From a virus: a stretch of DNA of 64,000 bases. The DNA lies in UHGV virus genome UHGV-0174779; one strand, written 5' to 3'. A model generated the notes under the pieces. The model worked only from the letters and a program-made list of their open reading frames with translations, was not told the origin of the DNA and made no database searches. A program made the translations under genes and the position numbers. Shown here in pieces: positions 1 to 64,000 of this stretch (its first letter is position 1; every line of letters starts with the position of its first letter).

Positions 1-923
1 CCTTTCGTGATAGGTACAATAGATTCAGTAGCAACTAAACCTAATCCTAGATTAGTACGAGCCGATTCTGGAGTAGTTGCCCCCGTACCACCCTGACTAA
101 CCAATATTGCAGAAGTCAACCCAGACAAAGAGGTAATATCAGAGTTAGCTCCACTTTTTGCTGCCCCGGTAATCTGGTCCACAGAGTAATCACCTGCTTG
201 TGGAATAACATCACCTGTACGGCTCTTGAAGCTGGATACTGAATTAAAAGAAATATCTCCTGTTTGTTCTGGACCTCCATTGATAGAAACAGATCTAATA
301 GAGGGTACAAGATTCGCAATGTTATCCATTGAAGTGCGGTATAAACCCCCATCTGTTGAGTCAACATAGAACCCATAATCTTCCGAATCAGGAACCCCTA
401 TAGCAACAGATCCTATATCAGAAATAGTTCCGTCTGTGCCGTCTCGCCCGGGAGTCCCTTCTGGAATACCAAAAGAGAATTGACCTGTCTCATTATCATA
501 ACTACCGGTTGCTAAACTGCCCGGAGGGAGCAGAGATACCTGAACAGTCATGTTAGATATGATATCAAGCTGATCCAGCACTTTCTGTGTTGCTTCTTTT
601 GAAAGCTCTGTAGCTGCATTTGTGTTGTCAATAGCTTGTCCTGTAGACTGAATAAGTCCTAATAAGACTTGATTCTGATCTTCAAAATCTGCCTTAAGTT
701 GCTTAATATCTTCTTCAAGCAGACGGCCTTGGGCATAGAGCCGCTCTACTTCCGAGAGAATGTCTTCCACAGAGTTGTATTTAGTTTGAGACAAGAGTGC
801 CCAATATTTAGCATCAGCTGCATATTCTGCTGCTTGTTTATAGGCTCCGATAGAACCTTCAGTAGCACCAAATTGGCCTACGTTATTGATTGCATCGGGT
901 GCTGAATTATTATAACTGATCAT
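1..923 (-). CDS. Tail fibre protein, N-terminal part (partial; gene continues beyond window start)
   Basis: Uninterrupted minus-strand frame from ATG (rc of 921-923), preceded by AAGGAG, to the window edge. Translation MISYNNSAPDAINNVGQFGATEG... contains collagen-like GTPGRDGTDGT. ORF track missed it because there is no stop in the window. Confidence 0.6.
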   Translation of the reverse strand, partial: MISYNNSAPDAINNVGQFGATEGSIGAYKQAAEYAADAKYWALLSQTKYNSVEDILSEVERLYAQGRLLEEDIKQLKADFEDQNQVLLGLIQSTGQAIDNTNAATELSKEATQKVLDQLDIISNMTVQVSLLPPGSLATGSYDNETGQFSFGIPEGTPGRDGTDGTISDIGSVAIGVPDSEDYGFYVDSTDGGLYRTSMDNIANLVPSIRSVSINGGPEQTGDISFNSVSSFKSRTGDVIPQAGDYSVDQITGAAKSGANSDITSLSGLTSAILVSQGGTGATTPESARTNLGLGLVATESIVPITK

Positions 924-932
924 GGTTTCTCC

Positions 933-1685
933 TTATGGACGAGATGTACGAATGCCATAAATGTCAGGCAGGCTGCTCTGAAGTCGAGTCATGTTGTTCG
1001 GAATTGCGATAGGTGAACCTGAATACTCCTGTTTCTTATTCTGCTCTACCATTTCATCAAGGATAGCTTTTCCTAATGCTGACCATTTCTGAACACCGTT
1101 ATCATCTTGAACAAACAGACAAGCATGACGTAGGGTGAAGTACAGAAGAAGTTCTGGTGCGATAGTAAGGATAGCACTAGTGTCTGCGTCTTCATGGAAT
1201 TCCGGTGGGTCTGCATAGTAACTAAGAATTACTGAGTTTTCTGCTGGAATCAAAGGGCTTCCATCATCAGGGTAGTATGGAGTATCTGCTTCAATGCTAG
1301 GGTAGAAAATGAAACGACTCCCGAAACGAGCAAAATTAACAGGTTGGTTATTCCAGTGAGATGGGTTAATTGTTCCATGCTGCCTACGATAGCTAATCTC
1401 CTCAGGAGATGTTACTTGGAAGATTGTACCATCTTTGGCTCTCATCATCCATTGAGCTTCTAAGTAATCAGGAGGAATATAAGCCACTCCATCTTTGATA
1501 TCTAAATAGACTTCTTTTTCCAGAGGAGGAATACGTAAGTTACGATAAATCTCTTTCTCTGCAAAGTTAATAAAGTTTGGAATTTGATTAACAAATTCGT
1601 CATCATCTCGATCGGCCCACAAGGCAACAGCTTTCTTAAGCCAGCCATACGTGTTAATCGGGTTTTGTACTTCTGGCATGCTCAT
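933..1685 (-). CDS. Hypothetical virion or tail-associated protein
   Basis: ORF 933..1781; start moved to ATG 1685 (MSMPEVQ...) which has AAGGAG 8 nt upstream and avoids the overlap with the HNH gene. Sits between capsid module and tail fibre. Confidence 0.5.
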   Translation of the reverse strand: MSMPEVQNPINTYGWLKKAVALWADRDDDEFVNQIPNFINFAEKEIYRNLRIPPLEKEVYLDIKDGVAYIPPDYLEAQWMMRAKDGTIFQVTSPEEISYRRQHGTINPSHWNNQPVNFARFGSRFIFYPSIEADTPYYPDDGSPLIPAENSVILSYYADPPEFHEDADTSAILTIAPELLLYFTLRHACLFVQDDNGVQKWSALGKAILDEMVEQNKKQEYSGSPIAIPNNMTRLQSSLPDIYGIRTSRP

Positions 1686-2187
1686 ATTTAACTCCTTTCC
1701 AGTTTGTACCATTAATGATGAGAGATATTGTGCTTTTGTTAACACCAAATTTCCTAGATAAGGCTCTAGCGCCGAATTCACTATCTCTCGGTTTATAGTT
1801 CTCTATACAGAAGAGGACTTGCTCTTTAGTAAGTTTTGAATTTGGATTTTCTTCAAGACTTTTAACTTTCATAAGACCTGTATCTACAGAATGCTGGCAA
1901 TTTTCACTACCTGTGCACCATTCAAGATTCTCAAGTCTGTTGTCATCTTTAACCCCATTCTTGTGGTTAATCTGATCTTTACCTTCTATTCTAGGTATAA
2001 ACATTTCAGCTATGACTCTATGCTCTAGATATGATTTCTTCTTGAAGGTCAGTATACGATACCCCCTGCTATTAACACACCCAGCACGTTGTCCTTTCTG
2101 TTTATTGTAGATATTACTCATTGACCAGAAAAGGTGCCCAGTATTTGGATCGTATGTAAAAGCTCCTCTGAAATCTGGCATCGCCAT
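1654..2187 (-). CDS. HNH homing endonuclease
   Basis: 177 aa; HNH-type motif HKNGVKDDNRLENLEWCTGSENCQHS with C-terminal helix-turn-helix-like tail; free-standing inside the late operon. Confidence 0.7.
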   Translation of the reverse strand: MAMPDFRGAFTYDPNTGHLFWSMSNIYNKQKGQRAGCVNSRGYRILTFKKKSYLEHRVIAEMFIPRIEGKDQINHKNGVKDDNRLENLEWCTGSENCQHSVDTGLMKVKSLEENPNSKLTKEQVLFCIENYKPRDSEFGARALSRKFGVNKSTISLIINGTNWKGVKYEHARSTKPD

Positions 2188-2254
2188 AGATTGTCCTCCT
2201 TGTTATATGTAGACAAAGAATATACATTACACACTAGCTTGTATAAGTCTTAAA

Positions 2255-2285
2255 ACAAGAAAAGCCACCCGAAGGCGGCTTTATT
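2255..2285 (-). terminator. Rho-independent terminator (minus strand)
   Basis: On the minus strand AAGCCGCC-TTCG-GGTGGCTT stem-loop followed by UUCUUGUUUU, directly after the Ig-like ORF stop. Confidence 0.5.
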
Positions 2286-2316
2286 CTTATGCAATCTCTT
2301 TACTAGTTACTATACA

Positions 2317-3636
2317 TTATACTACTTTTGGAGTAGCAGGAATAGAACAAGTAGCTGTAACTGTAGTTTGAGATTTATGTGTTGCCTTGACTGTAACAGT
2401 TTCAGCACCCGGGTCATCTGCAAGAGTGAGACTACCAGAGCTGTCTACTGTACCAGCAGCAGTTGGAGTTACTACATAATTGAAGTTAGTTGCAGCATTA
2501 TTACTCGTAAACATATCAGCAAAAGGTACTACATCACCACCAACTTTAGCCTCTACAGTTTTAGCTGTGATGGTAGCTTTAGGAACTACACCACTGATTG
2601 TCCCTGTTGCAGTAACTGAGGTCTGGGTTTTATGAGTAGCTTTGATAGTAACATTACCAGTAGCGTTAGCTGCTAAAGTGACAAGACCTGTATTTGCATC
2701 AATAGAGGTTGCCATATTAGAAGGGTTGGCTACGAAAGTGTAATTGGAAGCAGAAGAGTTAGTTGCTGTGAATAAGGCAGCAAATGTAACAGTGTCTCCA
2801 CCAATTTTACCAGTTACTGTCTTAGCGGTCAAATCTGCTTTAGGAGTAACGTTGGACAATGTACAAGTTTCTGTTGCATTGGGTTGTGTTTTGTGAACAG
2901 CTTTAACAACAGTGCTTCCTGATGCATTAGCTGAAAGAACTACAGAACCACCAACGAAAGATCCATTAGCTTCAGGATTCACTGTAACTGTATAATCAGC
3001 TGCTGAGGAGTTGACAGTAGTAAACATGACATTGAAAGATACTGAATCACCACCAACAAGAGCAGTAGTTATTGGACCTTTAGTCACAATTCCAGCTTTA
3101 GCAGCAACTCCAGTAAAGGAAGTAGTAGCTGTAACTGAGGTCTGAGTCTTATGTGTAGCTTTAACTGTCACTGTTCCAGATGCATTGTCATCTAAACCAA
3201 ACACACCCGACAGATTAAAAGAACCTGCTGACGGGGGAGTGATTTCAAATTCATAATCAGAGAATGCTGAGTTAGTTGCCGTAAACATTGTGGTGAATGC
3301 TGTAGTGCTGCCACCAATCTTACCAGTAATAGGACCTTTTGATACAATGGTCGCTGGTTCATAGATAGAATTAACAGTAGCCGTTCCTTTCTTGGATGAC
3401 TTCGTTGCCGTAATAGTTGCTGGGGTTTCTTGCGACGCACTCGGTGCAGTATATAGCCCAGAAACAGAAACAGCCCCACCGCCCTCAACGGACCAACTAA
3501 ATCCGGTTGTGCTTGTGGAGCCGTCACTCATTTCTGCTGTAGCTGTAAACTGCTGAGTAGCCCCCGTCGGAAGACTTGCAACCGACGAAGGACTAACAGT
3601 TACGGAATCTACTGTTACGCCGCCGCTACCTTTCCC
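2317..3636 (-). CDS. Ig-like (BIG2-type) domain region, probably made as a C-terminal extension of the major capsid protein by -1 frameshift
   Basis: Four tandem ~90-aa repeats (VTVKATHKTQTSVTAT..., TKGPITxxxGG). The frame stays open upstream of the first ATG (3531) to 3696, overlapping the capsid gene 3' end in the -1 frame; no Shine-Dalgarno before ATG 3531. Confidence 0.55.
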   Translation of the reverse strand, partial: GKGSGGVTVDSVTVSPSSVASLPTGATQQFTATAEMSDGSTSTTGFSWSVEGGGAVSVSGLYTAPSASQETPATITATKSSKKGTATVNSIYEPATIVSKGPITGKIGGSTTAFTTMFTATNSAFSDYEFEITPPSAGSFNLSGVFGLDDNASGTVTVKATHKTQTSVTATTSFTGVAAKAGIVTKGPITTALVGGDSVSFNVMFTTVNSSAADYTVTVNPEANGSFVGGSVVLSANASGSTVVKAVHKTQPNATETCTLSNVTPKADLTAKTVTGKIGGDTVTFAALFTATNSSASNYTFVANPSNMATSIDANTGLVTLAANATGNVTIKATHKTQTSVTATGTISGVVPKATITAKTVEAKVGGDVVPFADMFTSNNAATNFNYVVTPTAAGTVDSSGSLTLADDPGAETVTVKATHKSQTTVTATCSIPATPKVV

Positions 3637-4676
3637 GCAGCAGTGAACAGCACACCGGAAGCATACGGGTTGCGGTGACGCAGACCAACTTCCATTTCAA
3701 TCATCCACTTCTCGTAAGAACCATCTTTTGCCAGTTCAGTACGTTTCGGAGCACGAAGAACCATCTGAGTCCAGTCAGCGCTACGGAAGAAGTAAACTGC
3801 ATCGGTAGGCATCCAACGGTTAACGATGATTTTGTAGCTCTGGCCCAGCGGGTCAGTGATGCTGTTAACTTCGTAGATGAACTGCTTGGTGTTCTCAAAG
3901 ATACGCTTACGTGAACCCTGAGTGTTTTCTTGCAGACCAGCGAAGATCTTAGCATGAGCCGGGTTAATCATGATGATATCTGCTTCAGAACCAGCGGTAT
4001 ACAGTTGCAGAGTCATATCAAAGATATCAGCTTCGTCAAAACCAATGTTAGTGGTCGGGTTAGAAGCATTCTGTGCAACTTTAACAGTTACTGCACCAGT
4101 GTCCGGGTCAGCAGGACCATTCTTGGTCTTGTCAACAACACCACCAGCCAGACCACCGTGAGCACACAGGAACTGGAATGCACCAGTCTTACGAGCTGCA
4201 TGGGTGTCATTCAGACCAACAACAGCAGGATCAGTTGCAGAGTTAGTCAGGTACTGGTCAGCCAGAACGTCGGTACGAGCCTGACCGGACAGAAGGATTT
4301 TCTCGAGGTCACGCTTGATCTCTTTACCTTTCTTCTCCAGCTGATACATCAGTTCACGACCACGACCATAGTTAGCGGTGGTGTTAGCAGTATCAGAAAC
4401 ACGAACAACCTTACGCAGAATCTGAGTAACGTTAGATTTGATAACAGTCGGTTTCATTTCGCCGTCTTCAGCACGAGAGCCTTCGACGTGTGCGTTATTA
4501 CCGTCAACGCTTGCCAGTGCATCGGTCTGCCAGCTAAAGATAGTCTGGTTGATAGACTCTTTACCGGTCATGGATACGAACGGGGTATCCTGAGGGGACA
4601 GAACAGAAATCCAGTTAGCAAAAGAAAGTTTTTTACCATTCTGGTCATACGATACAAATAAAGTTGGATTAGCCAT
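3615..4676 (-). CDS. Major capsid protein
   Basis: 353 aa ORF immediately downstream of scaffold and portal genes, strong codon bias, AAGGAG-like RBS; assignment by gene order and size, not by a verified motif. Confidence 0.6.
   Translation of the reverse strand: MANPTLFVSYDQNGKKLSFANWISVLSPQDTPFVSMTGKESINQTIFSWQTDALASVDGNNAHVEGSRAEDGEMKPTVIKSNVTQILRKVVRVSDTANTTANYGRGRELMYQLEKKGKEIKRDLEKILLSGQARTDVLADQYLTNSATDPAVVGLNDTHAARKTGAFQFLCAHGGLAGGVVDKTKNGPADPDTGAVTVKVAQNASNPTTNIGFDEADIFDMTLQLYTAGSEADIIMINPAHAKIFAGLQENTQGSRKRIFENTKQFIYEVNSITDPLGQSYKIIVNRWMPTDAVYFFRSADWTQMVLRAPKRTELAKDGSYEKWMIEMEVGLRHRNPYASGVLFTAAGKVAAA
3630..3636 (-). promoter_or_regulatory. Candidate -1 ribosomal frameshift slippery heptamer G_GGA_AAG
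   Basis: In capsid frame ...GCG GGA AAG GUA...; slipping to GGG AAA G enters the Ig-like frame, which continues GSGGVTVDSVTVSPSS... (start of a BIG2-like domain). Confidence 0.5.
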
Positions 4677-4716
4677 GTTATTTTAGCTCCTATACTATTA
4701 ATAATTAATTTGTCGA

Positions 4717-5793
4717 TTAATCTACGAGGAATTTGAATGCGTCTTCGTGACTAACGCGACCCTCTGCGAATGCCTTGGCAACTTTAGCGTTGTCGGGCTT
4801 ATTGGAAGTACGAGACTTTGCAGCATCAGACTTCACAACCTTGCGTGGAGCACCGGGACGTTTAATCTTAGCCATCACCTGTTGCTTACCTTTATCAAAT
4901 TGGTATGCTTTATGGAGAGCTAGGAAAATAGACGGACGGTTTTCCTTCAATACTTCTTCTTCAGTAGCACCTAAGTCAATTGCGTATTGCATTAAGTTTT
5001 GATATAAGTTTTCATCCCAATTTGGAATCTCACGTTTCAGAATATTAACACATTCAATACTCTTGGCTTGGAAAGCTTCCTGCTCTTTAGCTGCTGCTTC
5101 CTGCTTAATACGGACCTGAGCCTGTTCAAGCTGTTGACGGCGAGCTGTGTACTTCTCTAGGAAACGTTTGTTTTCAACATATGCTTGAGGATCTTCTACT
5201 GCAAGCTTGTCCCAATCAAAACCGTTATAATCTTCAATTACTCGGTCTGCTTCTAAAGACGCTAGTTCTAATACATCCTTCAAACCTACTACACGTTCCT
5301 CGAATGCTTCCATATGACGCTGAAGAGTTGATTCTCGTTCTGTCATATCAGCACCAGTAAGATAGCCATTAGAAAGTTCTTCAATAGTCATCTCACGTCC
5401 ATCAGGAAGGGTGATAACGGTTTCGTAGTCTACATCAAAGACTTCACCTTCACCGTCAGCAGAATCATCTTCATATCCTGCATCACTTGAATCTTCTTCC
5501 TCTTGCTCTTCTGCTTCAGAGGATTCATCTTCATCTTCTTCGACTTCGCCTTCCTCTTCACGATCTTCCCAACCATCTTCATCTTCGAACTTAAGCTCAT
5601 CGCTTTCACCGAGAAGGTCGGTATCAAAGTCAAAATCGTCACCGTCTTTTTCCGGGAACTCATCGTCAATGTCCACTTCTGGTTCTTGTTCAGATTCTAA
5701 TCGACCGAGTTCTTCTTTGAAAGAACCTTTCAGGTCATCCAGTTGGAGGAAAGATTTAAAATCGTTCGGGTCAATATAATTATCTTGTGGCAT
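4717..5793 (-). CDS. Scaffolding protein (putative)
   Basis: 358 aa, extremely acidic N-terminal half (D/E runs) and helical basic C-terminus; sits between portal and capsid genes. Confidence 0.5.
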   Translation of the reverse strand: MPQDNYIDPNDFKSFLQLDDLKGSFKEELGRLESEQEPEVDIDDEFPEKDGDDFDFDTDLLGESDELKFEDEDGWEDREEEGEVEEDEDESSEAEEQEEEDSSDAGYEDDSADGEGEVFDVDYETVITLPDGREMTIEELSNGYLTGADMTERESTLQRHMEAFEERVVGLKDVLELASLEADRVIEDYNGFDWDKLAVEDPQAYVENKRFLEKYTARRQQLEQAQVRIKQEAAAKEQEAFQAKSIECVNILKREIPNWDENLYQNLMQYAIDLGATEEEVLKENRPSIFLALHKAYQFDKGKQQVMAKIKRPGAPRKVVKSDAAKSRTSNKPDNAKVAKAFAEGRVSHEDAFKFLVD

Positions 5794-6029
5794 TATGAAA
5801 CATCTCCTGCACTATTGATAGCAGCTTTTATGACCTCTTTTAAGCTACCCACCATTTTATACTTTTGATAACAATCTTCGCGTTTCTTATTCTCATGAGG
5901 TTCAGTTTGAACTATCTCTGTCATGAGTCTTTCTTTCAATGCCTCTAATGCTGCGTCAAGACTGCCGTTAAGATTGAGAGCCGCCAAAGCGGCGGCGTGC
6001 TCTTTATTGAATTGATGCCTAATGTTCAT
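5793..6029 (-). CDS. Hypothetical protein
   Basis: 78 aa ORF between portal and scaffold genes, start and stop coupled to neighbours. Confidence 0.4.
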   Translation of the reverse strand: MNIRHQFNKEHAAALAALNLNGSLDAALEALKERLMTEIVQTEPHENKKREDCYQKYKMVGSLKEVIKAAINSAGDVS

Positions 6030-6038
6030 TCGACGTCC

Positions 6039-8282
6039 TTACTTTTTACTTCCAAGACGTTTGCCTGGAATCCGTGAATCTTTGAGAGAAGCTTGTTGCT
6101 CTTTCTTAGTTACATTTGCTTCTTTCTTCTGGAGTTCCAAAGTCTTATTTTGAATGCGTGATTGCTCATTAAGCTTCTCTTGGTCAACTTGATGGGACAT
6201 AACCATCTGCAATTCTTTCAGTACAGACTCATACTGACGGACCTGCTGCTGCATAAGAGCTAACTTGTGCTTAGCTTGTTCCAGAGTTGCACTGTTATCT
6301 TCTTTACGGTTTTCCAGAGTCATAGCATCTGCTGCATTTTCTTGCTTGAACTGCAACTCTTCCTGACGAAGACTTAACTCATCCGCAGCTTTCTGCTGTT
6401 CGAATGTAGTACGTTCACGCTGGTCGAATGCATCAGCAATCATCTTCTGAGAAGAGGCCTGTACGTTCTCAACCTGTGCTTTAGTCATCTCAAGCTGGAG
6501 GATTTCCATCGGAGAAGGCTGCGGAGGCTGATACTGTTCCAGAGGCAGAAGGTATTTGTGAGTGTCCTTAATACCCATCAACTCAAAGATCTGTGCAGTC
6601 ATGTAACGGTCTTGCTCCAAACCAAAGAGAGGTGCTAACTGTGCATCTGCTGCAATCAGCTGTTTCAAGCTAATCAGTTTCTGTGCACGTTCTGCTTTCT
6701 CATTAGGAGAAATAGCTACAACAACTTGAAGATTATGACGAGCTGGCAATTGTTTAGGGTTTACCTGAACCATACCACGAGGGGTTTGTACCTCAATAGG
6801 AACTTCACCATTTTCTCGGATAAGGCTGTAAATACCACGCATCAATTCAACCATACCATTGTGAGCAATGTTACGACATACCATACGGAGACGGTTCTGT
6901 GCAGCATTCATCATCAAACCTACGGTTGCATAAGCGTTATCATTCTTAAACACATCAGGGTTGATACCCATGCCAAGTTTAGTTACACCTGTACGTGTCT
7001 CTTTAAGCTCCTCAGACATGCCTAGGAGGCCGTCAATACCTTGAGGTAGGTTATGGTATGGGAACAGGTCAATAGCGTCCTGACGTTCCATTTCAACCAC
7101 TCCACCGGGGCGGTTATCAAGCAGAGAGCGACGGTCGTATGCACCAACAAGAGCTTTGTATCGACCATAGTTAGCATTGTTGACGTTATCAATATAACCA
7201 CGAACTAACGCGGTACGTAAATCCTGAATATCTTTCGTAATGTCATAGACTGATTGACCATAGAAGGAACCCGGAATCGGATACGGGCAGAAGGTTACAA
7301 ACGGAATGTGAGTTACTTCTTCAGTGTGAAGGATATGCTCACCAGCTTGAATAACCTGATAGAGTTTAGACTCTTTATTCTTATCTAGAACACCTGTACG
7401 AATGTAGTGCTCATAAACCCAAACCATAGAAGCAATATCTTCGGTATCTGTGCCAATATCAGCATCAATATCCTGACGCCAGTCAGTACGAGACCAAGCA
7501 ACTGTAGATTGAGTGGTATCCATCGTGTCTGTCCAGTCGTTGAATGCTTCAATCTCATCTTTAGGGAAGCCCATAGCAACCAGATCTTCTTTAGAACGAC
7601 GTACACGATGACAGAAGTATTGTGCATCTGCAAAAGAGGTAGCATGTTCATCAACAAAGATTTGCTCTGAAGGAACATATTCAACTTTCACACGTTTAAC
7701 AGTTTGTTCATAAGTAACTTTAACATCTACTGTACCATCTTCATTCTCTTCAGTGAAGATTTCCAGATTCTTAAGTCCACCAGCTTCTAGTCCCTGAACA
7801 TATGCAGCCAATGCTTCCGGTGGTACACCTTCAGCTTCTTCAGTTTGAGTAGAAGTGTGCTCATCCCAATAGTATTTGATAAAAGAGTTACGAGTAACCA
7901 GGCATTCTTGTGCAGCAGAAGAGATAATATTGTATCCCGGATTGTCACGCAGAAGAATTTGGTTAACTAATTTAGTTGCTACATCAGCAGCATCAGAATC
8001 CTGTTGGTTGTCAGCTACGAAAGTAACCGCTTCATCACCAGAACAGAATACGTTAATAATATCTTGCAGTGTACCGTTAACAGATTCCCAAACAGTACGA
8101 TCTACCCAACTAGAGCTGCCAGCAGTTACTGGTGCAGGTAAGTTACCATAGAAATATTCCCAAGCTTCACGAGCATAGCCCTTAACAGCCGTGTCAACGT
8201 AACCTTGAGCGTAATTAAAACGACGTTGAAGGTCAACACGTAACTCGTCCAACACCTCTTCACTATATTTTTGCTTAGCCAT
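6039..8282 (-). CDS. Portal protein (putative) with C-terminal coiled-coil extension
   Basis: 747 aa ORF directly downstream of terminase large subunit; C-terminal ~150 aa Q/E/K-rich heptad-like region; assignment by synteny and size. Confidence 0.6.
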   Translation of the reverse strand: MAKQKYSEEVLDELRVDLQRRFNYAQGYVDTAVKGYAREAWEYFYGNLPAPVTAGSSSWVDRTVWESVNGTLQDIINVFCSGDEAVTFVADNQQDSDAADVATKLVNQILLRDNPGYNIISSAAQECLVTRNSFIKYYWDEHTSTQTEEAEGVPPEALAAYVQGLEAGGLKNLEIFTEENEDGTVDVKVTYEQTVKRVKVEYVPSEQIFVDEHATSFADAQYFCHRVRRSKEDLVAMGFPKDEIEAFNDWTDTMDTTQSTVAWSRTDWRQDIDADIGTDTEDIASMVWVYEHYIRTGVLDKNKESKLYQVIQAGEHILHTEEVTHIPFVTFCPYPIPGSFYGQSVYDITKDIQDLRTALVRGYIDNVNNANYGRYKALVGAYDRRSLLDNRPGGVVEMERQDAIDLFPYHNLPQGIDGLLGMSEELKETRTGVTKLGMGINPDVFKNDNAYATVGLMMNAAQNRLRMVCRNIAHNGMVELMRGIYSLIRENGEVPIEVQTPRGMVQVNPKQLPARHNLQVVVAISPNEKAERAQKLISLKQLIAADAQLAPLFGLEQDRYMTAQIFELMGIKDTHKYLLPLEQYQPPQPSPMEILQLEMTKAQVENVQASSQKMIADAFDQRERTTFEQQKAADELSLRQEELQFKQENAADAMTLENRKEDNSATLEQAKHKLALMQQQVRQYESVLKELQMVMSHQVDQEKLNEQSRIQNKTLELQKKEANVTKKEQQASLKDSRIPGKRLGSKK

Positions 8283-8310
8283 CTATTCTCTCCCTCGGTT
8301 GATAGCTTAA

Positions 8311-8336
8311 ATAAAAGAAGGGAGGACAAACCTCCC
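8311..8336 (-). other. Intergenic stem-loop between terminase and portal genes
   Basis: GGGAGG-N5-CCTCCC hairpin followed on the minus strand by UUCUUUUAUUU; possible attenuator or processing site. Confidence 0.3.
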
Positions 8337-8342
8337 CTTACT

Positions 8343-9884
8343 TTAGTAGCTCTGATTCCATCTGCTTACGTTTGCCTCATACAAAGAAGCGCTTCCGTAG
8401 CTAACATCATGCTTAGAGCGACCACGATGTGTAACAGAGCACGCTGAATAGCGCATTGCATCCATTAAGTCATCATGTTCTTTAATAATCTTACCAACCT
8501 TACGGTGATATCTAGCTTTCTCTTCGAATAGCTTAGCGTTAGCGGCTGTGTTAAAGATTTTAAAGCGTCCACTCATCATTCTTTCACGGATATCTGTGAT
8601 TCCCGGTTCTACAAAGAAGTTCTTTTTACCATCCATTCCAATTTTGTTGTAGAAGGTATCACTCTGTACGTTAACTCCTGCATTCTTATAGAATTGAGCA
8701 ACAGATGAACCACTACCTTTCTCAATATTGTCCGCATCATGCGGTAGGATGACAGGAATCCACTGACCACGACCATTAATAGCTGGAGCATGATACACTG
8801 GAGTAAAGCCACCTTCTTTATATGAGTCGTAAACATAGATAGTATCCGTGTTTGCGTCGTAAGCTGTCCAAACAGCAGCAGTTGGGTGATCAATACCAAT
8901 ATCAATTGCACAGACACGTTTCCACGTATCAGGAATTTCGAATGGTTCACATTTAATTGTGTCATCCGATACATCGTAAATCAAACCACTTCCTAACAAT
9001 GGCATACCTTTTGAACGCATCTCTAATTGCCACGCTGGAATACCTTCAGTCATATCTTTTATATCTTGGTCAGTGATATGTCCACCTAGGTCTGCATGAG
9101 CATCCCACCAAGAAGCATTCTGGAAATATAGAGAACCTGTGTTCTCATCTCCTTCACCTTTCATAAATTTATCTACCAGTTCAGTTAAACCGTTCTCTGG
9201 TGTAGCTGTAATTGTAACTAGACCTTTAGTTGTGAGTGTACGTGTGACGCACTGTGCGAATATAGCCATAGACTCGTATGGATCTTCTTCGTCTAACCAA
9301 ATGTAATCAACTGTTGCACCCATCAATGTGTGTTCACCCTGTTGGGTTGAACGGAATTCTAATGTACTTAAACCGTCAAACTCTCCTCTCTCATTTTGAT
9401 GTTTGATTTGTACGATTTGAAGTTTGTTACCATCTCGTTCTATCGTATCAATGACGATAGCATCACGAGGAATGACACCTGTCCCTAATAAATTTGTATC
9501 CTTTCCGATAGGTGTACCAAACAATTCCTTTTGCAATACTTTCCTTGTGGAATCCCCTGTAATACCAACTGCCCATGCTAAGATAGGTCTTTTAAATTTA
9601 TATCCTGTCCACCAAGTTGGGTAGCGACCTGTGACATGACAAGCAAACTCGTATGCCTCGCTATAAGATTTACCAACACGGTTCGCTGCACACAAGAATC
9701 TAAAGCGATGCTTCAATCCTGCTGCATAAAATTTCTTTTGGAAGTCATACGCCTTGAAAGACAAAATCCTATTATACTTCCTCCATTGGTCACGCTCTTT
9801 CAACATATTCAATAGTGCTTTCTTTTCATCTACACTAAGGTTGTTACCAGTTAGAGCTTCATAAATTTGTTTATCTAATGACAT
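8343..9884 (-). CDS. Terminase large subunit
   Basis: 513 aa; ATPase Walker A-like AANRVGKS, Walker B-like DYIWLDEED, C-terminal nuclease region CAIDIGIDHPTAAV. Confidence 0.85.
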   Translation of the reverse strand: MSLDKQIYEALTGNNLSVDEKKALLNMLKERDQWRKYNRILSFKAYDFQKKFYAAGLKHRFRFLCAANRVGKSYSEAYEFACHVTGRYPTWWTGYKFKRPILAWAVGITGDSTRKVLQKELFGTPIGKDTNLLGTGVIPRDAIVIDTIERDGNKLQIVQIKHQNERGEFDGLSTLEFRSTQQGEHTLMGATVDYIWLDEEDPYESMAIFAQCVTRTLTTKGLVTITATPENGLTELVDKFMKGEGDENTGSLYFQNASWWDAHADLGGHITDQDIKDMTEGIPAWQLEMRSKGMPLLGSGLIYDVSDDTIKCEPFEIPDTWKRVCAIDIGIDHPTAAVWTAYDANTDTIYVYDSYKEGGFTPVYHAPAINGRGQWIPVILPHDADNIEKGSGSSVAQFYKNAGVNVQSDTFYNKIGMDGKKNFFVEPGITDIRERMMSGRFKIFNTAANAKLFEEKARYHRKVGKIIKEHDDLMDAMRYSACSVTHRGRSKHDVSYGSASLYEANVSRWNQSY

Positions 9885-9953
9885 ACTTCCTCCAGTTTAA
9901 AAATAGAAAAGGGAAAGTCCCTTCGTCAAAGAACCTCCCCTTCTTTCCTTTAC

Positions 9954-10427
9954 TTAACTCTCGTCCGCTTCCTCCCCCTTTTCAGCGTCCTCAGAGTTGT
10001 CTTCTTCTGGAGGCATAACGTCGATACCAAGTGCTCCAGTCAAGAAGTCCTTGATTTGTGCATTCAGTGAATCTTCGTTGATTACATTCTCTTCCTCAAT
10101 CTTAACTTCAACAGAGGCCGCCTTAGGATATACCAGATCTGCAACTTTTGATGCAGCCTTGAATCTAAGATCAGGTGGAATATTGGGATCTTCGTAAATT
10201 TGAATTAACACTTCATCAGGAGACAAATGACTTGCAGCAACACGGTCCAACATTAATTGTGTCAGCTTACCTCTACTACCTTTGGGTCGTCCGAATTTAT
10301 TTCCCTTTTGAAACTTCCCATTGCTTGGGTTCATACCACGGCCTTCAAGTTCTTCCGTTACTCCGGGTAATCTTCCTGTAATCTCAGCTACCTGTGCAGG
10401 CGTGAGTTCTCCGTTTTCTCCAAACAT
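9954..10427 (-). CDS. Terminase small subunit (putative)
   Basis: 157 aa immediately upstream of large subunit; N-terminal basic motif KFGRPKGSRGKLT, acidic C-terminus; AAGGAG RBS. Confidence 0.5.
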   Translation of the reverse strand: MFGENGELTPAQVAEITGRLPGVTEELEGRGMNPSNGKFQKGNKFGRPKGSRGKLTQLMLDRVAASHLSPDEVLIQIYEDPNIPPDLRFKAASKVADLVYPKAASVEVKIEEENVINEDSLNAQIKDFLTGALGIDVMPPEEDNSEDAEKGEEADES

Positions 10428-10453
10428 TTTATACTCCTTCTACATTATCAACA

Positions 10454-10480
10454 ACACAAAAAGCCTCCCAACGGAGGCAA
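10454..10480 (-). terminator. Terminator-like hairpin upstream of terminase genes (minus strand)
   Basis: Minus strand GCCTCC-GUUG-GGAGGC followed by UUUUUGUGUU. Confidence 0.4.
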
Positions 10481-10483
10481 ACA

Positions 10484-10885
10484 TTACTTACAATCACCAA
10501 CGGACAGATTAAACATCTTACCTAGAGCAATCGTCTCACCTTCCCACGGAAGTTCTGCACCCTTTCCTTCCTCTAAAAGAATAGAGCCGTCGACCAAAAA
10601 TTTTTCGTAGTCTCGCAGTGCGTCGTCTACTAATTCACTCTTGTGAATCCACGTAATTGTTTCTGTACCATCTTCTTCGATGCGAACATCACGATGCCAT
10701 TCATCTTTGGAGGTAATGTAATCATGGAGCATTTCATATTCAGCTTCTTCAATCATCTCAATCATTGCACGAGCATAGTCAGGGAGGTGATCATATTTAG
10801 TAGATTCGTATTCAACTACTTCCAGAGTAGATGGTTGTGTTTTAGTTTTAGAATCAGGGCGAGTAGTGTGGATTAAATCTAACAT
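10484..10885 (-). CDS. Hypothetical protein
   Basis: 133 aa ORF in the leading part of the late operon. Confidence 0.4.
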   Translation of the reverse strand: MLDLIHTTRPDSKTKTQPSTLEVVEYESTKYDHLPDYARAMIEMIEEAEYEMLHDYITSKDEWHRDVRIEEDGTETITWIHKSELVDDALRDYEKFLVDGSILLEEGKGAELPWEGETIALGKMFNLSVGDCK

Positions 10886-10888
10886 AAA

Positions 10889-11116
10889 TTAATATTCCTT
10901 ATAAGTGTGTGGTTTGATAGTGGTGAACGCTCGGAAAAATAACCATCCTAGGCTACTAACTTCCATCGTTGCATCAAATTCTTCATCGTCATCTAAGTCA
11001 ACCAGACGACCAATGCATTCTAATTCTTCAGGGGATATCTTAACAAAGGCACAAGTCTCTGTTCTGAACCGTGGAATCACCTCTGATAAAAAGTCTAATA
11101 TTAAATTCATGATCAA
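10889..11116 (-). CDS. Hypothetical protein
   Basis: 75 aa ORF, start overlaps stop of upstream gene (ATGA). Confidence 0.35.
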   Translation of the reverse strand: MIMNLILDFLSEVIPRFRTETCAFVKISPEELECIGRLVDLDDDEEFDATMEVSSLGWLFFRAFTTIKPHTYKEY

Positions 11117-11469
11117 TCTCCATAATCTAATTTAACCAACCGTCCGCCTAGGTATCCATAATTTTCTGGCTTAAGGTCTGACAGGTAAAATTCTTTAGGA
11201 AGGGAGCCTTTCAAGGTGTGAAGCTCTGCCATCCACAATCCTCTGTGCTTAACCACCTTACACCTCTTCATTATTACTAAGAAACCAAACTTATCAGAGA
11301 AGACTACAGGACAAAGGTTGGGGTCTTTCATCTCAGAGAAATGTCTCTCTTGTAGGTTAGCAAGAATCCCTTTTAAGAAAAGCTTCCAAGATTTAAAAGT
11401 AGGAATCTTGATAGCATAACCTCTGAACAATATAACTGACCTAGTACAACCTCTTAAATCCAATCTCAT
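11113..11469 (-). CDS. Small protein with protein-kinase-like catalytic motifs
   Basis: 118 aa; GYAIKIP (VAIK-like), LQERHF, FLVIMKRC (hinge-like), DLKPEN (catalytic loop), KLDYG (DFG-like) in kinase-like order and spacing. Confidence 0.4.
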   Translation of the reverse strand: MRLDLRGCTRSVILFRGYAIKIPTFKSWKLFLKGILANLQERHFSEMKDPNLCPVVFSDKFGFLVIMKRCKVVKHRGLWMAELHTLKGSLPKEFYLSDLKPENYGYLGGRLVKLDYGD

Positions 11470-11576
11470 AATTCATCTCCCTTCTTTATTCCTAATAAGT
11501 CAGCGGCTATGTAACCAAACACAACAACAATAGGAACAGTGACAAAAAGAATTAAACCCAACAGTAACCATCCCAT
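11466..11576 (-). CDS. Small membrane protein (36 aa)
   Basis: MGWLLLGLILFVTVPIVVVFGYIAADLLGIKKGDEL, GAGGA RBS, stop overlaps next start; below ORF-track size cut-off. Confidence 0.3.
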   Translation of the reverse strand: MGWLLLGLILFVTVPIVVVFGYIAADLLGIKKGDEL

Positions 11577-11624
11577 ACTTTTGTCCTCTGAGTAAAAAAA
11601 AATATAAAGGGCACATCATAAGAC

Positions 11625-12413
11625 CTACCCGTAAAGGCCACCTCACATTAACACCCGTGAGTATACCTGTATTCCTTTTCGTAGTCTTCTTCAGAGAAGC
11701 TACCATATTCATCTTCAGTCATACATCCCTCTGATAAAAGTTAAAACATAAAGGGGACGTCATGTTAAGGCACTATCACATTAAGGCCATGTCACGTTAA
11801 GGCTACTTCATGTGCAGTATCCAATCCCGTAATTAAACCCTCCATAGTTATATATAAGAGTTTAAAATCCTGATTTGACCGAGTGGGGCTAGCCGCTTCC
11901 CGCGCGTTTCCTAAAAAGGGGGAGTCCTCATTTAAAAAAGGGTTATTGGCAATGCCTTTACACCTCCTTCCACGTTCCAACCTTTCCCCGTGCCTACTCC
12001 CCGTTATTCTTTCCCCGTGTATACTACCCAATACATTACCTACCCGTTTATTTAGTTCCCCTTTAAAGAGTGGATGAGAGGCTAGTCTTCCACTGTACCA
12101 ATAGATTGAGGCGATATAATGCCCATGAGTAATAGTCACAAGCCCCCATAGTTTGAATGTAAATGATTCTAAATGTAATGATTATGAGTGCAATAATGAT
12201 GTATGTATTAATTAAGTGGATGATTGTATTTCTTTTAATAATTTCTTTTATTCCTTTCTTTTTTCAGCGTTCTGTTGGTCTTTTTCTTTTATGAGTTGAT
12301 GATTATTTAAGTGGTATATTACTACCGCACTATCTAGCTACCTTTCCCCGTGGTCTGTCCTGCGGTTGTATGTCCCCGTCCTATATAGATAGTAGAAATA
12401 GTTTACCCGTGGG
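11625..12413 (+). repeat. Cluster of eight same-strand CCCGT(G) repeats
   Basis: tacccgt/acccgtg/tttccccgtg at about 11627, 11653, 11985, 11999, 12013, 12042, 12345, 12374 and 12405, all on the plus strand in the divergent control region. Confidence 0.5.
11758..11805 (+). repeat. Three tandem 16-bp direct repeats (TCAYRTTAAGGC-N4)
   Basis: tcatGTTAAGGcacta / tcacaTTAAGGccatg / tcacGTTAAGGctact, perfect 16-nt periodicity. Confidence 0.5.
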
Positions 12414-12640
12414 CTTGCTTTCCTTATCAGGTAGTGGTAAATTGAATCTATCGATTGAGTGGTTGGAGTAGTAGAGATGATAATCTTAGTAATGATGGTA
12501 ATAGCTGTAGTGCTTCCTTTACTTGCTCTGATTGTTAGTGAAGTGGTTGAGTTGTTCACTGACAAAAGATTAGAAGTAGTTGATAAACCAAGCAAGTTTG
12601 ATGGTGCTCAGTTTAGTAGTAAGAAAGTTGAAATTAATTG

Positions 12641-12669
12641 TTGACATGTTAGGTAGTAAGAAATATATT
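12641..12669 (+). promoter_or_regulatory. Sigma70-type promoter (TTGACA-N17-TATATT)
   Basis: Consensus -35 at 12641-12646 and -10 at 12664-12669, about 40 nt upstream of gene 12711. Confidence 0.5.
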
Positions 12670-12710
12670 TATCTCATTGAAACGAAGCATACCAACTAAA
12701 GGAATCAATC

Positions 12711-13190
12711 ATGAATAAGGCAAACTTTGTAATCGGTGCTCTGGTATTAACCTTCGGTAGCATGGCTATCGCTGACAAGATTGCTAGTGCTCCAGTTGCT
12801 CAAGCTGCTGTAGTCATGAGTGATGCTGCTGACACCTTCGTTAGCAACGCCCCTAAAGGTTGGCTGGTTTGTAAAGGATTGGATTCAGATAATGTCACTA
12901 CGTTGATGAAAGTTAAATTATCTAACGTAACCAATCGTGGCATGGTATTGTCTACTCGTACACTTGACAACCAGAATAATGAGGATATTCTGCTTTCCCG
13001 TAAAGACAATGACCCAGAGTTGATTACTTTTGGCGATGTGCAGACTATTAAAGGTTCTAAAGTTGTGACTAATCTGGTAACATATGGCACAATGCAAGAA
13101 ACCATGTTAGCCACCTCTGTCTACAGTGGGGAAGATAACAGTATTTGGACTTTCCGCTTTCAGATGGGTGATTGTGTTAAAGCAAAATAA
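12711..13190 (+). CDS. Secreted early protein (signal peptide)
   Basis: 159 aa; N-terminal MNKANFVIGALVLTFGSMAIA signal-like segment; AAGGAA RBS. Confidence 0.6.
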   Translation: MNKANFVIGALVLTFGSMAIADKIASAPVAQAAVVMSDAADTFVSNAPKGWLVCKGLDSDNVTTLMKVKLSNVTNRGMVLSTRTLDNQNNEDILLSRKDNDPELITFGDVQTIKGSKVVTNLVTYGTMQETMLATSVYSGEDNSIWTFRFQMGDCVKAK

Positions 13191-13193
13191 TAG

Positions 13194-13222
13194 TTGACAC
13201 GGTTATAGATTGGCAGTATTGT
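13194..13222 (+). promoter_or_regulatory. Sigma70-type promoter (TTGACA-N17-TATTGT)
   Basis: Same architecture and shared leader (ctaaaggaatcaa) as the promoter at 12641. Confidence 0.5.
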
Positions 13223-13257
13223 TACCTCATTAAGACAACACTAAAGGAATCAAGACA

Positions 13258-13587
13258 ATGAAAACTCTGATTGCATCTGCTCTTTTATCTGTAGCTGTTC
13301 TCTCAACTGTAGGATGCTCTTCTTCTCCGCGTCCCAATGGTTGGTGTGCTCTGGAAGTTGAGGGCACTTGTGTGATGCGTTGGAAAGATGGTGTTAAGGT
13401 TCCTGCTGGTGAGATTGATATGAAGTACGAAGGTGCTAGTTGCTCTAATGGTGGATCTGTTGATGAGAAGGCCTATCGTGAGCGTGATATGAAAACACAA
13501 GCTGATTGGAAGAAGTCAGACTTTATTTCCCGAGCAACTCATTGCGGTGGCAACACTTCCACTAAGGGTAAAGAATGGGACATTTAA
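13258..13587 (+). CDS. Lipoprotein (paralog of 21232-21528)
   Basis: 109 aa; lipobox LSTVGC; RPNGWCALEVEGTCVMRWKDGVKVPAGEIDM shared almost residue-for-residue with the ORF at 21232. Confidence 0.65.
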   Translation: MKTLIASALLSVAVLSTVGCSSSPRPNGWCALEVEGTCVMRWKDGVKVPAGEIDMKYEGASCSNGGSVDEKAYRERDMKTQADWKKSDFISRATHCGGNTSTKGKEWDI

Positions 13588-13684
13588 AAAGAAGGGTTTG
13601 TAATACCAGTTCTACTTTGTTATCTTTGATTTTCACGGTGATTGCTACTGCAATTGCTTACTATTTCTTAATTGTTTTGGGAGT

Positions 13685-13957
13685 GTGATACCAATGGGTA
13701 ATGAAACTATTGCGCTGATTGATACGCATAATTACGGTGGCGTTACGCTCTCCTTTGATGAGTCAATCGACTATGCTTATTTGTCTTTTCTTACGAAAGG
13801 TGAGATAAAAACCATTAGCTTTCCTGCGGTCTATTTAGTGCAAGATTATCTCACTATTGGGAAGTATTTAGCTCAACGTGGGATTCTTCTATCGCTGGAA
13901 GAAGTGGAACAGATCAGTATAGCATTTTTTGTCGAGGGTAGTAATGAAGAAGAGTGA
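13685..13957 (+). CDS. Hypothetical protein
   Basis: 90 aa ORF, GTG or ATG (13694) start. Confidence 0.45.
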   Translation: MIPMGNETIALIDTHNYGGVTLSFDESIDYAYLSFLTKGEIKTISFPAVYLVQDYLTIGKYLAQRGILLSLEEVEQISIAFFVEGSNEEE

Positions 13958-14051
13958 TTATTTTTGGCGGTGCTTATTCGTTGTTACAGTGGCGTTATTT
14001 GTCTCTGATATGCTTTATTCTTACGTTTTATAACTATAGGTGACTATTATC

Positions 14052-14417
14052 ATGGGTGTTATCAAGTTTGTAGTGAAAGTGATTGTAGGCTTCTTTCTGG
14101 TTGTTCTTCTGTTAGGTGTCCTGCTGTCGTCTATTGGTAGTGTAAAGGCTGCAACGTTCACGCCTGATACTATCGAAGGCTTGCAATGCACCTATCTTAT
14201 AGAAGATTATGAAACTGGTAAAAAGTCACCTAAGGTTATTATTTTACATGTAGAAGATTTTGAGAGTGTCATAACCTACGACAAGTCTATCCACATGACT
14301 AACGAAACCACTGGTAAGCAAATTACGGTCGATCACTTGCTGCGCTCGTCGTTGACGCTCTTTGATGAATCTATGAACGAAATAAAATCCGGTAATGGTC
14401 AGTGTGTAAATCCATAG
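14052..14417 (+). CDS. Membrane protein (N-terminal transmembrane helix)
   Basis: ORF 14040..14417; ATG 14052 with AGGTGA 9 nt upstream; hydrophobic VIVGFFLVVLLLGVLLSSIG. Confidence 0.5.
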   Translation: MGVIKFVVKVIVGFFLVVLLLGVLLSSIGSVKAATFTPDTIEGLQCTYLIEDYETGKKSPKVIILHVEDFESVITYDKSIHMTNETTGKQITVDHLLRSSLTLFDESMNEIKSGNGQCVNP

Positions 14418-14493
14418 GCTTAATCTTTCTGCTGTATTGTGCCGTGGTCATGCCTATGGTCATAATTTATCTGATTCTCTAATCCTTCCTGTG

Positions 14494-14525
14494 AGCCTCC
14501 TAGTGAGGCTTTTCTCATTTCTAAG
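14494..14525 (+). terminator. Rho-independent terminator
   Basis: AGCCTC-ctagt-GAGGCT followed by TTTCTCATTT. Confidence 0.45.
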
Positions 14526-14776
14526 GCGATTGTATGCCTTACCCTCTTTTAGCTCGTTGTGATGCGTCTGAGAGCGTCAAATATTGCTTTACAAGCCTGT
14601 TCTAGTGTGTTATTCGCGTGCGCGTTCCTTTATATCTCTCCTCCCTGAAAATAATCAAAATAAAGGTTGCTTTCCTTCCTCACTTCCTCTATTATCTATT
14701 CATCGGTTAAGCAGTACCAAGTAGACAACCTGATAAGTCGTACGAAAAACAGGTAATCGATAAGAAATAAAAAAGA

Positions 14777-14805
14777 TTGACAAGATGCTCAAACGTAGTA
14801 AGATG
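14777..14805 (+). promoter_or_regulatory. Sigma70-type promoter (TTGACA-N16-TAAGAT) with A-rich upstream tract
   Basis: First of three tandem promoters in a 1.6 kb non-coding region. Confidence 0.5.
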
Positions 14806-14923
14806 GGTATCAGAAACAAAGCAAGGAAACTTGCAAATGCTCTTTAAAAACTTATCGTCCTGCCCTTTCGCAAAGATTCGCGCGAGATAAGGGAAAAGAA
14901 TAAAAAGAGGACGATAAAAAGAG

Positions 14924-14951
14924 TTGACAAGGTAATCTAATAAGTTATAAT
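14924..14951 (+). promoter_or_regulatory. Sigma70 consensus promoter (TTGACA-N16-TATAAT)
   Basis: Perfect -35 and -10 hexamers, preceded by aaaaagag A-tract. Confidence 0.6.
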
Positions 14952-15099
14952 GATTACCAGTTAGCAGATACACCGCTAACAAGTTCTTTAACAATATGAC
15001 CTGATTCACTAGCCGAGCCGCTTAGTAATCCTCAATCAAATATAGCTGATTGATATATCCTCCCAATAAAGGGAACGACGAAAAAGATTAAAAAGATGG

Positions 15100-15128
15100 T
15101 TGACAGGCGCTGAGAGATAGGTCATAAT
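15100..15128 (+). promoter_or_regulatory. Sigma70-type promoter (TTGACA-N17-CATAAT)
   Basis: Third tandem promoter, preceded by aaaaagatgg. Confidence 0.55.
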
Positions 15129-16051
15129 GAGCACATTAGCTAAGGGAAACATTCCGAAGCGAAGCGAGACAACGGCTAACAGTTGCATAGCGTGAGTAAA
15201 CATGCTGATAGATTTACCGCTCTTTAACAATTTAAACGTTCTTCTATATCGGTTGAACATGCTTGAAGATAATAACCATCGGAAAGTATGCCAGATAAAA
15301 CGGTGTAAGATTCTCTAAACTATCAGAGGAAACAATCTTGCAATCCCTTACTGGAAACGTCACCACTGACAAACGGATTCACTGAGTGCACGCAGAGACT
15401 TAAGCTAATCGCCCACGGTTAAGGGTAGCGGCGGTCATCGCTAACAAGGCGCTACAGTGAAAGAAGTTAATCAGGGTAGACAAGTCCGACGAATACAAGC
15501 TCAATTGCGAGCGGCGGGGAGCGGTTAAAAAGTGGCAAATTGCTATTTAACAATAAGGCTTAGTGTGAACGTTTACGATGTGAACGGCTTGAGATTCATC
15601 TTATGATGAAAGTACATAGTCGGTTTATGTAGTAAACTTGCCGAAAGATATAAAACGTCGGAACATTAGACGGTCAATGACTCTTTCGCAATAGTATCCC
15701 GTAGTGGGCGATGACTAGCGATTGAGAGTTGATACAAAAGGATAGGCGAGAGCGAAAACAAAGTAGACGATATTGCCGACGGTTACAATAAATGTAACTA
15801 ATTAGAGTCGGACGCACTGCCTTATTGTGATGATTGATCATCGCTATCAGGTCGGCTTAGTTTATAGCGACTAATTAAAGATACCAGATGAAACATCACG
15901 GATAAGGAGGCGGAAAGGTTAACTCCTGATAAGACCGCCTCACTTACCTGTAACTACTTAAAAAGTGAGTGGTTAGAGTTAAGTTAATAGTGACTTAAGC
16001 AAGCTCATAGAGAGCGGGGCATAGTGCCCTTACAATTGAAAGGTGAATATC

Positions 16052-16951
16052 ATGGCTAAAATCTTTACTCTGGTTAACGAATCTGGTTTTAACGCTCTGG
16101 CTAACAACATCCGCAGCAACAACGCAGCGATTAAGCAAGACGTATCTAACTTCCTGTTAGGGCACTTACAGCACTTCCGCAGCAACGGTAAGAAACTGGA
16201 CGTATTACAAGCGGCGGTTGATTTCCTGTTAACTGAACGCTTCCGCGATATGGATGTTATTGCTACCGCAATCACTTTCTTAACCCCTATCAAGTTTAAC
16301 ACCGATGCGGCAAATGGTCGTAAAAAGTGGATTAATCTGGAAGGTGAAGCGAAAGCTAAAGAAGATGCGAAAGAAGCGCAGATTAAAACCAAAATGGAGC
16401 AAAACCGCGCTCGCTGGTCAAACGCTTTCGAAAACTTTGCTTTAGGTCGTGCAATTGAAGTTGATAATCCTAACTTCTACAAAGGCTGTAACGACAACGT
16501 GGCGGCACACCTGCAAATCCCGGCGAAAAACAAGGAAGATTTTAACCAAGATATTTACGCTTTGGTTGAACGCTTGAACGCAATCCGCATTGAAGCCAAG
16601 TTGCTGGCTGATGAACGCAACGGCGCAACTAGTGATAACACTATTGCCTTAAGTGAAGAAGTTGGGAAGGTTAAGAAGTCTTTCGACTCACTCATCAAGA
16701 AAGTAACGGCCTCAACTGTAGCGATCTCTGATGACTATCTGATGAACGCATCAAGCAAGGAACTGGAATCACTTGATTCATATGCTGATGAAATGGAAAA
16801 GGCTGTTGCAGCTATGCAGGAGAAGTTAGAAAGTCTGCGCGGTCGTATCTCTTCAACGGTTGCTACCCGTACCGAACAAGCTGCGAAAGAAGAAGAGGAA
16901 GAAGTATTGCGTAAAGCGGCTGAAATTATGGCAGCACGTCAGGCAGCATAA
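16052..16951 (+). CDS. Early protein of unknown function
   Basis: ORF 16043..16951; ATG 16052 with AAAGGTGA RBS; 299 aa, helical, C-terminal EEEEE run; first long ORF after the promoter cluster. Confidence 0.6.
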   Translation: MAKIFTLVNESGFNALANNIRSNNAAIKQDVSNFLLGHLQHFRSNGKKLDVLQAAVDFLLTERFRDMDVIATAITFLTPIKFNTDAANGRKKWINLEGEAKAKEDAKEAQIKTKMEQNRARWSNAFENFALGRAIEVDNPNFYKGCNDNVAAHLQIPAKNKEDFNQDIYALVERLNAIRIEAKLLADERNGATSDNTIALSEEVGKVKKSFDSLIKKVTASTVAISDDYLMNASSKELESLDSYADEMEKAVAAMQEKLESLRGRISSTVATRTEQAAKEEEEEVLRKAAEIMAARQAA

Positions 16952-16973
16952 GTAAGACAATTTGAATAAACAT

Positions 16974-17010
16974 GAGGCGCTATCTTAACGGGTAGCGCCT
17001 TTTCTTTTAT
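16974..17010 (+). terminator. Rho-independent terminator
   Basis: AGGCGCTA-N10-TAGCGCCT followed by TTTCTTTTAT. Confidence 0.55.
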
Positions 17011-17062
17011 CAGTGCATTGATTCAGTGTGCTAATAAAAGAATCTAATCAAAGGTGACGATT

Positions 17063-17281
17063 ATGTTAACTACGCATACCACGATCTACAGAAACCTTCG
17101 CAACGGTCAGCATTACCGCCTATCTAAAAAGTATGGCGTTGAATGTAAATGTATACTTACTGGTGAATGGTATCCGTCTCCAATGAAGATTGAGACGTTA
17201 GAACATGAAGCGATTAGTTATACCATCACGCAAGAAACAACGTTAGGCCGTGTGCTACGTAAGTTAGGATTGAGAAAATGA
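17063..17281 (+). CDS. Hypothetical protein
   Basis: ORF 17054..17281, ATG 17063 after AAAGGTGA. Confidence 0.45.
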   Translation: MLTTHTTIYRNLRNGQHYRLSKKYGVECKCILTGEWYPSPMKIETLEHEAISYTITQETTLGRVLRKLGLRK

Positions 17282-17502
17282 TCATTAGTGAAGGCTTTGG
17301 TAAATGTCCTATTTGTAAGAAACATCGCAGCACCGGAAACCATCGCAAATGTAGTAGGATTCTCCAGAAACGCCATAACCATGAAGAAGCAAAGAAGGTT
17401 TACGAAAACCAACGCTTAGAAGAGGTTAGAGCAATGGCAATTAAAGCATCATACAAACACTCCCACCGCATTGAATATATGAAAAGGTATCAAGCATCAT
17501 GA
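17278..17502 (+). CDS. Hypothetical small basic protein (CPICKK motif)
   Basis: 74 aa, start overlaps upstream stop (ATGA). Confidence 0.45.
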   Translation: MIISEGFGKCPICKKHRSTGNHRKCSRILQKRHNHEEAKKVYENQRLEEVRAMAIKASYKHSHRIEYMKRYQAS

Positions 17503-17705
17503 TTAACATTAAACCTCTTAGCAAGACCCCTATCGCCCTTCTTGGCCGTCGTGTTTCATACCGATACTTAAATAAAGGTAAGGCAATGACAGGAGTAGTT
17601 GCAACGATTAGTACACAAGGAAAGAAATTTCTCAACATGTCCGTTAAGATGGATGATGGTACAGTTTTAACACGTAGTTGGAAGTCGTTCGGTTTACTCA
17701 ATTAA
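17499..17705 (+). CDS. Hypothetical protein
   Basis: 68 aa, translationally coupled. Confidence 0.45.
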   Translation: MINIKPLSKTPIALLGRRVSYRYLNKGKAMTGVVATISTQGKKFLNMSVKMDDGTVLTRSWKSFGLLN

Positions 17706-17774
17706 GTTGTTTGTTCAAGCCTATCGCCTTGATGGGCTTGCCCGATATAACTTATCACTGAAAGGAATAAGATT

Positions 17775-18218
17775 GTGGCTAAATCAAAAATCAGCATGAA
17801 GGGCGGTCGTTGTTTTGCTATCTCTGAATTAGAGAAAGAGAAACCAAAGGCAACCAATCACGTCAGTAAGCGTAGTTTAAAACGTCGTGCTGCAAAGGCT
17901 GAGGCTGAATCCCATACTCCTTCCAGTGTGGCAAAACGTGTAGGCCATCGTGTTCATCGTGCTGATGCGTTATTGTTAGCCGATCATAAACGTTCTTTAT
18001 TACAGAGCGGGGGAGCTAAAACAGAAGAGGAGAAGAAGTTAGAAATCTTCTGTAATGGTCGCACCCGTGGTAAGCAGAAGTTTAAGGGTAGCACGAAAGA
18101 CCCTCAAGCATTCCCTAAGACAAGCCAGTGCGCACCTGATGTTTTCTACGCAGATAGTAAACACAAGTGGGGAGTTGAAAAATACATTGACCCCATCAAA
18201 GAGGCAAGGGTTAAATAG
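17775..18218 (+). CDS. Hypothetical basic protein
   Basis: 147 aa, Lys/Arg-rich, GTG start with AAGGA upstream. Confidence 0.5.
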   Translation: MAKSKISMKGGRCFAISELEKEKPKATNHVSKRSLKRRAAKAEAESHTPSSVAKRVGHRVHRADALLLADHKRSLLQSGGAKTEEEKKLEIFCNGRTRGKQKFKGSTKDPQAFPKTSQCAPDVFYADSKHKWGVEKYIDPIKEARVK

Positions 18219-18298
18219 TAGGACTATAGCCCCCTCTTTTAGTACTATGACGCTCTCTCTGTCGCGTAGTGCCCTCTCCCCATTTGAAGCTTCCGCAT

Positions 18299-18322
18299 AG
18301 CCGCCTTTGAGCGGCTTTTTGC
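18299..18322 (+). terminator. Rho-independent terminator
   Basis: AGCCGC-ctttga-GCGGCT followed by TTTTTG. Confidence 0.5.
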
Positions 18323-18383
18323 GTTGCTGTAAGTGCATTTGCGAGTGTATTTATAGCAACGGTCATGTGTTGCTTTCAGGTTT

Positions 18384-18410
18384 GCCCCGGCTACGGCTGG
18401 GGCTTTTTTG
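18384..18410 (+). terminator. Rho-independent terminator
   Basis: GCCCCGGC-tacg-GCTGGGGC followed by TTTTTTG. Confidence 0.55.
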
Positions 18411-18458
18411 TACCCGTAGAATAGGAGGTAGCAAGTTCTGATAACAACGGCCCAGCTA

Positions 18459-18848
18459 ATGTTGACATTGACTATTTATTATGAGGCAGGGAATCAGCCA
18501 ACCGCATGTAAAGCTATGGTTGCGGATACCGTGATAAATAGAATGGCCCAACGAAAACTGACCGCTGAACAGGTGATAAGACAAAAGAACCAGTTTGAGT
18601 GGATTCCGGTACTATTAAAACAGGAGAAACCTTATAAACGTTATGTAAAGCTGATTCGTGATAAAAATCCGATGACTAAGCAAGCCATTGGAGAAAGCGA
18701 GCGGCTAGCTAAACGTGCCCTTAAGAAGAATTATGTTCCGCTGTACAGTGGGACTTACTTTCAGAGTAAGAGCGAAGGGGTGCCAAAATGGTATGCCAAT
18801 CCTATGTATTGTGGTGATTTAGTGTTCGATAACAGCTCTAGGGAATAA
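18459..18848 (+). CDS. SleB-like cell-wall hydrolase (candidate endolysin)
   Basis: 129 aa; YYEAGNQ...CKAMVADTVINRMA...QKNQFEWIP resembles the SleB/Hydrolase_2 core. Confidence 0.55.
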   Translation: MLTLTIYYEAGNQPTACKAMVADTVINRMAQRKLTAEQVIRQKNQFEWIPVLLKQEKPYKRYVKLIRDKNPMTKQAIGESERLAKRALKKNYVPLYSGTYFQSKSEGVPKWYANPMYCGDLVFDNSSRE

Positions 18849-19046
18849 TCACTGGTGCCAGATTTGACAAACTAAATTCCTTTATAAACCAACCACTTAG
18901 TAAATTTATTGAAAAAGATGGTAGTATTCTGGGACTATGGTAATGCTCTGTATATAGACCCTTTGAAAATTTCTTAGAAAATAAGTTTACTAAATATAAC
19001 TTACTTAAATAATATTACTTTTAATCTCTGATAAAGGGTAAATAAT

Positions 19047-19349
19047 ATGACTTTAGAGATATATAAATTCCTTTTTGTAAGCTGTTTAACTATCAGCGTT
19101 ATAGGATTTATTGTTCTAAGAAACAAAGCAGCAAGCTGGGAGAGAAAGTATAAATCTTTGATTCAAGTAGATGAGATGTATAATGAGAAAGTTAAAGTAA
19201 CACTCAACGATCTTATTATGCAAGTAGAGGACAGAAACAAGCGTCTTCAGAATCTTAACCATGAAGTATTACGCCTTGCTCGTGCTAATGAAGACTTGCG
19301 AGTAGCTATTGCTAAGCAGCAGGAGCTCTCTGACGAGCTTAAAGTATAA
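19047..19349 (+). CDS. Membrane protein with coiled-coil (N-terminal transmembrane helix)
   Basis: 100 aa; FLFVSCLTISVIGFIVL then heptad-rich region. Confidence 0.5.
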   Translation: MTLEIYKFLFVSCLTISVIGFIVLRNKAASWERKYKSLIQVDEMYNEKVKVTLNDLIMQVEDRNKRLQNLNHEVLRLARANEDLRVAIAKQQELSDELKV

Positions 19350-19360
19350 AAAACTAAGTA

Positions 19361-19500
19361 ACATCAACCTATAGCCCTTGTGTTTATCAGAGGGCTATGT
19401 GAGGGTGTTCCTCATTAACTTATTAATTCAGGCATATGCCACACCGCTAGGGAGAGCTTGCTCAAACATCCGGTGCTAGACTAAAACCTGTTAATTTTCG
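19361..19500 (+). repeat. Conserved intergenic module, family 1, copy A
   Basis: ctatagccc-loop-gggctatgtgag hairpin then gctagggagag...ctcaaacatccg; homologous to 23276-23410. Confidence 0.5.
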
Positions 19501-19660
19501 ATATACTTTCTGATATGTAGGGGTACATATTGGTTTGGGATTTAGGAGACTCTCTAGGGGTAGGGAGTCTTCACTAGTTTGTAGAGTAATTGGCTCTATA
19601 GTGAGAGTCATCCGCTATATCAACTGGCAATAATGCCTCCACTAATAGAGAGAGATAGGT

Positions 19661-19801
19661 ATGAAAGTATCAACCAAACGTATGAACCGCCCTGAACGTA
19701 TGGATGCAGTAGCTAATGGTGCTCTGAAACTGGAAGGCTTCTGGCTTCATGCAATGTCAGCCATCCGTAACAAGCAAGGCAATTGGACCTATAACAGTTA
19801 A
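19661..19801 (+). CDS. Small hypothetical protein (46 aa)
   Basis: MKVSTKRMNRPERMDAVANGALKLEGFWLHAMSAIRNKQGNWTYNS; followed directly by a strong terminator. Confidence 0.4.
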   Translation: MKVSTKRMNRPERMDAVANGALKLEGFWLHAMSAIRNKQGNWTYNS

Positions 19802-19806
19802 TAAAT

Positions 19807-19840
19807 AAAAGGCTGCCTTCGGGTGGCCTTTGTTGTTTTA
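19807..19840 (+). terminator. Rho-independent terminator
   Basis: AAAGGCTGCC-TTCG-GGTGGCCTTT followed by GTTGTTTT. Confidence 0.6.
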
Positions 19841-19883
19841 ATTAAGGGACAGCTCTTACTTAAACTAACAAGAGGAAGCTAAA

Positions 19884-20060
19884 ATGTCTAAGCAAACAAT
19901 CAAGAATACGCAAGCTGGTTACTCTTATGTTAACTCTCCTTGCTGTGGTGCTCGTGTTAATCTGGTTAAGGAAGAGGTTCATATCATTCAGCGTGGCGCT
20001 ACTGTTGTTCGTTCATGCTGTGTCTGTGGTAATGACATTTTTATCAAAGGTAAAGTATGA
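19884..20060 (+). CDS. Small zinc-ribbon protein (58 aa)
   Basis: CCGARVN...CCVCGND Cys pairs; AGAGGAAG RBS; stop overlaps next start. Confidence 0.45.
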   Translation: MSKQTIKNTQAGYSYVNSPCCGARVNLVKEEVHIIQRGATVVRSCCVCGNDIFIKGKV

Positions 20061-20329
20061 AAAAGCTTATAATCCTAGTGTGTCTTATCTCTGCATTTGG
20101 CTGTAAGGAAAGGGAGAGTATCTACAAAAGTGACTATGAAAGTTCTGGGTTTTGGTACGGAGGTTTCAGGTCAGAGCCACATACAGCAGATAATATGCTA
20201 TTCTCCGTAAAAAGAAGCTCACAAGAACTTTCTTACTATGCATGTGCCTCTTTAGCTGAAGCTCATACCAAAACATATCCGGACGGTGGTAGAATATATT
20301 GTCTATATCTAGGAAAATGGGAAAACTAA
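20057..20329 (+). CDS. Lipoprotein
   Basis: 90 aa; MKKLIILVCLISAFGC lipobox. Confidence 0.55.
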   Translation: MKKLIILVCLISAFGCKERESIYKSDYESSGFWYGGFRSEPHTADNMLFSVKRSSQELSYYACASLAEAHTKTYPDGGRIYCLYLGKWEN

Positions 20330-20331
20330 TC

Positions 20332-20583
20332 ATGAAAAACTTCCAAGCTGCACCAATAACTAAAGTGATCGCAGTTAATGATGTGATGATGACTGTTCCT
20401 CTGAACACTCGTCACATTGCGATTGATAAGATGGGCTATGTGTGGGCTTGGAAGATTAAGCCCTCGTACAATGAACTCTTTGATGAGTTTGTTTGTACTG
20501 GCACATATAGCCCTACGTTCTTGGGTTTGTTTGGAGAGTTTGAAGGTCAGTATAAAATCATCACTCTCCCTGCTTGTGCTTGA
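20332..20583 (+). CDS. Hypothetical protein
   Basis: ORF 20299..20583; ATG 20332 immediately after upstream stop. Confidence 0.45.
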   Translation: MKNFQAAPITKVIAVNDVMMTVPLNTRHIAIDKMGYVWAWKIKPSYNELFDEFVCTGTYSPTFLGLFGEFEGQYKIITLPACA

Positions 20584-20590
20584 GGATTAA

Positions 20591-20696
20591 CGAGAGCTCT
20601 TAGTGAGGGTGTATCTTCCCCGCCTTCTAAGCGGTCGTTAAAGAAGTAAATGGAGTATGCAGGTTCGAGTCCTGTCACCCTCGCTAAGAGCTCTTG
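20591..20696 (+). other. Long inverted repeat forming a 21-bp stem that encloses a tRNA-like T-arm (candidate RNase III site or structured RNA)
   Basis: cgagagctcttagtgagggtg (20591-20611) pairs with caccctcgctaagagctcttg (20676-20696) with two G-U pairs; enclosed GGTTCGAGTCC matches the tRNA T-loop consensus. Confidence 0.4.
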
Positions 20697-20703
20697 AGGT
20701 ATT

Positions 20704-21219
20704 ATGAAGCTAGATCTAAGTAAAGCAGTTGTTGATAAAGGTGTTGGTTATTTGTATGTGTACCAACCAACACACCCTATGGCCAATAAAGCTGGAAAGG
20801 TGTATGTTCATAGATATGTTGCTCAAAATTTCTACGGTGTCGAACTGAACTCTGACCTAGTGGTTCATCACAAGGATGAGAATAAGTTAAACAACGAACC
20901 ATCTAATTTAGAAATCATGACTTATGAGGAGCATAGCAGGCACCATCATGGGGCTGTCATGGAAGAAAGGTTATGTTCTTTTTGTGGAGAGATTTACCTT
21001 GTTTCAGAGAATAGCAACCAAAGGTTTTGCTCACAGCTTTGTGCCAAATTAGATAGCAGACGGTTTGAAATAACAAAAGAATCTCTTCAGTCTTTAATAG
21101 ACATTTACCCCGTGTATGTAGTAGGGAGGTTACTGAGTGTTAGTGATTCGGCTGTCCATAAGAGATGTAGGATTCTTGGTGTTGTTAAAAAGCCGAAAGG
21201 TTTTTGGTTAACTAAATAG
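20704..21219 (+). CDS. HNH homing endonuclease
   Basis: 171 aa; VHHKDENKLNNEPSNLEIMTYEEHSRHH HNH motif, C-terminal helix-turn-helix-like region. Confidence 0.7.
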   Translation: MKLDLSKAVVDKGVGYLYVYQPTHPMANKAGKVYVHRYVAQNFYGVELNSDLVVHHKDENKLNNEPSNLEIMTYEEHSRHHHGAVMEERLCSFCGEIYLVSENSNQRFCSQLCAKLDSRRFEITKESLQSLIDIYPVYVVGRLLSVSDSAVHKRCRILGVVKKPKGFWLTK

Positions 21220-21231
21220 AATGAGGTAGTT

Positions 21232-21528
21232 ATGAGTTGGGGTGGTGTAATATCCTTAATCTGTATCTTCCTTGTCTGTGTGGTCCTTACAGGCTGCGTA
21301 CAGAGCCGTCCTGATGGATGGTGTGCAGTAGCAGTGGAAGGTGTTTGTGTTTCTCGCTGGCATAAGGGTGAGAAGGTTCCTTCTGGTGAAATTGATATGC
21401 GCTGGAACGGAGCAACCTGCTCTAATGCTAACCCGTCTATCAACGAAGAGAAATCTACGCCAGACAATGTTGTGATTGACACAGCGTTGTGGTGTGGTGG
21501 CTCAGTAAAAACAACCGGTAAGGAGTGA
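21232..21528 (+). CDS. Lipoprotein (paralog of 13258-13587)
   Basis: 98 aa; lipobox LTGC; RPDGWCAVAVEGVCVSRWHKGEKVPSGEIDM. Confidence 0.65.
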   Translation: MSWGGVISLICIFLVCVVLTGCVQSRPDGWCAVAVEGVCVSRWHKGEKVPSGEIDMRWNGATCSNANPSINEEKSTPDNVVIDTALWCGGSVKTTGKE

Positions 21529-21532
21529 TAAT

Positions 21533-21775
21533 ATGACAGCTCATTATTGGAACACAAAGAAGCTTCTTGAAGAGATGGCTGGAAGTAGCAGAGTACAGCT
21601 AATATCTATGCTTCGAAGGGATGCTCGCTCTTTACGCTTCCAAGTAAAGATTGGTAACTTCAGTGATGGTCTTTATTACACATTGAAGGAAAGGATTAAG
21701 AAGACATACTTCATTATATATGGTTGCCCTAAGGGCGATTTTACTTATGACTTTTGGAATACTGACTACGATTAA
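21533..21775 (+). CDS. Hypothetical protein
   Basis: 80 aa ORF, tight spacing. Confidence 0.45.
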   Translation: MTAHYWNTKKLLEEMAGSSRVQLISMLRRDARSLRFQVKIGNFSDGLYYTLKERIKKTYFIIYGCPKGDFTYDFWNTDYD

Positions 21776-21784
21776 GGAGTTATT

Positions 21785-22006
21785 ATGTTGTTAGAAGCTG
21801 AGCAATCATTGCCAGTAGTCCCTCTGTCCTCACTTCCTATCGGAAGTGCTTTTAGACATGGGGAGGTTTTTTGGATTAAGGGTAATCAAGTGGTTGGAGG
21901 GTATATCACCTGCATCAACATTGGCAACGGTGTTGTTGATGGTTTTCGTCCAGCCGCTGAAGTCACTCCTCAAGCTGATGCAAAGGTTGTAGGTTTAGTT
22001 TATTAG
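21785..22006 (+). CDS. Hypothetical protein
   Basis: 73 aa ORF with GGAG RBS. Confidence 0.45.
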   Translation: MLLEAEQSLPVVPLSSLPIGSAFRHGEVFWIKGNQVVGGYITCINIGNGVVDGFRPAAEVTPQADAKVVGLVY

Positions 22007-22323
22007 AGAGTTACCATGATCAAATCGTGACTATCGTGAAGGATTCTTACGAGAGTCCTTTGAGATAGGACTTCAGATCTCCTATCAAACTAACATTCAC
22101 GTAACTAGCCCATAAGGGGCGTTACCCTTTAATAACCCAGCCCACTAAGGGGGGCGGGAGTTTAGTGCTGGATTAGCATAACGCTTATTCCTACAAAGGC
22201 AACCGATTGTTAGATCTTACATGCAAACTTAATTAATAGGATATGGGAGGATTCGTCCCCTCCCCCTATTTTATTGAATCTTTATCTAAGCAAGTCTTAT
22301 ATAAATGTTTAATAGGAGGTTAT

Positions 22324-22635
22324 ATGAAACCCGCACAAATCCAATGGACTCCTTGGCAGATTGATTTGCTGAAGAAGCTTATCAGTGAACATTCTGTTGA
22401 AGAAACGGCTGTCATGATGGGAACAACAGCACAGATTATTAATGCTGCGTGTTCTCGTTTTAAAATCTCTCGTGCTAAAGCTCGATTGAAGTGGTCTGAA
22501 GAAGAAGATCAGTTTGTTATCCGTAATGCCGGGTTCATGTCTATTCAGAGAATGGCTGACATGCTCGGTAGAAGTTATGCTGCTGTACAGAACAGGGCAT
22601 GTATGCACCTTAATATTAGCCTCAAACTTAAATAG
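22324..22635 (+). CDS. Myb/SANT-like DNA-binding protein (putative regulator)
   Basis: ORF 22243..22635; ATG 22324 after AGGAGG; two W-x-EE/W-x-P...A-x-Q helix-turn-helix-like repeats. Confidence 0.5.
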   Translation: MKPAQIQWTPWQIDLLKKLISEHSVEETAVMMGTTAQIINAACSRFKISRAKARLKWSEEEDQFVIRNAGFMSIQRMADMLGRSYAAVQNRACMHLNISLKLK

Positions 22636-22643
22636 GAATCAAT

Positions 22644-22889
22644 GTGAAGATCATTCCCAAGATTAAAGATAATACTGTTTCCTTGTCTACTATCATTCCC
22701 GGAAACCCATTCGTAATTCAACGTGGCTCAGCATCTCCTCAATATTACATGAGAGTTGAAAACACTTCTAGCAATATTAGTGTAGTTAACGGTTGGATTA
22801 CTGTGGTAAATCTTCTCACAGGGGTCTTATGTGCTAAAGGTGCTGATACTCAGGTGGAAATGATTCGCATGTCAGTGGTTCAGGAGTAG
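22644..22889 (+). CDS. Hypothetical protein
   Basis: 81 aa, GTG start. Confidence 0.4.
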   Translation: MKIIPKIKDNTVSLSTIIPGNPFVIQRGSASPQYYMRVENTSSNISVVNGWITVVNLLTGVLCAKGADTQVEMIRMSVVQE

Positions 22890-23040
22890 CGTAATTATTC
22901 GGTTCGTAAACGGACAGAAAAAGGTAGCTAAATAAGCCCTCTTCTCTCCTCCTTTTAGTACTATGACGCCTCTTTTTAGGCGGCCCAATTTGCGTAGGGA
23001 ATTCCCTCTACGCAGCCATAATTTTTAAGGAATTTCCCCT

Positions 23041-23274
23041 ATGTCTAAAGTAAGTGCAATTGATGCAATCCGTCAACCGTTCCAGTTCCAATCCAAATCA
23101 ACCCAAACCTTCAGCGAATCTAAGCAAATTCGCTTGGGTGGCACAGAGAAAACTGTGTTCGATCTGGCTAAAAACAAGAGCGTTACCGTAGTTGATGGTG
23201 GCACTCTGGTTAACGTTTCTCATCGCATCCGCACTGGCAAAACTGCCAAAGACCGTACCAAGAAAGGTGAGTAA
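23041..23274 (+). CDS. Hypothetical protein
   Basis: 77 aa ORF. Confidence 0.45.
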   Translation: MSKVSAIDAIRQPFQFQSKSTQTFSESKQIRLGGTEKTVFDLAKNKSVTVVDGGTLVNVSHRIRTGKTAKDRTKKGE

Positions 23275-23275
23275 C

Positions 23276-23410
23276 ACCTATAGCCTTCTTCGGAGGGCTA
23301 TGTGAGTTATTCTGACTCAACTAACCTAATCTTAATATATTTCCCGTATGGGGCCGATGCTAGGGCGAGGAGTATTCCTCAAACATCCGTCGGATAGATA
23401 TTTTAAGAGC
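23276..23410 (+). repeat. Conserved intergenic module, family 1, copy B
   Basis: ctatagcc-loop-gggctatgtgag hairpin then gctagggcgag...ctcaaacatccg; homologous to 19361-19500. Confidence 0.5.
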
Positions 23411-23456
23411 AGGTTATCCACAGATATTGGGTAATATCTTTTTGTGTTTAAAGCTT

Positions 23457-23482
23457 GACTCTTTTCGGAGAGTCCTTTTTTA
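23457..23482 (+). terminator. Terminator-like hairpin
   Basis: GACTCT-tttcgg-AGAGTC followed by CTTTTTT. Confidence 0.4.
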
Positions 23483-23500
23483 AATTCAAAGAGAGGAAAT

Positions 23501-23653
23501 ATGTCTAAATTAGATTTAAAACTGCTAGCAGCAGCGGTAGTGATTTGTGCACTAGCACTGGTAACGCAGAGAACATCTGGATTTATTCAGTGTTTCTTTT
23601 CTGGGCAATCCACTTATCAGTGGATTATTGACGAGTGTAAACAACAGGAGTAA
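23501..23653 (+). CDS. Small membrane protein (50 aa)
   Basis: MSKLDLKLLAAAVVICALALV...; GAGAGGAAA RBS. Confidence 0.35.
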   Translation: MSKLDLKLLAAAVVICALALVTQRTSGFIQCFFSGQSTYQWIIDECKQQE

Positions 23654-23655
23654 GC

Positions 23656-24018
23656 ATGAATACACGTCCCATTAAGGGCAACGTTAATATTGAAACTCTG
23701 AACAAGGTTGCATCAAACCTCGGTGGTATGTCCAACGAAGAACTTGAGCAAGAGCTTGCTTGGATTGCAAATGGTATTACGGTAGCGAAAAGTAAGATTG
23801 CTCGTGAGCAAAGTAATATGAAAGCTCACAAGTATGTTATACGTCGCGCAAACACGTTACCAGAGCGGGTTGTACATCTTGCCCGCCAGAACTACGAAAG
23901 TGCTAAAGAAGCTCTGCTTGAAGCTGAGTTTCAGAAGCACCAATTTATGAACAACTACAGAAACTTCCGAGATATTCTTTATATCCGTAAGTCAATTGAG
24001 TTGATTAAAAACCAATAG
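23656..24018 (+). CDS. Hypothetical protein
   Basis: 120 aa, leads the enzyme block. Confidence 0.5.
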   Translation: MNTRPIKGNVNIETLNKVASNLGGMSNEELEQELAWIANGITVAKSKIAREQSNMKAHKYVIRRANTLPERVVHLARQNYESAKEALLEAEFQKHQFMNNYRNFRDILYIRKSIELIKNQ

Positions 24019-24029
24019 AGGTTGGTACA

Positions 24030-25229
24030 ATGTTTCCAGTAACATTAGAAGATACTGAAGGTAATGTTTTAACGGTTTATCCTCCTTGCTATGGATTCCT
24101 TCAGCTCCGCAACTATAACGGTGGTGCTGATGAAGGTGATGATGGCAAATACGATGAATATTTTGAACCTAACACCTATGAGGCAACTCGTGGGTGGAAT
24201 ATGCACGTTAAGGTTTGGAGCGAAGCATCTAATATTCGTAGTGCAGATGGGCAAGACTGCCTGTTAAGTGACGAGATGGATATGTGCGATATTAAACATA
24301 TCTGGAACTCTGGAACCCACTTAGATATGTTAGGTTTTCTGAGTTATCGTGACAAAAAGCCTGTAACCAAAGGGTTGGGTTGGGGTAATATTGATCAGGA
24401 AGGTGAGCTTAAAAATAACATTGAACGTTGGAATGACAAAAACCCTGAGTATCAAACCACACCTCGTGCTGTACTGGAAGCTATGGAAGCATTTGTGGAC
24501 AAAGACCGTCCCTCCTGTTTACGCTGGCACGAAAAAGGTTTTATGGGTGTAGCAACTGAGAATGTCCATGCTGACCGTTGTCTGTTCTATTTGATGTTAG
24601 ACCGAACCTTCTATTGTGAAGATGAAGAGAGTCAGGTTGAAACCTTCCTTCATAAATGGTTGGTTGAAGGCTGGACAATCCTTCAGGCCTATGTTTACTC
24701 ACGAATGGTTAGCACTTACACTAACCTCTTAGGAGAAACAAAAACAACTCTGGTTGGTAATGATTGGGATGCTTGTATCTTCCCAGCATCACTGTTTACA
24801 GTTGGTATGGCTGATAAGTATACTGAAGCATTTAAAGTGCCTTGGCGTCAGCAGTCGTACAATCATGGTTGTGGTCACTTCCGTGATGAAGATTTTAAAT
24901 GGATTAGTTATGAAAATAACGAAACATCAGATTTACGAGTTAATAACTCAATGTTCTTGCCGGTGATGCACCCCGATTTAGTAAAGAGTGGATCAGAAAC
25001 ACTTGAATGTGACAACCTTCTGGTTAACTTTGTTCGTCGGGTATCTAAAGGTGAAAGAACAGCTGACAAATTACTCTACGGTAATCGTATCGAGACTAAG
25101 GATATGTTCAACATCTATAACATTATTCAGCGATTTAGTAGTGGAACTCTGGACCAAAGTTCGGAGTATTCAGTGGTTCCATCCTCTGAATGGGATGGTA
25201 TTATGAGCGGATTATTTTTAGGAAAATAA
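24030..25229 (+). CDS. Hypothetical protein (member of ligase/amidotransferase block)
   Basis: 399 aa, no motif recognised by eye; tightly packed with downstream enzymes. Confidence 0.55.
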   Translation: MFPVTLEDTEGNVLTVYPPCYGFLQLRNYNGGADEGDDGKYDEYFEPNTYEATRGWNMHVKVWSEASNIRSADGQDCLLSDEMDMCDIKHIWNSGTHLDMLGFLSYRDKKPVTKGLGWGNIDQEGELKNNIERWNDKNPEYQTTPRAVLEAMEAFVDKDRPSCLRWHEKGFMGVATENVHADRCLFYLMLDRTFYCEDEESQVETFLHKWLVEGWTILQAYVYSRMVSTYTNLLGETKTTLVGNDWDACIFPASLFTVGMADKYTEAFKVPWRQQSYNHGCGHFRDEDFKWISYENNETSDLRVNNSMFLPVMHPDLVKSGSETLECDNLLVNFVRRVSKGERTADKLLYGNRIETKDMFNIYNIIQRFSSGTLDQSSEYSVVPSSEWDGIMSGLFLGK

Positions 25230-25239
25230 AAGGTTAGTT

Positions 25240-26211
25240 ATGTCAATCTCCACAACGATCGTACCTCTGAATCTTCAACAAGATTTAGGGGAACAGAAGT
25301 TCTTAGGTCGTGGGTGCTTCGGTATTCACAACTACATGCAAGGCCAAGTCATAAATGACATTAATGGCGACTCTGTAATGGAAGAAGGGATTCATAAACG
25401 CTTCAACCGTGATATCAACTTGCAATTGGAGATGTTGAATTACTGGACTCACTCTTTTCATGGTCTCGCTGCATCTGACATTGAAAAGAACTTGGTTGAA
25501 ACAGCAGACATTATGAACTCTATGTCTTGCTATCGTGATGTATTTACGATCACTTCAGCGAATAGTGTTGCTGTCAACCTCCGTGAGCATCCAGCAGATC
25601 AAATCTTCACAGGACTTATGCTCTTCCGTAGTATTCTGGAAGGGCAGTATCGTGGAATGGATTTCCTATCAGAAGGAATTGAAGACAGGGAAGAGTGGCT
25701 GAAGCGTAAACGCATCGGAATTGCTCTAGTGTTAGCTGGGTTAGGTCGAGACTTCTTCGGTGGATGGTCTCAACGAGGAACCTCCAATGGGAGTGGAGAG
25801 AACACATCCATTGTTATTAACAACAATATGTCAGCAGCAGCATTCCTTCCTTTGGTTGTAGACTCTGATGAATACACGAAACAAGTGTGGGTTCAAAACC
25901 CCTTCGGTGTTGGTGACAACAAGGACGGTTATGTTCGCAACCATAACCAAGATGCCTTACGAAGATTTGCTCGTGCTAAAGATCAAGACCCGGACGAGTA
26001 TGAAACAATGTCAGAGTGGTTAAGACTCTGGTCCAGCTGTCATGGTCACAAACGTGAAACAATAGACAATAAGTTGGAAAACATTACAGTACAAAACTTT
26101 ACAGCCCGATTGATTCAGCGTACTGGTCCAACTTCTGGCCTTACGACTGAAGAAGTTGGTAACACAATCTCATCTCTCTTTTCTGAACTAGTGGAGTATT
26201 ACAATGACTAA
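25240..26211 (+). CDS. Hypothetical protein (member of ligase/amidotransferase block)
   Basis: 323 aa, 10-nt gap from upstream gene, overlaps downstream start. Confidence 0.55.
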   Translation: MSISTTIVPLNLQQDLGEQKFLGRGCFGIHNYMQGQVINDINGDSVMEEGIHKRFNRDINLQLEMLNYWTHSFHGLAASDIEKNLVETADIMNSMSCYRDVFTITSANSVAVNLREHPADQIFTGLMLFRSILEGQYRGMDFLSEGIEDREEWLKRKRIGIALVLAGLGRDFFGGWSQRGTSNGSGENTSIVINNNMSAAAFLPLVVDSDEYTKQVWVQNPFGVGDNKDGYVRNHNQDALRRFARAKDQDPDEYETMSEWLRLWSSCHGHKRETIDNKLENITVQNFTARLIQRTGPTSGLTTEEVGNTISSLFSELVEYYND

Positions 26212-27010
26212 GCGCAAATTCTTAATAGGCAGCGACCCTGAGCTCTTCGTTCGTACTAGCAACGGAATCATCACCTCTGTAGCCGGTCTTCTAGGCTGCT
26301 CTAAGGACGATAAGATCGCTCTGGCTAAGGATGTTCGTCTTCAAGAGGACAACGTATTGGCTGAGTTTGATATTGACCCACAGAGCGGTTTTGAAGCGTT
26401 TAATGATAACATGCAACGTGGTATTGATCTCACCAATAGAGTCCTGAACAAACTGGACATGGAAACAGCTCCGGGTGTTAGCTCTCACATCTTCACTGAA
26501 GAGGAGATGAAGACTTTCAATGAATCAGCGTTCATCTTCGGATGTACTCCTGATTTCAACGCTTTCACTGGTCAGAAGAATCCATCCCCGACTTCTCAGA
26601 ACAAGGGGCTTCGTACTGCCGGTGGTCACGTACATCTTGGCGTAGTTGGTTCTTTGGATATCACTCTGCAAACTCAGATGATGCTGGGTGTGCTGTGTGA
26701 CTACTTCCTATCACTCCCAGCAGTTATCATGGATAAAGATACTCGCCGTAAAGAACTTTATGGCAAAGCATCTGCAATCCGTTATAAGGACTACGGTATT
26801 GAATACCGTTCACTGTCCAACTTCTGGATTAACGATCGTGAAAATCGTAAGTTTGTTTACGATCAGGTTGACAAGGTTGTTCAGCAGTGTGATATGTCCA
26901 CTCTGATGGCATTGCACTCTCGTCTTCCGATTGAGAAGCTTCACGAAATTATTAACGGTAATAACGTTAAAGAAGCGGACCAGCAGATCAAACTCCTTCA
27001 GGTAGCATAA
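26204..27010 (+). CDS. Possible carboxylate-amine ligase (amidoligase-like, weak)
   Basis: 268 aa; N-terminal GSDPELFV and central GGHVHLG loosely resemble the G-x-E-x-E and H-x-H elements of the neighbouring amidoligase. Confidence 0.4.
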   Translation: MTKRKFLIGSDPELFVRTSNGIITSVAGLLGCSKDDKIALAKDVRLQEDNVLAEFDIDPQSGFEAFNDNMQRGIDLTNRVLNKLDMETAPGVSSHIFTEEEMKTFNESAFIFGCTPDFNAFTGQKNPSPTSQNKGLRTAGGHVHLGVVGSLDITLQTQMMLGVLCDYFLSLPAVIMDKDTRRKELYGKASAIRYKDYGIEYRSLSNFWINDRENRKFVYDQVDKVVQQCDMSTLMALHSRLPIEKLHEIINGNNVKEADQQIKLLQVA

Positions 27011-27019
27011 GAGGTTATC

Positions 27020-27637
27020 GTGAGCTTAGTAGCTGATTTTTCTCATTACTATAGTGGCACATGGATTGCTAAACGAGCAGGCAACATCAACCTTCCCTGT
27101 TTTGTGATTGGTGTTGAGCAGAGAGGTAACTTCCGCAGCGACGACTTCTCACATGAAGCAGAACAAGCTCTGTACTTTGTTGTAGAGCAATGGTACAAGA
27201 ATGAGAACGGGATTCTCCGAAACACTACGATGAATATTCCAGTGTTTGACCCAACCTTGATTCTTGAATCACCTGATGTTGGCTATCTGTTCCATAATGG
27301 TAACACTGTAAGCTGGACTCATATCAACCCTGTTCGTCAGAGAGCGAAGGGTTTGGTGGGTAACAAGATTCGAAATGCTCCGGGGGTTGGTCGTTCTATC
27401 TCTGGGGAAATGGTTTACAGTCTATTCAATCCTGAATTTGATGGATTGGTTACTCGTTACATTTACATCAACCCTACAGATGGTAAAGTGCATTATAAAG
27501 GTGCACGGGTAGGTCAGGTAGATCTGGAAGCACCTCGTGACTCTTACGGTCAGCAACCGATGCGACTTCTGGAACATTTTCATCACATCTCTGAAAACCT
27601 TAGCAATTATAATATTACGTTGGTGGATTCGTTATGA
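27020..27637 (+). CDS. Hypothetical protein (member of ligase/amidotransferase block)
   Basis: 205 aa, GTG start, stop overlaps next start. Confidence 0.5.
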   Translation: MSLVADFSHYYSGTWIAKRAGNINLPCFVIGVEQRGNFRSDDFSHEAEQALYFVVEQWYKNENGILRNTTMNIPVFDPTLILESPDVGYLFHNGNTVSWTHINPVRQRAKGLVGNKIRNAPGVGRSISGEMVYSLFNPEFDGLVTRYIYINPTDGKVHYKGARVGQVDLEAPRDSYGQQPMRLLEHFHHISENLSNYNITLVDSL

Positions 27638-28737
27638 CAACTGTAGCGCAAACTTTTGGATATCGAGAAGGTCGTTTAACTGAGGCGCATAGTTCAATTG
27701 CACTTCAGTGCGGTGTCGGTATTGAACTTGAACTCGAAGGTTCTGAACATATCGAAGCAGATATGTGGGATTGCACAGAGGATGGTTCCCTGCGTAACGG
27801 TTGTGAAATGGTATGTTCACGACCTTACAACGGACAGGAGTTGTTAGACGCTATCAACAACCTGAGTGAAGCAGTAGCTGAATCGCACGCCGAGGGGACT
27901 TGGCGTTGCTCTACTCACGTTCATATGGATATGAGGGATGCTGATAGTAATATCCTCAAGAAGACCATTCTAGCTTGGACCTTCTATGAAAAGATGTTGT
28001 TCAAGTGTTCAGGCTACCATCGTTACCGTAGCAACTTCTGCCCTGCTTTCGCAGTGGTACAAGCACAGGTAATGAATGCCTCTGACGCATTTAACTACGA
28101 CGATGAAGAGTTCTTCAACCGTCTGGTTCGTTCATGGGATAAATATACATCTCTGAACCTTCTGCCACTTGCCCAATATGGTTCGATCGAGTTCCGTATC
28201 AGTGAGCCTAAGTGGAAACGTGGTCAACTTCTCAATCTGGTTAACCGCTTCTTAATGTTGAAGAAGCTGGCTTTAGATAACGCAGAGATGAGCAATGATC
28301 AGTTTATCGAGCATTTAAATACTGTACGATTTGCCCCAATGCTTCCTTATCTTCCACTAGATTACAGTCTGGATGAATTGGATTTGCATTCAGGGTATTG
28401 TATGGCCCGTGATGTTTTGTACTGCCGTTCTCATGAAGTAGAGCAGTCTGGTCGTATTCGTTTACGTCGAACCAACCCAAGTGGAGAAGTTCTTGTTGAC
28501 TTACGTCTTATCTCAGACTTCTATGGATACCTTGGATATGTCCGAGGGAATGCTAACAACTTGTACCAAGAGATTTTGGTCATGCTTAATACAACAGATC
28601 TATCTACTGTACGATCTGCACCAGAGCAATGTATCCGTGAGATCTTTGACTTACTTCGTGAGTCAGGCCATATTGATAATAATATCACAGGGTACATTCC
28701 AGATCATCTGGAGTATCAGTTAGAGCAAGCGCTGTAA
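27634..28737 (+). CDS. Amidoligase (glutamine-synthetase-like carboxylate-amine ligase family)
   Basis: 367 aa; GVGIELELEG, EDGSL, CSTHVHMD, FRISEPKWKRG motifs typical of phage-type amidoligases. Confidence 0.6.
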   Translation: MTTVAQTFGYREGRLTEAHSSIALQCGVGIELELEGSEHIEADMWDCTEDGSLRNGCEMVCSRPYNGQELLDAINNLSEAVAESHAEGTWRCSTHVHMDMRDADSNILKKTILAWTFYEKMLFKCSGYHRYRSNFCPAFAVVQAQVMNASDAFNYDDEEFFNRLVRSWDKYTSLNLLPLAQYGSIEFRISEPKWKRGQLLNLVNRFLMLKKLALDNAEMSNDQFIEHLNTVRFAPMLPYLPLDYSLDELDLHSGYCMARDVLYCRSHEVEQSGRIRLRRTNPSGEVLVDLRLISDFYGYLGYVRGNANNLYQEILVMLNTTDLSTVRSAPEQCIREIFDLLRESGHIDNNITGYIPDHLEYQLEQAL

Positions 28738-28816
28738 TCAATGGGTGCCTCTGATAAAGGGGCACAATTTAAAGGTTAATTAGATGAAAGGGTTTACCCT
28801 TCAGGTGGATTAGAAA

Positions 28817-30847
28817 ATTTGCGGCATCGTATTAGCTGGCGGTAATCTGTCAAGCACCGATTTAGACGTATTCAACCAACTCTTTTATGCTGGGGTATTC
28901 CGAGGACAACATTCCTCTGGTATCTTTGGTCAGCGTAAAAGTACTAAGGAAGTCTTCACTTATAAGGAAGCTCTTCCCTCTTTCGCATTCATCCTACAAG
29001 ATGAGTATAAGAAGCACACCACTGGTGAAACATCTTATACTGTAGCACCTTCATGGATTGTTGGTCACAGTCGTCATGCAACGAAAGGTGCAGTTAACGC
29101 CAAGAACGCCCATCCTTTCCAACACGGTAACATCACTCTGGTTCATAACGGAACCTTGATGGACCAAGATCTGTTACCTGACAGTAAAAACTTCGAGGTA
29201 GACAGTGAGAACATCTGCTACTCTATTAACACTATTGGTGCAGCAGAGACTATTCAAAAGCTGGATGGTGCTTTCACCTTAATCTGGCATGATGCTTCTG
29301 ATAACCGTCTTCATATTATTCGTAACGAAGAGCGTCCTTTCCATCTCGCACGTTGTAATAGAGATTGGTTTGGTGCTTCTGAAGAAGATATGCTGATGTG
29401 GATTCTGAAGCGTTCTAAGTCTCACAAAAACCGAATTGATGAGCACTTTGAATGTAAAGTTGGTACAGAATATATCTTTGATATGTCAAACAACAGCATG
29501 ACTCTGGTTGAAGAGGTCGCCCATGAGCTTCCGGTTTTTACGGTAGTCAATCGTTGGGCCAGTTACTACTCGAACAACTACAGCCAAAGCAATTATCAAA
29601 GCTCCTCAAAAAGCAGTACAAGCAATCCTTACGACACGAAGCCGGGAGTGACAGCGGCAGACGTTCGTCGAAGAAACGCAGTGGTAAGTCAAAACAAAAT
29701 CGCAAGCGATCGAAACATTGATATTCGCCGCGACATGACTGTGGAAATCACACCACATGAATTTGTTCCCTATGCAACTGCTGGTGCTGTTCCTTCTCGT
29801 GGTAAGATGATTGGTTATATCTACGATGAGAAATCTCAAGAGTACATTGAAGGTGATGTTCATAACGTAGACATTAAGGCTTATCAGGATGCCCTGAAAG
29901 ACCCTAAAATTGTTTACCGTGGGACAGTATCCTGCATCTCCGAAGTCGATGCTATGGTTCGTTTAGTAATCACAGCAGGTCGTTTTGTTGACCCATCTCT
30001 GGAGAAAAAGGAGCCTGAGTCAACTACTGCTGACTTCGATGATGATATCCCTTTTGACATGAATGATAGTTTCGTCAACAAGAATGGCGTTACTATCACT
30101 CGTAAATTCTGGGAAGCACACTCTCATGGTGATTGTGGTGGTTGTGACAAGCACATTGATTGGAAGGATGCACCTAAAGCAGTCTTCGCATATCAGTGCT
30201 ACTGGCATCCCGAGTGTCTGGAAAGGTTGACTAAACCTAAAGAGGAAGAAGAGGAGGAGACTCCTATCGGTGTTTGTGAAATCTGTGGTGAGGTTAAAAC
30301 AGAGAATGAGTTCGATGAAGAACTTAGCCGCCTCCGTGGTGAAGATATCTGTAAAGACTGTGCTGTAGAAGTAAAGAAGAAAGTGTCTAATGCTACGATC
30401 AAAGATGGTTATGTCTGGATTAAAGCAACAGATACAACAAACACCCGTCGTCCTGAAATTGCTGTACGTGTAACTGAGGAAATGATTGGTCGTATGACCG
30501 TATTACCCTCCTCAGCGAAACAAACAGGTATCACTCTGGAAGATGTTGTTGATGCTTATGTTGAGAAACGTGGCAACAGTATTTTTGCAATCTCGACTAA
30601 GCCAAAAAAGGAGGAACCTGCTGAGAAAGCAGGTGTGTTTCCTGAATCACGAACAGCTCTCCGCAAAACTGTTGTCAGCTTCGACGGAAATCGAAGCACT
30701 GACTTCACCAAAGCCATGTGGTCAACCCTCGGATACTGCTCAGAGTGTTTTAAGCAGATTCCGTGGCGCGATGCTGAAAGTTGTACGCTTGGTTCTATGA
30801 ATCAAGTTTATTGTAATTCTCCTAAATGTTCATTGAATAGAGGTTAA
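28817..30847 (+). CDS. Class-II glutamine amidotransferase (Ntn-hydrolase) fused to Cys-cluster C-terminal domain; probable AUU start
   Basis: ORF track starts at 29156, but the same frame upstream encodes (I)CGIVLAGG...FRGQHSSGIFG...NAHPF...LVHNGTL, the N-terminal Cys and HPF/HNG signature of class-II GATases. No ATG/GTG/TTG precedes the Cys; AGGTGGA lies 8 nt before ATT 28817. C-terminal part has three Cys4-like clusters. Confidence 0.55.
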   Translation: MCGIVLAGGNLSSTDLDVFNQLFYAGVFRGQHSSGIFGQRKSTKEVFTYKEALPSFAFILQDEYKKHTTGETSYTVAPSWIVGHSRHATKGAVNAKNAHPFQHGNITLVHNGTLMDQDLLPDSKNFEVDSENICYSINTIGAAETIQKLDGAFTLIWHDASDNRLHIIRNEERPFHLARCNRDWFGASEEDMLMWILKRSKSHKNRIDEHFECKVGTEYIFDMSNNSMTLVEEVAHELPVFTVVNRWASYYSNNYSQSNYQSSSKSSTSNPYDTKPGVTAADVRRRNAVVSQNKIASDRNIDIRRDMTVEITPHEFVPYATAGAVPSRGKMIGYIYDEKSQEYIEGDVHNVDIKAYQDALKDPKIVYRGTVSCISEVDAMVRLVITAGRFVDPSLEKKEPESTTADFDDDIPFDMNDSFVNKNGVTITRKFWEAHSHGDCGGCDKHIDWKDAPKAVFAYQCYWHPECLERLTKPKEEEEEETPIGVCEICGEVKTENEFDEELSRLRGEDICKDCAVEVKKKVSNATIKDGYVWIKATDTTNTRRPEIAVRVTEEMIGRMTVLPSSAKQTGITLEDVVDAYVEKRGNSIFAISTKPKKEEPAEKAGVFPESRTALRKTVVSFDGNRSTDFTKAMWSTLGYCSECFKQIPWRDAESCTLGSMNQVYCNSPKCSLNRG

Positions 30848-30852
30848 ATCAG

Positions 30853-31086
30853 ATGGAAATTCGTAAGATGATGTTGGATAATGTTGTAACTACTCGACGT
30901 ATCCCGATGACGAGCACAGGATGTGACAACCTTCGTGCAATCCAGAAGTGGATGCAAGCTGGTATTGGTCAAGTACTTGAGACACAGGTTGAGGTTCCGT
31001 TCCCAACGGTGATCAATAACGTACTTGCTGATTATGTAAAAATCAAAGGCATTAAGGTAGAACCTCATGTCAAATCTGGTTCCTAA
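30853..31086 (+). CDS. Hypothetical protein
   Basis: 77 aa ORF inside the enzyme block. Confidence 0.4.
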   Translation: MEIRKMMLDNVVTTRRIPMTSTGCDNLRAIQKWMQAGIGQVLETQVEVPFPTVINNVLADYVKIKGIKVEPHVKSGS

Positions 31087-31291
31087 GAAACCGAAGATTA
31101 CTCTCCTACAGTATTACATAGGAGTTCATATCGAATTAGTAACGGAGCAGCGAAAGCTGTATCCGTTCGCTTTCGGTCTGATTGATGCACCATCCGATGA
31201 AGTAGAGAACGATGCGTTCAATGACTACTTCGAAATTGAAGCTCAGATTCAAAAAACTCGTAACGAAATTCTTAAACTTAAAGGTATCTAA
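31067..31291 (+). CDS. Hypothetical protein
   Basis: 74 aa ORF overlapping upstream gene end. Confidence 0.4.
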   Translation: MSNLVPKKPKITLLQYYIGVHIELVTEQRKLYPFAFGLIDAPSDEVENDAFNDYFEIEAQIQKTRNEILKLKGI

Positions 31292-31293
31292 CA

Positions 31294-32490
31294 ATGACTA
31301 CTCGTATCCGTGTTCTCCCTTATGGCCCTTCTGATTCAGTTCGTGAACTTACTTCTGCTATTAATGCTAAGATTCAGGAACTTCGACTGAATGCTAACGT
31401 AATGTCTCTGGTATCAGAAAACTCTCGTTATCGTTCTCGAGCCGGTGATATTGTTGTAAACTATGGCAACCGTCGTTATGATGCTTCTTTCTTTGGTGGT
31501 GCAACCGTACTGAACCCTGTTGAAGCCCTGAACCGAGCAGCTAATAAAGTTGCAGCATTTAACGCATTACGGTTGGCTGGAGTTAAGACTGTTGAATATA
31601 CCGTTGATCGTGAAGTAGCTCAGAGCTGGAACCAAAACGAAATCGTTTATGAGCGTGCAACCTTAACTGGACATTCTGGTGAAGGCATCACCGTACGTCT
31701 TCCGGGAGAAGGTACTGCAAGTGCTCCTCTGTATACGAAAGGTATTCAAGGTCCGCGTCGTGAATGGCGTGTTCATGTGTTCGAAGGTGTTATCACTTAC
31801 GTTCAGAAGAAGATTCGTCGTAATGGATATCGTGAACTGGAAAGCTATCGTGAAAATATTCGCAACCATCACACTGGCTGGGTTTACTCTAACTCTTTCA
31901 CTGAAGCTCCTCCTGATCAAGTTCTGATTCAAGCCCACAAAGCTGTGTCTGCTCTGGGTTTAAACTTCGGCGCTGTTGACCTGATTAGTAAAGGCTCTAA
32001 CGCTTGGGTTCTGGAAGTAAACACTGCTCCGGGTCTGACTGGTACAACTCTGGAAACTTACACTCACAACATTGTTGAGTTTGTTAAGAGCTTCTCTGGT
32101 GTTGAGCCTGACTACCGCGTTGCTTACGAACTGCCTGTTGAAGAGTCGGAAGTTGAGTTTGCTGACTCAGCGGATGATGAGAACTTTGCATTGACAGCTG
32201 AGCCAGTTGCTGAAGAGTCATCTGAACCTGTTCCTGAAACAATGCAAGTGGAAGAACAAGGGTTAGAGATCAACCCAATCACCCGTCGTACCCTGCGTCG
32301 TGGTTATTATATCGCGAACATCAAGCATCCTGAAAACGGCTCAACTGTAGCAAGTAATGTAATTGTTTTCTTCTGCGGTCGTAACTTCTACCGCTCTGGT
32401 TGGAACGCACCAATTAGTGATCGTCAGCTTGGTCGTGTGTTGCAGATTAATAGCCTTACCCTGAATGATGGCACTGTTGTAAACTACTAA
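31294..32490 (+). CDS. ATP-grasp family ligase (RimK-like)
   Basis: 398 aa; EWRVHVFEG, GWVYSNS, LGLNFGAVDLISKGSNAWVLEVNTAPGL are characteristic ATP-grasp C-terminal motifs. Confidence 0.75.
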   Translation: MTTRIRVLPYGPSDSVRELTSAINAKIQELRLNANVMSLVSENSRYRSRAGDIVVNYGNRRYDASFFGGATVLNPVEALNRAANKVAAFNALRLAGVKTVEYTVDREVAQSWNQNEIVYERATLTGHSGEGITVRLPGEGTASAPLYTKGIQGPRREWRVHVFEGVITYVQKKIRRNGYRELESYRENIRNHHTGWVYSNSFTEAPPDQVLIQAHKAVSALGLNFGAVDLISKGSNAWVLEVNTAPGLTGTTLETYTHNIVEFVKSFSGVEPDYRVAYELPVEESEVEFADSADDENFALTAEPVAEESSEPVPETMQVEEQGLEINPITRRTLRRGYYIANIKHPENGSTVASNVIVFFCGRNFYRSGWNAPISDRQLGRVLQINSLTLNDGTVVNY

Positions 32491-32496
32491 GGATAT

Positions 32497-32745
32497 ATGG
32501 ATATGTTTTCATTGGAAGATCTAGTACAAAATGGAATGATGGAACAAAAAGAGCCTCTGATTGTAGGCTCTCGTAAAGAGTTGCGTAAGTTGTGTGAGGA
32601 ATGGGGTATTACTAATCAGCGAATGATTGGTAATCAATTCTCTGCAATTGTAACTTTCCTGAAACGTGGTGATAAGTATTCTATGGAATGTGTAGAACGT
32701 ATCATCGCTGAAGCACAACAAGACAAAGGAGTGACCTATCTGTGA
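32497..32745 (+). CDS. Hypothetical protein
   Basis: 82 aa ORF. Confidence 0.4.
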   Translation: MDMFSLEDLVQNGMMEQKEPLIVGSRKELRKLCEEWGITNQRMIGNQFSAIVTFLKRGDKYSMECVERIIAEAQQDKGVTYL

Positions 32746-32927
32746 ATAAGTATAAAGTTCTGTTTAAAGATACCAATGCCGCTGGTGAAATGCGAGCTAT
32801 GGACCTAGATGCTGATATGTTTAACTTCTCTGATGGCAAAGTGACCTTCTTTCAGGGAAGTGAAGCTGTTGCAATGTTTGAGAGTGCAGCAATCTGTGGT
32901 GTAATCAAAATCTTTATTACAGAGTAA
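32742..32927 (+). CDS. Hypothetical protein
   Basis: 61 aa ORF, GTG start overlapping upstream stop. Confidence 0.35.
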   Translation: MNKYKVLFKDTNAAGEMRAMDLDADMFNFSDGKVTFFQGSEAVAMFESAAICGVIKIFITE

Positions 32928-32996
32928 TCTGCTTTAGCCTCTTCGAAAGAGGGGGCTAGTTCGGATAAACTAAACAAACCAACAAAGGTATAGATA

Positions 32997-33416
32997 ATGT
33001 CAGAAGTAATTTACGTAGCAACTTATGGAAGTTTGAGAAGCGGTCAAGCTAACTATTTAATTAATGACCGAGCTGGTGCTAAATCTATTGGTGAAGGTTG
33101 GACTGAAGATAACTTCGATCTGTTCCGTTACGGTGGTTCCTACTTCCCGAGCATCTCTCTCGCACACAGCAATAACAATAAGCCTGTTCGTGTAGAAGTG
33201 TTTGCTACTGACAAAGCAGGTCTGGAAGGTCCATATGACCGTCTGGAAGGCTACAACAAACATAGCCCTGAAGATAGCTTCTATCAGCGTACCCAGATTG
33301 CTGTTAAGATGGACTCAGGTGAAACTGTTATCGCTTGGATTTATCATATCGACGAAGAACAAGATGTTCTGGTTGAGTCAGGAGACTGGTCAGAGTATCT
33401 AAAAAACGAGGGTTAA
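32997..33416 (+). CDS. Gamma-glutamyl cyclotransferase-like (AIG2/GGCT fold) protein
   Basis: 139 aa; N-terminal YVATYGSLRSGQANY and downstream acidic residues match the GGCT-like signature. Confidence 0.55.
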   Translation: MSEVIYVATYGSLRSGQANYLINDRAGAKSIGEGWTEDNFDLFRYGGSYFPSISLAHSNNNKPVRVEVFATDKAGLEGPYDRLEGYNKHSPEDSFYQRTQIAVKMDSGETVIAWIYHIDEEQDVLVESGDWSEYLKNEG

Positions 33417-33417
33417 T

Positions 33418-33651
33418 ATGGAGTTCGAAAAGATAAAATGTGTATCCGCATTCTATGATGAGGATACTGATATTGTTTTTTATAACTTCTCCACAATCCC
33501 CCAGATAGAGAATGGAGATTGGGCCATCTCTGAGGGAGGTGATGTAGCCTATAATACAAGAACTGACCGTATCACTCAAGATGATTTCCCGCCTGAGCTC
33601 CTAGAGCTTCTACCCTATATTGACTATGATATAGAAGTAGAGTATGACTAA
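33418..33651 (+). CDS. Hypothetical protein
   Basis: 77 aa ORF. Confidence 0.4.
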   Translation: MEFEKIKCVSAFYDEDTDIVFYNFSTIPQIENGDWAISEGGDVAYNTRTDRITQDDFPPELLELLPYIDYDIEVEYD

Positions 33652-33856
33652 AATGAATTTTGAGAAAAGGCAGGCTCTTCGGAGGCTTGAAGCCAAGTAT
33701 TTAATGTTACGGTGCAAAATCAACCGACACGAGCGTTTCGTTGAAGCTGCACAAACCAAAAACTTTGAATCATCAGTGGAGATGTTCAAGACCCAACTTT
33801 CTTTTTATAGGAAAGAACAGGAACAAGTGTGGGATGAAATCCGTTCGTTCTACTAA
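33644..33856 (+). CDS. Hypothetical protein
   Basis: 70 aa ORF. Confidence 0.4.
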   Translation: MTKMNFEKRQALRRLEAKYLMLRCKINRHERFVEAAQTKNFESSVEMFKTQLSFYRKEQEQVWDEIRSFY

Positions 33857-33882
33857 GCTCAAGGATTCCAAGGAGGAAGAGC

Positions 33883-35428
33883 ATGTCAAAGATCATTTTG
33901 GGAGACACAGGCTGTAAGGAATGTATCTCTCATGGTCGTGATAAAACCCACAACCACATGATTCTCTTCCGTAACGAAGAGACCGGTGAGGAGTGGGGAA
34001 GTTGTAACCGTTGTGGGAATTACGAAGTGTTCGAAAAGGGCACTACACCTACTCCAAACGAGAAGAAAGAGTTATCCCCTGAAGAGTTGAGAGAAGTCTT
34101 AGATGATTGCTTAGAGCTTCCTCAGGGTGAACTTACTCGACGTTTAATCCCTAAAGCCGTATCAGAGCGTTTTGAGTGTCGCATTGGCCTCAGCCAAACT
34201 GATGGTCAGACACCAGACAGTTACTTCTTTCCTCGTGAACGTGATGGAAACATCGTTGGTTACGAGGTTAAACTGCTAGATAGTAAGAAGTTTTATTACG
34301 TTGGCAGTGTGAAAGAAGCAGATTTATTTGGTATGGCACAGGCTCAGCGTGGTGATGTGTACAACAAGAAGCTATTCATTTTTGAAGACCCGCTATCTTG
34401 TATGTCTGGTTTCCATGTCCTTACAGCTTTTACAAATGCAACAAACATTAAGCCAGCATGTGTTTCTTTACCGTTCGGTGCAGGTTCAATCTCTTCTGTG
34501 TTGTCTCGTAATCGAGACTTCGTAAATGGTTTTGAGGAGGTTGTGCTCTGCATGGACAACGATGATGCAGGTGAGATAGCTTTAACAAAAGGTCGTTCTT
34601 TATTCCCTCATGTCAAGTTTGCTCGTATTCCTAAAGGAACTTTCCCATACAACGGTGTGGAGAAAGAGATTAAGGATGCGAATGACATGCTTCTGTCTGG
34701 TCGTGGTCAAGAGTTATTCAACATTCTCAAGTATTCAGCAAAGCGGGAATCTCCTGCTGGTGCTGTAACAATCTTTGATTGTCTTGATGATGCTCTGAAG
34801 AAAGCAGAATGGGGTATCCCCTATCCGTGGAAGACTCTGAATGAAATGACCTTCGGTATTCGATGGGGAGAGGTGGTAGCAATTGGTGGTGGAGTAGGGA
34901 GTGGTAAAACACTCATTGCTCACGAGCTGGTTGCTCATCTGTGCTTAGAGCATGGTTTTAATGGAGGTGGCTTCTTCTTGGAAGAGAAGGTAGGCATGTC
35001 TGTTAAGAACATTGCTGGTAAGTCAGCATCTATTCCTTTCCACCGACCAGATGTTGAATATGATGAGGAGGATTTGCGTAATGAAGCACTTCGTTATGCA
35101 GACAAATTCTTCTTGTATGACAACTTCGGACAGAACGAATGGGAAGACATTAAACAGTGTATCCGTTTCTGGGTAGTTGAAAACCAGTGTAAGTTTATCA
35201 TCCTTGATAACATTACCGCTCTGGTATCTCATTTAACACCTTCAGAGATTAACACTGAAATCAGTAAGATTGCTTCCGAGCTTGCTGGTATGTGTAAAGA
35301 ATTAGACTTTACCGCTTTCGTTCTATCTCACCTCAATGCTCCGGCAGGTGGTGCTCCTCACGAAGAAGGTGGACAGGTACGTGAAGTGCAGTTCACTGGT
35401 TCTCGTTCCCTTATGCGTAAACAAACCT
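33883..35428 (+). CDS. DNA primase-helicase (T7 gp4-like), 5' exon or N-terminal part
   Basis: N-terminal zinc ribbon CKEC...CNRC, helicase Walker A GGGVGSGKT, Walker B FIILDNITAL; reading frame breaks after ...EVQFTGSRSLMRKQT within helicase motif H4. Confidence 0.8.
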
Positions 35429-36047
35429 GCGCATGTAAAACCTATTGAACTCAGGGAAAGCTAAGTCGAAAGATATGCCAATCCTGAGCTAAGCTAGACA
35501 GTCTTCCAAGAGCAAGGAGGCTTTATGGAAGAGAAACAAATAGAAGGTGCATCTAATTATTGGGTGCGGCCTGATGGTACGATTTATAATAGTAAAACAG
35601 GCAATGTTATCTTAGGGGCCAGACATGGCAACGGATATTTAACTGTTTACTTAAGAATGGATACGGGACAAAGAAAGAAATTCTACATGCACCGACTAGT
35701 AGCTATTGCCTTTGTTCCTAACCCTCACAATTATCCATTTATTGATCACTTGGACCATACAAGAGATAATAACGTGGCAACTAATTTGGAGTGGGTAACC
35801 AACGCTGAGAATGTTCAGAGAGGTTACAATTTCTTTAATTATAAACGGAAGACTGTTTAGAAAGTGCAGAGACTAGGGTGGTCATAAGACCGAAGTACAG
35901 CCAAGTGGTGTCATTAACATTGACTTAAATGGAAGCAGTAGGCACACTTTTGTGTGGTGAGATAGTCCGATCTTGCAGGAAACTGTAAGCAGCATGTAGT
36001 GGTGCGGGGTATGAGTAGCGATCATATCTGAACTTTTGTGGTGTCAG
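35429..36047 (+). mobile_element. Probable group I intron (or HNH-mediated gene split) interrupting the primase-helicase gene
   Basis: About 620-nt insert between helicase segments; contains a free-standing HNH ORF with its own AAGGAGG RBS. Exon boundaries inferred by alignment logic, uncertain by a few nt. Confidence 0.55.
35525..35860 (+). CDS. HNH homing endonuclease (intron-encoded)
   Basis: 111 aa; HRLVAIAFVPNPHNYPFIDHLDHTRDNNVATNLEWVTNAEN HNH-type motif. Confidence 0.7.
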   Translation: MEEKQIEGASNYWVRPDGTIYNSKTGNVILGARHGNGYLTVYLRMDTGQRKKFYMHRLVAIAFVPNPHNYPFIDHLDHTRDNNVATNLEWVTNAENVQRGYNFFNYKRKTV

Positions 36048-36293
36048 TGTATCATTGGCTTTGAGCGTGACAAGCAAGCTGATGGCTTAGCTAAGAACCT
36101 CTCAGTCATTCGATTACTGAAAGAACGTAACTACGGTCAGACAGGTGTCTGTTATACTAAGTATATCAGTGAGACCGGCAGACTTGTAGAAAGGGAAGAC
36201 TTTGAAGTTGACGAAGATAATCCATTCGTTTTAACTAACGGAGAGGATGCAGCTTCTCTCGTCAGTCAAGCAGATGGAGCTTCACCGTGGTAA
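36048..36293 (+). CDS. DNA primase-helicase, 3' exon or C-terminal part
   Basis: Translation [33 protein letters not shown] continues helicase motif H4 and C-terminal acidic tail in T7 gp4 order. Confidence 0.7.
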
Positions 36294-36844
36294 AGAAAAA
36301 GAAGAAAGTGTTTGCATTCGATATCGAGAGTAATGCACTATACGATGATATAACCAAAGTGTGGTGTATTTATATTTTCGATGTTGAAACTGATGAAAGG
36401 TGGGGCTATCGGCCTCACCAAATTGAAGATGGGATTCGTAAGCTTACAGAAGCTGATGTGATCTTAGGTCATAACATTATTGACTTCGACCTTTGTGCTC
36501 TGAAGAAAATGTATCCCAATCTGATCGACTATCGTTTTAACGTCTTCGACACTTTATGTCTTAGTCGATATCTTAAACCTGACCGTATTGGTGACAGTCC
36601 TGAGTATCCGAAAGGCGACCCTAGACATGGCCCAAGAGGTCATGGCTTGAAGCAATGGGGTGAGTTCTTAGGGGAACTTAAAGGTGATTACGGTGAGCAA
36701 GAGGAAGCATGGGATGCTTTCACTGAGGATATGTTTACTTATTGTGAACAGGACGTTAACTTAACTGTTAAGGTTTATAAATACTTGTGTGAACTCACAG
36801 GATTTGACCCTTACGACCCACCTTCATTATATTGGAAAATGTAA
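36287..36844 (+). CDS. DNA polymerase, 3'-5' exonuclease subunit (T7 gp5 N-terminal domain as a separate gene)
   Basis: FDIESNAL (Exo I), [13 protein letters not shown] (Exo II), FTYCEQDV (Exo III); ORF stops where the T7 polymerase domain would begin. Alternative GTG start at 36308. Confidence 0.8.
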
Positions 36845-36845
36845 A

Positions 36846-38132
36846 ATGATTGTTATCCCGATTAACCGAATTGCAGATAAGGTTGCTCAACAACCTGATA
36901 TCACTGTTGGTCGTCACTTCATTGAACAGTTGATTAACAACAACTTGATTCCAGACTGTATTTGTCCCATCATCACTGGTGGGGCTGTTCGTGATGCTGT
37001 TCTTAATAACAGAGCACCTCATGACATTGATATCTTTATTGTCAGAGGACAGGCCCCAAGAACTCGAAATACCTTTATCCACCATGACCAGTGGCAAGAT
37101 CTCGGACGAGAGGTTGAAAGTAATGTGAAGGAATGGCTAGAATCACAAGATATTGAATATGCATCCCTTCTTGCTGAATCTACAGATGAGCCGTATACTG
37201 GGACTTCTCAACTAACATTCACTGATATTATTGAGTTTCAGTGGAATGGGGTTCGTATCCAATTCATGTTTAATTATCCTACTTCTATTGAAGAGGTATT
37301 GGATAATTTTCCTATGATGTGCCGTGGTGCGATGACTCTTGACAAGCTGTTCATGACCCCCCAGGGATATTTGGCTATGACCTCTCCTTGTCCAGTGGTT
37401 GTCTCTAGTCGTGAAATCAAGTATGTTCACAAGAAGTGGCCTAATTCACAGGTATTAAGATTCTCCGATCCATCTGTTGCATATCAATATATGGCACAAA
37501 CTCGATACCTTCCTACACCTCAACCAGTTAGTCATCTGGTCAACGAACGAGGTCAGGTTGCTCTTATTGAGGATACAACAAGTGCTCATTATTGTGTTAA
37601 TCGTGACATGAGTCGATTCTTTGGGATCCCTTATGAAGAGATTCAGTTAATGTCAAGCATTCATAGCTCTAGCCAGATTCATGCGTATTGGTCTGAAGGG
37701 TTGACAAATTTAACAACTAACACGGGTGGTGATCTGCTTGGTCGAGAAGAAGACTCTAACCGACACAATGCAATTGAAGGGGTTTTTGTATCCCCTACAA
37801 TGCGTCGAGCACAAGAGTCACGAAGAGTAAGCCCTACTCGTAGAATATCTTTTGAAGATCTTGGTATTACAAGCGATTCTATGGAGCAATGGATGGCTAG
37901 ACCTTCTCGTGGTCGATCAAATGGCTTTACTGTCGGCGCACGTCAGTTCTCTGGTCAGGGTTTTGCTGTTGGTGATATCAACGCACCTGTTAGGGCTGTG
38001 TGGACTGATGAAGATATGGTAGAGAGTCGCGCTGATCAATTTGTTTCAAATAATCCTGAAGTATTAGAACCTCAAACCCGTACAGTTCGGTTTGCCGATG
38101 AATCGGGTCGCGGTTTCTCTTTTGAAATGTGA
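36846..38132 (+). CDS. Nucleotidyltransferase of the CCA-adding / poly(A)-polymerase head type
   Basis: ORF 36789..38132; ATG 36846 directly after the exonuclease gene stop. Motif ITGGAVRDAVLNNRAPHDIDIFIV matches the GGxVRD...DxD signature of class-II tRNA nucleotidyltransferases; C-terminal 300 aa unrecognised. Confidence 0.55.
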   Translation: MIVIPINRIADKVAQQPDITVGRHFIEQLINNNLIPDCICPIITGGAVRDAVLNNRAPHDIDIFIVRGQAPRTRNTFIHHDQWQDLGREVESNVKEWLESQDIEYASLLAESTDEPYTGTSQLTFTDIIEFQWNGVRIQFMFNYPTSIEEVLDNFPMMCRGAMTLDKLFMTPQGYLAMTSPCPVVVSSREIKYVHKKWPNSQVLRFSDPSVAYQYMAQTRYLPTPQPVSHLVNERGQVALIEDTTSAHYCVNRDMSRFFGIPYEEIQLMSSIHSSSQIHAYWSEGLTNLTTNTGGDLLGREEDSNRHNAIEGVFVSPTMRRAQESRRVSPTRRISFEDLGITSDSMEQWMARPSRGRSNGFTVGARQFSGQGFAVGDINAPVRAVWTDEDMVESRADQFVSNNPEVLEPQTRTVRFADESGRGFSFEM

Positions 38133-38153
38133 ACAAATAACTAAGGAATAAGA

Positions 38154-38708
38154 ATGAGTTTACTAGGAAGCCCAGAGTTACATAAATTAATTGACGATGG
38201 TGTTATTGATGCACCACACTCAGCTGTTAATTCCTCCAGCATTGATGTTCGTATTGGAGATCGCGTTCTGATGGAAGGTGCAGCTAATGGGGTTGTTGAT
38301 ATCTCTGCTAAAGAGTCCCCTAACTTCAATGAGGTTATGATTCCAGAGGAGGGGTTGGTGATCAAACCGGGTGAGTGTTTCTTAGCTCATACAGTGGAGA
38401 CATTCAACCTTCCAGACAACATTAGCTGTGACTTCATGCTACGGTCTACTGTCGGTCGTTGCTTCTTAGAGCACATGCACGCTGGTCATGCTGATGGCGG
38501 TTGGCATGGCAGTCAGTTAACTATGGAATTCAAGAATGTCCTACAGCACCACTCTTTGCTAATTAAACCGGGGATGCGTATAGGTCAAATGGAGTTCTTT
38601 AAACATTCCTCCTCGGAAGAGGATAGCTACGCAACGAAAGGTTCCTATAATAATCAACAAGGGCCAACAAAAGCTTTTGGTGGAACAAATCATGCTGATA
38701 TGGTATGA
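38154..38708 (+). CDS. dCTP deaminase / dUTPase-family protein
   Basis: 184 aa; SSIDVRIGDRV, GxxxxGHADGGWHG, LIKPGMRIGQMEF, YNNQQG in Dcd-like order. Confidence 0.65.
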   Translation: MSLLGSPELHKLIDDGVIDAPHSAVNSSSIDVRIGDRVLMEGAANGVVDISAKESPNFNEVMIPEEGLVIKPGECFLAHTVETFNLPDNISCDFMLRSTVGRCFLEHMHAGHADGGWHGSQLTMEFKNVLQHHSLLIKPGMRIGQMEFFKHSSSEEDSYATKGSYNNQQGPTKAFGGTNHADMV

Positions 38709-38750
38709 TGAAGTCTACTTCATCTCTCTTTTAATGTGGATGAAAGATAA

Positions 38751-38945
38751 ATGAAAAAATTCTGGTTAGCAAAGATTAAGTGGGCATCAGGAAGTATGAC
38801 TATGACCGCATTACCTACTCGTCAACAGGCTCGAGATTTTAAAAAGTCTATGTTCCATGGGGACTTAACTAAGAGCGTTAGTATTCATAAGGCCAAGGAG
38901 TACTCCTCTGGTCGTGTTTATATCAGTGGAAAAGTGCACTACTAA
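38751..38945 (+). CDS. Hypothetical protein
   Basis: 64 aa ORF. Confidence 0.4.
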   Translation: MKKFWLAKIKWASGSMTMTALPTRQQARDFKKSMFHGDLTKSVSIHKAKEYSSGRVYISGKVHY

Positions 38946-39017
38946 TTGGTAGTAGATATGATAACTCTCAAATGTATATAGAGTACAATAAGAATTTGTA
39001 TTTTACAGGAGAGAGTT

Positions 39018-39347
39018 ATGTTAGATTTGAGTAAAGTGGCCCCGCCCACTGAAGAGATTACAAAATCCAAGGTGATGCAACAGTTTTATCATCGTGATAT
39101 GCTTGGTCGCTTTATCAAGAATCGTGATGTTGTTGCTTGGTCTATCGGTAATCAGGGATATCTGTTGAAGGTTCTTCAGGTTACAGGTTCAACTGCTAAG
39201 CGAGTTAAGGTGTATGACCCTGAAATGGGGCGTTCTAAGTCAGTAGACCCACAGAACTGCATCGTAATTACCCAGCAGGTAATGGATAATATTGCACGTA
39301 ACGTTGCTAACTCAGTTGAACTTGATGGAGAAAACCCAAATGCATAA
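39018..39347 (+). CDS. Hypothetical protein
   Basis: 109 aa ORF, GAGAG RBS; preceded by an AATGTATATAG element. Confidence 0.45.
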   Translation: MLDLSKVAPPTEEITKSKVMQQFYHRDMLGRFIKNRDVVAWSIGNQGYLLKVLQVTGSTAKRVKVYDPEMGRSKSVDPQNCIVITQQVMDNIARNVANSVELDGENPNA

Positions 39348-39903
39348 GAATGTCTTTGATTTACCTGAGATTGGTCGTGACAGCTATAGTGTGTTAGACC
39401 GGTCTGAGCTTTCAATCTCTCGCCTTGAAACAATGCAGGGTATGATTAGTGGAAACAGCCTAGAACACATCCTGAGCTGCTTACAAGCTAACATGGAACT
39501 CTTGCATATCAAAGCTAAAAACTACCACTGGAACGTCTCTGGTGCAGGATTTCAGGGTGTTCATGGTATGTTTGATGAGCTGGAAGATTACGCACGACAA
39601 GTAGGAGATCGTATTGCTGAACGTATGCGATACCACTGTGTTAAGGTGGATGCTACAGCAGCTAATTATCTTTCTCACGCTTGGTTCTCAGAGGGTAATG
39701 CTGACCTAGATATGGACGGTATGCTCTCTGATATGTGCATGACCTTGATGTGTATTATCGAGAAGATGGATGAGTTTGATGGCGATTTAGCCTCCTATCC
39801 TGTCGACCAGAGTATGCTTCAAGAAATTAATGAAGGTCTTGGCAAGTATTGTTACTTCGTCAAGAGTAACATGTCCCATTCCAGTGGTGATGTGTCTTAC
39901 TAA
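39340..39903 (+). CDS. Dps-like ferritin-fold protein
   Basis: ORF 39292..39903; ATG 39340 overlapping upstream stop; HIKAKNYHWNVSGAGFQGVHGMFDELEDYARQVGDRIAERM matches the Dps signature. Confidence 0.6.
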   Translation: MHKNVFDLPEIGRDSYSVLDRSELSISRLETMQGMISGNSLEHILSCLQANMELLHIKAKNYHWNVSGAGFQGVHGMFDELEDYARQVGDRIAERMRYHCVKVDATAANYLSHAWFSEGNADLDMDGMLSDMCMTLMCIIEKMDEFDGDLASYPVDQSMLQEINEGLGKYCYFVKSNMSHSSGDVSY

Positions 39904-39963
39904 AACTCAAGCCCTGCCTCCTAACCCGAGGTGGGGCGAACTTATTTATAAGGATATAGATAT

Positions 39964-40143
39964 ATGTTATCAGCAATCGTATGGGGTATTTGGGCTATCT
40001 TTATCGGTGGTGGTATTTATTGGGCTTCTGGTAAGCTTATTGAAGAAACTCCTGATAAGAAAGGTGAGATTCAAACAGCATCAACCATCATGGTTATCGT
40101 AGCTGTTGTTATCCCGTTCCTGCTTCACCTCCTGACTGCATAA
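39964..40143 (+). CDS. Small membrane protein (59 aa, two hydrophobic segments)
   Basis: MLSAIVWGIWAIFIGGGIYWASG...MVIVAVVIPFLLHLLTA; not in ORF track because it is under 60 aa. Confidence 0.4.
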   Translation: MLSAIVWGIWAIFIGGGIYWASGKLIEETPDKKGEIQTASTIMVIVAVVIPFLLHLLTA

Positions 40144-40151
40144 GGATTTAC

Positions 40152-40430
40152 ATGTCTAAAGTAATTAAGTTTTATAGTGATCAGTGTGCTCCATGTAAAG
40201 CAATGGCTCCTACCTTTGAGAAGGTTGTTAAGGAGTTTGATGTAGAAGTGGAAGAGATTAACATCCTTGAAGGTGATGGTCGTGAACAAGCTGTTAAGTA
40301 TGGTGTACGAAGTATCCCTGCTTTCGTTGTGCCTGACCGTAACAGTGGTGCACACTACAGCCTCTCTGGTATGCAGACTGAAGCAAACCTGAAAGCATTT
40401 TTGGATACAGCTCTGAATGGTAATCGATGA
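40152..40430 (+). CDS. Thioredoxin-like protein
   Basis: 92 aa; CAPC active-site motif in thioredoxin-fold context (KFYSDQCAPCKAMAP...IPAFVV). Confidence 0.7.
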   Translation: MSKVIKFYSDQCAPCKAMAPTFEKVVKEFDVEVEEINILEGDGREQAVKYGVRSIPAFVVPDRNSGAHYSLSGMQTEANLKAFLDTALNGNR

Positions 40431-40887
40431 TTTAGAGTATATCCCTGAAACTGGAGAGTTCTTTCGAAAAGGTAAGAAATTAGGAGGAACTCGAAGTAAG
40501 TACATAACCCTGCGGTTTAAAGGGAAAGTACACAAAGCTCATAAAGTGGCATGGTTCTTTTACTATGGAGAATGGCCTTCTTCTCAGATAGACCATATCG
40601 ATAGAAATAAGAAGAACAACTCAATACAGAACTTGAGGTTGGTGGACACCTCGACAAACTGCCACAACCAGTTCGGGGCTAGAGTATCAAACAAGGAAAC
40701 AGGGCTTCAAGGTGTTAAGGTTGTCAAATACAGATCAGGCACTATCAGATATAGGGCTGTTATTTGTATTGATAAAGTAGATATACATCTAGGTATGTAT
40801 GGAACTGCCGAAGAAGCTCATCAAGTTTACATGAATCGAAAAAAGGAACTTTTAATTGAACGAACAACTACAAGCAACACTGATTGA
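40417..40887 (+). CDS. HNH homing endonuclease
   Basis: 156 aa; HKVAWFFYYGEWPSSQIDHIDRNKKNNSIQNLRLVDTSTNCHNQ. Confidence 0.7.
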   Translation: MVIDDLEYIPETGEFFRKGKKLGGTRSKYITLRFKGKVHKAHKVAWFFYYGEWPSSQIDHIDRNKKNNSIQNLRLVDTSTNCHNQFGARVSNKETGLQGVKVVKYRSGTIRYRAVICIDKVDIHLGMYGTAEEAHQVYMNRKKELLIERTTTSNTD

Positions 40888-41512
40888 AGCAATGGGAAGT
40901 GACAAATCTGTAGTCAATGCAGCTAGAGTATCTTTCGGTGTTGTTCGAGAAGGTGACTTAAATGAGAGAGACACAAAACTTATCAACTTCCTTGCACGGG
41001 AAAAACACTGTACTCCATTCCGACACCCGCAAGTCAGTTTCCGATGCAAAGCACCTATCGCAATTGCGAGACAGTTGGGCAAGCATCAGGTTGGATTCTC
41101 GTGGAACGAAATGTCCCGGCGGTATAAAGATGGAGCAGTTGAAGTCTTCATCCCTAAAGAGATTTTTGCGAGACCTTCGGACCTCCATGCAGGTTCAGGG
41201 ATTCAACTCCTCAACGGAGAACGAGCTGAAGCATTAATGCTGATTAACGATGCATATGAAGCTTCTCTAGCAGCATATGACAAGTTGATTGAATTCGTTG
41301 CACCAGAGCAAGCCCGATTTGTTCTTCCTCAGGGGATGATCACTGAGTGGGTGTGGACTGGTTCTTTATATGGCTGGTTTGAGTTGTGTCGTCAGCGACT
41401 CTCCTCTCATGCTCAGTATGAAGTTCGAGTGTTTGCCCAATCTCTAGATGAAGAAATGGCTAAGCTCTACCCAGTCTCATGGGCAGCTTTGAAGAAAACT
41501 TTGGAGAATTAA
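40856..41512 (+). CDS. thyX: Flavin-dependent thymidylate synthase ThyX-like protein
   Basis: VVNAARVSF, LINFLAREKHCTPFRHPQVSF and KHQVGFSWNEMSRRY align with ThyX core motifs, but the RHR signature reads KHQ. Alternative ATG start at 40892. Confidence 0.6.
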   Translation: MNEQLQATLIEAMGSDKSVVNAARVSFGVVREGDLNERDTKLINFLAREKHCTPFRHPQVSFRCKAPIAIARQLGKHQVGFSWNEMSRRYKDGAVEVFIPKEIFARPSDLHAGSGIQLLNGERAEALMLINDAYEASLAAYDKLIEFVAPEQARFVLPQGMITEWVWTGSLYGWFELCRQRLSSHAQYEVRVFAQSLDEEMAKLYPVSWAALKKTLEN

Positions 41513-41513
41513 A

Positions 41514-41756
41514 ATGGTTAGGAAGAATATTTGGATTCTGAGTCGTGTTGAGGATACAGACAGAGGAGAGGATACAGAAATTCTTTGCTCTTTCACTGAC
41601 TATCCTACAAAGCAGCAGCTTGAGGATGTTGGAGTAGAAGAGGATGTTTCTCAATCTCTTTTTGATAAAAGGGTTTCCAACTTAACAGCCAAACCCTTTG
41701 GTTACTCCTACTACATGCTTGACAGTGTGGAATTATTCTCACCCAACAACATTTAA
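41514..41756 (+). CDS. Hypothetical protein
   Basis: 80 aa ORF. Confidence 0.4.
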   Translation: MVRKNIWILSRVEDTDRGEDTEILCSFTDYPTKQQLEDVGVEEDVSQSLFDKRVSNLTAKPFGYSYYMLDSVELFSPNNI

Positions 41757-41771
41757 ATTTAAGGTTGTGAA

Positions 41772-41975
41772 ATGAAAACATTGTGGACTTTTGACTGCCA
41801 AGATGATGATGGAGAACGTTGGACTTGGAAATATTTCCTAGGGAAACCAACACCTGATACTCCTGCTTTGGATTGTGTTTCATACAAAGATGCTAAGAAA
41901 TTAGTAAATGGAGAAAAGGTTTGGTCTCCGGATAATGAAGTTCAGTACTTTTTAACAGAACGGAAATTTTCATAA
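41772..41975 (+). CDS. Hypothetical protein
   Basis: 67 aa ORF. Confidence 0.4.
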   Translation: MKTLWTFDCQDDDGERWTWKYFLGKPTPDTPALDCVSYKDAKKLVNGEKVWSPDNEVQYFLTERKFS

Positions 41976-42304
41976 TGATTGACAGTAATACATTTAAGAC
42001 TTCAAATGGAAGTGAGATAAGTCCCGCTGAAGTAATCAATCGGCACAGAAGGCAATTGATCATCCATTCCTATTTGTATTACTGGTTGGATGACCCTATC
42101 TGGTCTGATGATAAATGGCAACAAGTTGCTAATGATTTGGTTGAGTTGCAAGCTTTGTATCCAGATCCTACCGGAGTCTTTGACAATGAGTTCAGGGATT
42201 GGGATGGTTCTACAGGGATGCACCTCCCACATAATGAGGCTGTTGCTTGTATGGCTACAGCTGTTTACAGGATTCATAAAGATATGAACCATGAAGTGCT
42301 CTAA
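41975..42304 (+). CDS. Hypothetical protein
   Basis: 109 aa ORF. Confidence 0.45.
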   Translation: MIDSNTFKTSNGSEISPAEVINRHRRQLIIHSYLYYWLDDPIWSDDKWQQVANDLVELQALYPDPTGVFDNEFRDWDGSTGMHLPHNEAVACMATAVYRIHKDMNHEVL

Positions 42305-42476
42305 ATGCGAAGGAACAAACCTTCATTTAAGTAACAAGGTTATCAGAGAGCTTGCCAAAGGCTCTCCAACCAAAGGGAAGAACAAACGATTTACTAACGT
42401 CAGGGTTTATACAGCAATCTGTAAAGACTGTTTAACCACTGAGTGTCATTACGAAGAAATTGGAGAGCGTAAATGA
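42291..42476 (+). CDS. Small zinc-ribbon protein
   Basis: 61 aa; CSKCEG...CKDC. Confidence 0.4.
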   Translation: MKCSKCEGTNLHLSNKVIRELAKGSPTKGKNKRFTNVRVYTAICKDCLTTECHYEEIGERK

Positions 42477-43210
42477 GTCGTCGTCAATCACGGAAAGAAT
42501 CACGGAAAGATCTTCGTCGGGAAGCACTTGTTACTCGTAAGGGTAAGCGAGAGTATGAAGAGGTGGTTTTAGCAAAGCCTGTAGTCCCTCAGAACCAGTT
42601 TCAGTCTGAGCTACTCAATGCTATTAAGACTAAACAAGTTGTGTTCACAGACGCTCCTGCGGGCTGTGGTAAGACCTTTGTAATCACTTCCACGGTTATT
42701 GATGCACTGAAGAGTGGTAAGATTCAGAAGATCATCCTAAGTCGACCTTCAGTTGGCATGGGTAACTCTCTTGGGTTACTTCCTGGAGGGATGCGTGAGA
42801 AGTTTGAACCGTACCTGATGCCTATTATTGATGTTATTACTCAGCGATATGGTAAGGGATTCTATGAATGCCAAATCGGAAATGGTAACATTGAATTTGT
42901 ACCTCTGGAATATCTCCGTGGTCGTTCTTTCAATGATGCTATTGTTATCGTAGACGAGTTCCAGAACACAACTAAGGATGAAGCCTTCTCCATCATGACT
43001 CGATTGGGAGAAACCTCTCAACTGTTCTGCATGGGTGATACAAACCAGCATGATATGCGTGGTCGTGAGAGTGGCCTAACTTGGGCTACTAATTTTATTG
43101 ATGAACACGATCTGTATGAGTATGCTGAGATTGTAGATGGTGAATCGGATGACATTGTTCGTTCTGGTTTCTGTAAGGCGATTGTTAAAGCAATGGAAAA
43201 GAAAGCTTAA
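42473..43210 (+). CDS. phoH: PhoH-like ATPase
   Basis: 245 aa; Walker A APAGCGKTF, ILSRPSVGMGNSLGLLPG, Walker B IVIVDEFQN, MGDTNQHD. Confidence 0.8.
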   Translation: MSRRQSRKESRKDLRREALVTRKGKREYEEVVLAKPVVPQNQFQSELLNAIKTKQVVFTDAPAGCGKTFVITSTVIDALKSGKIQKIILSRPSVGMGNSLGLLPGGMREKFEPYLMPIIDVITQRYGKGFYECQIGNGNIEFVPLEYLRGRSFNDAIVIVDEFQNTTKDEAFSIMTRLGETSQLFCMGDTNQHDMRGRESGLTWATNFIDEHDLYEYAEIVDGESDDIVRSGFCKAIVKAMEKKA

Positions 43211-43266
43211 ATAGTAACTTATAATGTATACTCCTTAGTGTACACTGATATATTAAGGAGTTCTAA

Positions 43267-43584
43267 ATGGCAGACCATGTAGGAAAGAGAGATTATGCAC
43301 AAGAAAGACGTACCGCAATTGCCCGTGGTGAAACAGGCGTTGGGAGCAAGAGCGGAGATGCTCAGCGCCACCGTGCACGTCGCATCGTTGAAAAGCGCGA
43401 TGGAAAAGCTGCTGTCAGAGGTAAAGACGTTGGACACAAACGAGCTGTCAAGTCTGGAGGCTCTAATGCGTCAAGCAACTTACGTGTTGAATCAGTCAGC
43501 TCAAACCGTTCAAACGGCGGCAAAAGTGGTGATCGAGCTGGAAAAGCAGCTGGATCTCGCAAAGGAGCTTTAAGCTCATCATAA
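43267..43584 (+). CDS. Hypothetical basic protein
   Basis: 105 aa with AAGGAG RBS 7 nt upstream; a 92-aa ORF in another frame (43295-43573) overlaps it completely. Confidence 0.4.
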   Translation: MADHVGKRDYAQERRTAIARGETGVGSKSGDAQRHRARRIVEKRDGKAAVRGKDVGHKRAVKSGGSNASSNLRVESVSSNRSNGGKSGDRAGKAAGSRKGALSSS

Positions 43585-43587
43585 TAT

Positions 43588-43620
43588 GAGGCTACCCAAT
43601 CGGGTGGCCTTTTCTTTTAT
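43588..43620 (+). terminator. Rho-independent terminator
   Basis: GGCTACCC-aatc-GGGTGGCC followed by TTTTCTTTTAT. Confidence 0.55.
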
Positions 43621-43655
43621 ATAAACTAAAATTAATCTTATTAGGTAAATAAAAT

Positions 43656-43904
43656 ATGTCTATTGTAAAAACTGTAACCATTACTGATAACACTAAATTT
43701 GGCTCCATTACAACTACCTTTTACGCTGCAACCAAATTGACTTCCCAGCAATGTGTATCAGCTATCAAGCAGGTCCCTTCTACAGCTCGTACTAATGTAA
43801 TCCTTCGTGGAGCTGACGGGAAGTTTATCTCTTATAAGAATAAAAAAGTAAACAAAGGAATTCGCGTTGCAGTAGAAAACCTGATCCCATTCCCAAAAGG
43901 TTGA
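43656..43904 (+). CDS. Hypothetical protein
   Basis: 82 aa ORF. Confidence 0.45.
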   Translation: MSIVKTVTITDNTKFGSITTTFYAATKLTSQQCVSAIKQVPSTARTNVILRGADGKFISYKNKKVNKGIRVAVENLIPFPKG

Positions 43905-43907
43905 GTT

Positions 43908-44312
43908 ATGTCATTACCAACTAGACATCAAAACAGATTCTTAGTCCTCAAGTGGGATGATATCGAAATGAATCTCACTGAACATGAACTAGATTTGTTT
44001 CATGAATTATTATCAGAGATTCGCTCTGGTATACCTGAACGTCAGTATGTAGTTATCAGTGATAAGCACCCTCAAGAGTTTGAAGAAGCTTGGGGTATGA
44101 AGCTGGCTTACATCCAAAGAGCTATTCGAGAAAGAGAAGAAGTTGCTAATCAGAGGGTCATGGCCCATCTAGTCAGAGAGCAGCCTCTTGAAGTTAGGTC
44201 TTCACCTACGTCATCTCCGTGGAGAGTTGAAGGTAACATTATCCGAGTATCCCCTAATGACCTAGATGCAATAGCTGACAATCAAGCATTTACAGATTTA
44301 CTTTACCAATAA
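43908..44312 (+). CDS. Hypothetical protein
   Basis: 134 aa ORF. Confidence 0.45.
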   Translation: MSLPTRHQNRFLVLKWDDIEMNLTEHELDLFHELLSEIRSGIPERQYVVISDKHPQEFEEAWGMKLAYIQRAIREREEVANQRVMAHLVREQPLEVRSSPTSSPWRVEGNIIRVSPNDLDAIADNQAFTDLLYQ

Positions 44313-44328
44313 TTTAAAGGAGTATAAA

Positions 44329-46173
44329 GTGAGCAACCCGGACGCTCTTCCATTTTTGACAGAGATGACTGTCGCTGATATAATCTCTAAGCAAGCAAAG
44401 CACGGAGTGAGTTTCAACCGAAGAAATGCTCGGTGGTATGTTCACCTCCTTAAAGAGATTATTGTTAATATTGATAAAGAACTAATTCCTCTCTTACCTA
44501 AGATGAGATTAGACGGCTCTACTTATATGAAGCCGTTTAAGAAGTCTGGAGCTTTGCAGAAGTGGCCTCAAGCCTATTGTGATAGGGTTGGGCTGAAGAG
44601 GGAGGACATTGGTGGAGCTTTCACCTGTGTCGAATACGTAGACTTTGACCCATCGAAGGATGCACGAGTTAAAGAAGCTCTTATGGATGAGGGCTTTCTT
44701 CCTCCAGAGTTTAACGTATCTAAAAAGCCTTGGAATACTTTCGAAATTAAGAAAGATATGAGAAAGTATGGAACATACCAAGCATGGTATACTGCTTGGA
44801 TGCGAGGCAATGCTAAGCAAAAGCAGACAGCCGAGATGGTTGACGCTGATATAAAGAAATTCTTAGAAAAGCATTTTAGATTTAAGACTAAGAATTACAT
44901 GAAGGCTTACGTATTTGGTTTGGGATTAAACCCGAATCGCCGTAATCCTGTAACGTTTGATGAGATTAAGAAAGCACTAGCCACATCAAACAAGTGGCCT
45001 ACAGCTCCTACAAACCTCGAGGAGACTCTTGAAGAAGGGCTAGGGGGTGAGCTAGGGAGTGTTGGGAGTTTGCTTAAGAGACGCGTTGTAGCGGCTCACA
45101 GGCTAGGTCTTATCAGTGGACTTATAGCAAAGGAACGCGAAGATGGTAAACTTTCAGCAGAAGCTAACAGCTGCGCTACGCCGACTTTTCGATTCAAACA
45201 TCGTATCGTGGTTAATATTCCCTCCCGTGGTCTGTTTGGTCACGAGTGTCGCAGTTTGTTTGAGTCTGACTATAACTCAGACAGTGATCACTCTCGTCCT
45301 TTCGTTATTACTAACGTTGTTCCTGATGGTTGTTATATACGAAAAGGTACTAACGTAATTTACGAGAAAGGTAAGCCGGGGAAGAAAGACAAACCTGTAG
45401 GTGCTTACAAATATTACATACCCGCTGGTAAAGAAGTATTCTTAGGGTATGATGGTTCTGGGTTAGAGTTGCGTATGTTAGTGCACTATCTTGTGAAAGA
45501 GTGCCTTGACATGATGGAAGAAGCCAAAGCAGAGAACGATAAAATTAAGTATCTTAGGGCTGAGAAAGGCTTAGAGGCTGCTTATACTTATCGAGAGGTT
45601 CTTCTCTCAGGTGATATCCATTCCCACAATCAGAAACTAGCTGGCCTACCAACTAGAGATAATGCAAAAACTTTTATCTATGGATTTCTATATGGGGCAG
45701 GCGCAGCTAAGATTGGAGAGATTGTTGGAGGAGGTGCTCAAGAGGGTGAAATTCTCAGAGAACGTTTCTTAGCAGAATGCCCTTGTATCCCAATTGTCTT
45801 GGAGAGAGTACAAGCTCGTGCAGAAACAGGTACTCTTGAAGGTGTGGATGGTCGTAAGTTGACCATGAGACGGGATGCTACTGGTAAGGTTATGGTGCAT
45901 AAAGCCCTGAATACCCTACTCCAGAGTGCAGGTGCCATTGTCATGAAATACTCCATTTTGTTCACAAATAAATGGGTAGAGCAGCAGGGTATTAGAGGAA
46001 ATAAGGTGATTGACTATCATGATGAAGCACAGTGGTCTGTCAACCGTAACGACATTGATAAAATGAAAGAGATAGCTGAGACTTGTGTTAAAAAAGCAGG
46101 AGAATATCTAAACATGCACTGTGAATTAGCATCTGATTGTCAGATTGGATTAAATTGGATGCACACCCATTGA
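44329..46173 (+). CDS. DNA polymerase, polymerase subunit (family A, T7 gp5-like thumb/palm/fingers)
   Basis: 614 aa; motif A YDGSGLELRML, motif B RDNAKTFIYGFLYGAG, motif C DYHDEAQ; begins where T7 gp5 resumes after the exonuclease domain. Confidence 0.85.
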   Translation: MSNPDALPFLTEMTVADIISKQAKHGVSFNRRNARWYVHLLKEIIVNIDKELIPLLPKMRLDGSTYMKPFKKSGALQKWPQAYCDRVGLKREDIGGAFTCVEYVDFDPSKDARVKEALMDEGFLPPEFNVSKKPWNTFEIKKDMRKYGTYQAWYTAWMRGNAKQKQTAEMVDADIKKFLEKHFRFKTKNYMKAYVFGLGLNPNRRNPVTFDEIKKALATSNKWPTAPTNLEETLEEGLGGELGSVGSLLKRRVVAAHRLGLISGLIAKEREDGKLSAEANSCATPTFRFKHRIVVNIPSRGLFGHECRSLFESDYNSDSDHSRPFVITNVVPDGCYIRKGTNVIYEKGKPGKKDKPVGAYKYYIPAGKEVFLGYDGSGLELRMLVHYLVKECLDMMEEAKAENDKIKYLRAEKGLEAAYTYREVLLSGDIHSHNQKLAGLPTRDNAKTFIYGFLYGAGAAKIGEIVGGGAQEGEILRERFLAECPCIPIVLERVQARAETGTLEGVDGRKLTMRRDATGKVMVHKALNTLLQSAGAIVMKYSILFTNKWVEQQGIRGNKVIDYHDEAQWSVNRNDIDKMKEIAETCVKKAGEYLNMHCELASDCQIGLNWMHTH

Positions 46174-46365
46174 TTCAGAACTGAAAAACTGGAACACTAA
46201 TGAACTAGTCTTATTGATTGGTTCATAACAAGGAGATTGAAGTGGAAGAGATGCCATCGGATTGGTGCTATCGTCAAAGCACCATCTGTAATGAACAAGG
46301 ACGTGCTGATGAAGCGCAATACTATTTGGAATTAGCTGAATTATGGAAAGAGAGAGAGGAAAAGA

Positions 46366-46542
46366 ATGACTGCAACTGAACTGAAAGAAACCCTATCCAC
46401 TGAAGAAGGTAAAGCTTTCTTCTTATCTCAAGTACACTCCATGGGTAAAGATGCCCTTCGCCAAGCAGTTGTTGAGCTTACTGGTGTAGTGATTGATTTG
46501 AGCATTGAAAATGAAACACTTGAAGCTAAAGTGAACAGTTAA
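46366..46542 (+). CDS. Small hypothetical protein (58 aa)
   Basis: ATG with GAGGAAAAG RBS; followed by terminator. Confidence 0.35.
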   Translation: MTATELKETLSTEEGKAFFLSQVHSMGKDALRQAVVELTGVVIDLSIENETLEAKVNS

Positions 46543-46546
46543 ATAA

Positions 46547-46576
46547 AAAGCTGCCTTAGGGCGGCTTTTCTTGTCT
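46547..46576 (+). terminator. Rho-independent terminator
   Basis: AGCTGCC-ttag-GGCGGCTT followed by TTCTTGTCT. Confidence 0.5.
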
Positions 46577-46589
46577 AAAGGATTTGGAT

Positions 46590-46982
46590 ATGAATATTGG
46601 TTTAGATTATGACGACACTTACACAGCAGATAGACGTCTGTGGAGAGATGTAATAGGCTTGATGAAAGAGTATGGACATGATGTAAGATTCGTGACTTTC
46701 CGTTTCTCAGAGCCTAATGGTTATGATAACGTGGATATCCTGTACGATGCAGAGACCCTGCAAATCCCTGTCATCTTTTGTAATGGTGTGCAGAAGGATG
46801 AGGTATGTCGACAGTTAGGTTTCTTTGTAGATATCTGGATTGACGACTTCCCTGTTGGAATCCCCAAAAAGGACCACCTAGACGGTATGCTGAAGGGCGT
46901 AAGACTTAATGACCTTAGGGCAGCACCTCCTGTAGAAATAGCCGCTCCTGTGTACTCTGAAGAGCCTCTGGTTATACGTTAA
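46590..46982 (+). CDS. Hypothetical protein
   Basis: ORF 46584..46982, ATG 46590. Confidence 0.5.
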   Translation: MNIGLDYDDTYTADRRLWRDVIGLMKEYGHDVRFVTFRFSEPNGYDNVDILYDAETLQIPVIFCNGVQKDEVCRQLGFFVDIWIDDFPVGIPKKDHLDGMLKGVRLNDLRAAPPVEIAAPVYSEEPLVIR

Positions 46983-47131
46983 TAAGGAAATTAAATGATT
47001 TGGATTCACACCTATAAGATTGGAAAGAAAGAGATCACCGTTGTGCATCACTCTGAAGAAAGTGCTAATGCTTCCAAAGAAGTTCTTAAAGGAGAAGTTA
47101 AAGTATACGCTGAAGTAAAAGGAAATGAAGA

Positions 47132-47320
47132 ATGATTAATAAAATTAAAGATAATGAATATTTACTTAACTCTTCTATTTTAGATAATGGAAATACTATT
47201 GATTTCATTACTCTTTCAGAGTTAAAAGAGTTAGTAGATTCTTTATATTCAGAGGAACAAAATCGTTTGTTACAAGAGTCTCTTAGTGGAGATTATGTTT
47301 GTGATGGATGCTTGATTTAA
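47132..47320 (+). CDS. Hypothetical protein
   Basis: 62 aa ORF. Confidence 0.35.
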   Translation: MINKIKDNEYLLNSSILDNGNTIDFITLSELKELVDSLYSEEQNRLLQESLSGDYVCDGCLI

Positions 47321-47339
47321 CTTTCTTTATAATAGGTAA

Positions 47340-47745
47340 TAAGTAATGGGTGTTTATGAGAAGTTTCTTGTTTTTGTATCAATTTGTTTAGTGTTAGATG
47401 TAATAATTATCTATTCTTTTAAATAGAGAATCAAAGTCCCTAGGAGTCCCTACAACCTAAATCAAGGATTCCTTAATTCTCTATTTTTATCACGCAGGTG
47501 GCTCCTGCCCTTCCGGTAGTCTCTCAATTTCTTACAAACTTATGAGAGATTGTCGTCTGCGCCTTATCGTCGTCAGTCCCGTGCAATAACTTTATCAGCT
47601 ATACAATATATACATTACTGGTATGTTATATCTACTACCAAAGATACTTATACTATATAGTACTCTTATCGGTATAAGCGTAATGTATACTATACATAAC
47701 CGCTCAAAGAGAGCAACAATCTTTCAAACTAAATAAGGAAATTTA
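47340..47745 (+). repeat. AT-rich structured non-coding region with inverted and TATAC-type repeats (candidate origin or middle promoter region)
   Basis: aatagagaat ... attctctatt inverted repeat enclosing gtccctaggagtccct, then tatacaatatatac / tatactatatag / taatgtatactatac repeats, immediately upstream of the SSB gene. Confidence 0.35.
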
Positions 47746-47748
47746 ATA

Positions 47749-48495
47749 ATGAGCATGATTCCAACTATCGCAACTTCTTCCCGTAAATCCAACTACGATG
47801 TAATCCCTGATGGTGAATACGAAGCACGTATTGTTCGTGTAGTAGGTTTGGGTGTTCACAATCGTGACCCTTGGATTGACCCGAAGACCAAAGCAGTAAC
47901 TCCTAAGAATCCAGCATTCCGTATGGATTTAGCTTTCGAGCTGATTGGCGTTGATGCTACTGGTAAAGATTCCGATGGTAAGGCATTAGAACCACGTCCG
48001 GCTTGCCAGTTCAAGAGCTATGATGTAAACCCACGAGCTAAGAACTCTGGTATTCTTGATCTTTGCAAGATGATTGACCCAAGCATTCAAGCACTGAAAG
48101 GTGATCTATCTTGGTTCAAGGATGTTCTGTTAGGTCAGCCTGTTAACATTCTGGTTAACTCTTACACTAATAAAGCTGGTGAAGTTAAAAACTCCATCAA
48201 GACCATTTCTCCAATCCCAACCAAATACCGTGCAGCAGTTGGTGAAGCTCGTAGTCCTCTGGTATTCTTCGAACCATATGCTGAAACCGATGAGAACGTA
48301 GCATCCTATCAACTGATGTTCCCGTTCCAGCGCAACCTGCTTACTCAAGCTAATGACGCTAAGAACATGCCTCTGGCTGGTCGTGAAATTACTCGTGCTT
48401 CTGAAACAGAACAGAAAGAAGCTACTCCTTCAATCCCTACGATTGATAAAGAGCCTGCTTCTACTTATGAAGATGATAACGATTCGCCTTTCTGA
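47749..48495 (+). CDS. Single-stranded DNA-binding protein (putative)
   Basis: 248 aa; acidic C-terminal tail ending ...STYEDDNDSPF (SSB-like D-D-x-P-F terminus); position in replication module. Confidence 0.6.
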   Translation: MSMIPTIATSSRKSNYDVIPDGEYEARIVRVVGLGVHNRDPWIDPKTKAVTPKNPAFRMDLAFELIGVDATGKDSDGKALEPRPACQFKSYDVNPRAKNSGILDLCKMIDPSIQALKGDLSWFKDVLLGQPVNILVNSYTNKAGEVKNSIKTISPIPTKYRAAVGEARSPLVFFEPYAETDENVASYQLMFPFQRNLLTQANDAKNMPLAGREITRASETEQKEATPSIPTIDKEPASTYEDDNDSPF

Positions 48496-48509
48496 TAACT
48501 CTCCTTGTT

Positions 48510-48545
48510 ATAGCTTAGCCACCTTCGGGTGGCTTTTTTCGTTGG
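48510..48545 (+). terminator. Rho-independent terminator
   Basis: GCCACC-ttcg-GGTGGC followed by TTTTTTCG. Confidence 0.6.
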
Positions 48546-48787
48546 AGACAATATGAAAAGTACATTAAGTGATAATGTAGGTTTTATCATCTTCTCTGCT
48601 CTCGTGTTCTTTGGAGGTATGAAGTTCAATGAATACCGAACAGACAGTAACAATCTTGATAAAGAGAAGCATCAACAAGAGTTAGAGATTGAAAGAAGTA
48701 AGGCAGCTGATGAAGTTGCTCAGAGGGTTCTTACTGGTTTATCCGACTGGAAGAAGAACACGGAAACTGTTTATAAAGAGATGCATT

Positions 48788-49958
<1,171 letters not shown>

Positions 49959-49959
49959 C

Positions 49960-50781
49960 ATGGAAGAAGTTAAGCTCCCTGAAGTAGCAATTGTGGACGC
50001 GGATGTTCTTCGATATGAGGTGGGTGCCCTTACTCAGGAGCATCCATTCCTTGACACAGGACGTGTTCCAGTCGATTACAATTTCATGATTGAACGACTT
50101 CAGTACAAGATTGATACAATTATAGCTCGCTCGGGTTGTAGTAAGGTTGTATTCTACTTCAGCGAAGGTGGTAACTTCCGTTTCGATATCGCTAAGCAAC
50201 AGGATTATAAAGGTAATCGAGCAATATCTGAGAAACCCTTCCACTGGAAAGCGGTCGGAGATTATATCAAAGAGCACTATGAGTATATTGACGTCTTTGG
50301 TAGAGAAGCAGATGACGCTTTAGCTGAAAGGCAGCGTAGAGACAAGAACACTATCATCTGTACTAGAGACAAAGATTTATTAATAACCCCCGGATGGCAT
50401 TATCGCTGGGCTTGTGGAGAAAGGCAGAAAGAGGTTCCCCCTCACTACGTATCCGATTTAGTTTCATGGCAAAACTTCTTCTATCAAATGTTGATTGGAG
50501 ATGGTACGGATAATATCCCCGGATGTGGGGAACGCAAAGAAGTTATGTGGGGTGGTAAGCTTCAGCTTCGACGTCAAGGAATAGGGAAGAAGGCAGCAGC
50601 TAAATTACTAGCTGGTGTTACAGACAAATGGACCATGTATCATATAGTGCGAATGGAATATTATAAGAAGTTCGATACTGAAGATGAAGAGAAAATGCTT
50701 GAGAATGCTCGGCTTCTCTTTGTTGGTCAGACTCCAGAAGACCTATTTGATTGGTCATGGTTAAACAAATCTTGGGAATAA
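49960..50781 (+). CDS. 5'-3' exonuclease (T7 gp6-like)
   Basis: 273 aa; YKGNR, EADDALA, ICTRDKDLL, LIGDGTDNIPG in the order of T7 gene 6 exonuclease. Confidence 0.7.
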   Translation: MEEVKLPEVAIVDADVLRYEVGALTQEHPFLDTGRVPVDYNFMIERLQYKIDTIIARSGCSKVVFYFSEGGNFRFDIAKQQDYKGNRAISEKPFHWKAVGDYIKEHYEYIDVFGREADDALAERQRRDKNTIICTRDKDLLITPGWHYRWACGERQKEVPPHYVSDLVSWQNFFYQMLIGDGTDNIPGCGERKEVMWGGKLQLRRQGIGKKAAAKLLAGVTDKWTMYHIVRMEYYKKFDTEDEEKMLENARLLFVGQTPEDLFDWSWLNKSWE

Positions 50782-50791
50782 GGATGTTATA

Positions 50792-50971
50792 ATGGGTAAA
50801 TTTGATTATCGTTCATATGATGAAAACTCCTCCAATCGTGAATCTCGTAAAGACCAAAAGATTAAGCATCAACTGTTTGATCAGCGGACTGGACGTATTC
50901 CTCGTGAAGGCAAAGTAAGTCATCGTGTAAACAAACGAGTTTGGGAAGAAGCTGATTATGGCGAAGTCTGA
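50792..50971 (+). CDS. Small hypothetical protein (59 aa)
   Basis: ATG after AAGGA; basic; overlaps next start. Confidence 0.3.
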   Translation: MGKFDYRSYDENSSNRESRKDQKIKHQLFDQRTGRIPREGKVSHRVNKRVWEEADYGEV

Positions 50972-51359
50972 GAAGACACGCTGTAGCGGAACGTGGACTG
51001 AAGCTCGTTACAACTCTTTCATCAAGTCAGGGATTCGTTCTCTGACTAGAAAGTGGAAGCCCATGTTCGATGCACTAGCAGACGCCAAGACAGAGCAGAA
51101 GATTAACCCGAAGACAGGTAGACTGGCAATGCACTTTAAGTGTGCCATGTGTGGTTCTGACCACCCTGTAAAGGATATGGCTTTAGATCATATAAATCCT
51201 ATCGTTCCTCTAGACCATGAGGCTAGCTGGGATGAAATTATCTCTCGTGCTCTGTGTGAGAAAGAAGGTTTTCAGGTTCTGTGTAAAGACCCTTGTCATA
51301 AACTAAAAACAAAGATGGAAAACGATGCAAGAAAACAATTCAAGAAAGGAAACGAGTGA
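50958..51359 (+). CDS. HNH-type nuclease-like protein
   Basis: 133 aa; CAMCGS...DHINP...CKDPCHKLKT. Confidence 0.5.
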   Translation: MAKSEKTRCSGTWTEARYNSFIKSGIRSLTRKWKPMFDALADAKTEQKINPKTGRLAMHFKCAMCGSDHPVKDMALDHINPIVPLDHEASWDEIISRALCEKEGFQVLCKDPCHKLKTKMENDARKQFKKGNE

Positions 51360-51580
51360 TGATCAAAAAATCTACGCAACAAGTGCTTCGCTTTCGCTAT
51401 CGCAACTGGAGAGGCGAGGTTGCTGACCGGTCCGTTATTCCACTCCGAACCTCCGTTGCTAGCTCCCGTTTTCATAACGGTGGCAAACCTTGTTGGATTA
51501 TGACAGCGATAGATATAGAGAAAGATGAGATTCGAGAGTTCAAGCTCTCTGATATTATTCAATATTATGATTTGATCTAG
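51356..51580 (+). CDS. Hypothetical protein
   Basis: 74 aa ORF. Confidence 0.4.
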   Translation: MMIKKSTQQVLRFRYRNWRGEVADRSVIPLRTSVASSRFHNGGKPCWIMTAIDIEKDEIREFKLSDIIQYYDLI

Positions 51581-51588
51581 GAGAAAAT

Positions 51589-51714
51589 ATGATCTATAGT
51601 CAAGATATTCTGGATGAATTGCTTAAAATGACAAATCGCCTTACAGAGATTATTGAAGAAATAAAAGCCAGAGAAGAGTCTTACTTAGCATCCGAGGAAA
51701 ATTGGGATGTATGA
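51589..51714 (+). CDS. Small hypothetical protein (41 aa)
   Basis: ATG after GGAGAAAA; last plus-strand ORF before the convergent terminator. Confidence 0.3.
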   Translation: MIYSQDILDELLKMTNRLTEIIEEIKAREESYLASEENWDV

Positions 51715-51746
51715 TGAATTTGACGGTTTTTAAAACTTAGAAACAA

Positions 51747-51790
51747 ATAAAGCCCTCTTGGATTTCTCCTTGAGGGCTTTTCTTTTATCA
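51747..51790. terminator. Bidirectional rho-independent terminator between convergent operons
   Basis: AAAGCCCTC-N14-GAGGGCTTT with T-runs on both sides. Confidence 0.6.
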
Positions 51791-54700
51791 CTCCTTAGGT
51801 CGAACTCTTACACGGAGTCTCGATTGACGCTTACTGCGTTCAAGCTTCTCTGACAATGAGCCACGTTTAATCTTCGGCTTCCCTTCGTCATTAAACTTCT
51901 CCAAGAACTGTAAGTACTCAGTACGATTCGTTGTCTTGTAAGAAGGAATCTTAATATCAGGGTTCTCTTCAATCACGCGTCTCATCTTCGCTACATCATC
52001 CCTGCCAAGCAACTTACTCTTAGCCTGTTCAGCTGTAGAACCAAAGATCTTCTCCAGTGCTCTGGATTTGTTACCACCTGCGGAAGAAGCACCAAGTTTA
52101 GCAATGGCAGAATAATCATCAGCACTAAACCAAGCTACTGGATTATCACCATACTTCTTCTTGTTTTCAGCAGCAGTCTGCAATGCACGTACAAAGCGAC
52201 GGTTGTTACCAGCCTTGTCAGCACCATGAACCCTGTCTAAAACTTCAGCCACACTGACTAACTCATCTAAGCTCTTCCCATTTAAGAAAGCTTTCTCTGC
52301 TTTATCAGCAAAGGCTTCTTCCTGTTGTTTGATACTTTCCAAGATATCGGAACTTGCTTGAGATCTTTCATCGTCAGGCAGAGCAGAACGAACCTTCTCC
52401 ATCTCCAACTCTTCCTCTTGCAGTTTCTTAATATCAGAGTCAACCTTCTGAGCCTCCTCAACAGCCTTCCTAGTATCCGCATCCAAGTTATCAAGCTTAC
52501 CTTCAGTATCTCCAGTAACCTTAACAATCTCTTTCTCGATAGGAGTCATTGATTCGTACTTCTTAGCAAACTTCTCAACATCAGCCTCGATACGAGAACG
52601 AGCATTCTGATGCTCAGTCGGAGTCATAGGCTTCTCAAGAAGTGCATAACGGTTATCCATATAGGAACCAGCAAATGCTTCAGCATCCTCTCTAGATATG
52701 CCCTTATCTTCCATAGTACGCATCAGGCGGCGATGAATATCATCACGTTGACGTTGTACTGCCATAAGATCATTCTCACGCTCTTGGGCCGCTTTAAGCT
52801 CTTCACTGCGCTTAACTCTCTTGTCCACATCAAACTTACGGTTCATTTCTTCCGCTTGCTCATACATCCTGTTCCACTTAGCCTGACGAGCATCTTCCTC
52901 TGCATCAGTTAAACGACGCTGACGATCAAGGTAATCTGACTCGGCGTTATGGATACGTTCAATGTAACTACGGAACTTCTCTGGAGGAACTGGAGAGTTC
53001 TTATCGTGGTGAGCAGCCAACTGTTTCAATGTACGAGATTCCTGAGCCTCACGAACAGGTTTAGGTAAACCTTCCATCATCTTCTCAATCTCACTCTTCT
53101 GAGCTGCAATAGCCTCTAGAGTTTTACGTTCATTCTCAACAGCAGCCTTAGCATCTGAACGAGCCTGAGCTTTGTTTTTCAGAGTAGCAAGACGTTCTTC
53201 ACGAGCTTGTATGTGTTTAGCAAAAGCTTCGTACTGAGAGTTTTTGTTAGCTTTATTGAAGGCATTCACTTCTCTGTTATAGGTGTTAATAAACCCATCC
53301 CAAATATCCTTCATCTGACCAACTTCCAAAGCCTCCTCCCTACCAGCCTTCTCTGAAGATTTAAACTTCCCATCTACAAAGTCATTCATCAACTTACGCA
53401 TAGCATCTTTCTGAGCAGGACGTAAAGGTTCTGAATCAATCAAAGCATCAATCTCAGACTGAAGCTCTTTCTTCTGGTCAACCAGTTTAGGAGCATCTTT
53501 CCTATCAAAAGCTTTGTTCTCTTCTAGAGCTTGTTGATACAACCTATCAAACTCATCCTCACGCTGCTTCTGATACAATCTTTCAGCACGACGTTTCAGA
53601 CTATCCAAGTTAGTCACGTTCCCACCTAAACCTTTCTCCTCAGCACGTAATGCCTTAGTAGCAATGTCTTCTGGTAGACCACGTTCCTTAACCCATTCAG
53701 CAAAATTAGTTCGTACAGTGTTGTTCTTAGCAGTAGCAATACCTTGCTGAGAAGCTAGCTGGTTACGAGCCATTTCTTCATGACGTTCAGTGTTGATAGC
53801 ATTATCTTCCTGACGAATGCGACGCATCAATTCCTTAGGGTCACCTTTATAAGCCAAGAAGTTTTCAGCAGTAGCTTTAGCCTTAGCAGCTTTAGAGTAC
53901 AGAGAACGAGCAAAACGTTCTGCACGATCTTTAGTAGCCTGACGAGCAGCACTAGACATAGCAGCTAAACGTTCTACACCACTTGCCGGTTTAACGTCCT
54001 GTACAGCTTCCTTAGGAGCTTTAGGAGCACGGGCAGGTAATGGCTCAGCTTTGACTGTTGGTTCCTCTACAGTTGGTTCTGGAGCCTGTGCGGCCTCTTC
54101 TTGAGCACGACGTTGTTCTGCCTGTTTAACTGCGCGTCTTTGAGCAACTAAATCACGAGCCGTAAGAGGGGTTTCTTGAGGAGCAGAGGAAGGAAGATTT
54201 TCTTCCGTCACAGTACTAGAAGAAGGCTCCCGAACCGGTTCGGTTTCCACATCATTTTGAGTCTTAAATTTAATGTCATCAACAACTGGTTCTTCTTCCA
54301 TCTTAGCCCGAGCTTCATCAGCAGTAGATTTAGCACGAGCAACTTCCAAATCACCACGAGCTAAAGAGCGGATAGCTTCACTGTTAGATTCTTGTTGCTT
54401 AACACGTTGAGAGCGAGCACGCTGAGAAGAGAAGCGATTCAGAGCATATTTAGCAGCACCGAGAGTATTCATTACCAGACTAGGAGAAGAAGCCTCACGG
54501 AAGCCATCATCAGTCAGGGAAGTCCAGCCACGATCTTGGTTGCTCATGAACTTAGCCGTATTGTTCAGAGTGTAAGCATCTTGGATAGGATTAAAACCTT
54601 CAGGCATACCTTTCAGTTTCTTCAACCCACCGATAGCTTTCTTCATCTCTGGAGAAACATTATCAGCCATCTTCTGTAGTTCAGTAGCTTTCTCTACAAA

Positions 54701-56095
54701 GTTATTAAAATCTTCACCTTCACGAGCTTTGAATCGATTTGCTTCATTGTAGAAAGTCTTGTAAGCATCAATGAAATCACGGTCAGCTTGTGTACGATTC
54801 TTAATATCAATCGGACTACCAGTAAAATCACCAGAAGCTCGGAGAGAAGTTAATTCACGGTCTAGGTTATCTAGAACATCTGTAAGAGCTTTCGTGTTGT
54901 CTTTGGTGTAGTCAGCCATCGCATCCTTCATAGCAACAGCCTGTTTCTGGTTGTGCTCATTATCAGCGAAAGCTTTACCACGAGTCTTAGCAGGAGAAGC
55001 TAAAGGATTAAGGCCAGGAATATTGGAATGTTCTTTCTGAACAGAAGCAGCTTTCTCAGCACGAGCTTGGTCAGTATTAAGAATACGCTGAGCAGCAGGA
55101 GAATCTACAGCAACAGCATCTGTAATACGGAATCCATTCTCATCCAGAAGATTCAGAGCAGAAGCAGCGTTAGCAGTTTCAGCTTTAGAGTAAGCTTCTT
55201 TCAATTCATCAATATTTTTAGCACTACGAATCAGTTCGTCATCAGCAGCAATATCAGTCTTCGCATACTCTGGAGTGTTCTTGAAGACAGCAGAATCCGG
55301 ACGGCTAATCAAACCATGAACTCCACCAACTGCGCCACCAAATGCAGCACCCATAGCCCCTTCTTCTATAACACCTTCCAATGTCTTAGCTAGATCATTG
55401 TCATCACCATATTTGTTCTGAACCTCAGCAGCACCAACAAGAGCACCACCTTTAGCACCAGCCACTGCGTTACTAGCAACGTTCTGACCGATACGACCAA
55501 GAGCTGATTCAGCTGTCCCAACAGCACCCGGAAGGATTCTTTGAGCTGCATAGTTAGCACCACCAACTAGGGCTGCATCTAGAACAGACTTATCTTCCCC
55601 CTCTTTAGGGGTTTGGTCTGCATATGCACGACCGGTCTCACGACCTGCAATGATAGCAGCGGCAGCTAATGGGTTAGCAACTGTCAGACCAATGTCGGCA
55701 ACCACCCCAGCATACTGACCAGCAGACTTACCAATCCCATCCTCAATCTTATCCATACGTTCTTTCAAGAGGTTTTGAGCGTTCTCTTGCATACGCTTCC
55801 CGTAACCAGTTTGTGCTCCAGTTAGATCTTCACCAATCTCAACTAAGCCTCCAATACCTCTAGCAAGATTAGCAGAGATATTTGCACCACCAGATTGAAG
55901 AGCATTTGACACACCTTGAGCAAACTCACCTATAGCACCACGTTCTTCTTGTTGTGGTTGTGCTACTGGTTGTTCCTCAGGAATAGAGCCACCTGCTGCC
56001 TTATATTGTTCTCTCATTTGAGCTTGACGCTCCGGAGAGGCATTCAGATACGCAGGAGCTTTGGAAGCTTCTTCCCACGGTTTAATGTTAGCCAT
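51788..56095 (-). CDS. Large virion protein (about 1435 aa; internal or ejection / tape-measure-like)
   Basis: ORF 51788..56140; start moved to ATG 56095 (MANIKPWEE...) with AAGGAG RBS; Ala/Gly-rich N-terminal region then very long charged helical regions. Confidence 0.55.
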   Translation of the reverse strand: MANIKPWEEASKAPAYLNASPERQAQMREQYKAAGGSIPEEQPVAQPQQEERGAIGEFAQGVSNALQSGGANISANLARGIGGLVEIGEDLTGAQTGYGKRMQENAQNLLKERMDKIEDGIGKSAGQYAGVVADIGLTVANPLAAAAIIAGRETGRAYADQTPKEGEDKSVLDAALVGGANYAAQRILPGAVGTAESALGRIGQNVASNAVAGAKGGALVGAAEVQNKYGDDNDLAKTLEGVIEEGAMGAAFGGAVGGVHGLISRPDSAVFKNTPEYAKTDIAADDELIRSAKNIDELKEAYSKAETANAASALNLLDENGFRITDAVAVDSPAAQRILNTDQARAEKAASVQKEHSNIPGLNPLASPAKTRGKAFADNEHNQKQAVAMKDAMADYTKDNTKALTDVLDNLDRELTSLRASGDFTGSPIDIKNRTQADRDFIDAYKTFYNEANRFKAREGEDFNNFVEKATELQKMADNVSPEMKKAIGGLKKLKGMPEGFNPIQDAYTLNNTAKFMSNQDRGWTSLTDDGFREASSPSLVMNTLGAAKYALNRFSSQRARSQRVKQQESNSEAIRSLARGDLEVARAKSTADEARAKMEEEPVVDDIKFKTQNDVETEPVREPSSSTVTEENLPSSAPQETPLTARDLVAQRRAVKQAEQRRAQEEAAQAPEPTVEEPTVKAEPLPARAPKAPKEAVQDVKPASGVERLAAMSSAARQATKDRAERFARSLYSKAAKAKATAENFLAYKGDPKELMRRIRQEDNAINTERHEEMARNQLASQQGIATAKNNTVRTNFAEWVKERGLPEDIATKALRAEEKGLGGNVTNLDSLKRRAERLYQKQREDEFDRLYQQALEENKAFDRKDAPKLVDQKKELQSEIDALIDSEPLRPAQKDAMRKLMNDFVDGKFKSSEKAGREEALEVGQMKDIWDGFINTYNREVNAFNKANKNSQYEAFAKHIQAREERLATLKNKAQARSDAKAAVENERKTLEAIAAQKSEIEKMMEGLPKPVREAQESRTLKQLAAHHDKNSPVPPEKFRSYIERIHNAESDYLDRQRRLTDAEEDARQAKWNRMYEQAEEMNRKFDVDKRVKRSEELKAAQERENDLMAVQRQRDDIHRRLMRTMEDKGISREDAEAFAGSYMDNRYALLEKPMTPTEHQNARSRIEADVEKFAKKYESMTPIEKEIVKVTGDTEGKLDNLDADTRKAVEEAQKVDSDIKKLQEEELEMEKVRSALPDDERSQASSDILESIKQQEEAFADKAEKAFLNGKSLDELVSVAEVLDRVHGADKAGNNRRFVRALQTAAENKKKYGDNPVAWFSADDYSAIAKLGASSAGGNKSRALEKIFGSTAEQAKSKLLGRDDVAKMRRVIEENPDIKIPSYKTTNRTEYLQFLEKFNDEGKPKIKRGSLSEKLERSKRQSRLRVRVRPKE

Positions 56096-56162
56096 AACGT
56101 CTCCTTTTATAAATAAAAATGTCCTACCCCCTATATACATTATAGAAGGCAGGACTTAGGTC

Positions 56163-57812
56163 TTATTGCGTGAACCAGCTAGTGTCTTCGACAGCTGATA
56201 AAGCACCATTAAGCTTAGGGTTGGTTGCTGCACCCCCAACAGATTCTTCCGCTTGCTCAGAGAAAACACCTAGAGGGTCATAGAAACCACCAGAAGGAAT
56301 TGCACGGTTAACCAATGCAGTAGCTCTCTTCTTATCCATACCAGAACCGATGTAAGCTTCAATTGTCGCTTTCTTAGCATCAGCAACACCTTTCATTGCA
56401 GAGGTGTGACCAACGTTAGCTTGCTTACGAGCATAAGAAAGAGCAGCATCAGTAGGACGCCATCCAGACTTCAGTGCAAACTTGTTGCCAACACGAATGA
56501 AGATTGATGGGTCTTCTGCAAAGTGCCCCAAGTCTTCTTCGGTAAGAGAACGAGTAGCACCAATTTCAGCCCTTGCGGAGTTCATGATAGCCTGCATGTA
56601 AGCAGAACGAGCTGTCTGATAGTCTTTATCCTTAACAGCCTTGTCAGCCAAATCCAAGTCTTTGTTGGACTGGTTAAACAGACCACCTTTCTCTGCCCAC
56701 TGCTTAGCAACTGTACCCTCAGCTGTGTTCTGAGCAAGACGAACTTCTTTCGGGTTAAAGTTAAAACTCTGAGCAGCTTGTTCAGCACGTTCAGCCTTAA
56801 CCTTATCACGGAAGCCAATCAACTCTTTCTGACGTTCAAAGTTCATGTTAGCTCTTTCTTCAGCGGCACGACGAGTCTCATCAGCACGCTCACGCATAGT
56901 CTGCTCTTGAATCTGTTGACGTCTATCCCATTCAGCATTCTGACGTTCTTCACGAGCAGCATACAATGCTTCTTTCTGAGCAGGGTCTACAGCTTTCATC
57001 TTCAGCAGTGATGGGTCTCCGTTAGCAATAGCAGCTGCGATTGAGTCTTGAGAGAAGCCTTGTTCAATCAAAGCATCACGGTTAGCTTCCAGTTGCTTCT
57101 TAGTCTCGTCTTGGTTAGCCATACCTTGACCAATCTGGAAAGCTTCGATAGGAGACTTACCTGACATGATTGAAAGACCAACACCCATCAAACCTGTATA
57201 GAAACTAGAGTTCTGATAGAATGGCTCTTTCTGTAGCTTGTTCCAAGCTTCTGAAGGGTCTTTAGCTTTCGCAACTTGCAAGATATCATTGTTAACACGC
57301 TCTTGATCTTTAGCACGAGTAGCAGCAGCCATTCCATCACCAGTGTCTTGTCCTTGAGCAAGAGTGTTAATCACACCTTGTGCCTGTTCCACCTGAGAAG
57401 GAGTAAACTCCATAGGACCAGCTTCTAGCGGTTTAGTAGGAGGCGTTACCGGAAGAGGTTCTGATTCTTGAGGAATAGAAGAAGGAGAAAGTCCAGCAGC
57501 TTGCATGGTTTCTTGGTTCTCAAACTCAGGAAGAGTTACAGCCTGTTGTGCTTGAGGTTGTACATCATTCGGAATATCAGAAGGAAGCCCGTTACTCTGA
57601 ACAGGATTCAACATATTCTGATAGTCGACTGAAGTCTGACCTACAAGAGAAGAAAGTCCAGCAGGTATAGCAGGTCGTTGATACATAGAAATATCTGCTG
57701 TCTGAGTAGGTCTCGCCATATAAGGAGAGGCCGAAGCCGCTCCCGGATTAACACCATAGAAAGTATTTCTCGGGTCACGACTTCTGACCTGAGCGTAAGT
57801 TGTCTGTTGCAT
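56163..57812 (-). CDS. Virion protein (putative internal or tail protein)
   Basis: 549 aa ORF in structural block; P/Q-rich N-terminus, helical C-terminal half. Confidence 0.5.
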   Translation of the reverse strand: MQQTTYAQVRSRDPRNTFYGVNPGAASASPYMARPTQTADISMYQRPAIPAGLSSLVGQTSVDYQNMLNPVQSNGLPSDIPNDVQPQAQQAVTLPEFENQETMQAAGLSPSSIPQESEPLPVTPPTKPLEAGPMEFTPSQVEQAQGVINTLAQGQDTGDGMAAATRAKDQERVNNDILQVAKAKDPSEAWNKLQKEPFYQNSSFYTGLMGVGLSIMSGKSPIEAFQIGQGMANQDETKKQLEANRDALIEQGFSQDSIAAAIANGDPSLLKMKAVDPAQKEALYAAREERQNAEWDRRQQIQEQTMRERADETRRAAEERANMNFERQKELIGFRDKVKAERAEQAAQSFNFNPKEVRLAQNTAEGTVAKQWAEKGGLFNQSNKDLDLADKAVKDKDYQTARSAYMQAIMNSARAEIGATRSLTEEDLGHFAEDPSIFIRVGNKFALKSGWRPTDAALSYARKQANVGHTSAMKGVADAKKATIEAYIGSGMDKKRATALVNRAIPSGGFYDPLGVFSEQAEESVGGAATNPKLNGALSAVEDTSWFTQ

Positions 57813-57825
57813 ATTTGTCTCCTAA

Positions 57826-58794
57826 TTAAGTACTAGCCAACCCACCGATCACGCCCCCAGCTAATGCACCCCAAGGTCCAAAGGAAGAACCTGCTGCTGC
57901 ACCACTCATAGCTCCACCAAGGAAACCACCTTTGCCACCAGATGTTTTAGTAGTTGTAGTTTGTCCGAGAGCACCGTTAAGTACACCTGCTGCACCGAGT
58001 TGGTTGTTGATATCTTGCCATCCCCAATTAGCTGCGTTCTGAGCATTCTGGTAGGCATTATCATATTCATTCTGTTGTTGCTGTTGTTGCTGCAACCCTG
58101 CATTCCATTGATTCATCATTTGCTGTTGAGACAAATTAGCACCTTGCTGACCTAAGTTAGAAAGATTAGAACCGATAGTAGAAAGACCTGAGAGAGCAGC
58201 TGCCTGATTCTGTCTGTTACCAGAGAGGATACTTTCAGCCTGATTGATAGCAGAGTTATAGGCACTGTTGGTAATATCTGTTGCTTGCCCTTGCATCTGA
58301 TTCAGAGCATCACCTTGGGCAAAAGATTTAGCCATACGAGCACCTGAGCCTTGCTGACCAGCATACTGTTGAGCTAACTGAGGAAGAGCATTACGTGCTA
58401 GATTCTGTTGAACCTGTTCATTATTAGCTGTAATGGCTGCTTGCACAGCGTCATCATCATACAGTTGACCAGCGAGAGCACCAATCTGTTCTCCAGTAAT
58501 CCCACCTTGTCCAGAGAGGCTCTGATAACCTTTATAGGCATTATCTAGGTATCCTAACCCTTGACCTGCTGCATCCATATATTGCTGTGAGAGAGTTCCT
58601 AGAGCGCCAGATTGTGCCAAGTTATTAAGAGCTTCTGTCTGGTTGTTATTAAACCCTACATTGTCACGATAAACATAATCCCCTGAACTAGTATTACCAA
58701 TCTGTTGGTTAAGCTGGTCAATATACTGTTGAATGTATTCAGGGCGAATCATTTGGGAAGTAGTTTTACTACCCCCGCCTCCGAAAAGTCCCAT
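57826..58794 (-). CDS. Gln/Asn/Gly-rich virion protein (paralog of 58807-59859)
   Basis: 322 aa; N-terminus MGLFGGGGSKTT, Q/N-rich middle, C-terminal GALAGGVIGGLAST. Confidence 0.5.
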   Translation of the reverse strand: MGLFGGGGSKTTSQMIRPEYIQQYIDQLNQQIGNTSSGDYVYRDNVGFNNNQTEALNNLAQSGALGTLSQQYMDAAGQGLGYLDNAYKGYQSLSGQGGITGEQIGALAGQLYDDDAVQAAITANNEQVQQNLARNALPQLAQQYAGQQGSGARMAKSFAQGDALNQMQGQATDITNSAYNSAINQAESILSGNRQNQAAALSGLSTIGSNLSNLGQQGANLSQQQMMNQWNAGLQQQQQQQNEYDNAYQNAQNAANWGWQDINNQLGAAGVLNGALGQTTTTKTSGGKGGFLGGAMSGAAAGSSFGPWGALAGGVIGGLAST

Positions 58795-58806
58795 ATCAAA
58801 TCTCCT

Positions 58807-59859
58807 TTAGTTTGCTCCGAATGCCCCTAAGACACCACCTAAGATATTACTACCTGCTGTGGATAACCAGTTAGACTGACCTCTCTGTTGAGAAAGATTA
58901 GAACCTCCAATCATAGGACCAGCCATTCCAGATTGCCCACCTGAGTTGTTATAGGAACTCCAAGCATTCTGAGTCTGTTGATTAGGAGAGAAAGCACCCA
59001 TACGCCCTGCAATACCTAATCCAGTGATACCAGCACCTAGGAGCTGTTGTCCAGTGTTAACCCCCGGAGCAGCATTCTTAATCGTGTACCCAGCCATTGG
59101 GCTTACACTGTTTAATACATTAAGCTGGTTGTTAAGCTGATTCCACCCATACTGCTGAGAACCAATAGCGTTCTGCCAATTAATATCAGCTTGAGCTTGG
59201 GCTTGTTGCTGTTGTAGATTACCAGCCATGAGTTGATTCTGAATAGCCTGTTGAGTTGCCTGAACACCTTGGGCACCAAGATTGAGGTTCTGTCCAGCTA
59301 AACCAGACTGAGCACCAAGCAAACCTCTCTGGAAGTTCTGATCTTGTTGAAGAGCACTTACACCCATGTTCTTGCCACTGATAGTACGAGACAGGTTAGT
59401 GTTAGCACCATTCAAAGCAGCCCCTTGAGCCGCAGCCCTACGGAGGGAGCCGGAGTCAGAGCCATTGCCAAGAGAGACATTAGAAGCTGCTTTGCTAGTA
59501 GCTTGTGCAAGAGCCGAATTATTCAAACCTTTACTAAAGTTATTAACCCCTTCAGCCGTTACTCCACCACCATTAACAATATTCTGATACTGTTGAGCAA
59601 GAGCGTTTAATTGGTCCAACCCTTGCTGTGTACGAGGTGTGTACATATCAGCCAATTGCTTCTGAGTAGTAGAAGCTGCTAAGTTGTTCAGAGCACCCTG
59701 TTGGTTGCCATTAAACCCAGCCAGCTGTTGGGAGATGAATCCCGGATCGTTGTTCTGCATATTCTGAGCATTAGCAACAATCTGCTTCAGCAGGGCATCA
59801 ACCTGAGAGGAAGGGGCTACTGTGGTTTTGCTAGAAGCTGATTTTCCAAATAAAGACAT
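58807..59859 (-). CDS. Gln/Asn/Gly-rich virion protein (paralog of 57826-58794)
   Basis: 350 aa; N-terminus MSLFGKSASSKTT, C-terminal ILGGVLGAFGAN. Confidence 0.5.
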   Translation of the reverse strand: MSLFGKSASSKTTVAPSSQVDALLKQIVANAQNMQNNDPGFISQQLAGFNGNQQGALNNLAASTTQKQLADMYTPRTQQGLDQLNALAQQYQNIVNGGGVTAEGVNNFSKGLNNSALAQATSKAASNVSLGNGSDSGSLRRAAAQGAALNGANTNLSRTISGKNMGVSALQQDQNFQRGLLGAQSGLAGQNLNLGAQGVQATQQAIQNQLMAGNLQQQQAQAQADINWQNAIGSQQYGWNQLNNQLNVLNSVSPMAGYTIKNAAPGVNTGQQLLGAGITGLGIAGRMGAFSPNQQTQNAWSSYNNSGGQSGMAGPMIGGSNLSQQRGQSNWLSTAGSNILGGVLGAFGAN

Positions 59860-59878
59860 AAGTCCTCCTTAAAGATTA

Positions 59879-60661
59879 TTACTTTACACCAATGCTAGCC
59901 AAACGTCTGAGCACTGCCTGTGTTTGTGGACTGTACTGAGAACCTGCTGCATGTGGTGCACTTGCCCTCTGAACTGTTTGAGAAGTAGGAGGTTTACCTG
60001 CAAGCATAGCAGCTACTCCTAATACTGCATTACCAAAGTTCTGTTGAGGCTTCTGATCTTCTCCATCTTGCACTTCATCAGAGTAAAACTCTACCGGATT
60101 GCCACCTAAAACACCAGTCTTAGAAGCAGCAATTTCTGCCTGAGTCGGAGCTTGTGCGGCCTTCTCTCTATCTAACAAGTCAGGACTAAACTGATTAACT
60201 GGTTGAACAGCTTGCAAAGCTCCAACAGGGTTAGCAATCTGAGAAGCTGCATCACCATAGAAAGGAAGAAAGTGTTTATTGTTCATAGAGTCAAGAGCTT
60301 GTGGAGTAAACCCTCTTTTACCAGCGAACATTTGCTTAGCACCACCGATACCTTCCGAGTAACCAACCATTGCTTTCTTAACATCGCCATTAAAAGCTTT
60401 TAAGTTATCTCTGATATAACGAGCACCCATGTCAATATTCTTTGCTGGGTCCAGTCTATCTTCCAGTTTGTATCCATAGTCTTTAGCCAACCCCTTACTA
60501 ATCTGCATTAAACCTACAGGACCAGTTCCAGAAGCCACCGTAGGACGACCACTAGACTCTCTTTGGATTACAGCATGAATCAAAGCAGCAGGAATCCCAT
60601 ACTTCTTTGAAGCCTGTTGAACCATTGGGTCTAGTTCTTCAATACCCATCTTAATTGCCAT
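59879..60661 (-). CDS. Lytic transglycosylase (SLT domain), virion-associated
   Basis: 260 aa; ALIHAVIQRESSGRP...GPVGLMQI...MGARYI is the SLT-domain signature. Confidence 0.75.
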   Translation of the reverse strand: MAIKMGIEELDPMVQQASKKYGIPAALIHAVIQRESSGRPTVASGTGPVGLMQISKGLAKDYGYKLEDRLDPAKNIDMGARYIRDNLKAFNGDVKKAMVGYSEGIGGAKQMFAGKRGFTPQALDSMNNKHFLPFYGDAASQIANPVGALQAVQPVNQFSPDLLDREKAAQAPTQAEIAASKTGVLGGNPVEFYSDEVQDGEDQKPQQNFGNAVLGVAAMLAGKPPTSQTVQRASAPHAAGSQYSPQTQAVLRRLASIGVK

Positions 60662-60673
60662 AATATCTCCTTG

Positions 60674-61705
60674 TTATAGTCCAGCAAAAACCTTAGCTGC
60701 ATTTATTACAGGAACCGATAAATTAACTACAGTGTCAGCTCCTAGGTCGTAATTTTGATCCCACTGAAACAGATACCTTCCATAGCCAGTTCCTATCGCA
60801 GAACCACTCATGGTGTGAGATCTCATTTGCTGATATCTCCATCCACTGCCTTGGCCTTTTATTGCACCTATTCCAGAGGTAAGAGGTATCATGGGGTATG
60901 ACATTCCAGTGTTACCACCTCCTGAGCCTATAAAAGTATCCACAGTGAAAGGTGTTCTGTTAGTAGAGAAGACACATTGTGTGGTACCCGGAGAGTAGAT
61001 ATTCAAACCTCCATTATGTTCCGGAACCCCTGCCCCATTGCAGAATACTGCAACTCTAGCAAACACTGAACCACCCTCATTAGTGTTGCCGTTTACGTAA
61101 GGTCTGTTCTGGTAGACACGAATAACTCTGTCATCAGATGTGTAAGACAGGCCAAGACCTCCATCAGACCAGTTAGCGAACACAACAGCGTTTGCCATAT
61201 TGAACCCACCGATATTTGGTATCTGAAGGGCATTGTTTATGACCCCCTGCCAAGCCCAAATACATTGACCAACAACTCCAGCATCTGATATGGAAAAATA
61301 GTCTGCTGTATTTGAGAAAGTGATTCCGTAATTCCTATCAGCTCTAGGCCAAATTTGATAAACGTTGAACCCACAATCAAACAGGGGGTTACTGCCAGGA
61401 TTCTGGTTCAGAGTAACCCTAAAAGATGAGGCATTTTCTACATAGATGTTATTTACACAATAAACATCAGGGACTAAGTTAGGAGGGACTTCCCATTGCC
61501 AGCACAGAGAACCAGTGGGGACAATAATTATCTGACCACTACCATCCCATCCACTAATAGGGAAAGATCTCCCAGCTCCATTAAAGTTAAAACTCCCTCT
61601 TATACTATTCTTGAACTGAGGGAAAGTACTTCCGCTATCAATAAATAAGGGAGCAGGGGTTGCTGGCCCCGGCCCTACTGGTTGTGCCCATATTCCATAT
61701 GCCAT
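60674..61705 (-). CDS. Tail protein (putative)
   Basis: 343 aa, Gly/Asn/Ser-rich, in tail block. Confidence 0.45.
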   Translation of the reverse strand: MAYGIWAQPVGPGPATPAPLFIDSGSTFPQFKNSIRGSFNFNGAGRSFPISGWDGSGQIIIVPTGSLCWQWEVPPNLVPDVYCVNNIYVENASSFRVTLNQNPGSNPLFDCGFNVYQIWPRADRNYGITFSNTADYFSISDAGVVGQCIWAWQGVINNALQIPNIGGFNMANAVVFANWSDGGLGLSYTSDDRVIRVYQNRPYVNGNTNEGGSVFARVAVFCNGAGVPEHNGGLNIYSPGTTQCVFSTNRTPFTVDTFIGSGGGNTGMSYPMIPLTSGIGAIKGQGSGWRYQQMRSHTMSGSAIGTGYGRYLFQWDQNYDLGADTVVNLSVPVINAAKVFAGL

Positions 61706-61706
61706 A

Positions 61707-62675
61707 TTACCAACTCCCTATTCTAATTCTCAGAGCACCACTTCCATCGTAGAAGTCTATTCTGTTTCCATTCATCCACAACTGTGCCCCACCTGTACCA
61801 CCCATAACAAAATCACCACCAACGGTGAATCTCCAGTTAGTCCCTGACATTGTACCGGCTGTTATTTTATCCGCTGATAGACTTTGGATCTGAGCGTTGG
61901 TTATTGATACATTAGTAATCTGTCCCCACTCAATAGTCGCAGTTGCAATTTGAGCAGAGGTGATAACTACGTTAGTAATGTCAGCAAACTCCATAACAGC
62001 CCTACCGTTCTCAACCTTGAATGGTGTACTTCCTGATGTGCCATCAGATACCACAAACTTATCAGCTGTTACTTGGAATTGGCTTATAGATCCATTGTTT
62101 GTTAACTTTACCCCTGCTGTCTTACCATTTACTGTGGAATTAACACCCCAAGTAGCTTCATACTCAGTTAGTTTCATATACTGAGAAGCACTACCTGTCC
62201 CATTCGTTAAATCAGATTGAATAAGGGCAATCTCTTGTCCTTGATCATTGACGATACCTTCAACAGTTTGAATAGATGCCGTATTGCCTTCTATTGAAGT
62301 CTTAATACCAGACATAGTTGAATCCAATTTGACAGGAGGGCTAACCGAATTATCCCAAATATCATCGGTGGATAGATTACCCATTTGTGTTATGATATCT
62401 GCAATGGCAGTCTCAATCTCTGTCGTAACACGGTTCTCTAGTTCATCGAATTGCAAATTCATAGCATGAAGGGCTTTAATACGAACATCAATCTCCTCAT
62501 GGATTTCATCTATAGCTTGGAACATTTGATTAGTTGCAGTACTAATATTCTGGAGTTCATCATATATTGCAACGTTATTAGTTTCTACACTCTCAGAGGT
62601 GTTTAGAAAGCCCACACTATAAGGTTGTGTTGTGTTGTTTCTTCCGGTATTCTTACGAAAGCCACCAGCACCCAT
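61707..62675 (-). CDS. Tail fibre or tail-associated protein (putative)
   Basis: 322 aa; N-terminal coiled-coil then Thr/Ser/Gly-rich beta-like region. Confidence 0.45.
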   Translation of the reverse strand: MGAGGFRKNTGRNNTTQPYSVGFLNTSESVETNNVAIYDELQNISTATNQMFQAIDEIHEEIDVRIKALHAMNLQFDELENRVTTEIETAIADIITQMGNLSTDDIWDNSVSPPVKLDSTMSGIKTSIEGNTASIQTVEGIVNDQGQEIALIQSDLTNGTGSASQYMKLTEYEATWGVNSTVNGKTAGVKLTNNGSISQFQVTADKFVVSDGTSGSTPFKVENGRAVMEFADITNVVITSAQIATATIEWGQITNVSITNAQIQSLSADKITAGTMSGTNWRFTVGGDFVMGGTGGAQLWMNGNRIDFYDGSGALRIRIGSW

Positions 62676-62725
62676 AGAACCTCCTTACAATAAACAAGAA
62701 AAGGGAGCACGAAGCTCCCTTGTTA

Positions 62726-64000
62726 TTATCTTCGCCCGCCAACAGCAAACTCAATAGTTAACCCATTGATAGCTGCATTACTGTTAACATCATTATCTAT
62801 AACATTATAGAATAGATACGGATGGTTCAGTCGGACGCTTACATGCCTGTCCACACCAATTATATAAGGCTTTTCACTGTGGATATGCCTATCCTCCTGG
62901 TCCGAATACTGACTACCGCCAGCTTGGAATATGTAGGTACCCGACCCTGTTACTTGTGGACGGAATCGATTTATGTGCTTCTGATTCCATTCATTAGTTA
63001 CATTGTCAAAATCAATACCAGTTCTTTCCAGTCTCATCTCTAAAGGCTTTTTGACAACAATGTCATTCAGCCTATCATAAGAATAGTCATAAGGGCCTAT
63101 GTCTACTTGGTAAAAACCTTTCATCCAAGAACCTACTACAGTTACTCTCTGACGGAAGTTAGTAGAATCCTTTCTCCACACAAGCTCACTAATTGATGGA
63201 TCATCCCAAGTATACTCTTGGAAATCAACCCAAGTAGGACCTTTCTCTAAAGTCGGAGGATCCACTAAACCAATACAATGAGAGAATGGAATTGTACGAA
63301 AAGACCATGTATCAAACTCATAATTCCATACAGCAGCTTTTGTACAAGCAAAACTCCCAGCAGGTTCTCCGGGACCAACATAGAGGATCCACACTTCCTT
63401 CTTATCCTGATGCAGATGAACCTTAGTGGCTAAAGGGTTTACTAAACACACCTCATTGATAAGCATATTCTTGACCCTGTTGGATGCAATAGACTTCTTG
63501 GTTGCACCATTGTGTAGAATAACATCATTCTGAGTAACAACAAAGTGACCACTTTCAACTTCAACTACACACTCAGGTGCTAAGATTCCAGAATCATTGA
63601 ATAGTTTCTTGAACATCAGTGGCTGATATGTGTTGTTAGTTGGAGATCCAATGTAAGTCTCAAACTCTGTATAGATAAACAGGTAATCTTTAAGAGGAAG
63701 AATCTCAACTAAACTACCATTTGAGTCAGCTAGATCTATATACCCGGCATACCCATTTTCCAGAGCCTCAGTCTGTCCTACAACATTTGCTGCTAAGTCT
63801 GAAGTCACATATCTATCATAAGCAAAATCATCCCATAGAGTAGGTGCCTTATTCTCATTAGCATAGTTAGACCAGCGAAGGCGAAGAGGGTAATGAGTAG
63901 TAACCCCTGATGCATTAGACTCTCGCATATTAAGAGCAAATAGGCGATTATTAAATGCACGAATCCTCTCGCACTTCCAGTTATATTTCACAACAGATGG
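62726..64000 (-). CDS. Virion or tail protein (partial; 5' end beyond window)
   Basis: Frame remains open upstream of the first start codon (GTG 63991) to the window edge. Confidence 0.5.
   Translation of the reverse strand, partial: PSVVKYNWKCERIRAFNNRLFALNMRESNASGVTTHYPLRLRWSNYANENKAPTLWDDFAYDRYVTSDLAANVVGQTEALENGYAGYIDLADSNGSLVEILPLKDYLFIYTEFETYIGSPTNNTYQPLMFKKLFNDSGILAPECVVEVESGHFVVTQNDVILHNGATKKSIASNRVKNMLINEVCLVNPLATKVHLHQDKKEVWILYVGPGEPAGSFACTKAAVWNYEFDTWSFRTIPFSHCIGLVDPPTLEKGPTWVDFQEYTWDDPSISELVWRKDSTNFRQRVTVVGSWMKGFYQVDIGPYDYSYDRLNDIVVKKPLEMRLERTGIDFDNVTNEWNQKHINRFRPQVTGSGTYIFQAGGSQYSDQEDRHIHSEKPYIIGVDRHVSVRLNHPYLFYNVIDNDVNSNAAINGLTIEFAVGGRR

Follow-up and report, generated by a model that had tools for sequence, protein, structure and literature searches.

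The gene at positions 40856–41512 of the window, by which we mean the whole 64,000-nucleotide stretch of viral DNA analysed here, encodes a full-length member of the flavin-dependent thymidylate synthase (ThyX) family. Comparison with its relatives suggests that this enzyme is probably, with a likelihood that we put at nearly 0.8, an active and ordinary flavin-dependent synthase converting dUMP to dTMP, whose phosphate-binding arginines occupy new positions. The gene and its marked elements are as follows.

40856–41512, plus strand: thyX, 218 aa, TTG start, a member of the variant 'KHQ...SRRY' viral subfamily.
40843–40847, plus strand: ribosome-binding site AAGGA, 8 nt upstream of the TTG start, read from the sequence.
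41021–41023, plus strand: codon for R56, which replaces Glu58, a candidate relocated flavin-phosphate ligand (from column statistics and the exclusivity of positions 58 and 169).
41081–41125, plus strand: variant ThyX signature K76-H77-Q78-VGF-S82-WNEM-S87-R88-R89-Y90 (from HMMER against ThyX chains of the PDB, homolog conservation and column statistics).

The ORF matched the Pfam family Thy1 (PF02511) with an E-value of 2e-43 and 148.8 bits (cut-off 24.8), and residues 8–207 covered the profile from end to end (1–191 of 191). It also scored 128.5 bits against the NCBIfam thyX equivalog TIGR02170, for which the cut-off is 87.9. The AlphaFold2 model, built on 58 homologs as a monomer without ligands, reached a mean pLDDT of 89.2 and a pTM of 0.84, and Foldseek matched it to T. 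maritima ThyX complexes (1O27/1O26) with TM-scores of 0.82–0.83 and a probability of 1.00. The fold is common to the T. thermophilus and T. maritima enzymes (6J61 and 1O26; TM-score 0.77–0.83 over about 210 residues, 32% identity), which phmmer detected with E-values of 1.6e-30 and 3.5e-24, respectively. Both marks of the family, a profile match above the curated threshold and the ThyX fold, are therefore present, and the alignment with the ThyX core reported in an earlier note on this DNA is borne out by Pfam, TIGR02170, HMMER against the PDB and Foldseek. The protein is 94–97% identical to the annotated thyX products of Kuravirus phages. In relatives that have no HNH insertion upstream, the same protein (MNEQLQ...) starts with ATG, and the start codon is changed to TTG at the HNH junction of the window.

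The signature lies in the context ...ARQLG-K76-H77-Q78-V-G-F-S82-W-N-E-M-S87-R88-R89-Y90, which is equivalent to R78-H79-R80...S88-G89-R90-Y91 of T. maritima ThyX. The string given in the earlier note, KHQVGFSWNEMSRRY, is present exactly at nucleotides 41081–41125. Alignment with known ThyX enzymes, performed by HMMER against PDB chains, places k-h-q opposite r-h-r (R78-H79-R80) of the T. maritima and T. thermophilus proteins, and a one-residue insertion precedes the serine (VGF versus IA or TA). The motif thus reads KHQ(X)8S where canonical ThyX has RHR(X)7S; the literal ThyX signature is absent from the query, which has K76-H77-Q78-(X)8-S87. The replacement of the first and third RHR residues, as the earlier note had proposed, is confirmed as K and Q by this alignment, in which the RHR motif is not intact.

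The KHQ signature is far beyond what chance or sequencing error would be expected to give, because, of the 120 nearest matches in a search of 5.8 billion proteins, 115 contain the KHQxGFSWNExSxRY block, at identities as low as 54% (the remaining five were not matched by the pattern). At E ≤ 1e-5, 6210 homologs were detected. In an alignment of 58 sequences reaching down to 53% identity, 56 columns are invariant, including K76, Q78, G80, F81, W83, N84, E85, S87, R89, and Y90, which points to purifying selection. Four representative clusters carry an intein (CLTGD...VVHN) inserted exactly at KHQxGF|S. Inteins tend toward conserved, functionally critical sites.

As judged from these sequence comparisons, KHQ...SRRY is a large viral branch of ThyX and not a peculiarity of one phage. 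When 1.84 billion representatives clustered at 50% identity were searched with HMMER, none of the best 150 (E < 2.5e-36) had Arg at position 80; the first signature position was K in 117 and R in 31, and the third was Q, T, K, H, V, or N. The variant pattern occurs in at least 598 IMG/VR stretches and the canonical pattern in at least 589. All 81 typed viral loci, which were drawn from the best 80 IMG/VR loci plus five phage or genome loci and include close relatives of the query, carry KH[QKR] (KHQ in 60, KHK in 20, and KHR in one). KHQ is found in Chaseviridae (Erwinia phage Y2 and E. coli phage 4HA13), KHK in the N4-like Pectobacterium phage CB3 and Pseudomonas phage PMBT3, and KYT and KYL in Streptomyces phage Jay2Jay and Bacillus phage 056SW001B. 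RHR is kept in Mycobacterium phage Flabslab, Ruegeria phage V13, PaMx25, RcKeef, and two cyanophages. The groups and hosts of the variant comprise Chaseviridae, Schitoviridae, Zobellviridae, a Maxrubnervirus Pseudomonas phage, and phages of Streptomyces and Bacillus.

In a neighbor-joining tree, one clade holds 63 of the 66 variants and none of the 47 canonical sequences. Mean identity is 0.50 within the variants, 0.54 within the canonical sequences, and 0.35 between them, so that the clade of the query stands apart from canonical ThyX at about 35% identity compared with about 50% within each group. The subgroup looks virus-restricted. The source names among the top matches are phages only, except for a 526-bp Herbiconiux fragment, and a scan of 185,579 species genomes, made with narrow patterns that leave room for distant forms in prophages, found a relative of the query only in two short contigs (526 and 1983 bp) and gave no sign of any cell relying on the variant for dTMP. 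No description of the KHQ variant or of the KHQ...SRRY branch was found in the searchable literature on RHR mutants and phage ThyX motif variation, and no assayed member of the clade was found in the PDB or that literature.

To describe what distinguishes the two clades, columns were compared between 83 canonical sequences and 140 variant representatives, using T. maritima numbering. The residues kept in both are A27, R28, S30, H53, P56, F57, R74, Q75, N85, E86, S88, R90, Y91, Y133, E144, R147, R174, Q180, E182, and P199. The substrate-binding and catalytic set that was tested (H53, R74, Q75, E86, S88, R90, Y91, E144, R147, R174, Q180, and E182) is present in full, as H51, R72, Q73, E85, S87, R89, Y90, E151, R154, R181, Q187, and E189 of the query. 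Across the variant clade, conservation is 88% or higher at each of these positions and above 95% at most of them. The query has H53, Q75, E86, S88, R90, Y91, E144, R147, R174, Q180, and E182 in common with both the T. maritima and T. thermophilus enzymes. On the other hand, the variant block changes R78 mostly to K, R80 to Q, T, or K, and G/A89 to R, the last in 100% of variants; E58, which is found in 83 of 83 canonical sequences, becomes R, A, or G. Further changes are M59 to H, H/R165 to Y, A, or L, and H169 to R. Relative to canonical ThyX, the query itself shows RHR to KHQ with the extra residue, G89 to R, E58 to R, R/H165 to Y, and N/H169 to E.

The published roles of these residues locate the changes within the active site, which in ThyX, an FAD-binding homotetramer, is shared by three subunits. 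In the M. tuberculosis and H. pylori enzymes, dUMP is contacted by the first RHR arginine, the equivalents of R174, S88, and R90, and a tyrosine lid (PMC6514825), and the kept set covers every dUMP contact named there. The RHR motif mainly forms hydrogen bonds with the AMP phosphate, the ribityl chain, and the FMN phosphate of FAD, and its first arginine alone also touches the isoalloxazine ring and dUMP (PMC6514825). The equivalents of Ser/Thr55 and Arg165 from the neighboring subunit (Ser71 and Arg190 in M. tuberculosis) assist the binding of the FAD phosphates (PMC6514825). The earlier note held that the lost basic residues contact the dUMP phosphate. This agrees with Basta et al., who list R78 and R80 among the hydrogen-bond partners of dUMP in T. 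maritima (PMC3498832), but according to PMC6514825 these residues are mainly FAD ligands, and the claim stands only in part.

The changes are correlated. In a sample of about 450 sequences, Arg80 occurs together with S[GAQY]RY in 88, and a residue other than Arg at position 80 occurs with SRRY in about 340; both Arg80 and Arg89 are present in only four sequences and neither in 14. Within the variant clade (n = 342), R58 alone is found in 158 sequences, R or K at position 169 alone in 143, neither in 41, and both in none. Over positions 58, 78, 80, 89, 165, and 169, exactly three basic residues are present in 307 of the 342 variants. The FAD-phosphate ligands contributed by the second subunit, T55 and R165, are each a single helical turn away from one of these sites, T55 from position 58 and R165 from position 169. 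The covariation of 80 with 89 between the clades is confounded by shared ancestry, and the exclusivity of 58 and 169 within the clade is less so. Together with the published contacts, the covariation suggests that the phosphate-binding arginines were relocated rather than lost, with 58/169 and 80/89 as putative spatial equivalents.

In this branch the third RHR arginine is missing (Q78 here) and the first is usually lysine (K76), an arginine is gained beside the serine of the catalytic loop, yielding S87-R88-R89-Y90 in place of S-G/A-R-Y, and a further arginine occupies either the former Glu58 position (R56 here) or position 169. We propose that R88 may stand in on the dUMP-phosphate side, and R56, or R169 in sister lineages, on the flavin-phosphate side. 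FAD would still be the cofactor. Since the residues that determine the chemistry are untouched, the product is expected to be ordinary dTMP. PBCV-1 A674R (2CFA and 4FZB), a biochemically characterized viral ThyX thought to raise dTMP for an A+T-richer genome, is far more distant from the query (E = 2e-7). It presumably keeps RHR, as the numbering of Basta et al. indicates, and RHR is also kept in cyanophage ThyX proteins with S-Q-R-Y like that of PBCV-1. Its likeness to the query is at position 89, where the Gln side chain is able to enter and occupy the dUMP phosphate pocket (Basta et al., PMC3498832).

The 8 kb around thyX are 91–93% identical to Escherichia phages FH3, ES17, and SU10. These three phages belong to Kuravirus (Gordonclarkvirinae), the phiEco32-like C3 podoviruses, and the source is a phiEco32/SU10-like E. 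coli phage. The neighboring genes that bear on the role of thyX are as follows.

36789–38132: nucleotidyltransferase, for which a PDB search gave no informative relative.
38154–38708, plus strand: dCTP deaminase (Pfam DCD 1.3e-31; TIGR02274 equivalog 100.3 bits, cut-off 92.8; PHROG 1663).
40152–40430, plus strand: thioredoxin (Pfam Thioredoxin 2.2e-13; SU10 synteny).
40417–40887, plus strand: HNH homing endonuclease (Pfam HNH_3 1.6e-13), overlapping the start of thyX by 32 nt.

In SU10, the genes run on the same strand in the order primase/helicase, polymerase exonuclease subunit, nucleotidyltransferase, dCTP deaminase, several small ORFs, Dps-like DNA-binding protein, thioredoxin, thymidylate synthase, LigA-Ia-like 'DNA ligase', PhoH, and DNA polymerase. 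The order in the window is the same with the addition of the HNH endonuclease between the thioredoxin gene and thyX, which follow each other directly in SU10. Homing endonucleases also target thyX, as seen from the HNH gene at its 5′ end in the window. In Vibrio phage pVa5, an HNH gene is annotated under the thyX match, and the match is split into two pieces.

The conversion of dCTP to dUTP, of dUTP to dUMP by the host Dut, and of dUMP to dTMP is the normal enterobacterial route. Along this route (dCTP, dUTP, dUMP, dTMP), the phage ThyX would act on dUMP supplied by the phage dCTP deaminase together with the host dUTPase. The deaminase and ThyX may thereby move nucleotides from the dC to the dT pool, which would suit a genome of 42% G+C (42.2% in the window) replicating in a host of about 51% G+C. 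Among 42 long loci with variant thyX, a DNA polymerase gene adjoins thyX in 17, and a dCTP deaminase or nucleotidyltransferase gene lies nearby only in the two Kuravirus loci. No other gene type from the neighborhood of the window recurs beside variant thyX in these loci. Thioredoxin is the conserved upstream neighbor in Kuravirus and is not adjacent to variant thyX outside it. A dedicated module of thyX, dcd, and the nucleotidyltransferase was considered and rejected: the deaminase, the nucleotidyltransferase, the thioredoxin, and the Dps-like and LigA-Ia proteins adjoin thyX only in Kuravirus loci. Nothing in the context suggests a modification module built around thyX.

A different product has nevertheless to be weighed, as the earlier note had raised a non-canonical pyrimidine, with the dCTP deaminase-like protein and a 'ligase block' as hints. 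Neither hint lends it support: the deaminase is a standard match to the TIGR02274 equivalog, and the 'ligase' ORF is a stand-alone LigA Ia domain by Pfam, with no link to pyrimidine chemistry. In the fuller form of this idea, the variant enzymes would release their exocyclic-methylene intermediate as 5-hydroxymethyl-dUMP (5-hmdUMP) after capture of water, act on a different substrate, or make some new use of the flavin, and the resulting nucleotide would enter phage DNA as an unrecognized modification accounting for the restriction resistance of Gordonclarkvirinae. Two of the three signature residues and their spacing are altered in a clade that has an apparently viral distribution and no tested member in the searchable literature, and the exocyclic methylene of ThyX could be trapped by nucleophiles (PMC8989533). 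Precedent comes from phage dUMP/dCMP hydroxymethylases and 5-hydroxy-dCMP synthases of the ThyA family, thymidylate-synthase relatives that act on the mononucleotide pool (PMC8989533, PMC13326640). ThyA homologs repeatedly gained new products in phages (PMC13326640) and serve as entry points to pyrimidine hypermodification, and they are the precedent behind the suggestion of the earlier note. However, ThyA and ThyX are unrelated in fold and mechanism, and the nucleotide-pool enzymes found in the searchable literature on phage pyrimidine hypermodification belong to the ThyA family, with none from the ThyX family. A ThyX-fold paralog turned to another substrate is represented by 4P5A/4P5B, which we take to be PolB, the ThyX-like UMP/dUMP C5-methylase of polyoxin biosynthesis, although the PDB table names it 'Thymidylate synthase ThyX'. 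It is less similar to the query (phmmer E = 1.6e-16) than bona fide ThyX is, and the gene of the query is part of a phage replication module and not of an antibiotic gene cluster. A special link to PolB was also rejected for the variant ThyX of a Streptomyces phage, which matches T. thermophilus and T. maritima ThyX first, with 4P5A far behind.

It also speaks for the modified-product idea that Gordonclarkvirinae resist the tested restriction-modification systems, while neither a known modification pathway nor a restriction inhibitor was identified in them by the BASEL authors (PMC11990801). The window contains 31 EcoRV and 7 EcoRI sites, so resistance to these enzymes does not come from missing sites. 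An unrecognized DNA modification in Gordonclarkvirinae is a live possibility. Against an origin in ThyX stands the active site, in which the residues for uracil, the dUMP phosphate, and the folate/flavin stack are unchanged and the changes fall on ligands of the phosphates and the flavin tail, with compensating arginines gained elsewhere. The variant is also shared by unrelated phage groups without a common partner gene and without a deaminase or nucleotidyltransferase gene nearby, the usual neighbor being a DNA polymerase. No dedicated kinase is apparent in the window, where the dNMP kinase of SU10 is absent between the sigma factor and the exonuclease. The features sought as evidence of a hypermodification pathway, altered substrate or product residues together with conserved kinase or transferase partners, were not found. 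Furthermore, phiEco32 DNA could be restriction-mapped and sub-cloned, its termini having been determined by restriction profiling and sub-cloning (PMC9965538), and GATC, CCWGG, and CTGCAG are strongly avoided in the window (132, 7, and 0 sites observed versus 284, 76, and 16 expected), which is more typical of DNA exposed to host enzymes. No base analysis of a Kuravirus was found in the searchable literature, and the Durham survey of phage modifications contains no Kuravirus data. On balance, we regard a modified pyrimidine from this branch as very unlikely.

The BASEL authors also speculate that the dCTP deaminase and the nucleotidyltransferase give rise to dU-containing DNA in Gordonclarkvirinae (PMC11990801). 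A conserved and apparently intact ThyX, whose activity is predicted, argues against a wholesale replacement of T by U, and it therefore constitutes an argument against the published dU-for-dT suggestion for Kuravirus.

The enzyme might still make dTMP while handling its flavin differently, by binding FAD weakly, by using FMN, or by taking free reduced flavin as a co-substrate. This is proposed because the AMP-phosphate ligands (R80 and R/H165) are gone: the two positions contact the FAD phosphates in canonical enzymes and are replaced across the clade by Q, T, or K and by Y, A, or L, and the Glu58 that is invariant in canonical enzymes is lost as well. Nevertheless, a replacement Arg is present at position 58 or 169 in 88% of variants, K76, H77, T53, and Y172 are still available as hydrogen-bond donors, and AlphaFold2 predicted the fold with high confidence, including the region of the adenine pocket. 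We consider altered flavin handling unlikely. That thyX is a decaying or inactive remnant is hardly credible. The literal signature motif is lost, the TTG start is weak, and the HNH gene overlaps the 5′ end, but about 100 Kuravirus genomes carry the ORF intact and at full length, the start is preceded by a ribosome-binding site, the invariant columns include the motif itself, and inteins are maintained there. Neither frequent frameshifts or stops among the relatives nor a dN/dS near 1, as decay would produce, was seen. An active dTMP synthase with relocated arginines thus remains the preferred reading.

For the phage itself, the Kuravirus ThyX speaks against the substitution of dU for dT. In the unlikely case that the product differs from dTMP, this would be, as far as is known, the first case of a ThyX enzyme leading to modified DNA in a phage. 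For the family, a large part of the viral ThyX proteins does not conform to the textbook signature RHR(X)7S. The correlated relocations of arginine, from 80 to 89 and to 58 or 169, would amount to a natural experiment on how the enzyme holds the phosphates of flavin and dUMP, and they are relevant to the enzymology of ThyX, to the design of inhibitors, and to annotation by motif.

Four metagenomic ThyX homologs (P0122, P0239, P0268, and P0195; 473-642 aa) bear inteins (CLTGD...VVHN, with Ser or Cys as the +1 residue) inserted exactly within the variant signature, at KHQxGF/SWNE, where the slash marks the insertion site. Another homolog, P0214, appears to contain a further large insertion, which starts beside the equivalent of H53 in T. 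maritima ThyX. In the homolog from Roseobacter phage SIO1 strain mb (L086, match 301-964), the corresponding stretch reads ...VARQFV-RWNEISRRY, and the xHx block is entirely missing; the gene occupies two reading frames in this record, reflecting a frameshift or a sequencing error. The KHQ...SRRY signature is also found in P0116, a ThyX recorded under the name of Staphylococcus phage Pel53, which shares 55% identity with the ThyX of this E. coli phage. The likeness suggests either that the variant ThyX has spread widely by horizontal transfer or that the host of P0116 was mis-assigned.

The 5′ end of thyX adjoins the following gene.

40417-40887, + strand, HNH homing endonuclease, between the thioredoxin gene (trx) and thyX

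This gene overlaps the thyX start (40856) by 32 nt, and the thyX start codon at the junction is TTG, compared with ATG in relatives. SU10 and the IMG/VR locus L006 have no HNH gene between trx and thyX.

Several other genes of the window are listed next.

36789-38132, + strand, nucleotidyltransferase of 447 aa (PHROG 12715), conserved beside dcd
38154-38708, + strand, dCTP deaminase (dcd), compared with SU10 (L001) and L006
39292-39903, + strand, ferritin/Dps-like protein (Pfam Ferritin, 2.9e-7), between dcd and trx
41975-42304, + strand, stand-alone LigA Ia-domain protein of 109 aa (PF22745, 7e-35)
26204-33416, + strand, phiEco32-type amidoligase cluster

The nucleotidyltransferase weakly matches the PolyA_pol/CCA-adding head domain (2.5e-4), and a search for PDB relatives gave none that was informative; in the BASEL study (PMC11990801) it was suggested as a candidate gene for DNA modification. 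The ferritin/Dps-like protein, annotated as "DNA binding protein" in relatives, has only weak Dps matches under the cut-off. The 109-aa protein, labelled "DNA ligase" in relatives, contains a LigA Ia domain, which binds NAD+, and nothing else; in a scan that covered a minority of the small ORFs of the window, no ORF for the remaining ligase parts was noticed. The amidoligase cluster contains a COOH-NH2 ligase type 2, Amidoligase_2, a gamma-glutamyl cyclotransferase, a weak GATase match and, probably, a RimK-like ATP-grasp protein, so annotated in SU10. No link was found between this cluster and the thyX question.

Relative to a Markov model, the whole window strongly avoids GATC (132 observed, 284 expected), CCWGG (7 and 76), and CTGCAG (0 and 16). 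GATATC (EcoRV) is present at 31 sites, with no avoidance.

A further difference from SU10 lies in the following region.

49693-49959, flanked by the genes for the sigma factor (49048-49692) and the exonuclease (49960-50781)

The equivalent position in SU10 is occupied by two genes, one labelled "GTP-binding domain" and one for a dNMP kinase of 297 aa; a tblastn search of the whole 64 kb window gave no match to either. The kinase is thus an accessory gene in Kuravirus. The window dCTP deaminase is 99.5% identical to that of L006 but only 58.5% identical to that of SU10, whereas the dcd-flanking genes share 83-99% identity with both. Kuravirus thus has two divergent dcd alleles, a case of mosaic exchange.
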